Source: Octopus sinensis (taxonomy: Eukaryota). From it: a DNA stretch of 64,000 nt. Position numbers and translations under genes: made by a program. The DNA lies in contig NC_043003.1 in the NCBI RefSeq assembly GCF_006345805.1, positions 41,044,001 to 41,108,000 on the forward strand. The letters are read 5' to 3'. Shown one piece after another: positions 1 to 64,000 of the stretch. Position 1 is the stretch's first letter, and every line of letters begins with the position of its first letter. The notes under the pieces are model-generated. The model was not told the origin of the DNA, ran no database searches, and was given only the letters and a program-made list of their open reading frames with translations.

Positions 1-394
1 AATAATAATAATAATAATAATAATAATTCCTGATTATGTTTTACTGTTTTACGACCAAAAATCTCGAGCTGGGCTATCAGTCAGGTCGTAAACATATAGC
101 TTTGCCCCCCAGAATAATTACAACACACAAGTAAAATTGAAAATACCGTCCAGACATAAAACCTTTAGTCTATATGATGTTAAAATGTTGTTTGCTTGTT
201 TGACATTGCTAGCGCATACTACGATACATACGTACCTACATGCATTTAATCATATAAATTTATATATATTTGCTCAAATAAATACACTGCGGTGCACACA
301 TTTGCACGGCCGTTTAAATCAAATGGGCTTCCATACTTTTCGACGATAAATATTCCAGTTTCTCGATGAAGTAAAGTGATTATCTATTCTTTTG

Positions 395-460
395 TAAGGC
401 CCGAAATTTTTTTTTGGTGGGAGCCAGTCGATTAGATCGATCCAGTACGCAACTAGTACT
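395..460 (-). mobile_element. 3' fragment of the abundant tRNA-SINE family (same as 13982-14195)
   Basis: taaggcccgaaattt...ccagtcgattagatcga.ccagtacgcaact.gtac is the reverse complement of the tail at ~14115-14180. Confidence 0.75.
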
Positions 461-469
461 TTCAATCTT

Positions 470-2560
470 TCTTTTGATTTTCCCTTCATATATCTCATTT
501 TCTAATGACGTATAAGGTGCCTTTCCAATTTAATCTCCTTATTGTAATATATAAGTTTGGTAAACGTTTCTTGCTCCTTGCCAGTGATTTTTACTGTTTT
601 TTTCATTTCATTTTCATTCAATACGGTATTCCTATGTCATCTAGTGTTGCTACAAGTGTAGTTACAATGCTTTGTATTTCATAACCTAGACATTTGAGTG
701 CCAATGTCGTCTGCATTTCTAACATGGATGATTTTCTTACATTCTATTCATACTCCTGGCATGCCTTCTATTTCTTTGATGATCTTGTCTGTGACTAAGT
801 TAAGTACGCTAAAAGATAGTAAACTGACTTGCCTGAATTCCTTCTTAGTATGAAGTTTTTCATTTCTTTTTATGGTTCTGTGTTTTCCACTTCATTTTAC
901 ATTCAGCATAATTTTGACATTATTTGGAGTCTTTATTTAATAACAGATCTTGATTTCTAGAAGATCATTTTTCACGGTATATTTTATCGACAGCCTTGGT
1001 AAAGATTTGTTTGTTCATTTGTGCTTGCTTTAATTATTCCATTATCTATTTAACTTAGGATTGAAGTATTGTGACAGTCTTGGAATTCTTTTTTCCCTGG
1101 TAAAGAAACATAGATCGATTGCTTCCTCGAGGCCATCGAAGTGGTCAAACTAATACTTTACTTTACCAATGTCTGTTATTAGACGTATGTTGTTATCAAA
1201 TATGTTTAATGCTTTTGTTAGTATTTATTTTGTACGAGTTGCCTTTCGATGTTTCTTTGACTTCGTTACTTTTCTACTTCTTATTAAGCTTTTGGTTCCA
1301 TTAGCAAATTCCAAATTAGGCACAAATTTTCTGTGATAATCATCGTACGGCTCTTTTATGTATCCAACCAACACAGGAGCAATCTGCTCATCGTTAATAT
1401 TTCCTTGATTTTGTTACTTGTTTATTCATGAATTTGCCACTTGTGATCTCATTAATTTTGTCATATATGTATTTAGATTTATTAAATTTTGCCATTTTTT
1501 GGCATTGATCGCCAAACCATTTAGTTTTAGCTTTTCCAACTTTCAGTAAAGATCTCTATACTTGGAGAACTCAGTCTATCCCCAACGGTATCATATTTCT
1601 TTCTTCCTTCCATTTTTGATAGAATTTCATTTGTCGAGGAGTTTTACTCTCCTTTTCCCCCTTTTAGGCAATGCTTTCATTAATTATGCTTGCACGCAAG
1701 TTTTAATTGTGTTCTATTTATCTTCCATTTGTTGTTTATTAAAAGCTTCCTCTATTTCTTCTTCATTATATAAATATCTATTCTTGTTCCTTATTTATAC
1801 ATTCTACATAGCTTGTATTCTGTCAGTTGTAGCTTGTTCAGTTTAATTGTTCTCATCTTTTAACCATTTTCAGTTTCTTTAGTTTGATGTACAGTTTAAT
1901 TAATTGATATCAGCTCCAGGGCATATTTTGCAAATTTCACTCAATATCCTAATTGTTGGTTTATCATTACATAGTCTATTTCATTTCATGGTATGTTACA
2001 TAATATTCTTTGTGGTTCCTAAAATAGAAAGTAGATGTCTGCCAAAATATTTCTTTGACAAAAACGGATCAGACGGTCTCTATTTTCATTTCTTTCATGT
2101 AATCTATATCGAAAATTATTATGATCGGTGTTTTCTCTGCCTACATATGCGTTAAAATCACTTATGAATTTGGATCATTCAGGTTTTGTTTTCTTATATT
2201 CTCAATATGTTGTTAGAATTTTTTTCAAGCTCATCATCACTATGTAATGATATACAAATATATAAGTGAATGATGTTGATATTGAAAAGTTTTCCATGGT
2301 GTTACGTCGTTTTTATCACTGTATCCGATATTGTCAAATAATCAATTAATGGTTTTCTATGGTAGCTTCCTTTTAATCCCCAAGCCTTTTGTATGCCGTT
2401 TACCACCAGAATACAGCATTGAATGATTATCTCATACAATTTAACCATTATCTCTCCACAGAGTTTTCGATATTTCCAGGATGAGTATACTAATTATTTG
2501 AGAGCGTAAGTGTATGCCACTATTTCCTGGTTGATATAAATTTGCTCATGTATACCAAAT
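470..2560 (-). mobile_element. Decayed RTE-like non-LTR retrotransposon (APE endonuclease + RT remnants)
   Basis: Minus-strand remnants: HSMLYSGGKRHTKG (~2385-2425, EN), AYVGRENT (~2125-2150, GDFNA.VG region), VGYIKEPYD (~1343-1372, FIDY.KAYDS-like), TKKEFRQ (~826-850, GVRQG-like), RNADDI (~703-722, YADD). Many stops and frameshifts. Confidence 0.7.
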
Positions 2561-3245
2561 ACATAGACATAAAATGTTATTTCGAGTTATAAGAACAGTT
2601 CATATTTATAAGAACTATCAGACAGTAATATCCCATAAGTATATATAATATAATCAACGTTAGCTGCCTTCTCAACGAGGAATTCATTTCTTTACTTAAA
2701 TGTTATACCCTCAGTCAGCTGCAACACATCCAGGGCCGCCATCGTCTTGCTTATAGCTCCTTATGCAATTCATATTTAATATGCACACACACGTATGCAC
2801 ACAGAATTGCACACGCACACACAACACGAACATGACGAATGCACGTATATACACAAGAAGTCACACTATACACTATACACAAAGCAGAGTGTGTATATTA
2901 TATAGGAAACGAACACTTTCTGAAATGTTAACTTTACATACATAATCTCGATGTCATGAGAATATAATGTGCTTGTGTACATGCTTACAGAAATGCATTA
3001 AACGTTTTGCGTAAGTCAATTGAACACAAGGATCTTTGAGACATCTTCTAATGTTAATCGGTTACCAATCATATCTCACAATAAACGTGATTTCTATTTT
3101 GATTATGTTTCTGCCTTTATTTTTTTTAATGTTTCTGTCTTTCTTGCACGCTTCTTCTCTGAATTGGCCCTTTGAGTAAATCAGCAACATGAAGCTCAAG
3201 GAAAAGACTTTGGAAAAATCAGGTACTGCTGCAGCAGTAGTAACT

Positions 3246-3411
<166 letters not shown>

Positions 3412-4724
3412 TAAGCGGCAGCGGAAGTATTAATAATGATAAAATGTAGTAACATTGATATGCACGTGCTAGTTTACATGCATTTTCTGTGCTTATATGT
3501 AGACATGCCGTCACATACTCATACTCATAGGCATGCAGACCCGTTTATATGTATATATATGTGTTTATTATTATATAAATTAACTCTGAAAATACATAAT
3601 CGTAAAACGTAAGCTATTAACAAGTAGTGGACAGATTCTGTAGATTTTATTTACAGCATATATATCTCTAGGGAGGATTTGGTCGATCGATATATGTATA
3701 TATATATATATATTATATATAATATATATATAATATATATATATATATGTATGTATGTGTGTGTGTATGTATATATATATATATTATATATATATATATA
3801 CATGCACAGACATACACATACACATAAATAAACATATGTATGTATTTATATATGAACACACATATACATAGTTATCTATCAATGCATGTACTCATTTTAT
3901 GTATATACGTGTGTAAATTTGTATAATTTTTTTAAATGTGTGTGTTTGTTTGCGCGCGTTTATACCGAATACTGATAAACATTTCTTGGCATATGAATAT
4001 GTATATCTTTACACACGCACACGATATATACTTATATATACATATTAATACACACACAGAGATATGATACACACACACACACACACACATATTAACACAT
4101 ACATATACGGTGTCCATTATAAGATAAAGGAAATGTAGATGAGCAAAGCTGGGAAATCACAACACCCTCCCATTATTTAAGATAAATAATACCCACAAGA
4201 ATGACGGTTAGTTAAAGCATAATGGTCCCCTGGACACACACATACACACACTAATACGCAGACGCCCATACACATTCTCATATACACGCGCACACTAAAG
4301 AACGACATAAATATAAACTTTATTCAAAACAATATCAATACAAGAATGCTTTCATAAATTTTGTAAAACCATGGTACCTATCTGTGTATCAAGAAGGGAT
4401 ATTAGCTACTTTAGCAATTACAACAACTGTATCTCATAAAGTATCAAACTGCAACAGTTGTTAACAATAACAGCGGCAAGAATTACAAGGGAATCTCGTT
4501 CTTAATAACAACTACAACGTTAATGTTAATTATAACGACTATTACTACAACAATATGGCAATTTATATTTTCCGTCACCAAGACAACAATAGAATATGGA
4601 GGAAAAAAATCTAGAACAAAACAAAACAAAACAAAGCAAAAACAAAAACTCCACCGAAAATAGAGTACTACATAAGGTAGTGTAATAGCTTGTAATGACT
4701 AGATGACTAGGGGAGTAGAAGGTG

Positions 4725-4888
4725 AAGATGATGATGATGATGGTGACGATGATGATGACGATGATGATGATGATGACGACGATGATGATGACGATGATGA
4801 TGATATACGGCGACGATGATGATGATGATGATGATGATGACGATGATGATGATGATAGGGGTGGTGTTGGTGGTGCTGGTGATGGTAG

Positions 4889-4931
<43 letters not shown>

Positions 4932-5543
4932 GAAGCAGAAAAGAAGAAGAAGAAGAAGAAGAGAAAGAAGAAGAAGCAAGAGAAAGAGATATAATGATAA
5001 AATTAAGAACAAGGAGATGAAGGAGGAGAAACAGAAGAAGAAGAGGAAGTGATGGAGAAGAAAATAAAGAGGAAGAGAAAAGGAAAAAAAGAAGAAGTAG
5101 AAGAAGAAGAAGAGAAAGAAGAAGAAGCAAGAGAAAGAGATATAATGATAAAATTAAGAACAAGGAGATGAAGGAGGAGAAACAGAAGAAGAAGAGGAAG
5201 TGATGGAGAAGAAAATAAAGAGGAAGAGAAAAGGAAAAAAAGAAGAAGTAGAAGAGAAGAAGAAGAGAAGAAGAAGAAGAAAAAGCAAGAGAAAGAGAGA
5301 AAGAGATATAATTGATAAAATTAAGAACAAGGAGATGAAGGAGAGAAACAGAAGAAGAAGAGGAAGTGATGGAGAAGAAAATAAGAGGAAGAGAAAAGGA
5401 AAAAAAGAAGAAGTAGAAGTAGAAGAAGAAGAAGAAGAAGAAGAAGAAGAAGAAGAAGAAGAAGAAGAAGAAGAAGAAGAAGAAGAAGAAGAAGAAGAAG
5501 AAGAAGAAGAAGAAGAAGAAGAAGAAGAAGAAGAAGAAGAAGA
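4725..5543. repeat. (GAT)n and (GAA)n tracts flanking three copies of a ~151-158 bp purine-rich unit
   Basis: Unit anchor aagcaagagaaagag.. recurs at 4974, 5125 and 5283; pure (GAA)n at ~5420-5543. Confidence 0.9.
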
Positions 5544-5707
5544 ACTTTGCAAAGTTAATAGAAAATGAAGAGGAGGTACGTGTTGAAGAGAAAAAGAAAA
5601 ATGAAAGCACTAGAAATAGAAGAACAAGAAAAAAATGGAAATGAAGTAGTACAACAAACCCAACAAGACGGACGGTTAAACTAGTAGAAAAAGAAAAGAT
5701 ATGCGAA

Positions 5708-5767
<60 letters not shown>

Positions 5768-6048
5768 GTTATTATTATTAGTGGAAATAAAGAAGAAAAG
5801 AAAGAGAAAGGCAGGAGTGGAATGAAAAGTAAATGGCGGATAAAAACAATAATAACGAAAGCCATGGTATCAAGGAAAATAATTACAACGAACTATTAAC
5901 TCACCTACAACAGTCATAACGATAAAAACAACATTAAATAGAGAAAAACGTTATTAGAAAACAACATGAATACAAAAATGACCAACAACTATACAAGAAG
6001 AATAAAAGTAATGTCGATAAGATGAAAAAATAGCAAGCACAAGAACAG

Positions 6049-6260
6049 CAATAATGATAATACTACTACTACTACTAATAATAGTAATAATAATAATAAG
6101 GATTATGATAATAATAATAATAATGATAATAATAATAATAATAATAATAATATAATAATAATAATAATAATATAATATAAATAATATAAATAATAATATT
6201 AAAAATAATAATAATAATAATAATATAAATAATAAAAATAAAAATAATATAATAATAATA

Positions 6261-6340
<80 letters not shown>
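6049..6340. repeat. (AAT)n microsatellite
   Basis: Directly visible. Confidence 0.95.
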
Positions 6341-6342
<2 letters not shown>

Positions 6343-6687
6343 CAAGATGGAGACAATAATAGTTGGTTTCAGATTGGTTGTACTGTTAAACACATTAAAC
6401 GCCATATTTAAGACAAACGTAGAACTAGCTAACTTACAACAATAATAATCTGTGGACAACAGGAACGATAACAACAACAAGAACAACAGCAACTACAACA
6501 ACAATGCAAACTACAGCAATTCGGTGTCTTAGCTGGTTTTCTGTGTGTATTAACTTTGAAACCCCATGTTTAAGACAAACCGGAAATGTGATATTATCAT
6601 CATGCCTGTATTATCCACGCTTCACTTTAATAGTTTTTTTGTTGTTCATATAACGTATCGAATATACATCTATATATGTATATAAGT

Positions 6688-6735
<48 letters not shown>

Positions 6736-6799
6736 TGTGTGTGTGTGTATGTGTGTGTGTATGTGCATGTGTGTGTATGTGTGTATGATTATATGTATG

Positions 6800-6839
<40 letters not shown>

Positions 6840-7711
6840 GACACACACATACATATATATTTATAGACACACATATATGTGTATATATGTAAATAAATAA
6901 ATAAATATATATGTATGCATGCAATATATATATATATATGTATATGTATATATGTTTGTGCGTGTGTTGGTCTGTGTGTATGTGTGTATGCATGTCTGTG
7001 TGTGTGCGTTGCATCCTCAGATTGAGTATGCACGCTCTAGTATATATATATATCTGTATAGATACATATACTTGCATAAGCATAGAACAACACATCCATA
7101 TATCCGAACGTATATACGAGCGACGATATAAATAACTGTATATACTTATTATTGGCTAGTTGGACAACCCACGTGTTGTTTTGTGGTTAACGAGTTCACT
7201 TCTCTATCACGTGCTATTTCATTCTATTCAAGTTAATGGCACTTTGGGTCTTTGTTTTCGAGATAGCTTCCACTTGACTATTGACTAACGAATAAGATCC
7301 CGGAGAATAGAAAATGCAAAAGATCGATGTTTCTGTGTAGACATGTGTATGCACGTTTGTATGTGTGTGTGTGCGTGTGTGTGTATGTATGCATCTATGT
7401 TTGTATGTGTATGCATACATGTATATAAATACGTATATGCATACGTTACACATGCACAAGTTCACATACGTCAGAGTCACTTGCCCCTATTCGCACATAC
7501 AGACTTACACACTCACACACACATACACACGCGCACTTACCATTGTTGTCTTGTTGGGATCACTAACATTAATTTTATCCCTCTTTCATTTAACGTATTT
7601 TATATTATTATCTCCCTTTCTTTCAACCTCTTTTTCCAATCATTCGCCTTGTTGGCCCGCTGAACTCTCCACGTTTTATTTTTATCTCTCTCTGTTTATT
7701 TTCTAATATAC

Positions 7712-7747
7712 CTTTCTGTTGAAGAGCCTAGGCTCGAATCATGAAAG
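7712..7747 (+). ncRNA. Degenerate hammerhead-like motif, family A (U6 core variant)
   Basis: CTTT-CTGTTGA-A-GAGC-CTAG-GCTC-GAAT-CA-TG-AAAG; homologous to 11190 and 44677 but mutated in the GAAA/UH strand. Confidence 0.45.
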
Positions 7748-9781
7748 ACTTTTTCATTTTTCTTGAGCGTCAAACTAAATACTCTTGCTTGTTTTTCATA
7801 CATCTGTCTTAGACATTTGTTTTTCTATAAATTTCAGCTATATACTAAACGCTCACGTAGTTACCCCAGTTTGAACCTGACTGGACTTCCTACTCTTTGG
7901 ACTTTCGTATATATATGTACGTATAAGTTTACATGTATAATATTTCTTTTCACATACAGATTTAAATTGAAAACCTGCATATACCATACTGAAGAGTTTT
8001 AAGAGATATGACTATAATAAAAATATTTTACTGCTGCCACTATATTTTCTCGTCAAGATGTTCTGCCTTAGAACTTTAGCAAATTGGTAAAAAAAATATA
8101 TGTTGATATGTTGTTCTGAATCATATATCAATCCCAGAAATCGTTTGAGAATTATAACTTTCTATCTGATTTGAAAGCAGTCGAGAACTTTTTGTTTTTG
8201 TGTGTCCATTTTCATCTGTTAACAAATATGAAAAGGAATTCCATCAAGCTATCAAGTAGATTTATGCGCTCAGTTCTTAGTAAGAGATCATCTCACCGAC
8301 GAGCGAATGAAATTCCCACAGCAGAGTGTCTGTGATTAAAGAAGAAATAAATGGTGAATTAAAAATTTAACCATTGAAAATATATAACGAGAATGCAATA
8401 CAATATTTTGAAATTGTTTTATTAAGAAATGGGAGAACTATATAGGACATCATCATAATCCAAAGAACGCAGAAGTGCAAATGAAAAATGTGTGAACCTG
8501 TCTTCGTCTTTGTTTTTTCTTTTTGCAAATTTTCTCAATTTATATATATATATTATATATAATATATATATATTATATATTATATATATATAATAGAATC
8601 ATATATATATTATATATATATATGCATATATACATGCGTATATGTACATACATCTATAACCTGTTGCCTGCCTTTTTTATTTATATATATATATATATAT
8701 ATTATATATTATATATATATATATTATATATATATATATACATATATATACATATATATATATGAATAAAAAAGGCAGGCAACAGGTTGCTTAGCCACAT
8801 ACCGAGAAAAGACTGTTTATTTCTATTTTCTACAAATAAGACTCCACATACGACATATCCCTGCAATTCACAAATGCAAAAGAGAAGGAAGAAATAACGA
8901 AAACAAAGTCTAACAGTTATTTACGAACGCGTTTTATTTATATACAAAATATATATTGAACTTTTGTAGAAGTTCCTACCGTTAACGGTTATATTTACAT
9001 GCGGAAATCTACCAGTAAATAATTGTTGGATTTATATATATATGCACATGTGGGCACAGGACATCACGAAACGTGTACAACAAAAACTACGAAGCACGAG
9101 TACATGGAACATGAACTATTCTTTCGAACAACGAAAGACACAAATGGAAAACGAAAAAACAACATAAGGAACGAATCTTCATCAGTAGTTTTTAGCTGTT
9201 TTTCTAGTCTCGTATTTTGAGCATATAACAATAATATACGCTTTCGATAAAACAGTTTCTCCCGCATAGGAATTGAAATGAAATTTACTATTTTGCGGGT
9301 GATGCAATGAAAATTGGTAACACAAATAAACATTATTATTATTATTATTATTATTATTAATCTATGTTTGACTTTTGCTTTATGTCTGTACAAGTTTGCT
9401 CCAAGTCTCACCCATAGACCTAAAGAGACAACAGGTTGAAAGTTCACGTTTTTGTTATGCCTAGTGTGCCATATATTTGGTTATTTTCTTGGTGTTGTAC
9501 TAGTGAATGTCTAAAAAATAAATTTTAAAAAGAAGTTTGTTTTAAACCTTGGGATTACATAGAGAGTATTTTGCGTAGGATATGAGCAGTTCCCATGAGC
9601 ATATTATTATTATTATTATTATTATATTATTATTATTATTATATTATTATTATTATTATTGTTATTATTATTATTATCATTCGGAGTGTTCTTGAAGCAT
9701 AACAAGTAAACAAGTATCACCGTAGTCTGCTGGCTAGGAACAGCTGAAACTTTCGATAATACCTGGCAAAAAAATACGCTG

Positions 9782-9869
<88 letters not shown>

Positions 9870-9871
9870 TG

Positions 9872-9908
<37 letters not shown>

Positions 9909-9931
9909 TAATAATAATAATAATATAGAAC

Positions 9932-9977
<46 letters not shown>

Positions 9978-10113
9978 ATAGATTGGTAGAATGACAGATA
10001 TAGATAATTATAAGATAGACGAGCACATGTCTATATGGATGTGTTCGTCTCTCTCCCTCTCCCTTTTTTCCATTCTTTCTCCCTTCCATTCTCTCCCCAT
10101 CTCTATCTCCCTC

Positions 10114-10148
<35 letters not shown>

Positions 10149-10150
<2 letters not shown>

Positions 10151-10282
10151 ACCGATAGAATAAGTACTAGGCTTACAAAGAATAAGTCCTGGGGTCGATT
10201 TATTCGGCTAAAACCCTTTAAGGTGGTGGTCAAGCATGGCCGCTGTCAAGTTAAAACAGGTATAACAAGTATAGGAATAAAG
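10149..10282 (+). mobile_element. 3' tail of a second tRNA-SINE family (CORE-like head, internal microsatellite)
   Basis: gaccgatagaataagtactaggcttacaaagaataagtcctggggtcgatt...gcatggccgc; related tails at ~37567-37715 (+), ~48655-48780 (-) and 51165-51730 (-). Confidence 0.7.
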
Positions 10283-10313
10283 AATGTACATATCTAGACA
10301 CACATACACACAG

Positions 10314-10412
<99 letters not shown>

Positions 10413-10950
10413 GCATATACATATATACACGAGCACACACACCTTTACGTATAGACATGCATTAATATAATCGTGCTTGTACGGATTAGGCCTTTCGCTG
10501 TCTAATAAAATCCACGATCGCGAAATCTACAGACGATGGAAATGAACAATTTGGCAACTTGCTTCCATTGTCCGTTTACATCGCTGAAGTTCATCTCTCC
10601 AGCATTTTGTCAATACCACCTTTGCCCACTGGATGACCCTCTGAGACCATTAATCTATCTGCTGCTTGCCACGTCTTCACCTAGATTCTAGGTCCTAGAA
10701 CGCCATGTGAAGTGGCTGTCGCTCCTATAGCTCCTGCACATTTCCATATTTACTACTAACTTTTATATCCCAATGCATTATGTCCTCCCATTGACAACCA
10801 ATGAGCTAATCTCTGCGTACGAGTTATCTGTTCCTTATCATACATATATTCTTACACGCTTGCACCTTGCATATATGAATACATATGCATTCATACATAG
10901 ATTCATACACATAGACACGCACGCACGCACACACACACACACACACACAC

Positions 10951-10993
<43 letters not shown>

Positions 10994-11059
10994 CATGCGG
11001 TGGACAGCATGATCGCAGTCCACTAATTAGAACTAGTAAATTGAATATATATACATACA

Positions 11060-11160
<101 letters not shown>

Positions 11161-11189
11161 TATATATGTGTGTATTTTGGGCTGTGTCC

Positions 11190-11224
11190 CTTTCTGTAGA
11201 AGAGCGTAGGCTCGAAACGTAAAA
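11190..11224 (+). ncRNA. Minimal type I hammerhead-like motif, family A (CUGUAGA core)
   Basis: TTT-CTGTAGA-A-GAGC-GTAG-GCTC-GAAA-CG-TA-AAA inside a ~150 bp element (11170-11320) between TA/CA tracts. Confidence 0.6.
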
Positions 11225-11472
11225 TGCTTTTTCTATTCCTGAGGGGTATACTAATACATCTCTTTGCTTTGTACACCACCTGTGATCGTCTTTTGTTTTT
11301 ATCGTAAAATCTCCCTATATACACACATACATATATATATTTTATTAGGTTCATTTAGAGGACTGCAATCTTAGAGGACTGCACACACATACATACACAT
11401 ACAATATATATATATATATATACATACATACACGCACATACGCACATACACACACACACACATATATATATA

Positions 11473-12979
11473 TTAGGTTGATGCAAAATAACTTATCATT
11501 TCAAAAACTTGAAGGCATCCTCTAATTTTATTTGATTTAGTGCAAAAACTCAACATGCAATATTTCCGCACAATTGAAGACTTTTTAGAGGTTGCCACCA
11601 TCCACTGAACCTTTTGTATATTGTTATTTTTCAGTTAGTATTTATTGAACAGTTCTGTCTGCTGGCCCCCTTCTACTGGCCCTGATATACAATTGTTTAA
11701 GAGATTCAAAGCAAAGTGGGTGGAAATTGGTAAGAACAATAACCAAACAGCAACAGATAACTCTGACATTGTAGAGGAAATCTCAGATGCTGAAGAAATC
11801 ATTCAATTTGCTCATGCTCAGTTTGATGAACAGCAACCTCGTGATAAATGTAAGGAATTGCTCGAGCTAACGCTCATTTTCCTCGGTGGTACCCCCAAGT
11901 CAGTTTTAAATCACCCGGAGCTTAATACAGAGCACGATGTATGACCAAGCTCATTTACTGCATTAAAATTTGGATGTTTAAATCTGAGAGGAAAAAGGAA
12001 TGAGAGAGGTTTGCTTCTTTTCAGCCTCGATATACATCAGATCGTGGTACCTGGTAACCATACGCTTGTGTGCCCTCTGTTCAGATATGCTTTTTATACA
12101 AAATCTGAAGCTATACAAGCAATACGATGACACTGAATAAGTTTTTAAGACATTTGTGGCAACATTCTGAGGAACATGTGACGCTTGCATTTTTTGATTC
12201 GGGTGTTTCACGTGAGACAAAAAACAAAATGAAGCATGCTCTGCAGAAACCAGTTGACTCAAAACCCAGCAAACGAGCATCGATAAATCCTGAATCAGCT
12301 GGCCAGAAACAACTTCAAGATTTCGTTACTATCAAAAAAAAAAAAAGATTCATTGAAATCCTAGAGGCGCCTTGCACTTTTCTTGATAACGATACTGAAG
12401 AATAAAATGATGATGAAAGTTATGTGAATGCAAGAGATATCGCATATGGATTCAAAGTGATAAACGAAATTATGGAAAGAGGTGTACGACTGATGGAGGA
12501 ATACAACAAACTGATAACCAATGATGGAGAACAGAAACAATACTTTCTTCAAATTGTTAAAAATCACAGGTCGTCACTCTCAAATAAAAACAAGAAAACG
12601 TTACTCTTGCTCCAGAAAAAAACAAAAAGTAAACTTACATACGTGTTTATGATATGCCTACTGGGGAAACTTCCACATAATAAAAGGTTAACGGGCTATA
12701 CGCTGTACCTCACTAAATACAATAGCCTAGAATGTCATCGATTTTTTTCAAACTAGGTTAACTAGATACGTATCAAACCGGTTCAGGCGAAAATATCAAC
12801 AAGACAATATTTTTGAACACAAACTGATATATATTTATTTTTAAAGCATGGTAGCAACCTTTAATTTTGCAACCCCAAATTTCGTATACAATGTTTTCTT
12901 AGGAATATGAACAAAGTAGGAGGGTGTCTCCCAGAGAAGTGACAAAATATTTTTTGACCCCTATTTTGCATCACCGTAA
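11473..12979 (+). mobile_element. Internally deleted hAT-superfamily (hATm-like) DNA transposon
   Basis: 18-bp imperfect TIRs ttaggttgatgcaaaata / tattttgcatcaccgtaa embedded in (TA)n. Transposase fragments STGPDIQLFKRF, QQPRDKCKELLELTLIFLGG, RHLWQHSEEHVTLAFFD and VINEIMERGVRL..EQKQYFLQIV; frameshifted. Confidence 0.75.
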
Positions 12980-12990
12980 TATATATATAT

Positions 12991-13038
<48 letters not shown>

Positions 13039-13169
13039 CACACCCACGCACAAACACACACACACAACACACACACACACACACACATTCGAAGGCACTC
13101 TTTAGCTGTTGTTAAAGCGTAGGTTTAGGAGAAGCTCACTGATATAATAAATCCAGATATGAAGGGAAT

Positions 13170-13212
<43 letters not shown>

Positions 13213-13281
13213 GTATATATCCATGTATACACACACGCATATACGCAAATACAAATATGCATACACACATATATAAGCATC

Positions 13282-13642
13282 TATGTCATTATTCAGTTTT
13301 ATTTCCCGATTTCTTGCGAATAGAGAAGTCGCGTACTAACCTAGATCCAAGGCTCCTTCAATGGAATTTCAACATCAACAGTGTATTTTTGTATATATGT
13401 ATATGTGCAAATTTTTATGTTTTGTTTTACGCGTGTATTTCCATGCATGTCTATACATTGCAACTGTGTGCATGAAAATAAACACACATCATATAAAACA
13501 TATAAATCTGCACATATACATACATATATGCCCTGTTGATGTTGACATTCCGATGAAGTGGCCTTGGAGGCCATGGATCCAGATTAGATAGAAAATGACT
13601 GTATTGGCAAGCAATCTTTAAATAAAACTTAATAATGACATA
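13282..13642. repeat. ~360 bp imperfect palindrome (foldback element)
   Basis: 13282-~13448 is the reverse complement of ~13469-13642 (tatgtcattatt..caacatcaacag / ctgttgatgttg..aataatgacata); mirror ORFs appear on both strands in the track. Confidence 0.85.
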
Positions 13643-13830
13643 CGTACATACATACATATATACATAAATACACAGATACAAATACGTAAAGGCTCTACTT
13701 CCTCCTAGTTTCGAACATACTGTGGGTATACAGCATCTTGAAAGATTCTGTATGTCTACGTATTATAAAAAGGCATGTGGAAGCCTACGCGGTGTGCCTG
13801 GGGTGCAGTAGTGGCTTACATATATATTTA

Positions 13831-13862
<32 letters not shown>

Positions 13863-13981
13863 TGTGTGACGTGTACTTTGATACCCTCTGCGCGGCCAAT
13901 GCAGAAAGAATGGCAATAAGAATAACGTTCCTCGGATAATTAGCAATGATCCCATTCAGATTGTTAATATTTGAGGATTGA

Positions 13982-14612
13982 AAGGCGGCGAGCTAGCAGA
14001 AACGTTAGCACGCCGGGCGAAATGCTTAGCGGTTTCCCATCCGTCTTTATGTTCTTGGTACAAATTCCGCAGAGGTCGATTTTGCCTTTCATCTTTTCGG
14101 GGTCGATAAACTAGATACCAGTTGCGTACTGGGGTCAATCTAATCGACTGGCCCTGTCCCCAAAAATTTCGGGCCTTGTGCCTAGAATAGAAAAGTATAC
14201 TTGAGCAATGAAAGGGAGCGAGCTGGCAGAATCGTTATGGCGCGGTTTTCCGTCCGTCTTAACGTTCTGGGCTCAAATTCCGCAGAGGTCGACTTTGCCT
14301 TTCATCCACTCGGGGTCGATAAAATAAGTACCAGTGGAGTTCTGGGGTTGATGTAATCGACTTGCTTCCTCCCCCACATTGCTGGCTTTGTGTCAAAACT
14401 TCAAACCAAAATTTGAGGATTAGAAGTTAGCGAACAGGCAGAATCGTTACCGCGATGGTATTTCATTGTTCTGAGTTAAAATTCCACCGATGTCGACTTC
14501 GCCTTTTATTTTTCCAGGGTCGATAAAATATGTAACAATTGAGGACTGGTGTTGATAAAATTGACTTATTCCTCCCCATAATTTGTTGGATTTTTGCCAA
14601 AAATTGAACCCA
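13982..14612 (+). mobile_element. Three head-to-tail copies of a tRNA-derived SINE (MetaSINE/Sauria-like central domain)
   Basis: Heads ggcggcgagct(a/g)gcagaa at ~13983, ~14214 and ~14425; central gcctttcatc..cggggtcgataaa..taccag; divergence increases left to right. Confidence 0.85.
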
Positions 14613-15135
14613 ATACTTGAAGATTATATGGTGAACTCTTAGAATATCACACATTACATTAAATATCTCGTAAATATGTCTATCTCTGAGTGTTTATCGT
14701 TCTACCAGTGTGTGTTCATGGAAACGTCTATGCAAGTATTTATCTCCCTCTGCGCGTTAGAGTTTATCTTCAAAGTCATTACCTGCTGTTATATGGGTTT
14801 TTTGAGAGTCACTAAAACAGAGAACCAAGATAAGCAGAACGGTAAGACGCTGTGATATGTTTGTCTTTCTGATTGTCTTGAACAGTGTGTTTATCTCTTT
14901 GTTTATCGCCATGTATATGTATGTTCCTTATTCCTATCTATCTAGCAATATATATATATACATGGGGGAGAGAGAGAGAGAGAGAGACAGATAGACAGAC
15001 ATACAGAAAGAGAGAAAGAGTAGGGGGTTAGAGAGAAAGAGTAGGGGTGAGAGAGAAAGAGAGCGATACATATAGATATACAGATATATGTATATATATA
15101 TATAATATATATATATATACGTATATTTTTTCAAC

Positions 15136-15436
15136 TATATGATTATAAAAATATTATTATAATTAAGGGCGCTGGAATGCCAGTGGCTATACGCTAGAAG
15201 TAGATGTCAAATACCTTATATATTTCTCGCTGTATCTCTACTGAGGATTGGAAAGTAATCTTCCTTACAGAGCATGAAACTTTAAGATATAGGATTATCC
15301 GAAATTTTCTAAATCTTGGTCATTAATTCGCATTCGACCTGGGGTTATAAATAGAGAACAAATTTTGAGTGGATTGTAGGTACTTGCATTGTACTTCCTG
15401 CGCCCTTAATCATAATTATAATTTTATAATTATATA
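15136..15436 (+). mobile_element. Small non-coding element with ~55-60 bp terminal inverted arms enclosing a degenerate hammerhead
   Basis: tatatgattataaaa..taagggcgctggaa is inverted at ttcctgcgcccttaatc..ttttataattatata; internal CTGAGGA (15241) ... GAAA (15276) with partial stem I ctgtatctcta/taagatatag. Confidence 0.6.
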
Positions 15437-15516
15437 CTTAAATTAATTTTACCGATATGGTCATTTTTTTATACGCTAGCCAGTGGCAATGATTTTAATG
15501 ATTATATCCTCAATTT

Positions 15517-15547
<31 letters not shown>

Positions 15548-15585
15548 TATGTATGTATGTATGTATGTATGTATATATATATATA

Positions 15586-16885
15586 GTAGTAACAGAAAGG
15601 AGGAATTTCGATTATCCCTACGTGGTGAGTTGTAATATATATAAGAAATTAAAGAAGGAAAATATGCATATTTCGCATAGTTTTAATATCATTTTTAATA
15701 TATCAACCGGTTTCGCTCTCGCTATTCATGATATTATGTTTTACTTATTTGAATATGATATTTACGAGTGAATTACTTTAAAAGTAGAAAAATAAAGGGA
15801 GGTAATTGGTTATCATTATTATTGTTATTCTTGTGGACATGGGAGATAACTGTTCAGCTTTCGGTAAGGGGAGGAGAATATCTATGTACAGACAAAAAAA
15901 AAAGTTTTCGAAAAACTTGTTTAGTGAGGGGATTTATGTACAGTGATATAATCGTGAATTGAAATATGTAAAAAGAAAAAAAGTTGGTTATGCATGCATA
16001 TTATGACGTGTTCTGTATTTTTCAATGAAAAAAAGTTTATTTAAACATTCTTGTGGAGAGATTGTATCTTTGCACTGGTAGAAGGGGAAAACTGTGTAAT
16101 TTGGTTTGATGTTATCTGCACATGTTTGTATATGTTCACTGAAAGGAATTTTCCTGCTTTGCGGGAAACGGGTTTACTCTTTATGTAGAGTGGTTCTCTT
16201 TCTCAAAGTCATACTCGTCTGTCCAATAAAGTTGTGTCCGCAACCCGAGCAGGTTATTACATAAATTAGGTTCTCAGAGGCACAAGTGAAACCAGTTTTA
16301 ATTGTGAACTTCTGTCTTTGTTTGAAAAGGAAATCCGAGCCTTCAAGTAGGTTGGGGCAGGTGCCACAGTTTGGTTGTTTGTAAAGCTTCGCATTTGTTA
16401 GCAGTATCTTTAGCGATTTGTCTTGTTTTTGCATTTGAGGAGTTTGTGTGTTTTCAAGATATCGTTCATTTTTCGATCTTTAGTTAGTAAAGGAAGATTT
16501 TTCACGATAGTGTTGAATGCCTCACTGTTTCTAAGGTTGGGTGTTGATATAAATAGTAATGTTTTGAGATGAGATGTGGTACTATGTTTTGTTGTTCTTA
16601 GTGTTTTTATGTCTAATTGTTTGTCACGTTTAATTTTCTCGTCGATAAATGAGGGTGGATATAGTCTTTCTATTAGCGTTGATTTGAGGTCTTGAAGACG
16701 AAAGTCCCGAGTTGTTCTATCAGATACTATTGTGCAAATCCTTTTTGCCAAATTGAAAGGGATATTTATTTTGATGTGTTTCGGGTGGCATCAGTTAAAG
16801 AGGAGATATTGTTTTGAATCAGTTGGTTTATAACAGATGTCAGTTATGATTTGATTGTTGACTTTTTTTATCATGATGTCTAAGG
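15586..16885 (-). mobile_element. 5'-truncated Penelope-like element (RT thumb + GIY-YIG endonuclease + 3' HHR)
   Basis: Minus strand LDIMIKKVNNQIITDICYKPTDSKQYL..CHPKHIKINIPFNLAKRIC, then CGTCP..ENLIYVITCSGCGHNFIGQTSMTLRKRTTLH (GIY-YIG); stops and frameshifts. Confidence 0.92.
15700..15734 (-). ncRNA. Minimal type I hammerhead ribozyme, A3-U8 variant
   Basis: Minus strand ATATC-ATGAATA-GC-GAGA-GC-GAAA-CCGG-TT-GATAT: 5-bp stem I, GNRA-capped 2-bp stem II, palindromic CCGG loop III, GUU site. Confidence 0.75.
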
Positions 16886-17992
16886 TATCTCTTCCAATTT
16901 TCTCTAATGTAGAGGTAACCAAGTCACAAATAAACAACTTAGAAACATTCTTCGGTAATCACTCTAAAGTTAAATGTTATAAAGTTAAATGTATAAGGTA
17001 CAACACAGCATTAGGGTAAAAATCGTCTTTGCAAAACTTTTCTTCTTTCTCATTGGAAAGGAAATTTCACAATACTTTCTGCTTGCTGCGCAGCATGAAA
17101 AGGAATATGTGTATATCTATTCGCATGTAAATGAGATCATCTGAGTTTAAAATCCGCGATGCAAAAAGTAAAGTAAACTGAATGCAATTGGCATACAAAC
17201 TATAGAGATTTCTTCCTGAAAAAGCACATGCTTTGATAGAAGTATTATATAACGCGGTGGTGTTTCTACAAAAAGGCACTAACAAATCATATAAGGCTTG
17301 CAAGGCAACTCTTAAAAGAAGCCTCACCAGCACAACACGTCATCATTCTCAATTGGCAAACACTACACCACCTTCAGAGCATATTTGGAAATCGAAAAAC
17401 AAAGATATAAAAGGTAAAATCTCTACTATGTAATAAACAGTAATAGATAACGGAAAGGCATACAACTACGAATGGGATAACAATGGTACTCGAAACCAGA
17501 CAAAATAGCTATTATGCGTTGCTTTACATTAATCTTACATATAGAAATAGAAAGAAATTCCTGCATTCCAAAATGAGTCCAAAGATCTGTTAGGATTTGA
17601 AAGACAAAACCGTTTAACTGCATAGATTCCTTACATTCTTTTTCATTTGTTATACGTTGATGTGTAACATCGGCTGAAGCTCCATAATGATAGAACATAG
17701 TTTTGCATTTCAGTAGGTGTATTGCTTATGATTTATATATGTTATGCAAACGCACAAACCAGGTGTCCAGGTGCATGCACGTATATTTGAAAACTGCAAA
17801 ATATAGATGAACTGGCATGATAAAAAATGTCACCGCCAATATATGTGTGTGTGTGTATGTGTGTTTGTGCGTGCGTGCGTGAGTGTGTGTGAATGTATGT
17901 ATATACTTATATATATGCATATATACAATAATAATATATATATATATTAATATATACAGATATATGTGTGCGTTTGCAGAATAATACGTATG

Positions 17993-18065
<73 letters not shown>

Positions 18066-18985
18066 ATATATATGTATGTATATATAAATACATGTCCAAA
18101 TTCTCGTATAAATACGCAAATAAAATTAGGCATACAATCCTGTGCACAAAAATATATAAAAGTTTATACATACATACGCACACAGACAAACACACACGCA
18201 TATATAATACATACATATATACATACATACATGCGCACACACAAATATAACCATGCTTATATATACACGAAGTTAAAAGTCGATTACATGGCGGTTTATC
18301 TCTACAAACGCGATATAGTTAATTAAAATCTCATTTAATCGTGATTTTAATATATTTTTTATAATAGGGGCATTTATCATTTCGAGGCAATTTTCCCAGC
18401 TTGAAATATAATTTATATTTTTGACGTTATTCTCTTTTCTCGACTTCAAATAAAATTATCAGTGCTTATAATATTTAAAAGAAATCATGATGTATGCAAT
18501 AAATACCAAAATATACACACAGACACATACACAAACACACTCACAATAACCACACAATTTTAATCACTATCACACACTCAGAAACAAAACGCATAGAGAT
18601 TAATTCACGAAACAACCACAAACATGCACATAGAGTCACAAGCAATCACGCATGTAAAATCACACGCATGCGTCTACACGCATACACACACACGCAAATT
18701 ACATACACATACATATATAAATGCATACATTAACACGCACACACACACTTGTACGTATGCATATAAATATCTACTTGTATGTGTGTGTGTGTGGCTCTCT
18801 GCTTACATATGTGGGTATATGTATATGTATGACATATGTGTATGCATCTGTGCATAAAAATACATATATACATTTACTTACGTACACATATTTCGATGTA
18901 TAGCTTGCATATATATGTAACTAAGATCACGCACATTCGGAGATACATCAAGGATGTGTGTTTGTGTGTGTGCGTGTGTGTTTTG

Positions 18986-19049
<64 letters not shown>

Positions 19050-19256
19050 CTGTCTCTTATACTCTCCTTTTATACGCACACAACTTACACACACATATAT
19101 ATATATATACATAAACACAAACACATATTGTGTGTAGATGTTGGAGTATATGCACGCTATAATTGTGCAAAAATATGATAACCAACCAAAAAGAAGCATA
19201 CACACGTAGAAACACGTAGACTTGCACACGTGTATGAGTATGTGTACGTATATTGA

Positions 19257-19303
<47 letters not shown>

Positions 19304-19304
19304 A

Positions 19305-19346
<42 letters not shown>

Positions 19347-19379
19347 CATATATATAATATATATTTATATGTATATATG

Positions 19380-19463
<84 letters not shown>

Positions 19464-19529
19464 ATATATATATTATATGTATATATGTATATATATAATA
19501 TATATATATATACATACATACAGAGATAC

Positions 19530-20735
19530 AGGAACAGGTTGATCATAAGATCCTTCTGAGAAAGCTGTCCAATTGGTGTCACTGGAAAGCTGCTGCAATG
19601 GATCAAGTGCTTCCTGTCTAACAGAACCCAACATGTTGTAGTCGAAGGAGTCAAATCCAGCCCAGCCAAAGTCAGCAGTGGTGTCCCACAAGGCACTGTG
19701 TTGGGCCCACTTCTCTTCATCATCTACATAAATGATATTACTGACACCATCAAACACAGTAACATCAGAACCTTCGCTGATGATTCCAAGCTCCAGAAGG
19801 TCATCAATGGTGTGGATGACCGAATAAACCTTCAGTCAGACCTACTGGCTGTTGTCCAATGGGCGGAAAAGAATAACATGTTGCTAAATGAAGACAAATT
19901 CGAACTGATCCACTTTGGAAGGGAGGACGCTCTGAAACTCCCATACTCACTTCCTTCTGGAGAAATTCTCATGGCATCCAACAACATCAGAGACCTGGGA
20001 GTAACAGTGGACAACAACATAAGCTGGGCTACACATATAAGCAGCAAAGTTGACATGGCCCGCAGAATGTGTTCCTGGATACTCAGAACCTTCCAGTCGA
20101 GAGATTCCCACGCTATTATCCTTCTCTTCTCCACTTTTGCCCGACCCCACCTTGAATACTGCTGTCCACTGTGGTCTCCCTACACAAAACAAAATATTAT
20201 GAGAATTGAAGCTCCCCAAAGGTCAATCACAAAATAGATAGATGGCATGTCAGACCTTGACTACTGGGGTAGACTAGAGAAGCTGAAATTGTATTCACTG
20301 CAACGACGCCGTGAACGCTACATTATCTGTATGATGTGGAAAATATTCCATCAGCACTGTCCGAATGATGCTGGCATCACCTTCAAAATGCATCCAAGGC
20401 TTGGACCACGTGCCATCCGTCCACAACAAAAATCTAAATCACATCACATAACGACAATACGGCACAACTATTTCACCTCAATTGGACCCGCTCTCTTCAA
20501 CATTACACCAGGACACGTCAAAAAAGAAACTGACCACACAAAATTCAAGAAGTCTTTGGACAAATTCCTTCAAACAGTACCGGACAAACCACCCACACCC
20601 GGATATGTCTCCGCAAACAATAACTCTCTGCTCGAATGGGCCTTGGTGCCCAAATCCTGAACTGAAAGACTTCGCCAGGTGGTGCTATTAAGTTAGACAT
20701 GGCCTGGGCCAATACTGACCAAAAACCTTTCTAAG
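19530..20735 (+). mobile_element. 5'-truncated CR1-type LINE, relatively young (RT C-terminal half + 3' UTR)
   Basis: [78 protein letters not shown]. ORFs 19698-20237 and 20247-20660 are in frame across a single TAG. Confidence 0.93.
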
Positions 20736-21082
20736 TTATATGTGTATGTAAGTGCATGTGTGTGTATACTTTACTTATACCTGCATATACCATTCATGAA
20801 TGCATACATGCACATGCGTACACGTATGTACCTACATAATTACTCACGCATATAAATATAAATATGTGCAGGTGACGTAATCCTTCATTTCTTACGTTTC
20901 AGCCCCAATGCATCCTCCATGCGCATTCTCGCACTAAGCAGGCATTGATTTTAGAAACGGAGGCCGTTTTTTTGTAAACGTCTATACGTAATGATTTCTC
21001 AGGAGTGCTGTTAAAGCTTACGGCTTTTCAAACAACGCATCCAAGTTTAGCGCGATGTACAAATCTACAAATTACTCTCTCT

Positions 21083-21160
<78 letters not shown>

Positions 21161-21164
<4 letters not shown>

Positions 21165-22340
21165 GCCATTAAGAAGAAAATGTCCGATTTTCTTATGCAC
21201 CAAGTTTGACAGTCATTAACGTTAATGTTTTATCGAGACAATTCTTTGTTTTACAACATTGAAGAGTTACATCATCAGTTTTCGAAAAGCAGTCCATGAT
21301 ATTTGACTATGTTATGAGTTTTCTCTTGTAAATAAATTTTGGGAACCCATTGATAGATAAAAAATAATTCGTCTTTTTTATGAATATGAGTTCCGTCATA
21401 GGACCAATGCATCCCAGACAGCTCGAAACATCAATGAGTCGCTTGGTGAAGATGTGACGAATTAGCGCACTGTAAGTCGATGGTTTGAGAAGTTCCGGTC
21501 TGGTGACTTTACTGTCGAAAATCAGCCGCGTAGTAGACCTGAGACCAAGGTGGATAAGGATGAGCTGGAGAGTGTAGTGGAAGCGGATACATCACAAACT
21601 ACGCGTGAGTTAGCAGCAAGGTTTGTCGTTTCTATTCCAATTGTATTGGACCATCTGAAACAAATCGGGAAGATGAATAAATTGGACAAGTGGGTACCAA
21701 AGGAACTAGAAGAGCATGAAATGACACATCGTCTTGAAACTTGCTGTCACGACATAATAACGAACAATTTTCGCATCGTATTTTCATGTGGGATGAAACA
21801 TAGATTCTTTTCAATAATAGTATATTCACCAAAAAAATTAATGATGTCTGTTTGGTGGACCAGTGCTGGTGTCATCCATTACCGTTGCATGAGACCTGTT
21901 AAGTCATTGCAGCCGATGTATACATCAACCAACTGAATGAAATGTTGAGTGAACTTTCAATTAAAAAACCGAGATTGGGCCAATTCTGTTGCAAGACAAT
22001 ACTCGACCACATTCTAAATAAAGAACGTTACTCAAGCTACAGAAACTGAACTTGGAAGTTCTCTGTCATGCACCATATCTACCAGACCTTGCACCAACTG
22101 ACTATCACATTTTCCTGTCATTAGATAAAATTTTGTAAGGAAAAAAATTTTAAGTCTGAAGAAGATGCAAAAACAGCCTTTCGTGATTTCATCACCTCTT
22201 GCGGCCGGCATAAATAAGCTACGGATAAATACGCTATCAATAAAATGGCAAACTTTTGTTGATAATTTAGGTACATACTTTGATTAAATGCATTGCTTTT
22301 TGTTTGAGAAAATCAGGCTTCATATTTTTCACAGCTTGCA
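21161..22340 (+). mobile_element. Decayed mariner (Hsmar1/SETMAR-like) transposon
   Basis: RWFEKFRSGDF..SQTTRELA..WVPKEL..KKLMMSVWW..LLQDN..PYLPDLAPTDY; degenerate TIRs; left end in (TA)n. Confidence 0.9.
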
Positions 22341-22820
22341 GAACCTCGGAAAGTCTATTTTCTACGCATTTCGATCGAATCAAGAACGAGTTAACGCGTG
22401 ATCTCATATCGACAATGCAAACTTAATACAATCAAGGTATCTTTAGCCTGATGTGTAGCTTATGGGCTACCCTTCGTTTGGGTAATTTATTACATCCGGG
22501 GTTCCGCTCTGTAGTCTGGGTTTTCTCTACTCCACTCCCTAATATTTTAGATGCTTATTCGCATATACATCAACTCCTGTTGCTAACTGTGAACAGTAAA
22601 AATTAGCTTTTTTCAGCTTATCATACGTCCATACTGGAATAATTCACAGCCTTCTGCGCTGATAAACCACTATTGTCCCAGAAATATGTTTTTTTCATCT
22701 ACGGATTGCTTGAAGCTCACTAACTCCCTACACTTTGATCCTTGGATCTTACCTTTACACATACACGCGCGCGCACACACACACCAGCCCCCACCCTACC
22801 CAATATATATTTACGTTTAT

Positions 22821-23110
22821 GAAGGGTGTGGCTTAGTCATTAGGATATTCGGTTCATGATCGTTAAGTCATGTGTTCGATCACAGCGGCGCGTTGTGTTG
22901 TTGAACAAAACACTTTATTTCACGTTGATCCAATCAGCTGGCTAAAATTGATTGTACCTACGCTGTGTCACGCTGAATTCACCCTAAGAACTATGGTAGT
23001 GGTACGCGTGTCTGTAGAGTGCTTTGTCATTTACAGATCAATTTCACGAATGAGCTGCTCCCGTTGATCGAATCAACTGGAACCCTTGTCGTCGTAATTA
23101 ATGGAGTGCC
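22821..23110 (+). mobile_element. tRNA-derived SINE
   Basis: A-box tggcttagt, B-box gttcgatc, then gcgttgtgttgttgaacaaaacactttatttcacgttg, shared with 50345-50680. Confidence 0.7.
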
Positions 23111-23204
23111 ACTCACACACACACAGATACAGTACGTGATCGACCATACTCTCGGGTGTTGTTATTTATCGCTGGTCACAATGTCACACTGCGTTTTGCA
23201 ATTT

Positions 23205-23430
23205 TTGTTTTTAGCTTTCAAATCATGCCACTCTGCTGGCTAGGTAGGCAGGCTGACATTACCCTTCATACGAGAAGTGGTCTGTCGCAAGATTAACTAT
23301 TTACAGCCGAAGGGACTGGGGCAATATTAAAAGGAATATCTTGCTTAAAAGGACACAACGCGCCGCCGGTCTTGGAGGCGAAACCACGATCTCACGTCCT
23401 TGAATGCAACCGCCTTAATCATTAGACCAC
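23205..23430 (-). mobile_element. tRNA-derived SINE
   Basis: Minus-strand head gtggtctaatgattaagg..; tail ctagccagcagagtggcatgatttgaa is shared with 33958-34250. Confidence 0.65.
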
Positions 23431-23511
23431 ACACTTTCACTTGTATGTCTGTACATATACGTGTGTGTGTATGTGTATGGTGTATGTGTGTGCATATATA
23501 TGTATATATGC

Positions 23512-23589
<78 letters not shown>

Positions 23590-24139
23590 AGAGAGGAGAG
23601 AGAGAGAGATACATACATACATAGATACTATGGTACTGTCAGGCAACAACTTTAGGGGCATTAATTATCAAAAATAAGACGTTACATATAAATTATTTAC
23701 TTCAGTAAAGTGAATCCGTTAGGCCGAGAGTTTGTGCCTCCACGTTTAACGATACTGATCTTTTTAATTAATCAAAATGAAATGTTATTTACATTAACAT
23801 GACTTGTTAAAAAAAAATGGAGTGAAGAAGCACTCTTCTACTTGTTCAAGCACGCATCTCACGTCCAAATCATGTGATTTTAATCATTTTTCAACAATGG
23901 AAGAGGACATATTGTGTGATTTAATCAAAAGACTATAGCTTCATGCATGCACTCATTCACACTGGAAATCCATTAGAAAAACATAATAATATTGGCCCAC
24001 ACAAACATACATATATACATGCATTATATACATAAACACATGCATATAAATATTTGTATATACATATATGTATATATATTTGTATGTATATATTCATATA
24101 TATATACATATATATATATATATAATATATATATAAAAT

Positions 24140-27100
24140 ACAAAATGGGACAAGAACACAAAACATCCAGATAGGTGATATAAAGAAAATAAGGACGGAT
24201 AATTAGGAGTTTTCTTTCATGAGTCGAGTACCAGATTAGCTTCGCAATTTCGACGAAGGAGAACCAGAGGAGGAAACAAAAACCTCGATGGGAGTTTACT
24301 TTGACAAAATTCAGGCCTGACATCTCCATCACCCTGTGTAAACAATCCCGTTACAAAGCCAAATGCGAAACTATCGATGGTCAAATTGGAGACGAAATAT
24401 CAAAACAAACGACTGTAAATATAGCAGAACAAATGCGAAAACTATGATATCTCAAAAGACGAAAGCAGATCAAGAAAGTTATAGCAGCAGAATCAACTAT
24501 TTCTCAACAAATATGCTGCAAATTTTGGTAAAGACTCTAGGACCCTAAGTAATAGCATTGAAAGTGGACAATCCCACCAACGTAACAATCGCCAGATCCC
24601 GTGGCAACATGAACACTCGTTTCACCATGAATTCATGATTTAATACGGCAAGAACCCTTCTATTTTTTGTACTCAAACACACTAATGCAGACAATATGAA
24701 CAAAAAGCACAAACAAGATAGATATGCCTCTGGTCAGGTCATTAGGAATAGAAATAATAGATCATTTTCAAGGGCTCAATAGAGATTACCTACAAGATAC
24801 TGGGCAAAAATCCGATCTAGATCTGGAAGTAAACCTAGATCATTTCCTATGTTGTTAAAACAATACTAACAAGAAATTGAAAAATAACATAATACCAAAA
24901 ACAGGACAGAAAACACAACGAAACAAATTGAAATACCACAAACAAAACACGAAGTCCATGAAATAAGCATCAACAGGCATAAAAATCATAAACAGAGAAT
25001 AATCCATTTTTTAACGTCGGACAACAAACATCGAAGAAAGAAAAAATCCAAGATGTAACATACCTAAAACCACTAAACGTATTGATCCTAAAATACTTAA
25101 GTTATCCAAAAGAGATCTTGACAATGATGAATTCCAACTTCTGTCGAACTTCAATATCCTCCTGCTCAACCTACACCAATAGTCAACCACCAAGAACTAA
25201 AAGAGGATATCTACACATTCTGTCGTAGGTTACTAATAAAAGTAATGAGATTGATGAATCGCTAGTAAAAAATAGATCGAATTTCACCCCATCAAAAAGG
25301 AGGAATAACTATCTTGACCAATACATTGATATGCTGTCTAAATTTCCCCTTAGACGCAACACTAATGTTTGGCGAAACATTAACAAATCGGAGACGTCTG
25401 TACTTAAACGTATGCAAAACGATCAGACAATGACAATTAAAAAGCAGATAAAGGGAGTGCAATTGTTATTATGGCCGTCGAATACTACAAGGATTTGGCT
25501 GAGGATCAACTGCAGGACACAACCTGTCGTGAAATAACTTCAAATATAGACCGCTACATCAGGAAGAAGATCAACTACCTGGTGTCAAAACACAACTCAC
25601 TTACCGATAATGAAAAAGAGTACATCACCAATTTCGAACCAAAACGCAGCAACGTCTACGGTTTACCAAAAATAGATAAGTCAAAAGATATTCAACATGC
25701 AGTGAAAGAACAAGAAAGAGAGTACATACAATTACTATATCCAAAAGACTTAAAACTTAGATCTATTATAGATGGTCCAGCATGCCCTAACCATCGTCTA
25801 AGCAATTTTATTGACATTGTTTTGAAGCCACTCTGTATCTACATACCTAGTTTCATCCGGGATCACGTCGACTTTTTTTCCTTAAACGAATTCACTTTTA
25901 CTTAGTTTTGATGTGGAAAGCCTTTACACCAACATTCCACATGATTAAGGAACAAAGACGATTAAATACTGGGAAGAAAAACATGATTCCTATCAAATTC
26001 ACAGTGCAATCTATATTGGACATAGTTAGACCTATACTGGAAAACAACCCATTCTTTTTCAATGGAAAAAATTACATCCAAATTAAAGGCACGGCGATGT
26101 GAACGAGATTTGCTCCCGTTAACGCGCACTCTGTAATGTGATACTTGGAACAACAACTCTACCAAAAAGTAGAGGAAAGCTATAGCACTATATTTAGAAA
26201 GTATATTAAAAAGGCATGGAAAATATACCTTGACGACTGCTTCATAATCTGAACAGGATCTCTAAATACTCTGGAAGAGTTCAATATCCTCTTGGACAAA
26301 CTACACCCATCTCTACAATTTACAAAAGTGATCAGTAGTAACAAATTACCATTCTTTACCAAAAATATATACTATTAACACACGGATACTCATCAATACA
26401 GGAAATTTAAGTCGTGCCATCCACCACATACAAAACGCAAGATCCCATATTTCCTAACCAGAAGAATATGTACCATTGTAGTAGATACGAATATAAGGAA
26501 CAAACGCCAAACAGAAGTAAGAGGAATTTTGCTCAAACAAAAATACCCGTCTCTACTTATAGAAAATGGCAGACAGCGGGTTATAAAAATACCCATATAA
26601 CAAATGAGGACAACCTACAGAAGAAGGAAGCAAGAAAAAGTCATATCATTTATAGTAACATACAGCCAATGTCACCAGAATATCTACAACATTGCTAAAG
26701 CAAACATACCAATCATTGATCAAAGTAATGAATTTAAAGATATAATCACGGATCGAGATGTGGTTCTTACTAAAAGATAGCATAAAAACTTGTACAAAAT
26801 TATTAACAAAGGCAAAGTTTGATCTTAGCAACGAAGACCAATCATTCACTGTATCTAAATGCAATGATAGCCGAGTGGCACATGCCTATTCATACATACG
26901 GGTCAATATATGAACACAAAAGCCGGAAAAATATTCACGAACGTAAATATGAACTGCAGAAGCAGAAATTTAATTTACTGCATCAAATGCCCAAATTGTG
27001 AAGATCAATATGTGGGTCAGACTGGAAATGTACTATCAGAACCTTTACATGTGCAAATTAGAAACCCAGAACTCCGTCAGTTACCCTTGAACAATATGTG

Positions 27101-27360
27101 GTCGCAAAATATTTATAAGTTTTCCATTCCACAAACTACACAGTACAAATGAAATCTAGAGAAAAATCAGAGAAAAGAACTTTATTGATAAATTCCAACT
27201 CAAGCTAAAAATAAACAACAACAACAACAATAATAATAATTATATAGGTACTATTTCTACTGCTACGGCAACTACCACTTACAATTACAATAATTCTAAA
27301 GATATGCATGATGACGATAGCAGGAAAATACTACCTAAATCTAGAGAAACGTCAGTAAAA
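24140..27360 (+). mobile_element. Near full-length decayed Penelope-like element
   Basis: RT motifs VYGLPKIDK, LRSIIDGPACP, FDVESLYTNIP, NNPFFFNGKNYIQIKGTAM and KIYLDDCFI; GIY-YIG NLIYCIKCPNCEDQYVGQTG; many stops and frameshifts. 5' boundary uncertain. Confidence 0.9.
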
Positions 27361-27539
27361 ATAATCTTACTGAGGTTCTAAAGTTCTATTACCATAGCTA
27401 CACCTAACACCACCACAATCACAACCACCACCACCACCACCAGCACCAATGACAACAATATTAAAGGTGATGATAACGGTGATAATGATTATTGAAATGT
27501 AAAAACTCCCTGGAAATATTTACATTTCCAAAAAATAGC

Positions 27540-27789
27540 CAAAGCAATTACTGAACTGAAGGGAAGGATTATGGCAGCATTAAACAAGGTGACCGTCCAG
27601 AAAAGTTGCAGGAGATTCCGAAGTCGTCTAAAAGCCGCGGATGAAGTCAATGGCGATTTTATCGAATAAATTTACTCTAGTATTTCAAGATATTTTTATG
27701 TAATTTTGGTAAATATGTCAGTTACAAGCGACGTCAGTGTTATTTTCACTTTTGCATTATTTAGATGACAGTTTATTCAACAACCCCTG
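27540..27789 (+). mobile_element. 3' fragment of a Tc1/mariner (maT-like) element
   Basis: ELKGRIMAA..TVQKSCRRFRSRLKAADEVNGDFIE* followed by a TIR-like end ..ttattcaacaacccctg. Confidence 0.7.
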
Positions 27790-27901
27790 TGCGTAAGTGT
27801 GTGTGTGTGTTTGTGTGTACATATACATACATATGTATATATATTATATATATACACATGCATACATACATACATATATATATATATATACATACATACC
27901 C

Positions 27902-27963
<62 letters not shown>

Positions 27964-28037
27964 TTATATATGAGGATAATATCGATATTTAAGTGTCGAA
28001 ATTATCAAGTGGCCAGCATGAAAGAAATACCTTACAA

Positions 28038-28085
<48 letters not shown>

Positions 28086-28416
28086 TAACAAGCGTGGTCA
28101 TATTGAAATAGTCACGTCTGTTTCGAACATTCATCGATATTGAGGACATAGTGCAATATTTAGAATGGATTGGATGATTTTAAAGAATTATGAACTCAGT
28201 CTATCCAATAATTTCTTTCATTAGCAGTTATGATCTGAGGAATTTGAAGCCACATTTGTTTCAATCCATCCATCCATTCATCCATACATACACGTGCACA
28301 CATATATATGTATACATACATCCATGTATCAATCTATCTTCGTATATATAAATATATATATATATATGAACACACGCACATATAAACAACTATATATGGC
28401 AAATGAAAGGTAAATG

Positions 28417-28453
<37 letters not shown>

Positions 28454-28766
28454 GCAGGTGATAAAAGAAGACTCTTTAATATTTAAATAACGTAATAACA
28501 TGTATATTTACTCTGACACCTAATTGTTTTTAATTATTTTTAATACTTCATTTGGGATTTTGCTGCTAATATATTTTCATTTCCGCATTGTTTTTATATA
28601 TATATTTCAGTATAATTTGAAGCACGAATGTTGAGAGCATATATATATACATACACACACACACACACATTTATATATAATATATATATATATATACACG
28701 CTTGTTACTGTATAGATATATATATATATATATATATAATATATATATATATACATACACACACAC

Positions 28767-28837
<71 letters not shown>

Positions 28838-29974
28838 CATGCGTATTTGTGTGTATATGCGTTAATATATATTATTTATGTCTCGTATACACTGGTTTAT
28901 GTATATACAATTGTCTGAATGCTTGTATCCGGTTGTGCTTAATGGTAGATGTCATATGGGAATTGTGCAGACAATTGAAATTAATTACTTCCATTATTTA
29001 ATTCTTAATTGTTAATGAAATTATTAATCTAATTATGGAAAATGTAACAGAAGCATTTATTCATAATTAATATGCATAATATACCCACATCCCAACATAT
29101 AGCAATCGGAATCAACAAATTTATGAGAAAAATTAAAGTAATACACATGAATGACTTCTTTCTATATGACAATTACAAATAACTTTCGATAAAAGTTATA
29201 CCGAAACTAACACTACTTAATTATATAATTAACCATGCAAATACTACGCTGAATTACTAAGTCATTGTAATTATTAAAAATATAAATATACTCTTGATGA
29301 CCATTTGTCTTAAGTTTTATGATGTGGGTGGATATAATGATTTTATTTAACAGCATAATGCCGGCAATTTGAAGCGAAGTGTGAATTATATCAATCCCAG
29401 TACTTGACTGATATTTTCAGTGATAAATTGGAAATCTGACGAACGCAAGATTTCAAATCGGAACGTAAATTATAGAAATAAATGTGACAAATTATTTTGC
29501 TTGACGTTCAAATGATTCTGCTCTATGTTGTCAGTTTCATATGTTCTATATTGTATCCCTGTACATTTTATATTCCCTACTATCTCTGCAACTATCTAAA
29601 TACGTATCACTATTATACGAGTTCGTATTGAATTGCTATGTCGACTCAATCTGTACATTATTGAGGTAAGTTATACTCAGTCACCTATCATTATTACTTC
29701 AGATATATATATATATATATATATGGTAAAATACCATAGTAATATTTTATTCTACGATTTGAAGCGACAATTTTTAAATACAAACTTCTTGGACAAAAAT
29801 AAATAAACATGAAAAACAAACCCTCACTGAATCTCCAAAAAGCAAATGCCTTACCTGGTAGTTGTGCTTCAGTTTTTAAATAATCCACAATTTTGGTATA
29901 CAGCGACGTGACTCTTAGCAACCTACATACCACATAGCAATTCCTGCGCCTATTTGTATATATATAAATATATA

Positions 29975-30130
29975 TACGACGAGCTCCTTCCAGTATCCAT
30001 CTACGAAATTGACTCACAAAGCATTGTTGGCCCGAGACAATAGTAGAAGACACTTGCCCAAGGTACCATGCAGTGGGACTGAACCCAAAACCATGTGGTT
30101 CGGAAGGAAGCCTTTTACCACACAGCCACA
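29975..30130 (-). mobile_element. tRNA-SINE head with CORE-like CCTTGGGCAAG
   Basis: Minus strand gtggctgtgtggtaa..ggttcagtcccactgcatggtaccttgggcaagtgtcttctact. Confidence 0.8.
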
Positions 30131-31402
30131 GTCTGAAAAATGATGAGTTAACCCTAGCCAGAATCCAACCCACAGATCAACGCAAACATGGCTCCTTGCA
30201 CATCCGATTGGGCCAAATGTTCAGCTATCTATTTCAGCTAATATATGAGTCTTCCATAGTGGCTCCGTAACTTAGAAAACCTTTCGCGTTTATTTACAAA
30301 TATCTTACATGTAGGTATATATATATATGTGTGTAAAAGAACGCTACAGACGACAATAAAACATCCGGACAGGTAAACGATACTAAGACGGACAGAAAAA
30401 GCAACAATAAAAGAAGATGAAAAACAAGGATGGGTCATTCGTAGCCTTCCCTTATCAGTCAAGTTTACAGATCATCCTTACAGTTTCATCCAGTTACACT
30501 TGAGACTTTTCAAATATGACTGGCCCCATAAATCTAAGCTAAGAGCATTAAATTTTGGCGGAGAAGGCAAGCGTATGTGCACGACAAGAAAGACAAAATA
30601 AAACGGAGAAAATGTTACACAATTACAAATGCAAACACCAAGAAAATAACAAGTGTCTTTTGACCAATAAAGACGAATCGATTTGAGCTGGCGTGTGTAG
30701 AGTGAAAGCATTGAAGCAGGAACTTAGGAGATGAACATAAGAGATGAAATTCAGGAGACAGGAATATGAGATGCTATGTGACCGGCAGTCGAGCCAGGAA
30801 ATAAAGATCATACTTGGCCTAACACAGGTCACGTGGAAGGAGAGGAAAGAGGTAGGGGCAGAAGGTATGAAGAATTAGGGGAAGAACGAGAAAGAGGAAA
30901 TCAAAGAGACATAGAGAAAAGTTCAAGGGATATAAAAGAGGAGGGAAAGAAGGGAGATTAATGAAAGAGGAGGCCAAGAAAGGTGAGAGAGGGGGGGAGA
31001 GAAAAAGAAAAGAGGAAAGAAAGAATAAAGTATGAGGGGTACTACAAGAAAGTGTAAAAGAGTCGTAGAGAATTTAAATACATACTTACAAGGTGAGCCA
31101 AAGTGTACGTACGTAGCTAAACAAGCCTGTCAATATAAATATTCTCCTGAATTGAACTGAGACTGCCAGCCGCCACTGACCATTCAAAATACGACCATCA
31201 GGGCACTCCCAGATTCTCCCAACCCCCTTTCCTCACCAGCCTTCCCTCTACTACCCTACCAAGAACTCACAACTACCTCGAACACACAAGTGCAAACAAG
31301 GGAGTCAGAGAAAGGCAGAATGCCACTTAAATCTGAACACTACTATAGAAATATTCTTTTAAAAAAACTTTTCTTCTAATTTTTCTAAATTTAATTATTA
31401 AT

Positions 31403-31450
31403 CGTTACAGTTGAAAAGGTCTCAAAATGACCGAAACCGGTACTGAAATG
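31403..31450 (+). ncRNA. Minimal type I hammerhead ribozyme, U3-A8 variant, at a PLE 3' end
   Basis: CGTTACAG-TTGAAAA-GGTC-TCAAAAT-GACC-GAAA-CCGG-TA-CTGAAATG; upstream KYSPELN* (~31137-31161) resembles a PLE ORF terminus. Confidence 0.8.
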
Positions 31451-31567
31451 TTCACTATAAAATTATTTTAGCATTTTCTATTTTTTACTTGTTTTTTCAT
31501 ATATATATATATTATATATATATATATGTCCCAAAAATGGAACAAGAATACAACAGGCGACAATAAG

Positions 31568-31645
<78 letters not shown>

Positions 31646-31692
31646 CATATATATGCATGCATGTATGTATGTATGTATGTATAGATAGATAA

Positions 31693-31752
<60 letters not shown>

Positions 31753-31822
31753 AAACAGTAAGACAACAACAGAAAGAAAGAGACCACGATATTATGTAAA
31801 TAGAGGCATTTTCCGATGGCCG

Positions 31823-31883
31823 GATAACTGAAGAGATGGCGGCGTGGATTTCCACCTCGGCATCCGAAACTCGGCGTTTTATC
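31823..31883 (+). ncRNA. Type I hammerhead ribozyme motif with a long stem II
   Basis: GATAA-CTGAAGA-GATG..GTGGA-TT-TCCAC..CATC-C-GAAA-CTCGGCG-TT-TTATC in a ~170 bp insert between (GATA)n and (TA)/(CA)n. Confidence 0.7.
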
Positions 31884-31939
31884 ATGGCTACCGAATAATA
31901 GTCAAATATTACATTTACAGGTATATATATATATACAGA

Positions 31940-32034
<95 letters not shown>

Positions 32035-32992
32035 GTATCAATCGCAGCTAAGTACTTTATCCCGAATTTCGTAAAATCATGTTGCAATGTTGACTTTTTC
32101 CTTTTATATAAAGAGTACAACAATTGTTATGATTTACTGGATCGAGCAGATGTAAATTGAATGTTATTATTTTATGCAGATCTAGTCCCGTTTTGGTCTG
32201 TACTTAAGGAATTCAACAATCAGAATCTGGTGTGACAACGGGAAACGGAGTATGCAGATCGATTTAGACCGAGAAACGTTCCACTAAATTCCAATGAGTT
32301 TCGACTCTCAAATTTCGATCAAAGAGAATTTAGTATTCCTCCACATTAAACAGAAAGAACTTGGCAGAGCGGATTAAGCGTGGGATAGAACATGTAGACA
32401 GAGAGTTGCGAAGCGATCATTTTCACTATGTATATCCACAATTGCTAATTTCAAAACAAATGTTATACTTAAGATGATTTATATTCATAATTTCCGTTTA
32501 TTCGTTGAGTTATCTAAAAGAGACAGAAACATGTAAAATAAAGCAAAATAATAAATTAATATTGTTTTGATCGATCCAGCTACGTATTAGAAAATGGAAA
32601 AAGAAGAAAATTAAATTAGAATTTTATAAATAATGTGTTTTGATTTCAATTTTAAATTGTATCGTTTAATTTTTAGGAAGAAATGTATATTTCTATGAAC
32701 AAATTAAAACATAGACTGACTTCTAATGGTATATGAACTACTCCATTGTTAAATTCGGTGCTTTCTGTTTTTTATCAAGTCTTCTCCCACTTCCTTTAAA
32801 CTTAATATCCCTGTCTCTGTATGAGACGTATTAATCGTCGCTGCGCTCCTTGATTTTTTTCTTTCAATCATTCCCCTCATCTTTGCTTCTGCATGCTTAC
32901 ATTCATACAGAAATACATACGTACCTATTTACGCATATATATGTATAAATATGCATATGTATACATATATATGTATACATATATATGTGTGC

Positions 32993-33023
<31 letters not shown>

Positions 33024-33329
33024 GGGTGGGGGTGGGGGTGGGGGGTGTTTATAAATATATATATATATATATATGTGTGTAGCTATCTATCTATATAACT
33101 CTGTGTGTGTGTAGTTTTAATATACTTAGAGTTTGTATGAAAATTTATCACCGTTACTTCAGCAGTTTCATGATTTTCGAAATTAATATGAAGTGTAAGA
33201 ATCTGGAGTTATGCCATAATTGTCTCGACTCTCATAAAAAACTATTATTATTAAAGAAGAGAAGACTGAGCCTAATATGTGCCTATATACATATACATAC
33301 ATTCATGTGTGTGTGTGTGTGTGTGTGTG

Positions 33330-33918
33330 TAGCAAATCCGCCACCCACAATAGAGACAGTTAAAGGTGAGTGAACACATAGAAAGGTGTGCCAGGAATCT
33401 TAATCCCAATTTCCAAAACTTCCCCTTCTATCAATGTTCACAGAACACCACAATGCAACAAAGGTTGAATAAAGAGGCATTTTTCATCAATAAATATCTC
33501 CCCCAACTAAATATGAACACACAACTCAATACAGAACACCACTAACCCTTCAATTTAAACAACTAACCCCTATACACTCCCTACACCATTCACATTTCTA
33601 AATCCAGAACTACTTACTCCCTTACAAATAATCTTTTTTTTCTCAGGAACTATTAGACATGACACCGTGTATTAGACGGTGTATACAAAGCAATGAATAG
33701 CTTTGCGGAAACCATGGTATGCTTTGTTTTCTGACGTTATAATCATCTCATAATAATGACTTTTATTACTACCTCAGTCCATCTAAATGTATATATTTGT
33801 CGTTACCTTTCATAAAAAAAAACTTTTTTTATTTACAATGTGAATTTTCGTTGATTTTTTCATATTTTACCCTTACATTTCCACGTGTAGTTTATATTTT
33901 CTTTTTCAAGCATATTTC

Positions 33919-33930
<12 letters not shown>
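33330..33930 (+). mobile_element. 3' end of a Penelope-like element (GIY-YIG C-terminus + HHR)
   Basis: QIRHPQ*RQLKVSEHIERCARNLNPNFQNFPFYQC..RLNKEAFFINKYLPQLN, homologous to the C-terminus of the 15586-16885 element. Confidence 0.85.
33685..33727 (+). ncRNA. Minimal type I hammerhead ribozyme, A3-U8 variant
   Basis: ACAAAGCA-ATGAATA-GC-TTT-GC-G-GAAA-CCATGG-TA-TGCTTTGT: perfect 8-bp stem I, palindromic CCATGG, GUA site; one extra G before GAAA. Confidence 0.75.
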
Positions 33931-33952
<22 letters not shown>

Positions 33953-33957
33953 GTGGG

Positions 33958-34250
33958 GGGTGCAATGGCCCAGTGGTTAGGGAAGCGGTCTCGCGGTTTC
34001 GATTCCCAGACAGGGCGTTGTGAGTTTTTATTGAGCGAAAACACCTAAATCTCCACGAGGCTCCGGCAGGGGATGGTGGCGATCCCTGCTGAACTCTTTC
34101 GACACAACGTCTCTCACTTTTTTCTTTTCTTGGCCTGCTCGCCTAGCCAGCGGGGTGGCGTCATTTGAAGCCTAAAACAATGCGAAGCACATTATGACCA
34201 GCGATGTCTAGCAACATCTGATAGCCAGGTCTGCCACGGTGATCACGGTG
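33958..34250 (+). mobile_element. tRNA-derived SINE
   Basis: A-box tggcccagtgg, B-box gtttcgattcc; ends in cacggtgat x2 and (TA)n. Confidence 0.75.
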
Positions 34251-34740
34251 ATATATATATATATATATATATATTTCTAAATACCCATGGTCAATATAAT
34301 TCAGTTCAATTCAGATATATATTCTTATAAGTAACCTCCCGAAACCTGTGTATTTAGTTTGAATAGTTATCCTAAACGGAGACGAGTACCAAAGTTTAAA
34401 ACTGGTTCGCTTGGACAACTGAGGAGATCTCTTCTATTGAAATCCATTGGTTACTTTCTTAATCCGCAAAAAAATTTAAATTATTCACTTATATCTTATT
34501 GAACTCTCCTTCTCATTGTTGAATACTACCGTATGTTTCAAACTGAAGGATTATTCAATACATTTGGTAAGGTACAAATTTATTATTGCTTATCAAGAAC
34601 AGTGCTGACGGTGCCTTAGGCCAGCTAAATCGTCATCGGAGAGCTTTCAGTCGAAGACTTATATGCCCTATTATTAGACTATTTTCATTAGTTAATTGGC
34701 GGTGATCGCTATAAGCTGTAAGCTTATAAAATACTATTAT

Positions 34741-34770
<30 letters not shown>

Positions 34771-34775
<5 letters not shown>

Positions 34776-35606
34776 CAGGGCAAGACTGCTAGGTAGTCGG
34801 CCGTATGCTAGAAATAGATCATCAACGATCAAACTAGAGCCAAGACATTTGAAATTTTATCCCTAATGTAATCGGTAAATTTAAGCACGTGTCTGTCTTG
34901 GCACAGAAAGCTGGGGTTAGTTTTTTCAGATTGCATTTACACTGAACGAATGCACTGATGAAGCCACGGACATTTGAATTATGTAAGTAATTCTTTTGTT
35001 AAAGGCCGAAATCGAGGTATGCATTTAATTCTGTTTTTTATATAAATTTTCATCTGTCCTGCCAGCCAAATTTGGTTCTGGTGTTCGCTGAATTTTTCCT
35101 CTAGAGAATTTCCTTTGTAGTTTGATCGTTGATGATCTATTTCTAGCATACGGCCGACTACCTAGCAGTCTTGCCCTGCCAATATACACATATATTAGAA
35201 TTTACTCTGACTTCTCAGATTTTTTGTATGCTAGGCTACTGGTTTTAAATTGATATTGAAATTAATATTAATTTATCTCCCTCATTATTTAAATATTGAA
35301 ATAAATACGTTCTCTAGTAGTAAGCACTAACCGCAGTGAATTATTTACTGCAGTCCTTCGCTTCAGGAATTTCTTAGCGGGCCAGAGCCAAGACATTTGA
35401 AATTTTATCCCTAATGTAATCGGTAAAACTAAGCACGTGTCTGTCTTGGCACAGAAAGCTGGGGTTAGTTTTTCAGATTGCATTTAGCAGTCTTGCCCTG
35501 CCAATATACACATATAGAATTTTCTCTGACTTCTCAGATTTTTTGTATGCTAGACTACTGGTTTTAAGTTGATATTAAAATTAATATTAATTTATCTCCC
35601 TCATTA
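34771..35606 (+). mobile_element. Non-coding HHR-bearing element with a 66-bp perfect inverted repeat and a partial tandem duplication
   Basis: IR 34771-34836 / 35118-35183; direct repeats 34836-34939 = 35384-35486 and 35163-35287 = 35485-35606; flanked by (TA)n. Confidence 0.85.
34949..35025 (+). ncRNA. Type I hammerhead ribozyme motif (canonical CUGAUGA)
   Basis: AATGCA-CTGATGA-AGCC..(gaatta/taattc hairpin)..GGCC-GAAA-TCGAGG-TA-TGCATT; 6-bp stem I, GUA site; A.C mismatch at the base of stem II. Confidence 0.75.
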
Positions 35607-38174
35607 TATATATATATATATATACACCTATACACAAACACGCACATCCCACATCACGAACACGCTCCTCAACATCCATACGTTTTACTATCGAATTTAT
35701 TATTATTATTATTATTTTATATATATATATATATATATATATTCTTAGTTTCGGTCCAAGAATCGCGGCCACAATCAGATACATATAAACTCTTTCTCGT
35801 TGTTGCTCATAGTTTCTGTTTCCTTTTCCTTTTTTATATACTATTTTATTTCTCTCTAGCTTCCGTAATTTTTACCACTTTTTCTGTTGTTTCTATCGCT
35901 TCCCACATTCTAACATGTCTATCATCTCTACTTTCCTGCACCAACTGCATTTCTCCTCTCAAACTATTCTTTGTCTCTTACGTTCTTTCTATTCCAAATT
36001 ATGCCTCGGCTTCACTTGTCTTCTGTCCTCTAAAACATGTTACTGCAGTCACACCCCCTTCATCGGTCACTGCCTGCTATTCCATCTCATTTCCCATGGT
36101 TTTCGATTCGACTTCCATTACATTTTCTCTACTAAAACTTTCCATTAAACCCATTCCCTTCTCCTAAATCCACATGCCTATCACACTCCGTTCTGCTTTT
36201 CCAAAAGCACCTTCAACTAGTTCCATTACTTGCATCTTCCTCCTGGTTCGTCCTCTTGTCATTTACCACCTGAATTGTCAAATTTGCCATTTCATCGCCT
36301 CCATTACGCTTCGCGAACTGAAACCCACCCCATCCTTCTTGCAGTCCCAAGTAACATCTACCATCAACGCCACTCCATTTCTCCTACCCTCCCTTGTCCC
36401 TCCCACTATTCCCGCCCTTGTACTTCTTACAATTTACTAATCCGTTTGTCTGTCCTTGTTTGTCCCCTCTGTACTTCTTACAATTTCCTTAGTCCCCTTT
36501 TCCAACTCATATTTTTGTCCCATTTCTATGCCAAAGTAAAATTTGAAGCCAACCACATTCCTTCCCCCTTTCAATATTACCTTCATTTAAGCGAGTCCAC
36601 AACCTCTGTAACAGTTCTTAACTTTTCCTTCTTTTTAACCTTGTCATCCTCCCGCTTTGCTACTTTTTTCGTTGCCATACCTTTCTTTATCTCTCAAACA
36701 CCCATGTATCTCTAGTGACCTGACAAATGCGCTCCTATTTTGCCCTCTCTAATTTTATATCTAATGGATTATAGGTTCGAAAGCAGCTCAGAAACATCCG
36801 ACTCGGCAACGGGTTTCCAGTCTCAGAACACTTTCACGCCACTGATCAATTCTCTGACGTGTCCAGGTTGTTGGAGCGGCTGCTCTCACTCCGTTCTCCC
36901 AGCACTCGCCTCCAGATGGAACAGCTTATGATATCTTCGAACATATACATTTAATCTGAAATTTCAAACTTTTCTTCCTCTTCCACTCCAAAGTTATACA
37001 CATTTTTCGTTGATCACCCCGCCTTCTCTTAAGCCGATCTCTTGCCGCCCATTGACACTCCCACCTCCCTCACTACCTTCCAACCGATCCATATAATCTG
37101 ATAACATTAACAAAGTTTCATCATACACAACTCCCTCACCGCATCTTCACACCTTTTATATATACACGCGCCTTTAATCTCTTCTACCCTATTGCCTCGT
37201 TGATGTAACATTCACAGACACATACCAACACAACTTCGTGCTGACATACACACACACATCTCTTCACATACCCCACTTCTGCAAATTTAGACTTACACTC
37301 ATGGCCATGCATCCAACATGTCGTCTGCCCAAAATTATTTCCCACTCACACACATACTCTCGCACACATAGTTTCTCATTCACATACTTTTTTTCTTCCC
37401 TCCCTAACTCTTTGCTTGTCGATTGTGTTTCACACCTTTGCCACCAACATTTAAACTTTCTATCACATGTGCACACTCACAATCACACACAAGCGCGCGT
37501 ACTCACACATACACATACACGCACGCACGCGTACACACACACATATCACACAAATACATGTACACGCTTAGAGGCCAGCAAAAGGAACTGATAGAATAAG
37601 CAGCGGGTTTATAAAGATATCCATAATTACGAGGCAGGGACAATTTCTTCGACGAAAACCCTTGAAGTAGGTGACCTAACAAGGTTGTAGTCGAATGATT
37701 GAAACAAGTAACCGCTAAAAGATAAATGATAATCAATATTCCAATTAAATTCATGATTTCTTAAAACTACCTTCGTTTCTATAGAATGAAGGCAACCACC
37801 TAACTCTCATTGCAACAGTCTTTCACATAGAGTGAAAGTTAATCTGGGGGAATTTGCAATCCTCCGGTGTTTTTTAGACAAGAGGGTGATTCTACATCTA
37901 TGGGCTCTCAGTATGCTCTTTTAACAATTTGCTTTTAATTTCGTCCATTATATTACTGCAATTGTTGCGCTGCTTTCTTGCCGAGTTTGGAGTCTGACGG
38001 AACACATGAAAATAATAAAAGTGATTAAGCCAGGGCCAGTTTTGTATAACTAGAAGTGCGTTATCTAATGCTTATTTATCTTTTGTAGAAGACGTGTTCC
38101 ATTTGAGAGACATTTCAGTTATTTCGTGATGGCTGAACGACAAAATAGAATAACTCTCTCTCTCTCTCTCTTAC

Positions 38175-38347
38175 ATTCAGGTTTGTTTTGTAGGCAGAAA
38201 TAGCATCGAGGAGAGAAATACAGGAATCAGCCATAGAATTACAAAAATAAACTTCGCTTTTTGTCGCGAAACCTGTTAGTGCTTTCTCCTTAATTTCTAC
38301 CACTTGGGAGACAAATACATTAATAGAGTAACACGCTGGACATATTA
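38175..38347 (-). CDS. Candidate internal coding exon of an unidentified host gene
   Basis: Pyrimidine tract + ttatatAG acceptor, open frame ICPACYSINVFVSQVVEIKEKALTGFATKSEVYFCNSMADSCISLLDAISAYKTNLN, donor AAT|GTAAGA. No homology recognised. Confidence 0.22.
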
Positions 38348-39087
38348 CTATATAACCAGCCAGGAAGAAGAAAATAAAAGGCAAACTTTGAAGCTGTTTA
38401 TAATTGGGTACCAATCAAATTTCGCACTAAAATAACTAGAATACAATTTCCAGGTCACTTGAATTGAACAGAGAAGATATTTTATCATGGGCTTTATATA
38501 TTTATTTATAATAATCATTTTACCTTTAATCTTTCTCATTTTATAATTTATTTATTTATTTACTTATTTATTTATTTATACCCTTATTTTTGCTGAATCT
38601 AAGTTTTATGCTTCGTAAAACCTGACTGATGGCTTTTATAAGATATCAAATCATATATAACTGTCGACTACTTAAATAAAACCCATTACTATATCCAACA
38701 TCACGAACACCAGTAATGCCAATATAGCTAAAATAACAACATCAACAACAACAAAAGCATGTGATTATCATCATCATTATAGAGAGTACAAAAATATATA
38801 TAAAAAACAAGGAAAACGTACTATAAGTAAAAGTCATCCAGTCATTTAGTTGATGTTAACATCTCTCCTTTCATTATATTTCCTCTGTTTGATGTCCACA
38901 CGTGGTGAGATTCGTTTGCGGTCAATGTTCAACAAAGGGGAAATAATACGTAGAAATAAAAACCGATACGGTGAGAATGGCAATTACATACACATATAAC
39001 GACACCTTCATATGTGTATAGAGGTGTCCTCGTATACACACACATACACGCGCACACACACACATATACACACATTTATATATATAT

Positions 39088-39119
<32 letters not shown>

Positions 39120-39178
39120 ATATATATATATATATATACATATATACACACACATATATTTACATATATACATACATT

Positions 39179-39209
<31 letters not shown>

Positions 39210-39261
39210 TTATATATATACATATATATACATATATATATATATGCATATATATATACAC

Positions 39262-39296
<35 letters not shown>

Positions 39297-39684
39297 CATA
39301 TATATACAATATATATATATATATATATACATTTATATATATATATATATACATAAATATATTTATAATCATATATGTACGTATATATAAATTGTTGCAT
39401 ACAATATATACAAAAACAGTACGCGTGCTTAAATTCGTACATGCACATATTCGTGCATTACGCATATACATATACACTTAGAAACATACATAAATACATG
39501 CAAGCATACTCACATGTATATCTGCCAATACCCCGTTCACATCAACCCCCATCTGTTACGCCTAAGCAGATGAAAGGGAAATTCTGGAAGAGATTATAAT
39601 TAGTGAAGTTGATTTCACTATACGGCTTTGCGTTTGACTGCGTGTCTGTATAATTACATGCTTGTTCATGTTCATATATATATA

Positions 39685-39730
<46 letters not shown>

Positions 39731-40268
39731 GTGTGTGTGTGTGTGTGTGTGTGTGTTTGTGTGTGTACATCAAACGGAAGCGAGTCAAGAGAAATAGCTC
39801 AGAATAGAGATACGCACGTGAATAACAATGACGAATTAGGGAATATTAAACAAATTAAGTAGTACACAATTTAAATTCGTAATCCTGTTCGTTTTTGTTA
39901 TTACAATACTACGCACTGGTCAATATGAATCGTTAATTTTTGTTTTATTTTCACTTTATTTATGTAAATTATCTGAGTCATTTGGTGGAGGCAAGGAAAG
40001 ATAACTGCTGTGCTGGAGACAACCGTTGAGGCAATCAATTCTGCTGATCACCTGAGTCTGTTTCGGAATATGCAATAGTAACAGGTTCATAAACCGCGTT
40101 TATCCCGGCATTGAAGAGAAGATAGTATACTGCAGGCATACGTTTATGTTTAGTTTTCACCACTAGAATATTTAGTTTATCTATATTTTAAATGCTCGGA
40201 GATATATAGTTGGTTGTTTTTGATGAACTGAGTATACGTCTGCGTGTGTATTTATAAATATTGTTTTG

Positions 40269-40500
40269 AAGGCGGCGAGCTGGCAGACACGTTAGCGCGC
40301 CGGGCGAAATGCTTAGGGGTATTTCGTCTGTCGTTACGTTCTGAGTTCAAATTCCGCCGAGGTCAACTTTACCTTTCATCCTTTCGGGGTTGATTAATAA
40401 AGTACCAGTTTCGCACTGGGGGCGATATAATCGACTCAATCCCTTCGTCTGTTCTTATTTGTCCCCTCTATGTTTAGCCCCTTGTGGGCAATGAAGAAAT
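40269..40500 (+). mobile_element. Full-length, well-preserved tRNA-SINE (same family as 13982)
   Basis: ggcggcgagctggcagacacgttagc..gagttcaaattccgccgaggtc..cctttcatcctttcggggttgat..agtaccag. Confidence 0.9.
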
Positions 40501-40595
40501 ATATAAATATTGTTTTGTTGTATTGATTCATTGTATTCAAAACTCGCCACACCTTTCTCGAAGTCCCAAGCCTCATAGGTTGTGCTGTTTACATA

Positions 40596-41461
40596 AGTAG
40601 TCTGATCAATAAGGATCCGGACTGTTTCCTTATTAACGAAGTTAAAGTATGCAGAGTGAAGCCGCTTGTCACAGACTGACCTTGAACTCTGTTGAGCATG
40701 CGCACTGAGTTTTAACGTTCTAGCTCCCTGCCACTGTTTACAACAGTGCATAGAAAGAAGGTGTGTAGCGTGTGAGCGTCGCGTTGGCCATGATTGAGGA
40801 AGTTGAGCAGAGGATCTGCATCAAATTTTGCAAAAAGCTTGGCGTACGCAAAATTTTCAAGAAATTTTCATCGTTCTCGACACAGTCAAGAAGATCTAGG
40901 ACAACTAAAACCCGAGTGTCTTTTTGGTAAGCTGAAAGCTGTTTTGGCACAAACTTGGCAGACAGACATCTCATACCCAAATCTTCAGTGATAATGGACT
41001 GAACTGAACCGTAACTAATCTTCACATCTGATGATAATTCACGGATGGTGATTCGACGATTTCCCCTCACAGCTGCTCGCGTATCTGCGATATTTTTCTC
41101 AGTTCTGTTGGTTGCAGCTCTCCCAGAACGTTCGTCAATATCGACATTTTTCGGCCATCTTGGAAACGTCTGAAACACTTGTACACTTGTGTGGGGATCA
41201 TACACTCTTCTCCATTCCCTTCCTTCAACATTGCTTTGGAATTTGAGCAGGTATCACCATGACAACTTTCTCTGTCATAGTGAATGCAACGACCACACGC
41301 TACACACCTTCCTTCCAAGCACTGCTGTAAACAGTGGAAGCGAGCTAGAATGTTAAAACGTAGTGCTCATGCGCATTAGAGTTCAAGGTAAATCTTTGCA
41401 AAGCAGCCGACTCTGTTTCGTTACTGTGGCAACGATCCGGATACTTATTGATCAGACCTCG
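40596..41461. mobile_element. Mariner derivative built from two inverted 5' ends, TA-flanked
   Basis: TIR gtctgatcaataag(g/t)atccgga at both ends, extended by ~180 bp imperfect arms. Plus strand MIEEVEQRICIKFCKKLG (40790); minus strand VYKCFRRFQDGR..DERSGR..RRITIRELS..FVPKQL. Confidence 0.88.
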
Positions 41462-43559
41462 TATATACGCCGTTGAGCTACACATGTCGTCCAGTGTCAA
41501 TTGGGATACCTGCACCTGTGTGTTTGCATGTGTGTATGTGTTTGTATGTTTGTATAATATATGTAGTCTGTGAGTACAAATGATTTGTAGTGCTAGCATT
41601 TATATTTCGTGTGAATAAGTGTTTTAAACCCTGTTAATGTGCACCTGTGTGCGTATCAATGGAGGTGTTTGTTTGCAGCATGTGTAAGCTGTAATATTTT
41701 CCAGTTGACATGCATATGTGTGTGCGTGTTTTGTTCTGCTTTTGTGAGTTAAAAGCAAAATCAGTGGCCAAGTTCAATATTTAGAGTTCAATATTTACAT
41801 CTGTACTCACGCATATGTATATGAGTTTTTGAGTTAATGCATTCGTTCAGACAGTTGGCTGGCTCTCTGTGTAGCTAATAAGCGTATACGTGCATACTTC
41901 TAAGTGATTGCTTATTTGTGGTTTATATAGTATTGAAAGTCAAGGTTAAGTGAATTGTCAGTGCTTGGGCGTGTGTTAGTGCATGGCTTATTGTATACGT
42001 ACGGATATTTCTGTGGTGCGAGCGGGGTAGATGATGTTGGTTTTGGTACTGTTGTAATATAAATGGTGTTGGTAGTGCTGGTACTTGTATTAACTATATT
42101 TTCATCGATAGTATTAGGGTGGAAATGGTCTTGATTGTAATTCCATAGTTGTTAGAGCATGTATTCTTGCTGGAGTATGGGTGTTGGTGAGAATATTCAT
42201 TCCTGGGGATTATGGCCGTAATAGTGAATTGATCTTATTGTTGGTTTTAAGGATAGAATATGTGAGTAGTATAGCAAAACATCTATATCGGATAAAAAGA
42301 TTTGCGATATTTATTCATATACTTTTAGGCTCTGAATTCAAATTCCACCTCGAACAATTTAATGGGAAATAATTTCTTCCAAATTTGATCCCTTGTACCT
42401 AATTTGGAAATTAAATTTGAATTTTGAACTATAATACAGAGAGTGTATATTTACAAAAACGATCATGGTAGCGTCAGCTTCCGAAATTATAAAAATAGCG
42501 GCTGTAAATTAACTGAATTCAAGTAGAGTATAAGAAGTAAAATGCATCAGAATAAATCAATGGCCTTACATTTCAACACATGTCTTTTAAACGTTTCTCG
42601 CCGGATCCGGTTAAGTCCAGAATACCTGCCAGATGGCAACTGAGATGACGTAACAAGCACTGTGGTGATTCTTACACAGGAAACTGCTGCACCAGTAAAG
42701 CAGATTTTATCAGCGCATACATTGCTTTGTTGTCGAAAATAACAGCGATTGTTGCAATTTTTGCACGTAGTGTTAGACTAATTTGGAGAGCTTCTTTATT
42801 GTGAATGAAGTAAACTCACCTGGAAAATTTTCATGTCAAGCATTATAGAAATCTTCGAGAATCTTGTGGCCTGGCAGTGATATGGGTGGTGGGAGCAATA
42901 GATATCCATGGCTATATGCACAGTCAATTCATTTTATTTGTCAGAAACACGAATATAAATATCTATCATACTGCACTATGTGATGTACACTGCTGTTGGC
43001 CACTGGTTCCCCGGAATATAATTATTGGTTCATTTCATTTACTACGGTTAAAGTGATAAGGAATTCTGTCTGTAAGAGACTTACGTAAGAAAGCGTCGGT
43101 TTATCAATTTTTCTCTCTGAAACTCTTTAAGTGATATACACACACCACGGCAGGATATAGATATATTTACGTACATACTCAATAGAGAATAACACTGATG
43201 CTCAACAGCCGGGTAACTGTATGGGTATAGGTGAGTACGCTGAAATAGGAATGCATGTCATCAGTTACTAAGGACTACATTCATAAAGAAAAAAAATACA
43301 GAGATTTAGTTTCATTAAGACTTGCTAAATGGCGCTTTGGAAAGCTTAATTGACAAATCAAATTCCTACAGAAATTTGAATTCCAGCAATTCAACGATGT
43401 TACGTCTAGGACATTTTTCGTTGGAATAGCAGTTATATTGACAGCTTATTAAGTGAGTAAACAAAAATTCGTACTGTATGGGTTTTCTTAATGCTTTACC
43501 CTATATACATAGTAAATCCGAAAGATGCTACAGCTATATAACTATTATGTACATACATG

Positions 43560-43600
<41 letters not shown>

Positions 43601-44168
43601 GCATATATATGTGTACACAAACGCACATACATATATATGCATACACACACATACATACATACATACATACATACATAGATGCATACATACATACATACAT
43701 ACATACATACATACATACATACATACGTACGTACGGACATATATAGGTAAGAGATTTACGCCATTATCATTTGAGAGTTCAATAATGGTTGTCACAGCGA
43801 ATTAATTTCCATGACAATTCTAATTCACAGCTAATACTTTTCGCTAAATTGACGACTACCTTCTTAAAGAATATTTTCATTATTATTGGTGTTTTTTTTT
43901 TTTTAATAATTATCCTATTTTAAATAATGCTGTAAATCGCTGAATTGATACTTATGCCAGATTAAGTAGCGCTAACGGGTAGAATATTATGTCACAATAA
44001 AATTGTCTTGATCTTTTTATTCGCCTCCTACTTAATGTCGTTGCGTCCAATATCCTTAATAACATTCATAATTCACCATGTTAGGCTTTCTTTATCCCTC
44101 TACCTATTTATATTTATTCATACATATATGTATATATATATGTATGCATACTTACATATATATATGTA

Positions 44169-44211
<43 letters not shown>

Positions 44212-44547
44212 CATAATGCATAAATACATAGCGACATACATACATACATACATTTGCATGTTTATGTATATAAATATGTGTATATGAATATATATATATA
44301 TTTATATGTCATTCAAAATAGCATTAATTACTAACATTCATGTAGTCATACCTCCTAATTTCCCAATGTTTCTCTCAGGGCCTTTCTGTGTTTCTGTTAT
44401 CTATCTATGTGCCTATGTATCTCTCTCTCTCTATCTATATATCTATCTATCTGTCTCTCAGTCTGTCTGTCTGTGTATATACATATATACATACGTACAC
44501 ACACACACACACGCACACACACATATGTATGTATGTCATTATGTATG

Positions 44548-44581
<34 letters not shown>

Positions 44582-44585
<4 letters not shown>

Positions 44586-44760
44586 GGGCAAATTTACGAA
44601 AAAAAACAAAAGACGAAGACAGGTGGCGTACAAAACAAACAGAGGCATTAGTATAGCGCTCAGGAATAGAAAATGTCTTTTACGTTTCGAGCCTACGCTC
44701 TTCTACAGAAAGGTACACAGAAAAAAACAAGGAGAGAAAATAATGTGTGTAGTGGCTAAT
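44582..44760 (-). mobile_element. Family A small HHR-bearing element
   Basis: Reverse complement closely matches 11170-11320; inserted within (TA)n. Confidence 0.8.
44677..44712 (-). ncRNA. Minimal type I hammerhead-like motif, family A (CUGUAGA core)
   Basis: Minus strand CTTT-CTGTAGA-A-GAGC-GTAG-GCTC-GAAA-CG-TA-AAAG; stems I and II intact. Confidence 0.65.
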
Positions 44761-44762
44761 AT

Positions 44763-44824
<62 letters not shown>

Positions 44825-45445
44825 GTATCTATGTACGTATGTATGTGTATTCATTTTTGTATTTAGGCTCTTGGTAATTACTCGTTAATGCTGTTTATAC
44901 ATAGAAAATGTGGCAGTGTTCGAAATAGTTTTTGTTTTTTATCCAAGTTCAGATCGATATATGTGATGTCCACTTTGAACTTACAAATTTGAACTTACAA
45001 ACTTTAGAGAAATAAAGGCAGTCATAAAATCGCAGTCTGTTGCGGGAAAAGTCGTATGAGAATGTGAGACATTTTATTGGTCACAAGTGCTAGAAAGTGG
45101 GAGGTCTTTTGAGTGAGACTGAATAACCTCTATGCAGTAAACACATTTATCAAAACTATGACCGTTGACCCTTGCCAAAGCGGTGAGCTTCCATTGATTC
45201 GAGATTGTGTGTCTTGGAAACATGTTTATAGTGAGTTACTTATTGCATGGTTGCCAACCAGGTGTTTTTACTTTTTTGTTTGATTGGGATTTTAGAATAC
45301 TTACATGTGTTTCGTCACATCACACTTCATGATTGCGTTATGTGTCTATGCTCTACAGCTTTTATACACACATTTTTCAATCCTCTCCCATATATATATA
45401 TATATTATATATATATATAATATATATATATATATGAATAGATAA

Positions 45446-45491
<46 letters not shown>

Positions 45492-45493
<2 letters not shown>

Positions 45494-45755
45494 TGTCGTG
45501 TCTGGGGATAGTCATTTTCTTTTTGTGCCTTATTATGTAACAAACTCACCGGTAAAATTTCCACTTAATTCTTATTTCTATTTTCCTAAAATTTTGGTTG
45601 CGTCTTGCAGCCTTTTCTAGTCAAGACTATTGAAAAGGTTGCAAGACGCAACGAAAAGTTTAGGAAAATAAAAATAAGAAATAAGTGGAAATATTACCGG
45701 TGAGTGTGTTACATAACAAGGCACAAAAAGAAAATGACACTCCCCGGACAACAGA
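45492..45755. repeat. ~260 bp palindrome (~130 bp arms, 2-nt loop) containing a U3-A8 hammerhead-like motif
   Basis: Centre ..tagtc-aa-gacta..; right arm CTA-TTGAAAA-G-GTTGC-AAGAC-GCAAC-GAAA-AG-TT-TAG at 45627-45663. Confidence 0.9.
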
Positions 45756-45845
45756 CTATGTTTCAACGCACGATCTCATATAAAGAATCTTGCAAACCAA
45801 ACCCCAAGACGGAATTTACATCTCTCTCTCTCTCTCTCTCTCTCT

Positions 45846-45883
<38 letters not shown>

Positions 45884-45888
45884 GCACA

Positions 45889-46103
45889 CGTGGCGATGCT
45901 GAAAATTCCCTGGCTTTGGCTAAAATAAAATGCAGGAGGATCAGTTAATTATGATTTTATTCACGATATTCGTCTCTCAGATTCGTAAACATATTGCAGC
46001 GAGTCGTCAGTTTTTCGTAGCCGTTTAAAAGAAATCGGAAGTTTGGGCCTCCAGCCAGATATTTCGTTATACCCTTAAACCAGGAACTTATGAGCAACCC
46101 CTC
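45889..46103 (-). mobile_element. Mariner-derived MITE
   Basis: Reverse complement of 46596-46804; TIR-like ends. Confidence 0.75.
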
Positions 46104-46191
46104 ATATATATATATGTCTTCGAAACATATGTCGAAAGTAAGAGAATTTGAATAGCATCTGCGTTCAACTCCGTTTATTTACTTTTATATA

Positions 46192-46224
<33 letters not shown>

Positions 46225-46517
46225 ATGCATGTGTGTATGTATGTATGTATGTATGTATGTATGTATGTATATATATATATATATATATAGGTAAGTAGAT
46301 AGATATATGTATACAGGCAGATAGATAGATAGAGAGAGAGAGAGAGACAGAGAGAGACAGAGAGAGAGAGGCAGAGAGAGAAATATATAAAGTACGATCT
46401 ATTCGTGGTCAGAGGCATTCGTAAGCTGAGGTACTACGCTATTAAAGGAATATGAGAAAGACAGGAGATAAAGTACGACTTATTCGAGATCAGAATTGTT
46501 CGAAAACAGAGACTCTA

Positions 46518-46583
<66 letters not shown>

Positions 46584-46595
46584 CAGAGAGTGTCC

Positions 46596-46804
46596 CGAGG
46601 GGTTGCCGATAAGTTCCTGGTTTTAAGGGTATAACGAAAAGTCTGGTTGGAAGCCCAATCTTCCGATTTCTTTTACACAGCTTAGAAGACCCGCTGTAAT
46701 AAGTCTGTGAATCTGAGAGAGGAATATCCTGAATAAAATCATAATTAACAGATCCTTCTGTATTTTACTTTAGTAAAATCCAGGTAGTTTTCAGCATCGC
46801 CTCG
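46596..46804 (+). mobile_element. Mariner-derived MITE
   Basis: TIRs cgaggggttgccgataagttcctgg / ccaggtagttttcagcatcgcctcg; internal RCNKSVNLREEYPE*, resembling a mariner C-terminus. Confidence 0.78.
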
Positions 46805-48214
46805 TGTGTATACACACACACACTCACACTCACATATGCATGCACACATGTGTGTGTTTGCGCGTGCGAGCGTGTGATAGCAATCTCTCTATCGATATAT
46901 ATATATACATACATATATGTATACATATATATGTGTGTGTGTATGTATGTATGTATGTATGCATATATATATATATATGTGTGTGTGTATCAAATCAACA
47001 TGCAGAATAAATGGAGTGTGAAGCTAAGAATTTAGCATGACCTTTTAGATATATTTTTGAGAAGTAGTGAGGTAATGTGCATAAAATCGTTTCCGTAATG
47101 TATGGAGGCATTCTGCTATTCTATATTTAAGAAGAATAAAATCTCATGCTCCATTGAAAAGGTGAAATCAGTTAATGGCATTAATGCTTGCCGGGAGATA
47201 GTCTCCTTAGTTTGGTTGTAGTCGAAATACATTTTAACTCAACTCATCATAGGAGCTGTATATAATGTATGTCGGTGACAATGCAACAACAAGAGTCAAT
47301 GATCATTCTTCTTACGTGAAAGCTTGTCTTCTTGGGAGAAGCAGCGGTAAAGATAGAAATATATAGAAGCAAGAAATAAAGAGAACGAAATTGCGAGATT
47401 TTGTTCGAGAGAACTATACCTAAACGAATGATAGATGATTTTGATGGAAATTTCTGTTACTATGGAGTTCATAGACCCCCATGGTTGGGTAGCCTAAAAG
47501 GAGCATATGCTAGATGGAATGAAAACTTTTTGTCGAAAAGTTCAAAACAGGATGATCATTTGCAACAATGTGTAAGGTATCAAACCACTAGGAGATCTGA
47601 ATCAAAGAAAACTGCACTGATGTTTAGAAAGAAATATATGGTTTCAAAGTTATGAAAAAACAAATTTATTAACAACAGAATCCGTTATCTCTGATGCGCA
47701 TGAAGGCTCTAGCTATCAATCAGCATGTTAGGAGAGAGAAAACCTTAGCAATGATAGGAAAACAAAATCTGATGTAATGTATTTTTGTGGTTTTCTCATT
47801 AAAGATTTGGTAATTATGGTCTATACAGTATCTTCAAAACTGTGCAAACCGCAAAAAAAATCTCTTACGTTTCTGGCTCTTTCAACTAGGCAGTAGAGTG
47901 CAATAACTTTCACTAAATGTTTTATAATATAGCGTGATAGATATATAGAATGATGGAAGTTAGACTGTCTTTGTTACAGAATTTCCAGACCCTTCATCTC
48001 CTGCAGGAACGGCGAAGGCTGGGGACTGATATAGTCTACACATGAAACAAAGTACGTTGATCGAAGATAGGGTGAAGAGCAAATCACGACTGACACCAAT
48101 AGATCAATAAAGTAATATCTTTGGCATCAGTCCAAGAATTGCATATGTTCATCTATATACACGTATGTATAAATGCAAGGATCGGTATACATACATGCAT
48201 ACATACATATATAT

Positions 48215-48365
48215 AGAGGTAATGGAGTACGATCGAATCATGCAGCTCCATTTAATTGAACAATGCAATCATTACTCTACAATTGCTCTACATTTTAAAT
48301 TGATGCAATGATTGCATTGTTCAATTAAATGGAGTTGCATGAAACGATCGTACTGCATTACCTCT
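48215..48365. repeat. 59-bp inverted repeat with a 33-nt loop
   Basis: 48215-48273 vs 48307-48365; the right arm contains GAAA-CGATCG-TA, resembling an HHR 3' half. Confidence 0.9.
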
Positions 48366-48478
48366 TGATGTCCGTGTTGCTTATTTTAATTTTAATCACC
48401 TTGCTTTGGAATTGTATGGCTAATACCGTACTAAATTCTGGTGCATCAAATTAAGAACCATATTCATCTGAATCTATA

Positions 48479-48540
<62 letters not shown>

Positions 48541-48580
48541 TATATATATATATAATATATATATACATATATATACATAC

Positions 48581-48611
<31 letters not shown>

Positions 48612-49792
48612 CATATACATATATGTATATATACACCATTTATCGTTTTCTTGGAGCGTGGCCATGCTATGACACCGCCTTGAAAAATTTTTAGTTGAAA
48701 TTTTAAACCTGGTGTTTAATCACTTTGCTGAACCGCTAAGTTACGTGATGGTAAGCACAACAACGTCAGTTGCCTACAAACCACTGTGTTTGTAAAGTGT
48801 GCTGGAGGGAATCATTTACTATCCTTTGACATCATAATACCTCGTTACTCAATAGGTTCTTACACGAATCTTCTCGTGCAAACACAAATTTTACTCCATT
48901 TTTGCCTGTTGCGTAAACTCTTTCATGATTTATCCTAAGTCTTTACTTATTATTTAGCTATGGTAGCAGCATTTTCTGTCTCTATCCTCCTTCTACCATT
49001 ATCAATATCTCGGCTGTCTCATCCGATATCTTTACCACTGTCCCTTTCGTTCATTGTTTATCTCTTCTTATGTCTTTGTATTAAGAGCAGCTACTATCCT
49101 TAATTGAATTATTGTCTGCTTAGTGAAATTCCTTAACCCCGATTGGGGCTCAATTTCTACGCATTGATCTTAACGTTACTTTCTCCCCCTCCTCTCTCTC
49201 TCTCTCTCTCTCTCTCTGCTTTACTCTACTCCTCACATACCCCCACGTCACAGAAATCGCACTCCCTCTCCTTGATTTTCATTTCTACTCTACCTCTGTT
49301 CCCCCTTTCCTCTGTCGCATATATTATCCTCCCTTTCCCTCCATTTTCTTCTTATATTTCCTCCTCTCTCCCTCCCACCACTGCTCTCTTCATGCACTAC
49401 TTTATGAGGTACTTAGCCAATTTTATTTTGTTGAGGGCGACAGAATCTAATATAATATCTGCGTGTGACTGTTTACTGGTCTCCTACCCTAGAGTTTTTG
49501 CATATTCCATCTATAAATTAAGAATATTACGATTATTATGAAAATCTCAGTTTCCTGAAACAGCTGTCGAATTAAATTATCTATTTTCACCTTACTTATT
49601 CCGTATCGTCTATGGTCAATGTACATATATTTGTATATATGCACACACACACATGTATGTGTGTGTGTGCATATCTTTGTAAACATATGTAGATATATAT
49701 ACTATGTATATATATACGTGTGTGTGTGTGTGAATGCATATATCTAATTTTGTCTAGCTGCATTAATACCCCTATCTCTCTCACATCCCTAC

Positions 49793-49828
<36 letters not shown>

Positions 49829-49829
49829 T

Positions 49830-49880
<51 letters not shown>

Positions 49881-50344
49881 TATATATATAAAATACTTCA
49901 TTAAATTTTTAAATTTCTAATTCACTCTATGTTCGTTTTAGAATGTCGCAGCGCATTCACGTGCTCGGTGTAGTGAATATATTCTGAAAAATAGTAGAAT
50001 GCAGTAAGCTTGTCTGATGATCCTAGGTGCTTGCGTACAAAAGGAAAAGTCCATTGATTACAAGATATCTGGTCTTTACTTTGTAGTTTTTGCAAGCGTA
50101 AGGCTATTTTTTCTTATATTCATTATATTCACAGTGCGTGTTTCTTAATAGTGAGAATTTTGTGGCTTTAGAGTGTTGACTCCTATTTCTAGCAAGCTGG
50201 TAGTTCGGTGTGCTATTTTATTTCTATATTTTGTCTATTTAGGTTAAACTTGCTGGCCACTTATTATATTATTATATATTATTATTATTTCTAATAATGG
50301 TAATAATATTTTATTATATATACATGTATGTGTGTGCGTGTGAA

Positions 50345-50680
50345 GGGGCGTCGAGCGTCGAGCGTACGATCGTGAGGTTGTGAGTTCGATTCCCGGACCG
50401 GGCTGCGTGTTGTGTTCTTGAGCAAGACACTTTATTTAACGTTGCTCTAGTTCACTCAGCTGAAGAAAGGAGTTGCGACCGCACTGGTACCAAACTATAT
50501 AAACCTTTGCCTTTCCCTTGGATAACATCGGTGGCGTGGAGAGAAGAGTCTGGTATGCATAGTTGACTGCTGGTCTTCTATAAAAAACCCTAGGTTGTGC
50601 GTTCGTTGGTGAGGCAACTTTCTGCTCAGATTTGTACCCAGGACGGGAACCTCTTCCGTGCAATTACGGTCATTCGTGAC
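50345..50680 (+). mobile_element. tRNA-derived SINE
   Basis: B-box gagttcgattcc followed by tgtgttcttgagcaagacactttattt..cagctg. Confidence 0.75.
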
Positions 50681-51164
50681 CAACGTAGTGGAGTTTATGT
50701 ATATATATTAATATGTGTGTCTTTGTGTGTGCGTGTGTGTGTGTGTGTGTGCACGTGCGCACGTACGCGTATGTATGTATGTATGTATGTATGTATGTAT
50801 GTATGTATGTATGTATGTATGTATGTATGTATGTATGTATGTATATATATATATATATATATATTATATTATATAATTCAAATCGAGCCAGTCTTAAATG
50901 AAGATGCAACGGAAATTGCCGAAACTGATGCCAGTATAAAGAATCCTCAATCGGCATATTTTGCACGATTAAGGTCACTGTTAATTCATACGTTTACATT
51001 ATGTACGTTGAGAACTTTAGTAGACTATTTCAGCTCATATTTCTAGCAATGTAGGTGCTTCTAACATCCTAGTCACATTTAGTGACTCTTATAATATTCC
51101 CATCTTGTGAACATTGCAAACTGCTGTTCATTCTACAGACATACATATATACAAATATATATTT

Positions 51165-51291
51165 TTTCTGCTAGTTTCAGCTCAGAACTGCGGCCATGCC
51201 GATGCACCGCCGTTTTGTGCTACACTGTTATTACTAAGAGCCTCCTCTAATATGTGGCACTTGGTGAAGAATAGAGTTTGATATAGCTACC

Positions 51292-51333
<42 letters not shown>

Positions 51334-51563
51334 TATATATATATATATATATGAGGGTAGCTATATCAAACTCCATTCTTCACCAAGTGCCACCTTGAAG
51401 GGCTTTCAATCTAACAAATCAACTGCAGGACTTTTCTTTAAAGACTTGGTAGTCAGTCTATTGGTCTTTTGATGAACGGCTAATTTGCGGGGACGTAAAC
51501 ACATAAATACCAGTTGTCAAACGGTTGTATGGACGAACACTGACATAGAGACACATACATACA

Positions 51564-51596
<33 letters not shown>

Positions 51597-51730
51597 GTAT
51601 ATATATATATATATATATGATGGGCTTCATTCAGTTTCCGTCTACCAAAGGTTTGGTCAGCTTGAGGCTATAGATGACGTTTGCCCAAGATGCCACATGG
51701 TTGGGAAGCAATCTTTCTACCACTCAGCCA
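51165..51730 (-). mobile_element. CORE-like tRNA-SINE with internal microsatellite, interrupted by a TA-centred foldback
   Basis: Head ~51620-51730 (ttgcccaag, ccacatggttgggaagcaa); tail ~51165-51550. Confidence 0.65.
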
Positions 51731-52034
51731 CGTATATGCCTATATACATATTGTATAAGTGTTAAAGTGTGAATTTATTCTGCTCATTGTAGTAATAAGT
51801 ACCGTGGTACCAAAATCTTATTGCTTCTATTTTAAAGCTAAATAATAGAAGAATAAATAATGGAAGAAAAGACAAAGAGAAAGAGAGGAAAACAAACAGA
51901 ATAACTCATTAACCCATATCTCAGCTACATTTCGCAGTTAAATTCTATACGCTGAACATCTTGCTGCAACTATACTGATCACTCGATGAAGTATGTTGCA
52001 AGCTGGATGTAATGGTATCGTTCCTATAATAGTA

Positions 52035-53213
52035 TCTTTATATATATAAAACTGGGAATGTGTGTCTGTCTGTGTGTTTCCCTAAAACTTGAGAACTACA
52101 CAATCAATTTCTTTCAAATTTTACACATGCCTTACTTATTATCCGGGAAGTGTCATCGGCAAAATAAAATTAACTTTTTGCCTAGGGCGAGCCTACAGCA
52201 ATATCATATCTTCTCCACTACGATTCCCTAAAACTTGAGAACTACACAACCAATTTCATTCAAATTTTACACATGCCTTACCTAGGGTCCATGTAGTTTC
52301 GTGGGCAAAAAATTGTTCAACTTCTTGCCTAGAACGAGCCAATAGCAATATCATATCTTCTCCACTATTTCAGTATTACGTGTTAAAAGTGAAACAAAAA
52401 TGTTTCTCTATTTTATGTCAGATACTTTCACTTTAACAATAAAAATAATAATAACAATTGAATTATATGTAGTAAGTAATAATTAAAATCAAACTAAAGT
52501 ATGATATAATCGTAACATAAAAAAAGTAAAAATAGCAATTGGTATAAAATTGCATCAATGACTTGAACTTGAATAAGTGGTTTCACATGAATGGGAATAA
52601 ATTAAAAATAAAATTAGCGTGCAGAAATGGAATAGTCCAGATGGATAATAAAAAAATTAAATTAAAGAAAAGACTATTGTCTATAAAGTATACAATGTAG
52701 AGAAAAAAGATTTGAACACATGGAGGAAAGCACCTTCGAAAAGTGTCTTGGTGCGACTATGAAAATTATCTAATCAGAGTCGGTAAATACGCCACAATAG
52801 AAGCAAGGTTCGAGTCAACGGAGCGTGCAAGGGAGTACTCGACTCGAACTTGCAAAGTGGAAATATTTTATTTTAACCTTTATATCTGGGACGTAGGACG
52901 TCCCGGAAAAAATTTAAAATGCCCTCCCCCCGCCCCAGAAGTAGAGGTAGGCTGGATCGTAGCCACACTTCTATACAAGAGGGAGGACAAGATACAATTG
53001 ATCGAAATTACAAGAGACGGGCTAATAATTCCAGTCAAATATATATATATTGAGTGTTGTTATCACTAGCGATATCAAGATATAACTTTGTATTTTGTAA
53101 TTTATGTGTAGATGTATATATATATAGATGTACATGTAATTTGTACACATATATATACACATATATACATGCACTAGCACTATGACCGGGCAACGACGGG
53201 TCTTTAATGCTAG
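52035..53213 (+). mobile_element. Non-autonomous Helitron
   Basis: A|TCTTTATATATATAAAA 5' end; 3' GC-rich hairpin gaccgggcaacgacgggtc followed by CTAG|T; internal 146-bp tandem duplication (52078-52220, 52224-52367). Confidence 0.7.
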
Positions 53214-53236
53214 TATATATATATATATATATAATG

Positions 53237-53287
<51 letters not shown>

Positions 53288-53365
53288 TTAGGGAGTAAAT
53301 CCAAACCTACTGGGAAAAATTAGATTTAGGATTAAATATAATTTTACAGTATAAATATATATATA

Positions 53366-53522
53366 TTAAATTAGAGATAAAACCACTATTAGGCAAATCA
53401 AACAGTGAAAAGCATAAACCAAAACATAGAAATAAAATTAATATAATTAATTTTATTTCTATGTTTTGGTTTATGTTTTTCACTGTTTGATTTGCCTAAT
53501 AGTGGTTTTATCTCTAATTTAA
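53366..53522. repeat. Near-perfect palindrome, 77-bp arms, 3-nt loop
   Basis: 53366-53442 vs 53446-53522 with one difference (G.U on the plus strand); flanking (TA)n extends the stem. Confidence 0.95.
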
Positions 53523-54565
53523 TATATATATATATATATATATATCATTCTATATAATTAACAGATGCACTACGCGCACACGCACATACACACAGAGACA
53601 CAGAAACACACACACACAGACACACACACAAACACGTACACACATATGTGTATAGTTTGGACGAATGATTACGAAGTACGCTTCGCGACCGCGAAGTCGC
53701 AAGTTTATTCTCCCAGTGTGGCTTCCTCAAAATGTTAAATTAAACATAGCCTCCGGTTATGCTATACCTTACAAAGGAAATTTACAAGTAATCACACTGT
53801 GTCCAAATGATTCTGCCTTAGTATTTACGTTAAGGGCACTAGTGGCAGTAGAATGCTTCCTCACCATTAAACCTACTTTCCGAATGCTGTAAGTCAAATT
53901 AAGTTGGGAATCTTCTATCTCCCGAAGCTATTGTACAATAACTTACACTAACACACTGAAATTTTGTTCAAAGCGAACCGACGTGGTTCGTTATTGGTAT
54001 CTCCGCAGGAGATCTTAGAAAGTAAAGAGATTTCACAAATTATATTACTAATTTTCTCTGAAGGTATGATGACTCTGGCACCCCACAAGGGTCTTCTTAA
54101 CAGCAATATAGTCCACTCCGCTATCCTTAATGCCTACAAAAACATTAGTTCACTATTACCGCTATGACACCCCACAGGTAAATTTTTATCAGCACCAATT
54201 CTCCTGCAAGAACACCTGCTCTGACATCTATAAGAATACCACCAAGAAAATTTTCTCTCAATCACTAGCCGTGGAAATCAAATACAATTTCCTAGGGCAT
54301 AGAGTCATAATTTCTCAACAGGGTCCCCGTAATTTAAGAATTGGACATCTACATTCTTGAAGATCCTGGTATTTAACCTAGTGCACTCACGCCTGAAGGC
54401 GGTACTGCAATGTTTCTTTATATTGTGAAGGACTCTAAAGAAGAGGGCAGGATCGGGATTCAAATCTTATTTACTATAACCTATTTCATCCGACTTTTTC
54501 TTTCTATACACATACAAAAGATAAAAGAAAATTGGCGAGCGATATATATTTATTAATATATATTT

Positions 54566-54759
54566 CAGTTCTATATTTAGAGATGAGGAATTATGTACAT
54601 TATTTACATTATTTACATTGTTTATATTTGACGAATATTTGTCTTCATCTTGTTTGTTGTTAACACAACGTTTCGGCTGATATACCCTCCAGCCTTCATC
54701 AGGTGTCTTGAGGAAATTTCGAACCTGGGTTCTCATTTGTAAGGTATTTTTCAATGTTA

Positions 54760-54846
<87 letters not shown>

Positions 54847-54942
54847 TTCAGGTCACTGCCTGGAATCGAACTAGTACACTTGGGGTTACTAGCCCACGCT
54901 CTTAACCACTATGCCATGTGCCACGGGCATACGGCATAGTGG
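54566..54942 (-). mobile_element. tRNA-headed SINE-like element with (ACT/AAT)n spacer and an HHR-containing 3' tail
   Basis: Minus-strand head TGGCATAGTGG (A box) .. GTTCGATTCC (B box) at 54848-54922, microsatellite 54757-54847, tail 54566-54756; short inverted copy of the head at ~54925-54942. Confidence 0.75.
54662..54707 (-). ncRNA. Minimal type I hammerhead ribozyme
   Basis: Minus strand GACAC-CTGATGA-A-GGCTGG-AGGGTATA-TCAGCC-GAAA-CG-TT-GTGTT; palindromic ACGU helix III. Confidence 0.8.
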
Positions 54943-55790
54943 AACGCATCAGACAAACTTTCATACGGTGTCTGAGTTGCACTGCTGGGAGGCATTCACT
55001 TGAACTTGGCATCGTTAATCGATCGGTAAGACGTATTTTGCATGAAGACCTGCATTTCCATTCGTACAAATTAATCATTGAAACCACGGAACTATGCACA
55101 GTTGCTTTACTTCGCACGTCACATGGAAGCAATTGTTGAGGCAAATAAAATCTCATTTTCATCTCAATAACATGGTGAATCAACAGAACTGTCGTTATTG
55201 GGCTCTTGAAAATCTGAGATCGCTGCAGGAAAAACCACTGCTCAGCCCAAAAGTAGTGACTGTCTGGTGTACTTTTGGAAAAGCTGTCGTCATCGGTCCT
55301 TACTTTTTAAAGTCAATGAATGAAATATTATTACTGTGAACTCCGAGCATTACATCGAGATGATAAACAACTTCCTTGTGCCTGAATTACGACGACGACG
55401 TATGCCTATTCGACGTATATAGTTTCAGCAGGATGGGGCGAGGGCCCACATAGCCAGAGTATCAATGAACGTTCTTTACCCTCTCTTCGATGACTACCTC
55501 ATTTCCAGGTTTGCAGACCATCCTTGGGCCCCTCGATCCCCTGATCCCCTGATCACTGGACGATTTGAAGGAAGCTATTCGCGTGGAAGTCACCCAAATT
55601 GACAGAGCAATGCTGGAGAGAGTGGAGGCCAACTTCTAAGAATGCCTTCAGAAATGCACCAATGAAAATGATCACCACATGACGAATGTCGTTTTCTAAA
55701 AATGCTAATTAAATACGAAAATATTGACGTCAATAGAATTTGTTTGCAGCTAAAATTTTCATAAACGTCCATTCTTTCTGCTCCAACCTG
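54943..55790 (+). mobile_element. Decayed Tc1/mariner transposon (rosa/DD41D-like)
   Basis: SVRRILHEDLHFHSYK..HFHLNNMVNQQNCRYW..VTVWC..VIGPYF..FQQDGARAH..WAPRSPD; 3' end ..aacctg followed by TA. Confidence 0.88.
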
Positions 55791-55793
55791 TAG

Positions 55794-55827
<34 letters not shown>

Positions 55828-56256
55828 GGGGAATGGCAATAAACACAAGTTTCTACTATTTGTTCCTGTGTACATTTTCTAGATAGCCGCTGCTGGAACG
55901 ATTTTCGTCTGCCTCCTATATAAAGTATGTTTTTAAACACAGCGCTTCCATAAGAGATGTTATCTCTGGATGAATACCGCAGTAAATTGTCTTTCAACGA
56001 TATATTTACATTGAATAAGCTATATTGATGGCTAAATATATATATATTCATATACTTATGGACATACATACATGTGTCTATATATATATATACGCATAAC
56101 TGTGTACCTATATACATGAACCCATACACACACAAATATATATACACACATATATATATGTGTACATAAATACATAAATATATTTATATGTATACATATA
56201 TCCAATATATGCAGATATATGCCTATAGATATAAACACACACACACGCGTATATAT

Positions 56257-56314
<58 letters not shown>

Positions 56315-56946
56315 TTACACATAGGCACATTTATATAAAATTATTAGACATTTAGACATACAAAGATAGACAAGGATAGAGAGGACAGCTAAAGTGAATG
56401 TAAGTGAGATGAAATGAAAACAAGTGGGGTAGACTGGAGGTTGAGAAATGATGGAACGAATGCGAGAAAACTTATATTAATCTATTTACAATATTCATAA
56501 TGGCGTTGTCTGCTACAGAAACACACACACGCACTCACACACACGCATTTATATACAAGGGTGTATATGTACGTGTTCAAGTGTTTGTGTCTACTGGCTC
56601 TTGGGATTAGTCAAAGACGAAAGTTTCGTATCGACTTCTGGGTTTCTGTTCTTGTTAAGCCGACTGGAAAACGAGACGGACTGACTTTAATGCTTTTTAT
56701 GGTTGATTATGATATTAGAAATATGTTTTAGGTTGACACTTACAGGTATCGATTTTCTATGACTGTATCCTAGACGCATGTGTGTATGTGTAAACGTATA
56801 TGTGTGTATGTATGTATGTAGGTATACATGTTTACTGGTTTGTCCATAAATATTCAGTTAACACACACGCGTAAAGACAAGCACAAATAGCAGTGTTCAC
56901 AAGCACTGACATAAGCGCATATGCGTATTCATGTCCGTACATACTT

Positions 56947-57033
<87 letters not shown>

Positions 57034-57089
57034 CATATATATATATAAGCATATATATGTATATGCGTATATATATATATATATTTAGC

Positions 57090-57120
<31 letters not shown>

Positions 57121-59452
57121 AGAAATAAGAAGAGGAAATGAGAGAGAGACACACAGACAAATATAGAAAGATATTTAGTTGGACAGGTAGATGTATAGAT
57201 AGAAATAGGCACATATACATGTATAAATAGAAAGTGGGGGCATACGAGAGAGGAATTGAGAGTGCACAAGAAAAAAAGAAAGAAAGAAAGAAAGATGGAA
57301 CGAAAGAGAGAGGGAGAGAAAAATTGAGAAAGAAAGAAATGAAGAAAGAAAAAGAGAAAGTAAGACAACATGAAATATAATAAACAAGAATGTAATGTGC
57401 CATGTGACCACTAGTTGACCCTGTGGAGCATATGATTTCAATCCATATATTCCCTTCAGTAATACATTACTTGTTCTGTTTGGAATTAATCTTAGTATAA
57501 CTGCGTTTTGAAATAATCGTGTACACATATTCACATACCTAATCATACCCCAACCAATACATCTTTCTCTCTATTTATCTATCTGCTTACCTCTTTTGTA
57601 TCTATTCAATCATACATGTATACATACATACATACACACACACATAAAACTTTATCTCCATAACTTTGATATGTATAAATCTCTGTGTCGGTCGTTGACT
57701 TCCAATACCTTTTGCTTCTCCCTCCCTCCCTTCCTCACTCACTCACTCACTCACTCATTCATTCATTCTTGATCTCTTTCTCTCTTTACGCATAAATACT
57801 TATAAATGCGTAGTAGATGCAGCATGAGCAACCGATTAAGAAGATCGTTTCACTATTACGTCTTTCCTTGTTTGACAATATTGCGGAGCATCTAGGGCAA
57901 GTATATTTTACCACCGGCATCGCTTCGTGAAACTGGATAGGAGAAACTATGTAGAAACCCATCATATGGATTGCACCTAATGCATTTAAATGGTACCATT
58001 TTGTCACATACTGTGTTACACAGACCATCAGGTTGTGTACATGTCAGTGGAATATTCTGCCATTTATTCAGTAATTTAGTTAGCTGCTAATTCAGCTGAT
58101 CCAACAACTAAATCCTCCTCGTTTAAAGAGACGGTGATTCATTTCTTGTTATTTACAAATGGATATTTTGTACCACATATATGTTGTGAATCTTCGATGA
58201 ATGCTGCGTAGAACTTGAAACTTAGTATTCAGTTATTCGACCTATGAAACCCCATAATCCTTCAATTATCGTGTAAGTGGCTAAGCATTGTCAAAGACAG
58301 TTGTGCAGGTGTACAATGCTTGTGTAGAATAAACGGGATTCACCCTGTGACAGGTCTGACTATTTCAATGTACAGATCTAACGAAAGTTACCATACATGT
58401 TTCTTTCTATCCCATTTTTTACAAGACTTGTGTCAACCGATGGAAAGCTAATTCATACAACCATGAATGAACTTGTATGTGTGTAATATTAAGATTCTAA
58501 CATGACGGAAGACTATTTACTTTCTATGACATTCCCAAATTGTAGCGTTTTTCTGTCTCATTCCAGTCCTTTTGGAATGACCTTTGCGAACATTTTGCAC
58601 CCAGCATAGCAATGCGTTGAGTGACCAGATAGAAATCTGTATCACGCAACGGTGATGTCCACTATTTTGTAATATAATATAAACAGATGAGTTGTGCAGA
58701 AACGTTTCACTAAAGGAGACACCATAATGCAGTCGCTTAAACAGCTAGAAATAACTGCCATGCCTCACTTAAATCACATTTTATAAAGGATAGACATTTT
58801 GAATAAATTAATCCAAAATATGTACAAAAAATATGGGATGATAACGGTAAGACTCCCACTAATAGTATTCTTATATATCCTGCTAGAATAAATGTAGTAA
58901 ATAGTTCTCTTCCCAACGAGATATAGGCACCGGACTAATGGATCTTTTGTTCTCTCTCTGTGTCTTTTATTACAACTACAATCATCTCAGTTCTTTTGAT
59001 GTTCGCGGCTCTGAAACTCATTCAACCAATACAACTACTTTGCTTTTGCTAAACTACCTCTCTGATGAACGACTCTTGAAATAATGTAACATTAATCAAC
59101 TCTAGGAATATTTATTTTTACGAGGAAGATTCTGTATTCATGTGTCTATGTTTTTAAGTATGTACCTAAATACATATACATAAACGTTAGATACATCACG
59201 TTATGCACACATATATAGATATGCGTATGTCGGTGGAGAGACACACACACACACATACACATATATACATCTATATATGAATATATACATATATACATAC
59301 GCACACTTACAAATACATATACATAATATATATACATGTAAACATGTATGTATATATCATATATATACTTATGTATGTATGTATGTATATATATATGTGT
59401 GTATGTATATATATATATTCATATATATGTATATATATCTGTATCTATGCGC

Positions 59453-59516
<64 letters not shown>

Positions 59517-60157
59517 ATATGTGTGTGTATGTGTTTTTGTGTTCTTGTAAAACTCGAATAATAAAATTAAGAGATAGATGAGTGAAACATTCAGTAACAC
59601 TTAAAACTTTCGCACTGACCTTAAATAGAAAGTTTAATTTAACAAGATTTATAGAGAAACATCGTGCCGAAAATAAGCGCTTTATTCAAATAAAGGTGAA
59701 TACCGAAATGGACAATGACAGCAGTTGATAGAAGACTTTGCGTTCAATAGAATTGACCACAATAGGAGAACTGAAGAGTTGAATGAATAGCAGAGAAATC
59801 AGTTGTGCCAATTATGGCAATTGAGGTTAAGAAGATGACAGATGTTATTTGAAAATGAACAAAAGGCTTTATGGAAAATAAACTGTTGGCCTGTTGTTAA
59901 TTAGCATTGGTTAGATACGGTTTCGAGTAGACTGTACTATAAATACAAGAGAATGCAATGTTGGTGCCCATTGTTGTTGCTGTTATGGTGTTATTTTTGG
60001 TGTCATCTTTGTGGAAGATTTCGTTGTTGCTCTTGTTGTTTGTGTAGTTCTACTACATTTGTTATCACCTTCCATTGTTTTATTTCAATTGCGTTTGTAC
60101 TGGCACTTGTTGGAAGCTATAGATCTGTTGTTATTGCCTTGAGTCGTGTAAATTAAG

Positions 60158-60159
<2 letters not shown>

Positions 60160-60208
<49 letters not shown>

Positions 60209-61080
60209 GTAATAGTAATAGTATGAGTAATTTCTTTTCTTTGCCACCAGGATGAAGAATGAGAGGGGCAATACAAAGACTGACATAAAGTGTTGGGGGC
60301 TACTAACGATGGAATGACAGAAAAAAATAAAATAAACAGTATATATAGTATACGACACTAGAACAGGAATAAAATGATTGTGATGAGATTCCCCTGATAC
60401 AAGAAGACCTCTGGGGATAATCGAGGAACCCCACCATCCCGGGTCACTCCAAATACCAAGGACGAGTGTCCTCTCCAACTCATTTCTTTCGACTCACATA
60501 TCTACACTAAGAATAGCACCATCCACTCTTGACATTTTCGCAACTTTCACCCTCCTTTTCATAAATTCACTCAAAGACAGCACCTCCGTCTCCACCCTCA
60601 CCTTCTTTTTCAAGTGACACTTGGAAAAGTCGATGAGGGCTTTATCAAAGAGGAATGTTTCTGTCTTCATTTCTTTCAGCCTCGTCCATCAGACAACCTC
60701 TTTCGCCACGGCCACCAGACAAAGGAAAACAGCCTTGCCTGTCCGATTAAAGGAGGGCGGCGGGGGTAATCCTCATTAAGGACTCGACTGACAGATGAAT
60801 TCGTCCCACACGCGACAACAGCTGCTCGTCATAACATCATACGTCAGCAATGCCCGAACACTGAACGCGTGCATATAGTATGGTTACGTTGCCCTGCGAG
60901 CACCTCGGACAAGCCCGTCTGATAGCATATCCATACCTGTAGAGTTTATCTCGAACCGCTAGCGACCCCTGGTAACACTGCCAGGTCCAAGACATCTAGA
61001 AATTATCCATAAAAGTCCCCGGCCGGAAAGCCCTACGGAACTGACTTGCCACATGGGCGAAAGATGAAGGGGACGACAGT
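60160..61080 (-). mobile_element. 3' end of an L1/Tx1-clade LINE with (ATT)n tail
   Basis: Minus strand WQCYQGSLAVRDKLYRYG..ACPRC (zf-RVT-like) .. AVFLCLVAVAKEVV*WTR..HLKKKVRVE, then 3' UTR and trinucleotide tail. Confidence 0.75.
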
Positions 61081-61092
61081 CAATAATAATCC

Positions 61093-62066
61093 TTTCTGCT
61101 GGAGGTGCAAGGCCTCAAATTTATTGGGAGGGACTAGTCGATTACATTGACCCAATGTTTCACTGGTACTTAATTTATCGATCTCGAGACGATGAAACGC
61201 AAAGTCGACCTCGTCGTAATTTGAACTCAGTACACAAGGACTGACGAATTATCGATTAGCATTTTCTCCTGTGTGCTAACGATTCTGCAAGCTCACCGAC
61301 TTTAATAATAATTTCTACTGTAGTCACAAGGCCAGAAATTTGAGGGGAGGGCCTAGTACATTACATCGACCCCAGTGCTTAATTGGTACTTATTTTATCG
61401 GCCTCTAAAGAATATCAGGTAAAGTCATCCTCGGCGGAATTTGAACTCAGACCGTTACGACTGGCAAAATACCAATTTCTTTACTACCCACAAGGGGCTA
61501 AACAGAGAGAGGACAAACAGGTTAAGTCGAATATATCGACCCCTGTGCGTAACAGGTACTTATTTAATCGACCCCGAAAGGATGAAAGGCAAAGTCGACC
61601 TCGACAGAATTTGAACTCAGAACGTAGCGGCAGACGAAATACCTACTTCTTTATTGCCCACCCGGGGCTAAACACAGAGGGGACAAACAAGGACAGACAA
61701 ATGGATTAAGTCGATTACATCGACCCCAGTGCGTAGCTGGTACTTAATTTATCGACCCCGAAAGGATGAAAGGCAAAGTCGACCTCGGCGGAATTTGAAC
61801 TCAGAACGTAGCGGCAGACGAAATATCGCTAAGCATTTCGCCCGGTGTGCTAACGTTTCTGCCAGCTAGACTGACAAAATACCGTTAAGCATTTTGTTCG
61901 TTGTGCTAACTATTCTACCAGCTTGCCACCGCAACAACAACAACAGCAGCAGCAGCAGCAGCAGCAGTAGCAGCAACAACAACAACAACAACAACAATAG
62001 TAATAATAATAAAGATAATAATAATAATATTAATAATCCTTTCTACTATAGGCACAAGGCCTGAAA
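61093..62066 (-). mobile_element. Cluster of at least five head-to-tail full or partial SINE copies (family of 13982/40269)
   Basis: Repeated atcgaccccgaaaggatgaaaggcaaagtcgacctcg.c.gaatttgaactcag at ~61178, ~61397, ~61567 and ~61751, plus head and tail stubs. Confidence 0.88.
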
Positions 62067-62738
62067 ATAATTGTCAAAAATGTTCAAGAGTTATTGCATT
62101 AACTAACGAGTAGTTAATGCATTAACGCTGTTTGGGTGCATATTCTTCATCTAATATACAGTGAGTTTATAATATACAGTTCTTTATCTAATATACAGTG
62201 AGTTTAATTTTTGTTCTAACACTCGGTACTCTAACACGCTGCGCAGACAGATAAAAAACTATTGATAAATTAAAATCTTACGTCTGTCACGAGCCCAACG
62301 ACTCATTAGATTTGAGCCTATCTCAGTTGCTACGGGGATCAAAACTGCAACAATCTCCACCACGGTACAGGACGCCTGACCATTGAAAATTTAATCCAGC
62401 CTACCATAGTTTACTAGTACATATTTGTAGTTTGAGTGACTGAAGCAACTTGAAATGTAATGTTATGCAGAAGAACACAAGGTGCCACCCAGCCTTGCAA
62501 TGGAAACACCGAATTATGATCGTATGCGCATCTCTCATTATAACGATGTAGTGACCCTTCTGAGTTGAAGTAAACTTTAAATAAAACAAAATAATAAAAC
62601 AAAAAAGAATCAATCAAGGTTACATGTACGAATATTGTTTATTTTGAAATAGATAGATACTTATGATAAGAGGAGTTTGTAGAATATATTTTGCTAAATT
62701 TGAATAACCTGGTTCTCGATAAAAATGACGACTGTATA

Positions 62739-62795
<57 letters not shown>

Positions 62796-63717
62796 ATATA
62801 TATATATATCGAAGAGAAGGAAATGGTGTACTTTACTCTTCAAGAGTTGAAAATATGAGGAGTCAAGGAATTAATATTCCATGTGGAAACTTTTATATGA
62901 TACATGCATATTTTGTGACAACACTCCACGCTTAGAACGTGACTACCAAAACATATGCATATAATAATATCTGATGATAGAATAACCCTTCCCTAGAAGT
63001 ACGTTCGAGTTAATACCAAGTGAAACATTTAAAAACCACAATGACATCACACACAGATATAGGACGCTTATAATGTAAATACAAATAACACGAAAAAAAA
63101 ATGGGAAAAAATGCATTAAATAGAAAATATAAATATCAATAGTAAAAACGCAGAGCATACGAATAAAAAATATCAAATACATAAACCCTGAAAGCACATA
63201 AATTCAAAACAAAAGAAATAAATAATGAGAAATGCTGGAGAAATATTAAAAGATGTTAAAGAATATAAAGAAAAAAATACTAAAACATTGCTGACGGAAA
63301 TTCAAACTTCCTTATATTCCAAGGAATCCGGCTTTATGAAAGGCAGTAAACCCGTTTACTTTCTTTTCTCTTTTCTTGTTGAACGAAACAAACATATGGC
63401 CCCAAGCTGATAACGAGTTTGTATTCGTATTTGTATTTTACTGTATCTCGGTGACTTCCTGTGATGTTAATATTTCCCAGGTTTGTTCTCATGTTGTACA
63501 TCATATGATTACCGTTTTACTCCCGTTGATATATTCAACTTCCTAAAATTGATCCATTTCTCTTGCGCTTGGGGCTGCATTGATTTCTATTTCTGCAACT
63601 TGCTTCCAATAATTACGTCGGGAGGAATGTAAATGACAAGCACTGATTGTATTTGAACTAAAAAAAAAATATTAACGATACATACTTAGGAACACACACA
63701 CAAACATATCAAACATT

Positions 63718-64000
63718 CTTTTCTACTCTACAAAACTCGAAATTTTTGAGGAGAGGGCAATCGATTAGATCAACCCCAGTACGCAACTATTACTTAATTT
63801 ATCGACCCCGAAAAGATGAAAGGCAAAGTCGAACTCGGCGGAATTTGAAGTCGGAACGTAGAGACAGACGAAATATATATTTCTTTATTGTCCACAGAGG
63901 GGACAAACAAGGACAGTCAAAGGGATTAAGTCGATTACATCGACACCAGTGCGTAACTGGGATTTAATTTATCGACTCCAAAAGAATAAAAGGCAAAGTC
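63718..64000 (-). mobile_element. Partial-tandem SINE copies running off the window end
   Basis: Same family motifs at ~63800 and ~63970. Confidence 0.85.

Follow-up and report, generated by a model that had tools for sequence, protein, structure and literature searches.

Hammerhead ribozymes of Penelope-like elements (PLEs) cut poorly in vitro and mutations in them do not stop insertion, so that their retention in these elements calls for an explanation. Lunse, Weinberg and Breaker are said to have described in 2017 dimeric cleavage by small PLE hammerheads with a short stem III, and Przybilski and Hammann reportedly found in 2007, in work on exchange kinetics, that engineered ribozymes tolerate other Watson-Crick 3-8 pairs. 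In the PLE set of Cervera and De la Pena (2014; PMC4209133), which includes no cephalopod, 53 of the 56 representatives are C3-G8, two are U3-A8 and one is U3-G8, with none A3-U8 or G3-C8; U3-A8 is reported there in Schistosoma PLEs, with about 1,300 matches. The 3-8 pair is described as observed only in the extended, active hammerhead fold (PMC3884650). The hammerheads of the 2014 set and those presented here have in common the type I arrangement, a palindromic loop III and a predicted dimer, as well as the G10.1-C11.1 pair, clear at site 1, and probably a location in the PLE terminal repeat.

The window, which is the whole 64,000-nucleotide stretch of Octopus sinensis DNA analysed here, carries two hammerhead motifs with a palindromic loop III (CCGG at site 1, CCATGG at site 2) at the places given by the original prediction (Table 1). 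Stem I is paired at both sites, over 5 bp and 8 bp respectively, and homologous GIY-YIG C-termini lie upstream of both motifs, at 260 nt (site 1) and 175 nt (site 2), as had been proposed. The core residues U4 G5 A6, A9, G12 A13 A14, the A15.1-U16.1 pair and an H17 other than G are present at both sites. The C3-G8 identity of type I minimal PLE hammerheads is absent; the 3-8 pair is Watson-Crick at both sites, as A-U, and A3-U8 characterizes both family A (relatives of site 1) and family B (relatives of site 2). The U17 of site 1 is private to that copy, since 21 of 29 relatives selected by their flanks have C17.

Table 1. Hammerhead motifs and Penelope-like remnants in the window
Feature	Position	Strand	Details
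Site 1 hammerhead motif (family A)	15700..15734	-	A3 at 15729
Site 1 stem I	15734-15730 / 15704-15700	-	5 bp
Site 1 core, A3 to A9	15729 to 15723	-	U8 15724
Site 1 2-bp stem II and GAGA loop	15722-15715	-	GAAA 15714-15711
Site 1 palindrome CCGG (loop III)	15710-15707	-	U16.1 15706; U17 15705 (family C17)
Site 1 predicted cut	between 15705 and 15704	-	triplet GUU
Site 2 hammerhead motif (family B)	33685..33727	+	A3 at 33693
Site 2 stem I	33685-33692 / 33720-33727	+	8 bp
Site 2 core, A3 to A9	33693 to 33699	+	U8 33698
Site 2 GC-UUU-GC plus extra G	33700-33707	+	GAAA 33708-33711
Site 2 palindrome CCATGG (loop III)	33712-33717	+	U16.1 33718; A17 33719
Site 2 predicted cut	between 33719 and 33720	+	triplet GUA
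Third hammerhead motif	31408..31445	+	U3-A8; 4-bp stem II; CCGG palindrome
Copy A, broken linker Zn-finger (CX2-5CxxC type) and GIY-YIG endonuclease C-terminus	15991..16404	-	one in-frame stop
Copy A, broken RT thumb and linker	16422..16918	-	5'-truncated near 16920
Copy A, 3' extension beyond predicted cut	15522..15699	-	TA-repeat ends about +95 and again about +205 from A3
Copy B, last 60 codons of GIY-YIG domain	33333..33518	+	5'-truncated, inserted beside TG repeat
Copy B, 3' extension	33728..33921	+	stops at the family's common 3' end, before TA repeat

A 2-bp GC/GC stem II shared by the two motifs, as originally described, holds for site 1 (GC-GAGA-GC); site 2 departs from it by an extra G before GAAA (GC-UUU-GC), with a stem II that is irregular and derived. 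Helix II has 2 bp, and the extra base after A9 that goes with the long helix II of the Cervera consensus is absent. At site 1, G10.1-C11.1 lies directly 5' of G12. Site 2 carries an additional base on one side or the other of G12; for the same pair to adjoin G12 there, the extra G has to be read as a bulge or as inserted after G12. A generic descriptor that left bases 3 and 8 free and required a palindromic loop III matched five times in the window, compared with 0.125 times per window over 40 shuffles; one of the five was a TA-repeat artefact. Two further hammerhead motifs, absent from the original prediction, were found at 31411 (+) and 54702 (-). The third motif of Table 1 belongs to a young family, F, from the same PLE clade, of which a short 3' fragment is present at 31118-31523.

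The C-terminus of copy A is 48-54% identical to 750-aa RT/GIY-YIG proteins (P0001, P0003). The order of an RT followed by a C-terminal GIY-YIG domain was recovered in 750-aa homologs and with Pfam RVT_1 above the cut-off in one locus (L161) and GIY-YIG below the cut-off (E 0.006) in another (L163); the latter and its relatives also carry a C-X4-C-xx-C linker and a CxxC..H..H motif. A CX2-5CxxC linker and a CCHH motif are listed among the features of EN+ PLEs of the Neptune/Nematis type (Craig et al. 2021, PMC8557442), and TA-repeat targets with tandem or inverted partial copies were seen for clade elements. Judged by the linker and the TA targets, the clade would be Neptune-like EN+ PLEs. Copies A and B themselves are 5'-truncated fossils that lack a promoter, and they are probably inactive. 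Two clade members, one U3-A8 (L389) and one C3-G8 (L290), have the motif in both terminal repeats, and the A3-U8 loci that were fetched yielded inverted motif pairs, with no full element with two direct flanking motifs among them. A non-LTR retrozyme reading does not fit, as each of the window motifs is single and downstream of coding remnants, and not part of short non-coding tandem units.

The family consensus is A3-U8 and not C3-G8, the state that the original prediction had named as contrary to it. A3 was found in 29/29 and U8 in 27/29 flank-selected family A copies, and both in 24/24 covering family B copies, with A-U in 18/19 of a second family B sample. A pattern search of the genome gave 910 A3-U8 matches against four in controls. 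In a fixed frame (1017 matches) there were 874 A-U, 35 U-A, four G-C and no C-G, the U-A count comparing with 2.7 expected if the positions were independent. A loose frame with the CCGG loop, in which the gap range differs between 3-8 pairs, gave matches versus controls of 9373 versus 62 for U-A, 1446 versus 237 for A-U, 168 versus 42 for C-G and 125 versus 11 for G-C, so that non-canonical cores are about sixty-fold more numerous than C3-G8. With more than 1,400 loose matches in the genome, A3-U8 cannot be called rare as first thought. Copy decay or chance as the source of A3-U8 was ruled out by the control counts, the flank-selected copies and the window shuffles. Short tandem A3-U8 arrays exist elsewhere (L170).

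Identity in the core was 97.9% compared with 94.7% in the flanks for family A, and 94.8% compared with 92.2% for family B. In a cross-species check, position 17 was C in contigs from four organisms, and no letter other than those of the family was listed for the three other organisms covering positions 3 and 8, a result counted as weak because the same table missed the position 17 change.

U3-A8, G3-C8 and C3-G8 occur in sister families belonging to this PLE clade, and positions 3 and 8 thus covary through all four Watson-Crick pairs across families, with stem I covarying too, as the original prediction had it for stem I. A protein tree placed all four pairs in one starred clade, with six changes over 50 rows; most of these rows, like the 12 copies chosen for an alignment, were picked by patterns that require the core. 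In that alignment 97.5% of cells were paired, a value reached by none of 500 shuffles, with 98.3% of stem I cells paired, and 5/5 stem I pairs and the 3-8 pair were altered on both sides. The trees, of which the later ones omit four degenerate rows (three of them non-Watson-Crick), disagree on the nesting of the A3-U8 rows, as one origin or two; a single clade of A-U rows was rejected (p 0.002), while one of G-C rows was not (p 0.116). Within a subfamily group with a common stem II start, the first 100 of 193 copies comprised 88 A-U, eight G-C and four mismatched. Several G3-C8 families have one regular stem II pair only, and no conserved tertiary contact between loop II and stem I was evident across the families compared.

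A ribozyme that is now a vestige and drifts with AT-biased mutation, with the paired states as a few lucky double changes inherited widely, is a quite improbable source of this pattern and is already disfavoured. In its favour, the counts are non-independent, with about 5-6 events sufficing; C-G becomes U-A by two transitions, and the genome has 34% GC; core and flanks decay at about equal rates; and mismatched singles exist (91 of the 1017 fixed-frame matches are one step away from A-U, and there is one C3-A8 copy in L388). However, all family majorities seen are paired, including a U-A to A-U change that takes two transversions, the G-C families run counter to the AT bias, and stem I has been rewritten yet is paired in each family. 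In addition, a scan that left bases 3 and 8 free, run on 94 PLE loci of other samples, found 32/32 distinct sense-strand motifs Watson-Crick at 3-8 (26 C-G, four U-A, one G-C and one A-U); the A3-U8 motif was in an unrelated metagenomic PLE. Because the 3-8 pair is part of the active fold, the fact that it has survived several independent double changes within one clade is comparative evidence for a selected catalytic geometry.

For copies of families A and C, the dimer hammerhead fold, made possible by the palindromic loop III, coincides with the predicted cofold minimum; it is favoured over the monomer fold, which is predicted to be unfavourable. For site 2 itself, a hairpin of the stem I 5' strand with stem II ties with the dimer fold, and for one copy in its family this hairpin is the predicted minimum. 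The largest and youngest subfamily of the B lineage reads GUAAA (43 of the first 100 of 184 copies), either as G12U or as an unusual insertion; it is a daughter of the site 2 form and may itself be dead as a ribozyme.

An alternative that we regard as unlikely is that the motif is now a folded RNA landmark, for protein binding, template dimerisation or positioning of the RT start, in which cutting is no longer needed and the 3-8 pair is kept for shape. It would fit the GUAAA subfamily, which was still amplified and later made a compensatory stem I change, and the insert ends, which lie at a fixed distance 3' of the motif. It would also fit the genomic copies, in which no exact junctions at the predicted cut were found: none of 29 family B copies starts there, and family F has three 5' ends at that position versus zero and seven at control positions, with no pile-up. 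The missing footprint does not demonstrate inactivity. In a lizard PLE, uncut RNA is likewise reported as the main template and no reads end at the cut site (PMC11167929). Against a pure landmark, hammerhead mutants in that study did not impair insertion in vitro, the hammerhead is reported to be dispensable for insertion and the minimal template lies 3' of much of it. In addition, U4 G5 A6, A9 and A13-A15 are retained in flank-selected copies, and H17 is not G in any family majority seen, having moved to C in the GUAAA subfamily. The landmark and cutting roles are not exclusive.

From the sequence comparisons, we consider it probable that these are type I PLE hammerheads of weak predicted cleavage activity, assisted by dimerisation or by protein and retained under selection in source elements of which the window copies are truncated fossils. 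The motifs would be minimal hammerheads of type I, located in terminal repeats of a Penelope clade that resembles Neptune, in which the 3-8 core pair would have gone from C-G to A-U and remained Watson-Crick, likely because source elements were selected for a weakly active self-cleaving fold. The monomer has low predicted stability; in a tandem transcript, two copies would instead pair with each other via their palindromic loops III, and folding would likely be aided by the protein that the element encodes, by analogy with the lizard PLE, for which C3G/G8C rescue and protein-assisted cleavage are described (PMC11167929). A cut following position 17 would serve to trim unit RNAs or set them free, and for most insertions the template would be RNA left uncut (or re-ligated), with copying begun 70-200 nt 3' of the motif. 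Weighing against this reading are the missing pile-up of 5' ends at the predicted cut, the amplification of the GUAAA subfamily, the competing hairpin in the site 2 family, the single regular stem II pair of several G3-C8 families and the in vitro insertion of PLEs with mutant hammerheads.

A bolder and only tentative proposal is that one PLE clade amounts to a natural active-site mutational scan, with all four 3-8 pairs functional in vivo, a stem II of only 1-3 bp, and a register-shifted site 2 lineage with GUAAA still cutting. If true, CUGANGA searches overlook core variants that are more numerous than canonical hammerheads in the genomes of some animals, and a new search is due in PLE clades recorded as lacking hammerheads. 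The clade supplies natural variants (A-U, U-A, G-C, C-G and GUAAA) for side-by-side comparison. Standard searches do miss both sites, as had been anticipated: no Rfam hammerhead family matched them at E up to 10, and among the best 150 of 280 Rfam matches on the whole window, which were microsatellite-driven miRNA, none was a hammerhead.

Literature searches, with the sequence sets of Lunse 2017 and Przybilski 2007 outside their coverage, returned no natural A3-U8 or G3-C8 hammerhead family, and those combining hammerheads with octopus or cephalopod gave nothing on such variants. U3-A8 and a 2-bp stem II are already published. The latter is not unusual; a two-pair stem II is called common by Perreault et al. 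(2011, PMC3088659) and also occurs with C3-G8 in related PLEs (L290, L296). That study resembles ours in a natural U3-A8 covariation and a tolerated insertion in GAAA, which follows A13 there (GAUAA, as we interpret the S6 figure text), while the octopus B subfamily reads GUAAA; its section on core variants names neither A3-U8 nor G3-C8. In the hammerheads of PMC4209133 helix II is longer and A9 is usually followed by an extra base, whereas those of the octopus have a helix II of 1-3 bp without that base. The PAc hammerhead of Anolis Poseidon (Frangieh et al. 2024, PMC11167929) is alike in its position, immediately 5' of the point where reverse transcription starts and insert 3' ends are set, in the use of an uncut RNA template and in having two alternative 3' ends. 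It differs in being C3-G8 and of the Poseidon clade, and its G3-C8 form is an engineered rescue, whereas G3-C8 in octopus is natural.

Two hammerhead motifs with an A-U pair at positions 3 and 8 were found 3' of Penelope-like element (PLE) ends where the original prediction had placed them, site 1 in family A and site 2 in family B. A descriptor with free bases at positions 3 and 8 matched five times in the window, compared with 0.125 matches per shuffled window. The Rfam search reported no hammerhead at either site at E-values up to 10, as expected from the proposal that standard searches would miss them. The 2-bp GC/GC stem II claimed for both was present in site 1, but in site 2 an extra G precedes GAAA. 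A broken reverse transcriptase (RT) thumb and a GIY-YIG domain lie upstream of site 1. Site 2 is preceded by the final 60 GIY-YIG codons, 50% identical to the site 1 homologue, which bears out the predicted homology of the two C-termini. The GC content of the window is 34% and the genome size is 2.72 Gb. The window copies are probably inert, since each is a lone truncated copy, the two lie on opposite strands and their palindromes differ. For a third, more distant PLE remnant in the window no hammerhead motif was found downstream, and no PLE coding remnant was found beside a fourth window motif.

Hammerhead motifs, PLE remnants and ORF overlaps in the window and in three full-length or related loci
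Feature	Location	Strand or frame	Description
Site 1 motif	window 15700-15734, A3 at 15729	-	stem I 5 bp, AUGAAUA, GC-GAGA-GC, GAAA, CCGG, triplet GUU
Site 2 motif	window 33685-33727, A3 at 33693	+	stem I 8 bp, AUGAAUA, GC-UUU-GC plus one extra G, GAAA, CCAUGG, triplet GUA
Family F 3' fragment	window 31118-31523, motif 31408-31445	+	U3-A8, 4-bp stem II; 99% identical to L389
Third PLE remnant	window 25170-27210	+	most of RT and GIY-YIG
Fourth motif	window ~54662-54707, position 3 at 54702	-	canonical C3-G8, minimal, long stem II, CG loop
ORF1/RT ORF overlap	L389:4355-4415	different frames	six T then AGA
ORF1/RT ORF overlap	L290:1294-1372	different frames	six T then AGA
ORF1/RT ORF overlap	L296:2094-2169	different frames	six T then AGA

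A genome-wide search with a site-like pattern gave 910 matches, against 4 in reversed-pattern controls. Family copies picked by flanking DNA alone carried A3 in 29/29 and U8 in 27/29 cases in family A, and both bases in all 24 covering copies of family B, four of which are duplicates of one locus; a second family B sample had A-U in 18/19. Both families therefore hold A3-U8, and not a C3-G8 consensus. Because C17 occurs in 21/29 family A copies, U17 of site 1 is, by sequence comparison, a private change; it could pair with A3 in the manner of the C3-G17 trap known in hammerheads (PMC3884650), and the predicted minimum fold of site 1 has these two bases paired.

Hand counts of match lists in a fixed frame (2-bp GC/GC stem II plus GAAACC, n = 1017) gave 874 A-U, 35 U-A, 4 G-C and no C-G; a further 91 were one step away from A-U and 13 were of other kinds; 2.7 U-A would be expected under independent positions. 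Looser frames with the CCGG loop, searched with unequal gap ranges for each pair, gave matches (controls) of 9373 (62) for U-A, 1446 (237) for A-U, 168 (42) for C-G and 125 (11) for G-C. The first 100 of 193 in a group with stem II starting GUAA comprised 88 A-U, 8 G-C and 4 mismatches. These pair counts stem from few events. Protein trees of thumb and GIY-YIG remnants, with families A and C thinned and four degenerate rows dropped (three being mismatched singles nesting inside A/C), placed families F, A/C, E, D and B in one starred clade, with C3-G8 elements as outgroups. The pair is U-A with some C-G in F, A-U in A/C, U-A in E, G-C and A-U in D, and A-U in B, requiring 4 to 6 pair changes depending on the rows included. 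Across 12 aligned copies with an 8-base stem II region, 97.5% of cells were paired (22-43% in slid controls), a figure that leans towards structure because the copies were hand-chosen as intact. The anticipated stem I covariation was seen in the same copies, with all five pairs, as well as the 3-8 pair, changed on both sides.

Site 2 does not represent the motif cleanly. In its lineage (first 100 of 184 matches), stem II ends in GAC in 18 and in GCC or GCT in 9, and GCG/GCA/GTG stands before GAAA in 30 and before UAAA in 43. The UAAA subfamily arose from the form seen at site 2 (tree support 98/90), is the most uniform of the lineage (flanks 95% pairwise identical), and has since acquired a compensatory stem I change and the triplet GUC. 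Either its register shifted, with the G after GC serving as G12 and one base inserted, or the element spread despite the loss of G12; changes at G12 are described as causing a strong drop in hammerhead activity (PMC8495972). The chief argument against cleavage being under strict selection comes from this subfamily.

With tertiary pairs left out, the monomer hammerhead fold is predicted to be unfavourable for family A (+2.5 kcal/mol), the palindrome-joined dimer is the predicted cofold minimum for the tested A and C copies, and a competing hairpin appears in predicted folds of site 2's family. Self-cleavage may be slow and aided by the dimer or a protein, and reverse transcription would begin 3' of the motif with uncut or re-ligated RNA as template, as extrapolated from PMC4209133 and PMC11167929. 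Truncated copies end past the predicted cut, by ~70 or 180 nt in A and ~200 nt in B. No pile-up of the copies' 5' ends was seen at the predicted cut, consistent with reverse transcription on uncut or re-ligated RNA. The 5' ends of family B (L394-L422) crowd at the motif, 19/29 falling within -71 to +9 of A3, and the five scored at +44 reflect breaks in the alignment where a small duplication occurs; in this family the hammerhead structure may cause reverse transcription to stall nearby.

Metagenome and MAG contigs supplied 94 PLE loci for a scan with free bases at positions 3 and 8; 34 had sense-strand motifs, and all 32 distinct ones were Watson-Crick at 3-8: 26 C-G, 4 U-A, 1 G-C (L323) and 1 A-U (L332), the last ~140 nt past its ORF on a lone contig without family support. 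The antisense control gave 4 matches (3 C-G, 1 A-A). Two of the loci, L290 and L296, combine C3-G8 with a 2-bp stem II and a CCGG loop, and short stem II is therefore independent of A-U. PLE ORFs, several with hammerheads, were also seen on bacterial MAG contigs of a species-genome collection (L370-L383), probably host DNA carried into bacterial bins.

The long relative L163 had 196 protein matches of at least 736 residues; those listed were mostly ~750 aa, with RT present and often GIY-YIG too. The clade fits the Neptune/Nematis type as described in PMC8557442 by its C-X4-C-xx-C linker and CCHH motif, its TA-repeat targets and its partial copies in inverted orientation, and the assignment is based on these traits. 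In full-length members (L389, L290) a unit of 4.37 kb or 3.70 kb is bordered by the motif at both ends, close upstream of the first ORF. The run common to all three ORF overlaps is, from its sequence, a likely -1 frameshift site, and a frameshifted ORF1 in PLEs is noted in a figure legend (Fig. 1 of PMC8557442). Family F is young and very abundant, several copies having open RT-endonuclease frames of 784 codons, and some sister copies of its window fragment have C3-G8 instead of U3-A8. In Drosophila virilis Penelope an intron end abuts the hammerhead, which is resembled in family F (window 31385-31410; L173, L174) by a pyrimidine-rich stretch ending CAG immediately 5' of position 3.

Retrozyme-like tandem or inverted repeats of ~355 nt (L107-L117, e.g. 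G000:C1:182078660-182079399) each carry a C3-G8 hammerhead with a 4-bp stem II, and U3-A8 versions of similar stem II also occur. A3-U8 motifs were found in three-copy tandem arrays with spacings of ~544 nt and ~576 nt (L170:3155-4244; L435-L437), candidates for retrozyme-like derivatives or local duplications.

PLE hammerheads, their dimer dependence and U3-A8 (PMC4209133), as well as the 2-bp stem II (PMC3088659), are already published. Literature searches that did not extend to the papers of Lunse (2017), Przybilski (2007) or Hammann (2012) returned no report of natural A3-U8. Sequences of this kind could already be in Lunse's large set. According to Przybilski, engineered ribozymes reportedly tolerate any Watson-Crick pair at 3-8, so activity of the A3-U8 motifs would not surprise a specialist. 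The A3-U8 hammerhead observation is real, and its novelty appears to lie in one clade in which natural, high-copy families with A-U and G-C occur together with U-A and C-G ones. Among Cervera's 56 PLE hammerhead representatives (PMC4209133), none is A3-U8 or G3-C8, whereas both occur naturally here.

Follow-up and report, generated by a model that had tools for sequence, protein, structure and literature searches.

Between two (TA)n microsatellites of the Octopus sinensis genome lies a short stretch that combines a hammerhead-like motif, a partial second copy of its own sequence and an inverted copy of one of its segments. What kind of element is this, and how was it inserted? The window analyzed here is a stretch of 64,000 nt (C7:41044001-41108000) from an assembly of 2.72 Gb in 13,516 contigs, and positions refer to it unless unit positions are given. 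A preliminary description of the window had proposed a retrozyme-like unit of about 548 nt that was reverse transcribed more than once around a circular or multimeric RNA, and had likened its layout to insertions of Penelope-like elements (PLEs). We consider it highly probable that 34771-35606 represents a single insertion from a dispersed family of hammerhead-bearing units that lack coding capacity and measure 543-548 nt. The insertion would have been made in trans by a Penelope-type reverse transcriptase/endonuclease, likely by priming on both strands of a nicked (TA)n tract and by copying more than one unit of a circular or multimeric RNA.

The insertion and its predicted hammerhead

Self-comparison of the window bore out the layout proposed before (Table 1). 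Block B, said to recur with a period of 548 nt, does so at 98% identity (34836-34925 and 35384-35473, spacing 548), and the next block pair (34922-34939 and 35469-35486, spacing 547) extends it to 104 nt in total. The inverted repeat had been described as 66 bp long, free of mismatches and bracketing the hammerhead. Indeed, 34771-34836 and 35118-35183 are perfect complements, and the repeat encloses 281 nt. Its full arms are 78 nt long and 97% identical (34759-34836 and 35118-35195), and both mismatches sit where the left arm merges with (TA)n. Past the second B, the end of block A recurs at 100% identity (35163-35194 and 35485-35516), as does block C at 90% (35196-35308 and 35515-35627). Since the A end and C directly follow the second B, unit 2 is without unit positions 105-327 and jumps from unit position 104 to 328. 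The reading that the hammerhead, block D and most of A were deleted from the second unit was therefore correct. The outer ends of the insertion lie at unit position 360 on the left and 473 on the right; the short terminus also has a copy inside unit 1, where it is not an end.

Table 1. Features of the insertion and its flanks, in window positions.
Feature	Positions	Strand	Basis
(TA)n microsatellite, left flank (target)	34744-34772	.	sequence, self-comparison
Inverted, 5'-truncated arm, unit positions 283 to ~351-360; outward end = 'short' 3' terminus	34771-34836	-	
Complete 548-nt unit 1	34836-35383	+	other genomic copies 85-96% identical
Type I hammerhead motif, predicted cut after 35019	34941-35034	+	sequence, covariation, own covariance model 120.5 bits
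Internal copy of the 'short' 3' terminus: small GC hairpin, then CAATATACACATATAT (unit positions 330-360)	35165-35195	+	fold, end counts
'Tail' segment, unit positions 361-472, with an AU-rich hairpin (11-13 bp) followed by ATCTCCCTCATTATTTAAATAT	35196-35307	+	fold z -2.4
Unit 2, positions 1-104	35384-35486	+	self-comparison, mapping
Junction of 223-nt deletion (unit positions 105-327, ribozyme included)	35486-35487	+	private to window copy
Unit 2, position 328 to ~465; 'tail' 3' terminus at its end	35487-35606	+	
(TA)n microsatellite, right flank	35606-35624	.	sequence, self-comparison

Among 40 places scored of 280 candidates, the deletion junction was matched across only at the window's own place. 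On these 40 places, a subfamily defined by the deletion was rejected, the junction being private to the window copy. The perfect inverted repeat had also been taken as a sign of a recent event. This is weakly supported: the two units of the window differ at about 8 places in about 230 nt, so that finding no difference in 66 nt has a chance of about 0.1.

The absence of coding capacity and the (TA)n on both flanks were confirmed, as no ATG-started ORF longer than 65 amino acids overlaps 34771-35606. The unit has a GC content of 35%. The window copy has no terminal direct repeats besides the tandem units themselves, and no LTR, primer binding site or polypurine tract. It is without an ORF for reverse transcriptase and GIY-YIG endonuclease and hence non-autonomous. 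Elsewhere in the window, a 179-amino-acid ORF (19698-20237, plus strand) gave a sub-threshold match to RVT_1 (25.4 bits, cut-off 29.6). It is probably a decayed retroelement unrelated to the hammerhead unit.

The hammerhead motif was read from the sequence, and our own covariance model gives no second one in the window. Its helix I is formed by GAATGCA and TGCATTT, plus an outer 3-bp extension past a small internal loop. The box CTGATGA (34955-34961) leads into helix II, which is closed by GCC/GGC and carries a 44-nt insert with a hairpin of its own (GAATTA/TAATTC), and GAAA follows at 35009-35012. Helix III has 2 bp and the loop CGAG, and after it comes GTA, behind which cleavage is predicted (35019/35020). 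When the window copy is folded to minimum energy, helices I and II are regained (z -1.9). The Rfam models gave no hammerhead in the whole window at gathering score and none in 34300-36100 at E<=10, a miss that is likely caused by the 44-nt insert in helix II together with the 2-bp helix III.

To assess pairing, we wrote the structure by hand and counted pairs in an alignment of 40 distinct versions of the segment from 30 genomic loci. Paired cells amounted to 90.3%, as against 28-41% when partners were slid by 1-3 columns. Six pairs vary on both sides, with 36 such cells compared to 15.0 +/- 2.4 in shuffles, and the covariation score was reached by none of 500 shuffles. At pair 12-96, for instance, 23 copies have CG and 17 have AU; at pair 16-91 the counts are 31 for AU and 6 for UA, and at pair 30-72 they are 23 for UA and 7 for CG. 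As such changes track subfamilies, they represent a few events, not dozens. The core is well kept: of the 40 rows, 38 have the box as CTGA(T/A)GA, 38 have GAAA and 39 have an A before the cut. The T/A position of the box is the one free position of the hammerhead core. Judged from these copies, we take the motif to be genuine and maintained by selection across the family, and self-cutting is predicted; the hammerhead of the preliminary description is thus conserved with compensatory changes.

Two positions of the window copy depart from a regular structure. Natural hammerheads usually have a G-C pair at 10.1/11.1. In the family, this pair is A.C in 25 of 40 copies, the window copy among them, A-U in 11 and G-C in 4. 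Owing to the A.C pair, the predicted activity may be weak, or may require a dimer or a protein. A U.G at 15.2/16.2 occurs in the window copy only, of the 40.

A dispersed family and the ends of its arrays

A search with the 836-nt stretch returned at least 272 matches (40 places scored of 2191 candidates). We mapped the unit onto 30 returned loci, which correspond to 24 independent insertions on 17 contigs. All mapped insertions are head-to-tail arrays that repeat every 543-548 nt and hold between about 1.3 and 7 units, in agreement with the constant period of about 548 nt that the preliminary description had suggested looking for in other copies. Colinear monomers with fixed ends were not seen among them.

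The two kinds of array ends behave differently. Outward 3' ends (n=36) fall on two places, 18 at unit positions 355-362 and 13 at 461-473, which we refer to as the short and the tail site. The remaining five lie at 86, 185, 218, 327 and 536, the last being an artefact of the locus edge. Nearly all outward 3' ends with a visible flank adjoin (TA)n, and those at 185 and 218 likewise sit at TAT or TATA. In contrast, the 11 5' ends lie at ten distinct places (1, 5, 21, 29, 29, 88, 178, 217, 404, 451 and 486), and four of them adjoin sequence other than TA. The earlier suggestion of circularly permuted start points consequently holds for the 5' ends; the 3' ends instead use two fixed internal sites, as in PLE reverse transcription (PMC11167929). 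Each of these two sites comes after a hairpin and a UA-rich patch in the predicted fold. Target-site duplications are unreadable inside (TA)n.

In 13 of the 24 insertions, including that of the window, an inverted arm stands head to head with the direct arm, so that both outer ends are 3' ends. The partial tandem with an inverted cap, pointed out before as a PLE-like layout, is thus a recurrent arrangement. The arm varies in length from about 45 nt up to several units, and 11 insertions are without it. Nine two-ended insertions have both ends at canonical sites, and eight of them pair one short end (~360) with one tail end (~472). If ends were independent at their pooled frequencies, at least eight such pairs in nine would have a chance of about 0.017 (binomial).

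Units within an array have a median identity of 97.9%, and units of different arrays 91.4%. Substitutions private to one unit number 131. Neither A>G (13) nor T>C (15) is in excess among them, and edited RNA copied back into DNA was therefore rejected as their source. Fragments of the family are also present in assembled contigs under four organism labels. One 573-nt contig overlaps itself after about one unit, although tandem DNA would look identical.

Putative priming and the template of the arrays

The layout of the window copy can be accounted for by the following series of steps. Arrays would be transcribed, the ribozyme would cut the transcript into 548-nt monomers, and a cellular ligase may close these into circles. 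A PLE ribonucleoprotein would then nick (TA)n, and the TA 3'-OH would anneal to the UA-rich patch that follows either hairpin (unit positions ~345-360 or ~462-472), so that the cDNA would start inside the RNA. On the left strand, cDNA would begin at the short site and stop after about 70-80 nt, giving the inverted cap. The cDNA of the right strand would begin at the tail site, copy unit positions 473-328, skip 327-105, copy 104-1 and continue through one whole further unit. Finally, the two cDNAs would meet head to head with a 1-nt overlap at 34836.

A self-complementary target such as (TA)n would allow priming from either DNA strand, which would explain the frequency of two-strand priming. 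For the inverted cap, a second cDNA primed on the opposite strand is a better explanation than a template switch. Of the earlier proposal, namely reverse transcription more than once around an RNA with template switches, the repeated copying agrees with the multi-unit arrays, and a template switch at the cap is the part that we would replace. A more specific reading is possible, though we regard it as doubtful: the family may be the read-out of a paired Penelope enzyme, in which the two nicked (TA)n strands use a single RNA, the first starting at the short site and the other at a second site about 110 nt downstream, the RNA being a 548-nt circle that is read repeatedly and sometimes a dimeric circle. 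If true, paired priming would account for the tail being confined to one end in almost all two-ended insertions, and a dimeric circle would yield arrays in which every second unit matches.

Which form of RNA was copied is a separate matter. We rate a circle read repeatedly at roughly even chances, an uncut linear multimer at somewhat less than even and jumps between separate monomers as improbable. None of the 11 5' ends lies at the cut position 185, the nearest being 178, and every array reads through this site, which argues that templates were either uncut or re-joined. Differences within arrays are mostly private to one unit (274 versus 148), so arrays were likely uniform at birth. Junction or indel columns account for many of the 148, and therefore the counts of private and common differences are uninformative on template form, either way. 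The nearest relative of a unit (n=71) is in its own array in 49 cases and elsewhere in 19, with three ties; a single array on C8, young and close to the consensus, explains the 19. As the main subfamily is very young, a uniform donor array would give the same picture, and this test cannot separate a circle from a uniform multimer.

The same element and enzyme may accordingly have worked on an uncut linear multimeric transcript of a donor array, with no circle involved, which we take as a serious contender that falls short of our favor. It agrees with the lack of 5' ends at position 185, and a weak 10.1/11.1 pair may leave much of the RNA uncut. The main in vitro substrate of the anole PLE is unprocessed RNA, and ribozyme mutants insert equally (PMC11167929). 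Within the window, the differences between the two units (about 8 in about 230 nt) stand beside a cap that is identical to unit 1, which also suits a multimeric donor. On the other hand, daughters copied from linear templates can only be shorter than the donor array, and multimers would still have to be rebuilt in some further step; moreover, circular retrozyme RNAs are abundant in other animals according to the excerpted text of PMC7229834.

Three further observations touch on the template. Two arrays, G000:C2:174458638-174461609 and G000:C1:189038555-189041141 (loci L013/L017/L022 and L028/L029), show a period-2 order, with units two apart agreeing at 11 of 13 informative sites. A dimeric circle or template would fit this order, and a later block duplication would fit it as well. 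The two-unit array L011 (G000:C3:21599156-21600076) is a mosaic that runs from window-like to L007-like and back to window-like sequence. Its switches lie at unit positions 386-397 and 173-223, the second interval holding the predicted cut site, and both copy choice between RNAs and later conversion would fit. In L019 (G000:C16:46782340-46782490) the outward end of the inverted arm lies at 184/185, the predicted cut, and is joined to (TA)n. It is the only one of the 36 ends that could mark the 3' end of a cleaved RNA.

Alternatively, the family could be a plain satellite, its 548-nt period maintained by unequal crossing-over and segmental duplication without an RNA intermediate and the hammerhead being a passenger. 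Head-to-tail units with a constant period fit this reading, and so does the agreement of units two apart in the period-2 arrays, as block duplication gives. Satellites bearing hammerheads are also known from newts, schistosomes and cave crickets: satellite 2 of newts, Sm-alpha of Schistosoma and pDo500 of cave crickets are tandem units of a few hundred nucleotides with a type I hammerhead and a short helix III, thought to act in pairs. Unlike the long blocks of these satellites, the 548-nt family consists of dispersed short arrays with ends of the retrotransposition type: the 24 mapped arrays hold about 1.3-7 units and are scattered over 17 contigs, 31 of 36 outward ends lie at two fixed positions beside (TA)n while the opposite ends are cut off at ten places, and 13 of 24 insertions have an inverted arm with its own fixed end facing outward. 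Crossing-over does not predict fixed 3' ends, varied 5' ends and inverted arms, and we consider a plain satellite very unlikely.

Hardly credible is a MITE-type DNA transposon, in which the 66-bp inverted repeats would be terminal inverted repeats, TA the target-site duplication and the second partial unit a neighboring fragment: the perfect 66-nt repeat around 281 nt with TA on both sides suggests it, but in other copies the arm measures about 45 nt to several units or is absent (11 of 24), the outer ends are usually unlike (360 versus 472), and block C comes after A in both window units and in all arrays, so that the inverted repeat is not terminal. Both the satellite and the MITE were rejected on these grounds. 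We return to the reading of an insertion made by a Penelope-type enzyme.

Known retrozymes and the Penelope-like elements of the same genome

Animal non-LTR retrozymes are, in the excerpted text of PMC7229834, non-coding, low-GC tandem units of 150-450 bp that have type I hammerheads and are expressed as circular RNA. A preprint survey from 2026 (Li, Clavereau and Pollet; 10.64898/2026.07.22.740005) gives units of 51-972 bp and a relation to PLE terminal repeats. As far as these excerpts describe them, the 548-nt family agrees in its non-coding low-GC tandem units, in the dispersed dimers to multimers with one type I hammerhead each, in the 2-bp helix III with a tetraloop, as in invertebrate and axolotl motifs, and in a proposed dependence on PLEs. 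Relative to the same partial texts, the unit of 548 nt exceeds the 150-450 bp of the 2020 paper and falls within the 51-972 bp of the 2026 survey, and the 44-nt helix II insert with its hairpin and the A.C at 10.1/11.1 in most copies set it apart. From its features, the family is an animal non-LTR retrozyme with a Penelope footprint and thus of a known kind. Since animal retrozymes and the Penelope footprint are both in print, it does not represent a new kind of system. Our literature search returned no paper that describes hammerhead retrozymes in cephalopods by title or abstract.

The footprint itself resembles insertions of PLEs that carry the endonuclease (EN+). The excerpted account of Craig et al. 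(2021; PMC8557442) reports that insertions are strongly truncated at the 5' end, form partial tandems, lie beside an inverted 5'-truncated copy and often have a tail of 30-40 bp at one end only, and that (TA)n is a preferred target of Naiads. The partial tandem, the inverted 5'-truncated copy, the optional tail at one end and the AT-rich or (TA)n target all recur here, to the extent that the excerpt covers them. Purified anole PLE protein cuts and extends both DNA strands and prefers AT-rich DNA (Frangieh et al., 2024; PMC11167929). Its reverse transcription has two internal start sites on the RNA, which delimit the tail, and ribozyme cutting is not required in vitro (PMC11167929). Two fixed internal start sites and a hammerhead upstream of the 3' end are thus common to EN+ PLE insertions and the 548-nt family. 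Differences are that the 548-nt unit has no ORF, that its tail of 102-112 nt is about three times the 30-40 bp given in the excerpted source, and that it has no similarity to the PLE copies sampled from the genome. Furthermore, the start site of the anole PLE is non-homologous to its target (PMC11167929), whereas the start sites of the 548-nt family look homologous to TA and we propose TA/UA annealing.

Plant LTR retrozymes, as the excerpt of PMC4918200 presents them, are likewise non-autonomous and hammerhead-bearing, with spread via circular RNA proposed. Unlike the family studied here, they are described in this excerpt with type III hammerheads in LTRs, a primer binding site, a polypurine tract and Ty3-type enzymes, and none of these is present here.

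For the question of how copying by Penelope enzymes begins and ends, the family is a clean set of natural data. Its strengths are two sharp start sites about 110 nt apart, the pairing of short and long ends in 8 of 9 cases and a self-complementary target. The hammerhead, with its unusual A.C closing pair and long helix II, could be tested for cleavage.

Candidate enzymes are plentiful in the same genome. We found at least 147 GIY-YIG matches above the Pfam cut-off (150 scored of 5029 candidate places), and PLE ORFs reach 883 amino acids with the endonuclease at the C-terminus. Of 14 PLE copies fetched with flanks, 13 end in ...TTTTTTAC(A/G)AA directly on (TA)n, so enzymes in this genome make exactly such junctions. 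A partner matched by sequence was searched for in several ways. The unit gave no match to 30 GIY-YIG loci at E<=0.01, and in 14 PLE loci of 5-6 kb one weak match of 96 nt at 71% identity (L076:81-167). The latter was rejected as a partner: it lies 2.2 kb from the ORF and is the (TA)n-adjoining end of a different non-coding element. From the tail, a 19-nt module (up to 3 substitutions) was found at this L076 place only in 44 PLE loci, compared to 90 matches in 30 loci of the family. Smith-Waterman alignment of the unit to two PLE 3' ends scored 27 and 25, inside the range of shuffles, whose means were 21.7 and 21.4 and whose maxima were 30 and 38. Altogether, no sequence-matched autonomous partner was found in 44 GIY-YIG loci, which represent few PLE families of the 5029 candidate places.

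Our covariance model scored weak hammerhead-like places in two PLE loci, L034 (26.5 bits) and L045 (21.9 bits). The former (L034:2602-2699, plus strand) has the same build, with a 2-bp helix III and a 4-nt loop, and lies on the strand opposite to a decayed PLE endonuclease match. As the L034 place is on the opposite strand and that of L045 is unassigned with respect to strand, neither shows a partner. Rfam matches in 12 of the 14 long PLE loci (E<=0.1) were limited to microsatellites resembling microRNA families, one tRNA and a single look-alike of a snoRNA.

The 14 PLE loci (L067, L068, L070-L080) comprise two related autonomous families that have the last ~125 nt in common. About 75-100 nt before the PLE end, they contain TTGATAAGGTTC...GAAC(T/C)GAAACATGT. 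Inspected by eye, it resembles a hammerhead in which C3 is replaced by T and G8 by A and whose helix III loop is palindromic.

The other non-coding element in L076 has two ends (L076:81-167 and L076:175-260) in opposed orientation on either side of a (TA)n/(CA)n tract. One of them carries the module ATGCTAGGC(C/T)ACTGGTTTT, which it has in common with the tail of the 548-nt family. This module may be a signal near the start site of reverse transcription.
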